Shown here one piece after another: positions 1 through 15,304 of a DNA stretch of 15,304 nt. The stretch lies in the IMG/VR virus record IMGVR_UViG_638341087_000005; one strand, 5' to 3'. Each line of letters begins with the position of its first letter. The first letter of the stretch is position 1. Position numbers and translations under genes: made by a program. A model generated the notes under the pieces. The model was given only the letters and a program-made list of their open reading frames with translations. It was not told the DNA's origin and searched no databases. The stretch comes from a virus. Lineage: Duplodnaviria; Heunggongvirae; Uroviricota; Caudoviricetes.

Positions 1-10599: not shown

Positions 10600-11031
10600 T
10601 CAGCTCGCCGTCGAAGACTTTCCCGCAGAAAAATCATCATCAGTCAGCGCGTTATTTTTCGCCACTTCGGTGNTNTCNGTATCCNCATGAACAGCCCCGC
10701 TCATCCCGGACAGACGCAACACCACGTCTTCCGCCCGGGCAATGGCATCAGCAGGCCAGGTGGTGAGCACCTCCTGTTCGATCTGCATCACAGCCTCATT
10801 CATTGATGGTGACTCCGTTTTCTGTGGATGGTTATGCCACAGGGACATCGCCACCAGAAACGCGCCGGTTCTGACAAGGTCTTCCACGCTCACCTGCAGG
10901 TTACCGCTGGCTTCAGCCTGTTCTGCCCGTCGTTTCAGCAGGGCAAGATGCTCGATACGCTGCAGCGCAGACAGCTCGGAAAGCGTGACGGACACACCGT
11001 TATATTCAAATTGTTCGGTTTTCAGAAACAT
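10600..11031 (-). CDS. G: tail assembly chaperone G
   Basis: 143-aa ORF MFLKTEQFEYNGVSVTLSELSALQRIEHLALLKRRAEQAE...AMSLWHNHPQKTESPSMNEAVMQIEQEVLTTWP..., near-identical in pattern to lambda gpG (140 aa). N's at 10673-10685 give X residues. Confidence 0.9.
   Translation of the reverse strand: MFLKTEQFEYNGVSVTLSELSALQRIEHLALLKRRAEQAEASGNLQVSVEDLVRTGAFLVAMSLWHNHPQKTESPSMNEAVMQIEQEVLTTWPADAIARAEDVVLRLSGMSGAVHXDXXXTEVAKNNALTDDDFSAGKSSTAS
10618..10624 (-). other. programmed -1 ribosomal frameshift slippery heptamer G GGA AAG (G to G-T)
   Basis: Minus-strand sequence GCG GGA AAG in the G zero frame, 5 codons before the G stop; the T frame is -1 relative to G. Same heptamer and position as the lambda G-T frameshift site. 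Confidence 0.8.
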
Positions 11032-11044
11032 GTATGACCTCCGT

Positions 11045-11797
11045 TTACCCTGCAGCGCCCGCTTCAGTAACGGTGACTTCAGCTACCGTGGCAAACTGAC
11101 CATTACCGGAAATCACGGGGATACTCACTTTTCCAGCCTTAACCCCCGTCACAGTGATCGCCATATCTTTCACAGCAATGGTTCCCGTTGACGGATCGGC
11201 GGAAACCGCTCTGAACGTTTTGTCGGTTGCACTTTCCGGCTCAAAAGAAACCGTCAGGGTTGTTGTTTTCCCTTTTGCCACCGTACCAGATGTCGGCGTC
11301 ACCTTAATCGCAGTGACCGGCGTAATTTCGCTGCGTTCTTCCGCCACAGAAGGTTTGCCCACGTTGGTCACTTTCACCGTACGGGTGATCACTTCCTTCG
11401 CCGTTACGGCCTTACCGATACTGCTGACCCAGCCACGGAACACATCCACCGTGCCGTTCGGGAAACGGATTTTATAGGCCCGCACATCCCCGCTTTCAAA
11501 CCAGCCTATAAGCCCTTTCTGACCTTCTTCTCCCGGTTTCCAGGCCAGCGTAAAACTGGTATCTCCTGCAGACTTCTGCCCCTGCCCGGTCGCAGTCCAG
11601 TCCGCGTCTTCATCATCCAGGTAGTTATCATCGTAGGGTTCTGCCGTCATCTCGCCCGGCGTCAGATCCTTTACCTGTGCCAGTCGCTGCCAGTTATCGT
11701 CTGACAACGGGTTTGCATAGGCATCACCCTGACCGTTATAAACCCACAGGGTGGTACCGGCACCTTTTACCGGTGCCAGAGGATTTGGTGTTGGCAT
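11045..11797 (-). CDS. V: major tail tube protein V (with C-terminal Ig-like domain)
   Basis: 250-aa [60 protein letters not shown]... matching lambda gpV (246 aa). C-terminal part (...[46 protein letters not shown]...) resembles a Big_2 Ig-like domain. Confidence 0.92.
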
Positions 11798-11804
11798 ATC
11801 GTCC

Positions 11805-12200
11805 TCACATCTCGTATGTAATGGAATAAGTCAAATCAGCAGAACTCCATAACGCCATATCGTCATCACGACGATACTCATAGCCCTGCGTAACCATCGT
11901 GGTAATCAGGCCTGACAGTGCCGGGATCGCACTCATCGCCGGATAAATCCGGCTTTCCATCCACGAATCCAGCTCTGAATCCGGCACCTGAGCAGGCAGG
12001 AAAACTTCAATATGCAGCTCCGCCTGCCAGGTATCGCTGTCCAGCGCTTCGCCCGTGTATTCAGCGCCGGTGAGATAAACAGCAATTGCCGGAAAATCCG
12101 CCTCATCAAAAACAGCGGGGCGACCATCAAACAGCGTCGCCCCGTGTTCATGCTGCTCGAGTGCATCCAGCACTGCAGCACGGATATCAGTATGTTTCAT
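11805..12200 (-). CDS. U: tail tube terminator protein U
   Basis: 131-aa [90 protein letters not shown]... near-identical to lambda gpU (131 aa). ATGA overlap with Z. Confidence 0.93.
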
Positions 12201-12772
12201 CGCTTTATCACAATCCTTAGTTGTTGTTTCAACGCATAGCCCAGTTCTTTTGGCAGACGTTCTCGCCGGATACGGTTAACGTTCTCATCAAAAGCCTGCT
12301 TCAGTGGGGCCGCCATCGGAATTTTAACCACCTGAATGGGAAGACGATTACGCTTTTTCCTTCCTTTATCGTCATTGCCCTTCGCATACCGGGCTTCTGG
12401 CAAACGTTGCATAACATGCCAGCGCCCATTATTTAATCGCTGGATGAATGCCCGCTGATAACGATGCTGACCGGCTTTAAGTATGCTGTTCGGACGATGA
12501 CCAAGCATCCTGATCCCCAGCTTAATAGCAGGGAGATCACCGCGGTTAACGATAATTCTGGCATTCGGATTTCTGACCGTCGCCCGTTTCAGTCTGGACC
12601 GTTCCTTTACCAGTTTCCGGCTCACCCTGGTCTCCCGGGCAACCTGTGATGAAGACTGATTAATCGCCGTTGTAGCCACGCGGTTAATAGCCATTGCTGA
12701 AGCCGACGGAATGGCGTTTTTACGAACCCGGCTCAGATTTTCAATCGCCTGATCAAGCCCTTTTATCGCCAT
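12197..12772 (-). CDS. Z: tail completion protein Z
   Basis: 191-aa ORF MAIKGLDQAIENLSRV...AMAINRVATTAINQSSSQVARETRVSRKLVKERSRLKRATV...[24 protein letters not shown] matching lambda gpZ (192 aa). Confidence 0.92.
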   Translation of the reverse strand: MAIKGLDQAIENLSRVRKNAIPSASAMAINRVATTAINQSSSQVARETRVSRKLVKERSRLKRATVRNPNARIIVNRGDLPAIKLGIRMLGHRPNSILKAGQHRYQRAFIQRLNNGRWHVMQRLPEARYAKGNDDKGRKKRNRLPIQVVKIPMAAPLKQAFDENVNRIRRERLPKELGYALKQQLRIVIKR

Positions 12773-12786
12773 AATTCACCCTGCGT

Positions 12787-13140
12787 TTATCGTCGCCGGT
12801 TAACTGCGGGTGGTTGCCCACGGTTCAGCCAGAGATAACAACTGCCCCCGTCATCCGGAGAAACACGATCCACCCAGAACGTCTCACCATTAATGGTCAA
12901 CGTGTCACCACGCCGCACGGCACGAACCGTATCCGTCCGCACAAATAATGACGGGCTGCTTCCTTCAATACGGATCCCACTACTGGCAAACCCCAGCGAC
13001 TCCGGATCGTCAAAAACCCCCTGAACTTCGCCGCCACGCTGTGCACCGGAGGTGAACTGCGCACTGATGCCCATCACTTCAACAATCGTACTGTCCACCC
13101 CGGCAAGGGCGGCATCAAAGGCATTCTGAAAATCACGCAT
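12787..13140 (-). CDS. FII: head-tail joining (head completion) protein FII
   Basis: Start chosen at ATG 13140 (MRDFQNAFDAALAGVDSTIVEVMGISAQFTSGAQRGGEVQGVFDDPES...SSPSLFVRTDTVRAVRRGDTLTINGETFWVDRVSPDDGGSCYLWLNRGQPPAVNRRR), giving 117 aa as in lambda gpFII. The upstream ATG at 13176 lacks a Shine-Dalgarno and adds 12 non-conserved residues. Confidence 0.88.
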   Translation of the reverse strand: MRDFQNAFDAALAGVDSTIVEVMGISAQFTSGAQRGGEVQGVFDDPESLGFASSGIRIEGSSPSLFVRTDTVRAVRRGDTLTINGETFWVDRVSPDDGGSCYLWLNRGQPPAVNRRR

Positions 13141-13507
13141 AAACAGCCATTCCACCATCAACGTGTGTTTTTGCATCTGAGGACATAATCAGAATCACCC
13201 GACCAACATCCGCAAGCTCAACGGATTCCCCCGTTTCACCATCAACGCCACAGAGATGGAGGCAGGTCAGAACTCTGATGCGCGTTAACGCGCCGGATGT
13301 TTCCTCACGAACATCATGAGCCGCGTTTTCCCTCTCCCGGATATCCATATTCATAACCTGTACATCATCGCCGGATGACTGCATTTCCTCTTCCCATTCT
13401 GCCACCCGCTGCGCTATCTCTGCGGCACTCCCGGATATATCCGGCTCACGCCCCAGAATCAGGGCCAGTTCATCAAGCCGTTTCAGATTTTGCTCTTTCG
13501 TTGCCAT
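13133..13507 (-). CDS. FI: DNA packaging protein FI
   Basis: Start at ATG 13507 (MATKEQNLKRLDELALILGREPDISGSAAEIAQRVAEWEEEM...), preceded by SD GGGGGA; 124 aa. Position between E and FII and the acidic N-terminal half are consistent with lambda gpFI (132 aa). The ORF-track start at 13555 would lie inside the terminator hairpin. Confidence 0.82.
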   Translation of the reverse strand: MATKEQNLKRLDELALILGREPDISGSAAEIAQRVAEWEEEMQSSGDDVQVMNMDIRERENAAHDVREETSGALTRIRVLTCLHLCGVDGETGESVELADVGRVILIMSSDAKTHVDGGMAVYA

Positions 13508-13519
13508 ATCATCCCCCTG

Positions 13520-13550
13520 TGAAAAAAGACACGGGGGCATTTCGCCCCCG
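13520..13550 (-). terminator. intrinsic terminator/attenuator between E and FI
   Basis: Perfect 7-bp GC stem CGGGGGC (13532-13538) / GCCCCCG (13544-13550) with 5-nt loop. On the minus strand it is followed by UGUCUUUUUUC (complement of 13520-13530). It lies between the E stop (13559) and the FI RBS. Confidence 0.5.
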
Positions 13551-13558
13551 CTCACGGA

Positions 13559-14587
13559 TTATTTCACCTGTACCACCACAAACTCATCCGGGTCCGGCAA
13601 CACCATCAGCGGCGCGGACTGCGTCATGGTAAATTCACGGGCGGGATCCCCCACCGTCAGCCAGTGTTTCGGATAACGGGAAGAGGCCACCACACCTTCG
13701 GACAACGCCTGCGCATCCTGAATGGCACCATAGCAACGAATGCCCTCTGCTGCCGTATTCCCCAGGACCAGCGAGCCCTCAGGCAGATAACGTTTTTCGG
13801 TACCGTCCTCTGCCACATAAGACGTTTTTGCCACCACAATGGCCAGATCGCCGTAATACCCTTTGAAGGACACCACCGCGCCCAGGTCTTTCACCGCTGT
13901 TTCGAGTTGAGAATTTGAACCGCGACGGGTATCCAGTTTTTCGCGGAACAATTTAAAGCCATTCAGCAGACGCCAGACGGTACCGTCCATAATGGCAATA
14001 TTCACAAGACCGCTGGCCTGGTCGCAGTAGAGGTCAAGATCATGTGTAGGATCGAACGTGTCACGATCCTGTTTTGACCACTCCTTACCACTACCCTGAG
14101 TGATGTTATTCTTCGTCGACCTGCCAAAATCGACCTCAATTTTCTCGAACTGGTCTCCTTCCATCGTGTATTTGCCATACAGCACGGCATTCACCGCCTG
14201 CATTTCTTCCACCTGGACAATGGCGTGCTCTTCCTGTTTGAGGTTATCAGTGATGATACGCAGACGACGGTAGGCCGGGTCGTTCAGCTGAGCCGGATCT
14301 TCACCGGGAAGACGCTCAACCGCCTGCTGGTAATTAAATTCGTGTTTCGGCTTGACGTAGCCCGGACGTAACACGCGGGTTTCACCACCACGATGACGCA
14401 GCACTTTTCCTTCAACAACCGGGGAGACATAGGCCGCCACCGGCGTTTTTCCGGTAATTTTGTCCAGCATCACCTCTTCGGTATGGAAATTCACCGTACG
14501 GCGGAAAAACAGCTCCAGAAACAGCGCACGAAATTTCACTTTTTGTTCGGTATAACCGAGTAACTGGCGGGTCGTAAACAATCCCAT
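13559..14587 (-). CDS. E: major capsid protein E
   Basis: 342-aa ORF; long colinear matches to lambda gpE (341 aa), e.g. PGYVKPKHEFN, QVEEMQAVNAVLYGKYTMEGD, NNITQGSGKEWSK, KLDTRRGSNSQLETAVKDLG, YPKHWLTVGDPAREFTMTQSAPLM. SD AAAGGAA upstream. Confidence 0.95.
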   Translation of the reverse strand: MGLFTTRQLLGYTEQKVKFRALFLELFFRRTVNFHTEEVMLDKITGKTPVAAYVSPVVEGKVLRHRGGETRVLRPGYVKPKHEFNYQQAVERLPGEDPAQLNDPAYRRLRIITDNLKQEEHAIVQVEEMQAVNAVLYGKYTMEGDQFEKIEVDFGRSTKNNITQGSGKEWSKQDRDTFDPTHDLDLYCDQASGLVNIAIMDGTVWRLLNGFKLFREKLDTRRGSNSQLETAVKDLGAVVSFKGYYGDLAIVVAKTSYVAEDGTEKRYLPEGSLVLGNTAAEGIRCYGAIQDAQALSEGVVASSRYPKHWLTVGDPAREFTMTQSAPLMVLPDPDEFVVVQVK

Positions 14588-14617
14588 AAATCAGTTCCTT
14601 TCATTCAGAAATCAGTC

Positions 14618-14635
14618 AGGCCACCGCGGTGGCCT
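14618..14635 (-). other. perfect 18-bp palindrome in the D-E intergenic region (possible RNA stem-loop)
   Basis: AGGCCACCGCGGTGGCCT is its own reverse complement. It lies between the D stop (14645) and the E start (14587) and is followed on the minus strand by only a weak U-rich stretch (gacugauuucug). Confidence 0.3.
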
Positions 14636-14644
14636 GATAACGTG

Positions 14645-14992
14645 TTACGGCAGCGCCGCGTGACTCAGGGCACTGCCGGCAAAGGCATTTGCCTTTTTGT
14701 GTTCATCCACACTTTCAGGCCAGCGGATTGCCTCCGTCGCAAAGGTCCCCGACTTGTAATAGGTCAGTACCGTCTCTGTGCCTTCAAGCGGCAGTACCAG
14801 TATGCCAACTGCACTACCGGCTTTCTGTCCGTCCCAGACCACCAGTTTCCCGCTGGCTTCATCCAGCATCAGGGGCGTCAGTGCCGGTGTTGCCGAGGAA
14901 ATCCCGCTGCTGCCTGTGGCGGTATGAGCCGGATCATTACCGGCAAAAATACGTACTTCCGCACGCTGTTCAGTGATGGTTTTCGTTACCAT
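14645..14992 (-). CDS. D: head decoration protein D
   Basis: 115-aa ORF; ...NDPAHTATGSSGISSATPALTPLMLDEASGKLVVWDGQKAGSAVGILVLPLEGTETVLTYYKSGTFATEAIRWPESVDEHKKANAFAGSA... aligns with lambda gpD (110 aa: [37 protein letters not shown]...TFYKSGTF...TAFAG). SD AGGAGG 9 nt upstream of the ATG at 14992. Confidence 0.93.
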   Translation of the reverse strand: MVTKTITEQRAEVRIFAGNDPAHTATGSSGISSATPALTPLMLDEASGKLVVWDGQKAGSAVGILVLPLEGTETVLTYYKSGTFATEAIRWPESVDEHKKANAFAGSALSHAALP

Positions 14993-15028
14993 ATTGTAAA
15001 AACCTCCTGTTGATGATCAGCACTGACT

Positions 15029-15304
15029 TCATGGCATGGCCATGAGCATTTTCACGTCCGCATCACCGTCTGCTGACATCTGTGGCACGCCACCCTGTAC
15101 CGCTGCCGGTGAATGGTTCGCCATGATGCGTTCAAACAGGGCGGTTGTGGATGCAGAGACCGGTTCTGCCTTACCTGATCCCGCAGCCAGCACAGCCCGG
15201 GCGCTCTCCACAGTCATTCCCGGGCAGGCAGCCAGTTGTTCAGCCTGCGCCTCAGCCCCTTTTGCCTCATCCAGTGCCATGATCTGATCACGGAGTGAGG
15301 GTCC
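15029..15304 (-). CDS. Nu3: head scaffolding protein Nu3 / C-terminal part of capsid assembly protease C (partial; 5' end beyond window)
   Basis: Minus-strand frame is open from the window edge (15304) to the stop at 15029 (...IMALDEAKGAEAQAEQLAACPGMTVESARAVLAAGSGKAEPVSASTTALFERIMANHSPAAVQ...). The Ala-rich helical composition and position immediately upstream of D match lambda C/Nu3. Assignment is mainly by synteny; I cannot recall the lambda Nu3 sequence well enough to align it. Confidence 0.6.
   Translation of the reverse strand, partial: GPSLRDQIMALDEAKGAEAQAEQLAACPGMTVESARAVLAAGSGKAEPVSASTTALFERIMANHSPAAVQGGVPQMSADGDADVKMLMAMP

What the first reader, a model, noticed from the sequence alone, without database searches (positions are those of the whole stretch)
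13508..13558. Strong GC hairpin plus U-tract between major capsid gene E and FI
A perfect 7-bp all-GC stem with a 5-nt loop, followed by UGUCUUUUUUC on the coding strand, sits in the 51-bp E-FI gap and directly abuts the FI Shine-Dalgarno. As a partial terminator it would lower expression of FI and downstream genes relative to E, which is needed in hundreds of copies per capsid; alternatively it could be a 3' stabiliser of the head-gene mRNA. I do not recall a terminator being described at this position in lambda.
Basis: seen in the sequence. Interest (0 to 1): 0.4.

Follow-up and report, generated by a model that had tools for sequence, protein, structure and literature searches.

The report
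Conserved RNA hairpin after capsid gene
A strong, terminator-shaped RNA hairpin sits right after the major capsid gene of this phage-21-like prophage; equivalent hairpins follow the capsid gene in lambda, HK97, P22 and most relatives, so it is a real and selected element of a known kind whose function has not been tested.

Summary
On the minus (coding) strand, the 51-nt gap between the major capsid gene (13559..14587) and the FI gene (ATG at 13507) holds a perfect 7-bp G/C stem with loop GAAAU, then UGUCUUUUUUC, then the FI Shine-Dalgarno. It is the best terminator-like site in the window.

The window is phage-21-like (96.6% nt identity), not lambda. Lambda has a different hairpin at the same spot (AUGGCCC-UUCG-GGGCCAU).

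In 129 related loci, nearly every lineage has a GC hairpin 2-17 nt after the capsid stop codon. At least eight unrelated stem sequences occur. Changes keep pairing (G-C to G-U, G-C to A-U). The U-tract ranges from strong to absent.

The hairpin is inherited with the capsid gene when FI alleles are swapped. A second conserved hairpin precedes the capsid gene.

Public records already annotate the equivalent element in HK97 ('terminator, putative') and P22 ('similar in location to stem-loops in phage HK97 and phage lambda').

Late transcription uses Q-loaded polymerase, which blocks terminator hairpins. I therefore favour an mRNA decay barrier that protects the capsid message, terminating only polymerases that lack Q. 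Partial termination is not excluded. It is a new member of a known kind, of modest interest.

The parts
13559..14587 (-). Major capsid protein gene (phage 21 gene 7, the lambda E family). Its stop codon UAA is at 13561..13559.
   Evidence: The ORF is. The DNA is 96.6% identical to the phage 21 head operon M81255.1, annotated 'major capsid protein'. The protein is 61% identical to lambda E.
13532..13550 (-). Core hairpin: CGGGGGC / GAAAU / GCCCCCG, a 7-bp all-G/C stem with a 5-nt loop.
   Evidence: Sequence. Fold (-17.7 kcal/mol with extension, z = -3.67). Top terminator-like hit. Natural variants keep the pairing.
13528..13553 (-). Extended hairpin. It adds G13551-U13531, A13552-U13529 and G13553-C13528, with G13530 bulged, which brings the helix flush with the U-run.
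   Evidence: This is the MFE and centroid structure. The energy of this structure is -16.5 kcal/mol and the heuristic terminator score is d = 21.0.
13522..13527 (-). U6 run, within UGUCUUUUUUC.
   Evidence: The run is 6-7 U in the phage-21-type variants, once interrupted (UUUAUU in L137). Other lineages have a weaker tract or none.
13512..13518 (-). Shine-Dalgarno sequence of FI (AGGGGGA).
   Evidence: The phage 21 records annotate the ribosome-binding site here. The mosaic joint between FI alleles starts at this point.
13133..13507 (-). FI (phage 21 ORF1, DNA-packaging chaperone) gene, with its ATG at 13507..13505.
   Evidence: ORF (the listed GTG-extended ORF 13133..13555 contains it). Annotation.
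14616..14637 (-). Second hairpin, in the spacer upstream of the capsid gene (between the D/shp gene and the capsid gene): UCAGGCCAC CGCG GUGGCCUGA. Together the two hairpins bracket the capsid gene.
   Evidence: Hairpins at the same position occur in nearly all lineages with an E-type capsid gene.

Best explanation
The element is an RNA hairpin at the 3' end of the major-capsid cistron, inside the long Q-antiterminated late transcript.

Proposed mechanism:
1. During lytic growth, Q-loaded polymerase transcribes straight through it, because the hairpin cannot form in the RNA exit channel.
2. Once the RNA has emerged, the hairpin folds.
3. Endonucleolytic cuts occur in the less densely translated downstream message.
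4. The hairpin then stops the 3'-to-5' exonucleases (PNPase, RNase II). The capsid-coding segment therefore outlives the FI and tail segments.
5. The hairpin upstream of the capsid gene could additionally give a structured 5' end, as in papA.

The same hairpin plus U-run should act as an ordinary intrinsic terminator only for polymerases that did not acquire Q, such as leaky or spurious transcription in a lysogen.

What is shown here: the structure, its statistical strength, its conservation of position with turnover of sequence, and its linkage to the capsid gene. What is inferred: read-through by Q-loaded polymerase (from published structures) and the decay-barrier role (by analogy).
For: (1) Strength. 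The fold is -17.7 kcal/mol with z = -3.67, and the site is the best terminator-like hit in the window.

(2) Conservation of position with turnover of sequence. In 129 loci (50 distinct spacers), a GC hairpin starts 2-17 nt after the capsid stop codon. Exceptions are L060 (no spacer; the next ORF starts within about 10 nt) and L057 (no clean hairpin). At least eight unrelated stem types occur: the phage-21 type, Providencia, Trabulsiella, Serratia, Buttiauxella, the lambda type, Aeromonadaceae and Methylorubrum. Each hairpin lies roughly in the top 0-9% of 60-nt windows of its own locus, giving a Fisher combined p of 2e-8.

(3) Pairing is maintained. There are three independent G-C to G-U changes and one double G-C to A-U change in phage-21-type variants, and U-A to C-G in the lambda type. 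The G-U pairs work only on the sense strand, so the selected molecule is the mRNA.

(4) The hairpin is nearly constant across lineages, whereas the U-tract is not. Trabulsiella, Buttiauxella and Methylorubrum have strong or moderate hairpins and no U-run. Lambda's own tail is UGUUUCUCU, with a heuristic terminator score d = -3.5.

(5) Linkage. Among 83 phage-21-type loci the spacer stays 95.7% identical to the window, while the FI gene falls to about 63% in many. The break lies at the FI SD, so the hairpin and U-run travel with the capsid gene.

(6) The capsid gene is bracketed. A second positionally conserved hairpin lies just upstream of it. This matches the papBA arrangement described in PMC5927463.

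(7) Q21-loaded polymerase sterically excludes terminator hairpins and is processive over tens of kilobases (bioRxiv 10.1101/651190). All tail genes lie downstream of the hairpin.

(8) Three capsid genes from different lambdoid phage groups carry the same arrangement: the lambda/21 E type, HK97 gp5 and P22 gp5.
Against: No RNA data were available, so there are no 3'-end maps, half-lives or coverage profiles for phage 21 or lambda late mRNA.

The phage-21 version looks like a competent intrinsic terminator. Its heuristic score is d = 21.0, against 25.0 and 29.6 for two lambda hairpins that I take, from memory of their coordinates, to be tR2 and t_o. Most enterobacterial lineages do keep a U-rich tail, so selection for termination is not excluded.

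From my own memory of the classical literature (Sampson, Hendrix, Huang and Casjens 1988, PNAS 85:5439; not retrievable here), differences in lambda late-protein yield were attributed mainly to translation initiation. That would limit the effect size of any mRNA-level mechanism.

The hairpin begins only 2-9 nt after the stop codon in many lineages, so terminating ribosomes must melt it transiently.
Confidence: 0.45

Rival explanations
1. Partial intrinsic terminator during lytic growth. A fraction of late-operon polymerases stops at the U-run, so genes from FI onward get fewer transcripts than the capsid gene.
For: The architecture is canonical: a G/C stem, a 5-nt loop, and a U6 run flush with the bulged extension. 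The heuristic score of 21.0 is close to the two lambda hairpins I take to be known terminators. U-rich tails occur in most enterobacterial lineages. HK97's annotators called the equivalent element a putative terminator. The phage L paper lists partial termination as one possible role of intra-operon terminators (PMC8022706). From my own knowledge, T7's leaky terminator T-phi after capsid gene 10 sets a precedent.
Against: Q-loaded polymerase excludes terminator hairpins from the exit channel. The essential genes FII through J, up to about 12 kb further on within the window, depend on the same promoter and must also pass further terminator-like hairpins. Several lineages have the hairpin without a U-tract, and lambda's own version scores below the terminator threshold. 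A canonical terminator-like hairpin also lies upstream of the capsid gene in lambda-type phages, where termination would cut capsid expression itself.
Confidence: 0.2
2. Insulating terminator for polymerases that lack Q. It stops leaky read-through or spurious transcripts in the lysogen, keeping structural genes silent, and has no role in the lytic stoichiometry.
For: Unmodified polymerase should terminate at a hairpin plus U6 run. The phage L paper proposes exactly this as an alternative role (PMC8022706). The element is carried by prophages in 1560 of 5426 complete E. coli genomes, so most of its evolutionary time is spent in lysogens.
Against: It does not explain why the hairpins sit precisely on both flanks of the capsid gene in nearly every lineage. 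Nor does it explain why lineages lacking a U-tract keep the hairpin. No promoter-like site was found on the coding strand of the window.
Confidence: 0.12
3. Translational insulator or tuner. The hairpin stops ribosomes that finish the very heavily translated capsid gene from sliding on to re-initiate at FI. Alternatively, through competing pairings, it sets how accessible the FI SD is. On this reading the pyrimidine-rich tail is a landing pad for ribosomal protein S1, not a termination signal.
For: The hairpin lies between a stop codon and an SD that are only 51 nt apart. In the full spacer the SD bases are unpaired with probability of only about 0.35-0.5. If the 5' arm is occluded, the 3' arm CCCCCGUG pairs with CAC-A-GGGGG, masking the SD, at -13.5 kcal/mol. 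The tails are pyrimidine-rich in nearly all lineages.
Against: The outer and alternative pairings are not maintained. Variants with UCCGGG, or with SD alleles GGAGG or AGAGG, show no compensating changes. The hairpin travels with the capsid gene, not with FI and its SD. The upstream hairpin separates two genes that are both needed in hundreds of copies, according to my own knowledge of lambda D and E, so decoupling there would make little sense.
Confidence: 0.1
4. It is a by-product with no function of its own, such as a recombination joint between modules or an inherited remnant.
For: A mosaic boundary lies within a few nucleotides of the element.
Against: Eight unrelated stem sequences at the same position, substitutions that preserve pairing, and an invariant GGCCC/GGGCC core inside otherwise diverged lambda-type spacers all indicate selection on the structure.
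Confidence: 0.05

Closest known systems
Stem-loops or putative terminators immediately after the major capsid gene of other lambdoid phages (HK97 gp5, P22 gene 5, lambda E)
   Same: The position is the same: a few nucleotides after the capsid stop codon, inside the single late operon. The build is the same: a short G/C stem, a tetra- or pentaloop and a short U/C-rich tail. Examples are HK97 GGGCGGG-GAAA-CCCGCCC-UUUU, P22 GGGGC-UGCG-GCCCC-UUUCUUU and lambda AUGGCCC-UUCG-GGGCCAU-UGUUUCU. The HK97 record calls it 'terminator, putative'. The P22 record says 'similar in location to stem-loops in phage HK97 and phage lambda'.
   Different: The stem sequence is unrelated (CGGGGGC/GCCCCCG). The loop has 5 nt. 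The U-run is longer than lambda's. The element is not annotated in either phage 21 record or in the lambda records. No function has been shown for any of them; the phage L paper says of intra-operon terminators that 'their roles are not known'.
Intercistronic mRNA decay barriers and selective RNA processing and stabilisation (malE-malF hairpin, puf operon stem-loop, papBA)
   Same: A stable stem-loop directly follows the cistron whose product is needed in the largest amount, within a polycistronic RNA. In papBA the major structural subunit's message is flanked by a 5' hairpin and a 3' terminator hairpin, as the capsid gene is flanked here (PMC5927463).
   Different: For those operons the processing sites, exonuclease blockage and half-life differences were measured. 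Here none of this has been measured. The malE-malF element is a REP repeat dispersed in the host genome, whereas this hairpin is single-copy and phage-specific.
Rho-independent (intrinsic) terminators, for example the lambda hairpins at 38625..38606 and 40597..40618, which I take from memory to be t_o and tR2
   Same: A G/C hairpin followed by a U-run on the transcribed strand. The heuristic score is 21.0 with the bulged extension, against 29.6 and 25.0 for the two lambda hairpins.
   Different: It lies in the middle of an operon whose polymerase carries an antiterminator. With the perfect stem alone, the U-run starts 4 nt after the helix, giving d = 5.9. Orthologous hairpins in several lineages lack any U-tract.
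T7 terminator T-phi after capsid gene 10 (from my own knowledge)
   Same: A hairpin terminator placed right after the major capsid gene, read through by part of the polymerases, so that capsid mRNA is in excess.
   Different: T7 uses its own polymerase and no antiterminator, and the termination efficiency of T-phi was measured. Nothing comparable is known here.

Membership tests
Rho-independent (intrinsic) terminator | G/C-rich hairpin with a stem of about 5-14 bp and a loop of 3-8 nt, on the transcribed strand | tested here: met
   A 7-bp perfect G/C stem (10 pairs with the bulged extension) and a 5-nt loop on the coding (minus) strand.
Rho-independent (intrinsic) terminator | U-tract immediately 3' of the stem | tested here: inconclusive
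   The U6 run begins 4 nt after the perfect stem (UGUC first). It is flush with the stem only if the bulged G-U/A-U/G-C extension forms. The heuristic score is 5.9 without the extension and 21.0 with it. Orthologues range from 7 of 8 U to 1 of 8 U.
Rho-independent (intrinsic) terminator | RNA 3' ends generated at the U-tract by the polymerase that actually transcribes the region | not testable with these tools
   No RNA data were available. Published structures indicate that Q21-loaded polymerase cannot form terminator hairpins. Whether this particular prophage has a Q21-type Q gene is unknown, because the Q gene lies outside the window.
Stem-loop after the major capsid gene of lambdoid phages (as annotated in P22 and HK97) | Located within a few nucleotides downstream of the capsid stop codon, before the next head-completion gene, in the late operon | tested here: met
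   The stem starts 8 nt after the UAA of the capsid gene and is followed by FI. The placement matches HK97 5192..5213 and P22 6102..6119.
Stem-loop after the major capsid gene of lambdoid phages (as annotated in P22 and HK97) | Short G/C stem with a small stable loop and a short U/C-rich tail | tested here: met
   The sequences are compared directly.
Intercistronic mRNA decay barrier (malE-malF, puf and papBA type; selective RNA processing and stabilisation) | Stable stem-loop directly 3' of the more highly required cistron in a polycistronic RNA | tested here: met
   The fold is -17.7 kcal/mol, directly after the capsid gene. That the capsid protein is needed in hundreds of copies per head is established knowledge of lambda E.
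Intercistronic mRNA decay barrier (malE-malF, puf and papBA type; selective RNA processing and stabilisation) | The structure, not the sequence, is conserved among relatives | tested here: met
   Eight unrelated stem types occur at the same position, and substitutions preserve pairing.
Intercistronic mRNA decay barrier (malE-malF, puf and papBA type; selective RNA processing and stabilisation) | Processed 3' ends at the hairpin, and a longer half-life of the upstream segment than of the downstream segment | not testable with these tools
   This needs 3'-end sequencing and rifampicin-chase RNA-seq after prophage induction.
REP/BIME dispersed palindromes | Many copies dispersed in intergenic regions of the host chromosome | tested here: not met
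   The median is one place per E. coli genome that has it. In all 12 listed records the match lies between 'major capsid protein' and 'gpFI'. There is a single copy in the window.
Any curated RNA family (Rfam 15) | Match at the family's gathering score | tested here: not met
   There are no matches at gathering score in the whole window. Only chance-level matches (E-values 2.7 and above) occur in 13400..14750.

The most novel reading that the evidence does not exclude
The two hairpins that bracket the capsid gene define a processed, unusually long-lived, effectively monocistronic capsid mRNA (papA-like) cut out of the Q-antiterminated late transcript. This 'hairpin-bracketed capsid cassette' would be a general design rule, arrived at independently by the lambda/21, HK97 and P22 capsid modules. 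It would add an mRNA-stability layer to late-gene stoichiometry, which has classically been attributed to translation initiation alone.
Probability: 0.3. Interest if true: 0.5.

Novelty: new member of a known kind. Interest (0 to 1): 0.3.

Why it matters
Lambdoid late operons are the textbook case of one promoter, one roughly 25-kb transcript, and protein yields that differ by orders of magnitude. Terminator-shaped hairpins inside an operon whose polymerase ignores terminators are a small unresolved point; the phage L genome paper says 'their roles are not known'.

This analysis shows that the hairpin after the capsid gene is under clear selection across many lineages, that it is inherited with the capsid gene, and that it is paired with a second hairpin upstream. 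That turns the question into a directly testable one: decay barrier, leaky terminator or lysogen insulator. The element is also very common, being present in prophages of about 29% of complete E. coli genomes. A specialist would not be surprised by its existence.

Tried and rejected
- Rfam search, whole window at gathering score and 13400..14750 at E <= 10: nothing meaningful.
- Literature searches for Term-seq, long-read or ribosome-profiling descriptions of lambda or phage 21 late mRNA ends. No paper held in the library reports 3' ends or coverage steps at this junction.
- Papers not held: the Liu et al. 2013 ribosome-profiling paper, the Casjens and Hendrix 2015 review, and Sampson et al. 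1988.
- The EHEC Term-seq paper has no supplementary tables held.
- SD sequestration or an attenuator-like alternative pairing. An outer helix between UCCGUG just after the stop codon and CAC-AGG at the FI SD, and an alternative pairing of the 3' arm with the SD, are both predicted. Natural variants change these bases without compensation, so I do not count them as selected features.
- RNase III site: rejected, because the stems are only 5-11 bp. This rests on my knowledge that RNase III needs about two helical turns.
- REP element: rejected, because the hairpin is single-copy and phage-specific.
- A 3'-UTR-derived small RNA with its own promoter: no promoter-like site was found on the coding strand.
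- Bidirectional terminator: the antisense strand has the hairpin but no U-run after it (sequence).

Full report
**What is in the sequence.** The genes of this window run on the minus strand. The major capsid gene occupies 13559..14587, and its stop codon UAA is at 13561..13559. The next gene starts with ATG at 13507. The 51-nt gap reads, 5' to 3' on the coding strand: UCCGUGAG CGGGGGC GAAAU GCCCCCG UGUC UUUUUU C ACA GGGGGA UGAU, then AUG.

The 35-nt element folds at -17.7 kcal/mol, against -8.8 +/- 2.4 for dinucleotide-preserving shuffles (z = -3.67; 1 of 200 shuffles fold as well). In that fold the helix continues through a G-U pair, a bulged G, an A-U pair and a G-C pair, so the U6 run directly follows the stem. 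The consensus scan ranks it first among 25 terminator-like sites in the window. Only 8 of 692 sixty-nt windows hold a perfect hairpin this stable.

**What the window is.** It is not lambda itself. The region is 96.6% identical to the phage 21 head operon (M81255.1) and to the complete phage 21 genome, and 90-97% identical to about twenty other coliphage records. The capsid protein is 61% identical to lambda E. The gene after the hairpin is phage 21 ORF1, the FI homologue. Neither phage 21 record annotates anything in the spacer except the FI ribosome-binding site. The same 201-nt junction is found in prophages of 1560 of 5426 complete E. coli genomes, with a median of one copy per genome that has it. 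In all 12 listed records it lies between 'major capsid protein' and 'gpFI'. It is thus a common, single-copy phage element and not a dispersed repeat.

**Comparison with lambda and other relatives.** Lambda has a different hairpin at the same place: UAA UC AUGGCCC UUCG GGGCCAU UGUUUCUCUGUGGAGGAGUCC AUG. It is not annotated in NC_001416 or J02459.

I collected 129 loci encoding relatives of the capsid protein from genome and viral collections and extracted the 90 nt after the stop codon, which gave 50 distinct sequences. Many hits in non-enteric assemblies match lambda's own spacer and look like lambda DNA contamination, so I counted them once.

Nearly every lineage has a G/C hairpin starting 2-17 nt after the stop codon, but the stems are unrelated:
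- phage-21 type: CGGGGGC/GCCCCCG
- an E. coli/Shigella variant: GCGGGAGC-UAAAU-GCUCCCGU
- Providencia: GGCGGG-GAAA-CCCGCC
- Trabulsiella: an 11-bp stem GCACCACGGUC/GGCCGUGGUGC
- Serratia: GGGGC-UACG-GCCCC
- Buttiauxella: GGGCGG/UCGCCC
- the widespread lambda type: GGCCC-UUCG-GGGCC
- an Aeromonadaceae genome: CAUGCCCC/GGGGCAUG
- Methylorubrum: a 10-bp G/C stem

The exceptions are L060, where the next gene abuts the capsid gene, and L057, which has no clean hairpin. Measured against all 60-nt windows of its own locus, each hairpin falls roughly in the top 0-9%. Fisher's combination over eight independent stem types gives p = 2e-8.

Variation respects the pairing. Within the phage-21 type there are three independent C-to-U changes that give G-U pairs, one double G-C to A-U change, and loop changes. 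In the lambda type the five core pairs are invariant while the flanks have diverged, and the sixth pair switches between U-A and C-G. G-U pairs are tolerated only on the sense strand, so the selected structure is in the mRNA. UNCG and GNRA tetraloops are frequent (UUCG, UCCG, UGCG, UACG, GAAA).

**The tail is not conserved in the same way.** The number of U in the first eight bases after the stem ranges from 7 down to 1. The Trabulsiella, Buttiauxella and Methylorubrum hairpins run straight into the next gene's ribosome-binding region with no U-run.

I applied a terminator score whose formula I recalled from d'Aubenton-Carafa et al. 1990, using present-day energies, so it is only a heuristic.
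- The window's element scores 5.9 with the perfect stem and 21.0 with the bulged extension.
- Two lambda hairpins that I take, from memory of their coordinates, to be t_o and tR2 score 29.6 and 25.0.
- Lambda's own hairpin after E scores -3.5.

The phage-21 version therefore looks like a competent terminator for ordinary polymerase, lambda's does not, and only the hairpin is common to nearly all lineages.

**Linkage.** Among 83 phage-21-type loci, identity to the window averages 94.4% for the last 300 nt of the capsid gene and 95.7% for the stop codon plus spacer. It averages only 79.8% for the first 360 nt of FI, and many loci are near 63%. The alignments show that identity runs through the U-run to CACAGG and breaks at the FI Shine-Dalgarno. 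The hairpin and U-run thus travel with the capsid gene across swaps of FI alleles, as expected for a 3' element of the capsid cistron.

**The capsid gene is bracketed.** The spacer upstream of the capsid gene also holds a positionally conserved hairpin. In the window it is UCAGGCCAC-CGCG-GUGGCCUGA at 14637..14616, with a poor U tail. In lambda-type phages it is AAAGGCCGC-loop-GCGGCCUUUUUUU, with variable loops and covarying stems. In the alphaproteobacterial relatives it is AGGGCGCC-UCG-GGCGCCCU.

Further terminator-like hairpins on the coding strand lie between the I and J genes, after J, and after the lom-like ORF. Lambda has counterparts between I and J and after lom.

**What is already known.** The HK97 RefSeq record annotates 'terminator, putative' at 5192..5213, directly after the major head gene (GGGCGGG-GAAA-CCCGCCC-UUUU). 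The phage L genome paper notes a putative terminator at the end of the procapsid gene module, inside the single late operon. [quoted passage not shown] The kind of element is therefore known to phage annotators. The phage-21 member is not annotated, and I found no functional test in the literature available to me.

**Mechanism.** Lambdoid late genes are transcribed from one promoter by Q-loaded polymerase. The Q21 structures show a torus that narrows the RNA exit channel. [quoted passage not shown] Q-lambda works likewise according to the abstract listed. All tail genes, up to about 12 kb downstream within the window, depend on read-through. Hairpin-dependent termination should therefore be rare for the polymerases that matter in lytic growth. 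In addition, a canonical terminator-like hairpin upstream of the capsid gene in lambda-type phages would be counter-productive if it terminated.

Once the RNA has left the polymerase, the hairpin can fold. A stable stem-loop directly after the cistron needed in the largest amount is the arrangement documented for malE-malF, the puf operon and papBA. In those cases it blocks 3'-to-5' exonucleases after downstream endonucleolytic cleavage. In papBA, a 5' hairpin plus a 3' terminator hairpin flank the message for the major structural subunit (PMC5927463).

I therefore favour a decay barrier that prolongs the life of the capsid message, with true termination only for polymerases lacking Q (confidence 0.45). 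This is an inference from anatomy, comparative data and published mechanisms. No RNA data were available.

The rivals are:
- partial termination during lytic growth (0.20)
- a lysogen insulator (0.12)
- a translational insulator or tuner between the capsid gene and FI (0.10)
- no function (0.05)

From memory, Sampson et al. 1988 attributed most of the differences in lambda late-protein yield to translation initiation. If that is right, any mRNA-level effect is probably modest.

**Verdict.** The element is a new, unannotated member of a known kind. Interest is modest (0.3). The useful additions are the breadth of conservation with sequence turnover, the linkage to the capsid gene, and the bracketing by a second hairpin. 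Together these make the open question of what intra-operon terminator-like hairpins do in antiterminated late operons directly testable.

Noticed in passing
window 14616..14637 (-); lambda locus L003 501..522: The spacer upstream of the major capsid gene also holds a positionally conserved hairpin in nearly all lineages with an E-type capsid gene. In lambda-type phages it looks like a canonical, even bidirectional, terminator (AAAGGCCGC-loop-GCGGCCUUUUUUU), with variable loops and covarying stems. In the window the U tail is poor. The capsid gene is therefore bracketed by hairpins.
   Followed up: partly
window 5047..5070 (-), 1567..1586 (-), 890..911 (-): Three more terminator-like hairpins lie on the coding strand: between the I-like and J-like tail genes, after the J-like gene, and after the lom-like ORF (938..1537). 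Heuristic scores are 20.8, 30.8 and 42.8. Lambda has counterparts between I and J (15466..15479) and after lom (19613..19632).
   Followed up: partly
window 13505..13520 (-) and loci L122-L142: A mosaic recombination joint lies exactly at the FI Shine-Dalgarno. Loci that are 94-97% identical to the window in the capsid gene and spacer drop to about 63% in FI, which indicates two FI allele families.
   Followed up: yes
window 13512..13558 (-): Predicted outer pairings link the bases just after the capsid stop codon (AUCC, GUGA) with UCAC and GGAU at the FI SD. If the 5' arm is occluded, the 3' arm can mask the SD (-13.5 kcal/mol). Natural variants do not compensate, so this is probably incidental, but translational cross-talk between the capsid gene and FI was not excluded.
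   Followed up: partly
window about 9479, and ORFs 7597..10179 (-): The window contains an ambiguous base (N). The tape-measure (H-like) reading frame is split into three overlapping ORFs, suggesting sequencing or assembly errors or a degraded prophage gene.
   Followed up: no
loci L012-L027, L045-L053, L056 and others: Many genome assemblies of unrelated bacteria (Neobacillus, Kitasatospora, Paenibacillus, Bradyrhizobium, Prevotella, Akkermansia MAG and others) carry short, often low-coverage contigs encoding an E protein that scores like lambda's own (about 61% identity to the window's protein). Those long enough to check have lambda's spacer. This is almost certainly lambda control-DNA contamination.
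   Followed up: no
Aeromonas phage AP1, MT713136.1 250152..250396: A 245-nt stretch 98.8% identical to the start of this capsid gene sits near the end of a 254-kb Aeromonas jumbo-phage record, with no annotated feature. It is possibly an assembly artefact.
   Followed up: no
HK97 NC_002167.1 6692..6719 and 7443..7462 (locus L145): In HK97 the major tail subunit gene is also flanked on both sides by annotated putative terminators. In the window and in lambda the major tail gene V has only 7- and 13-nt spacers and no hairpins.
   Followed up: no
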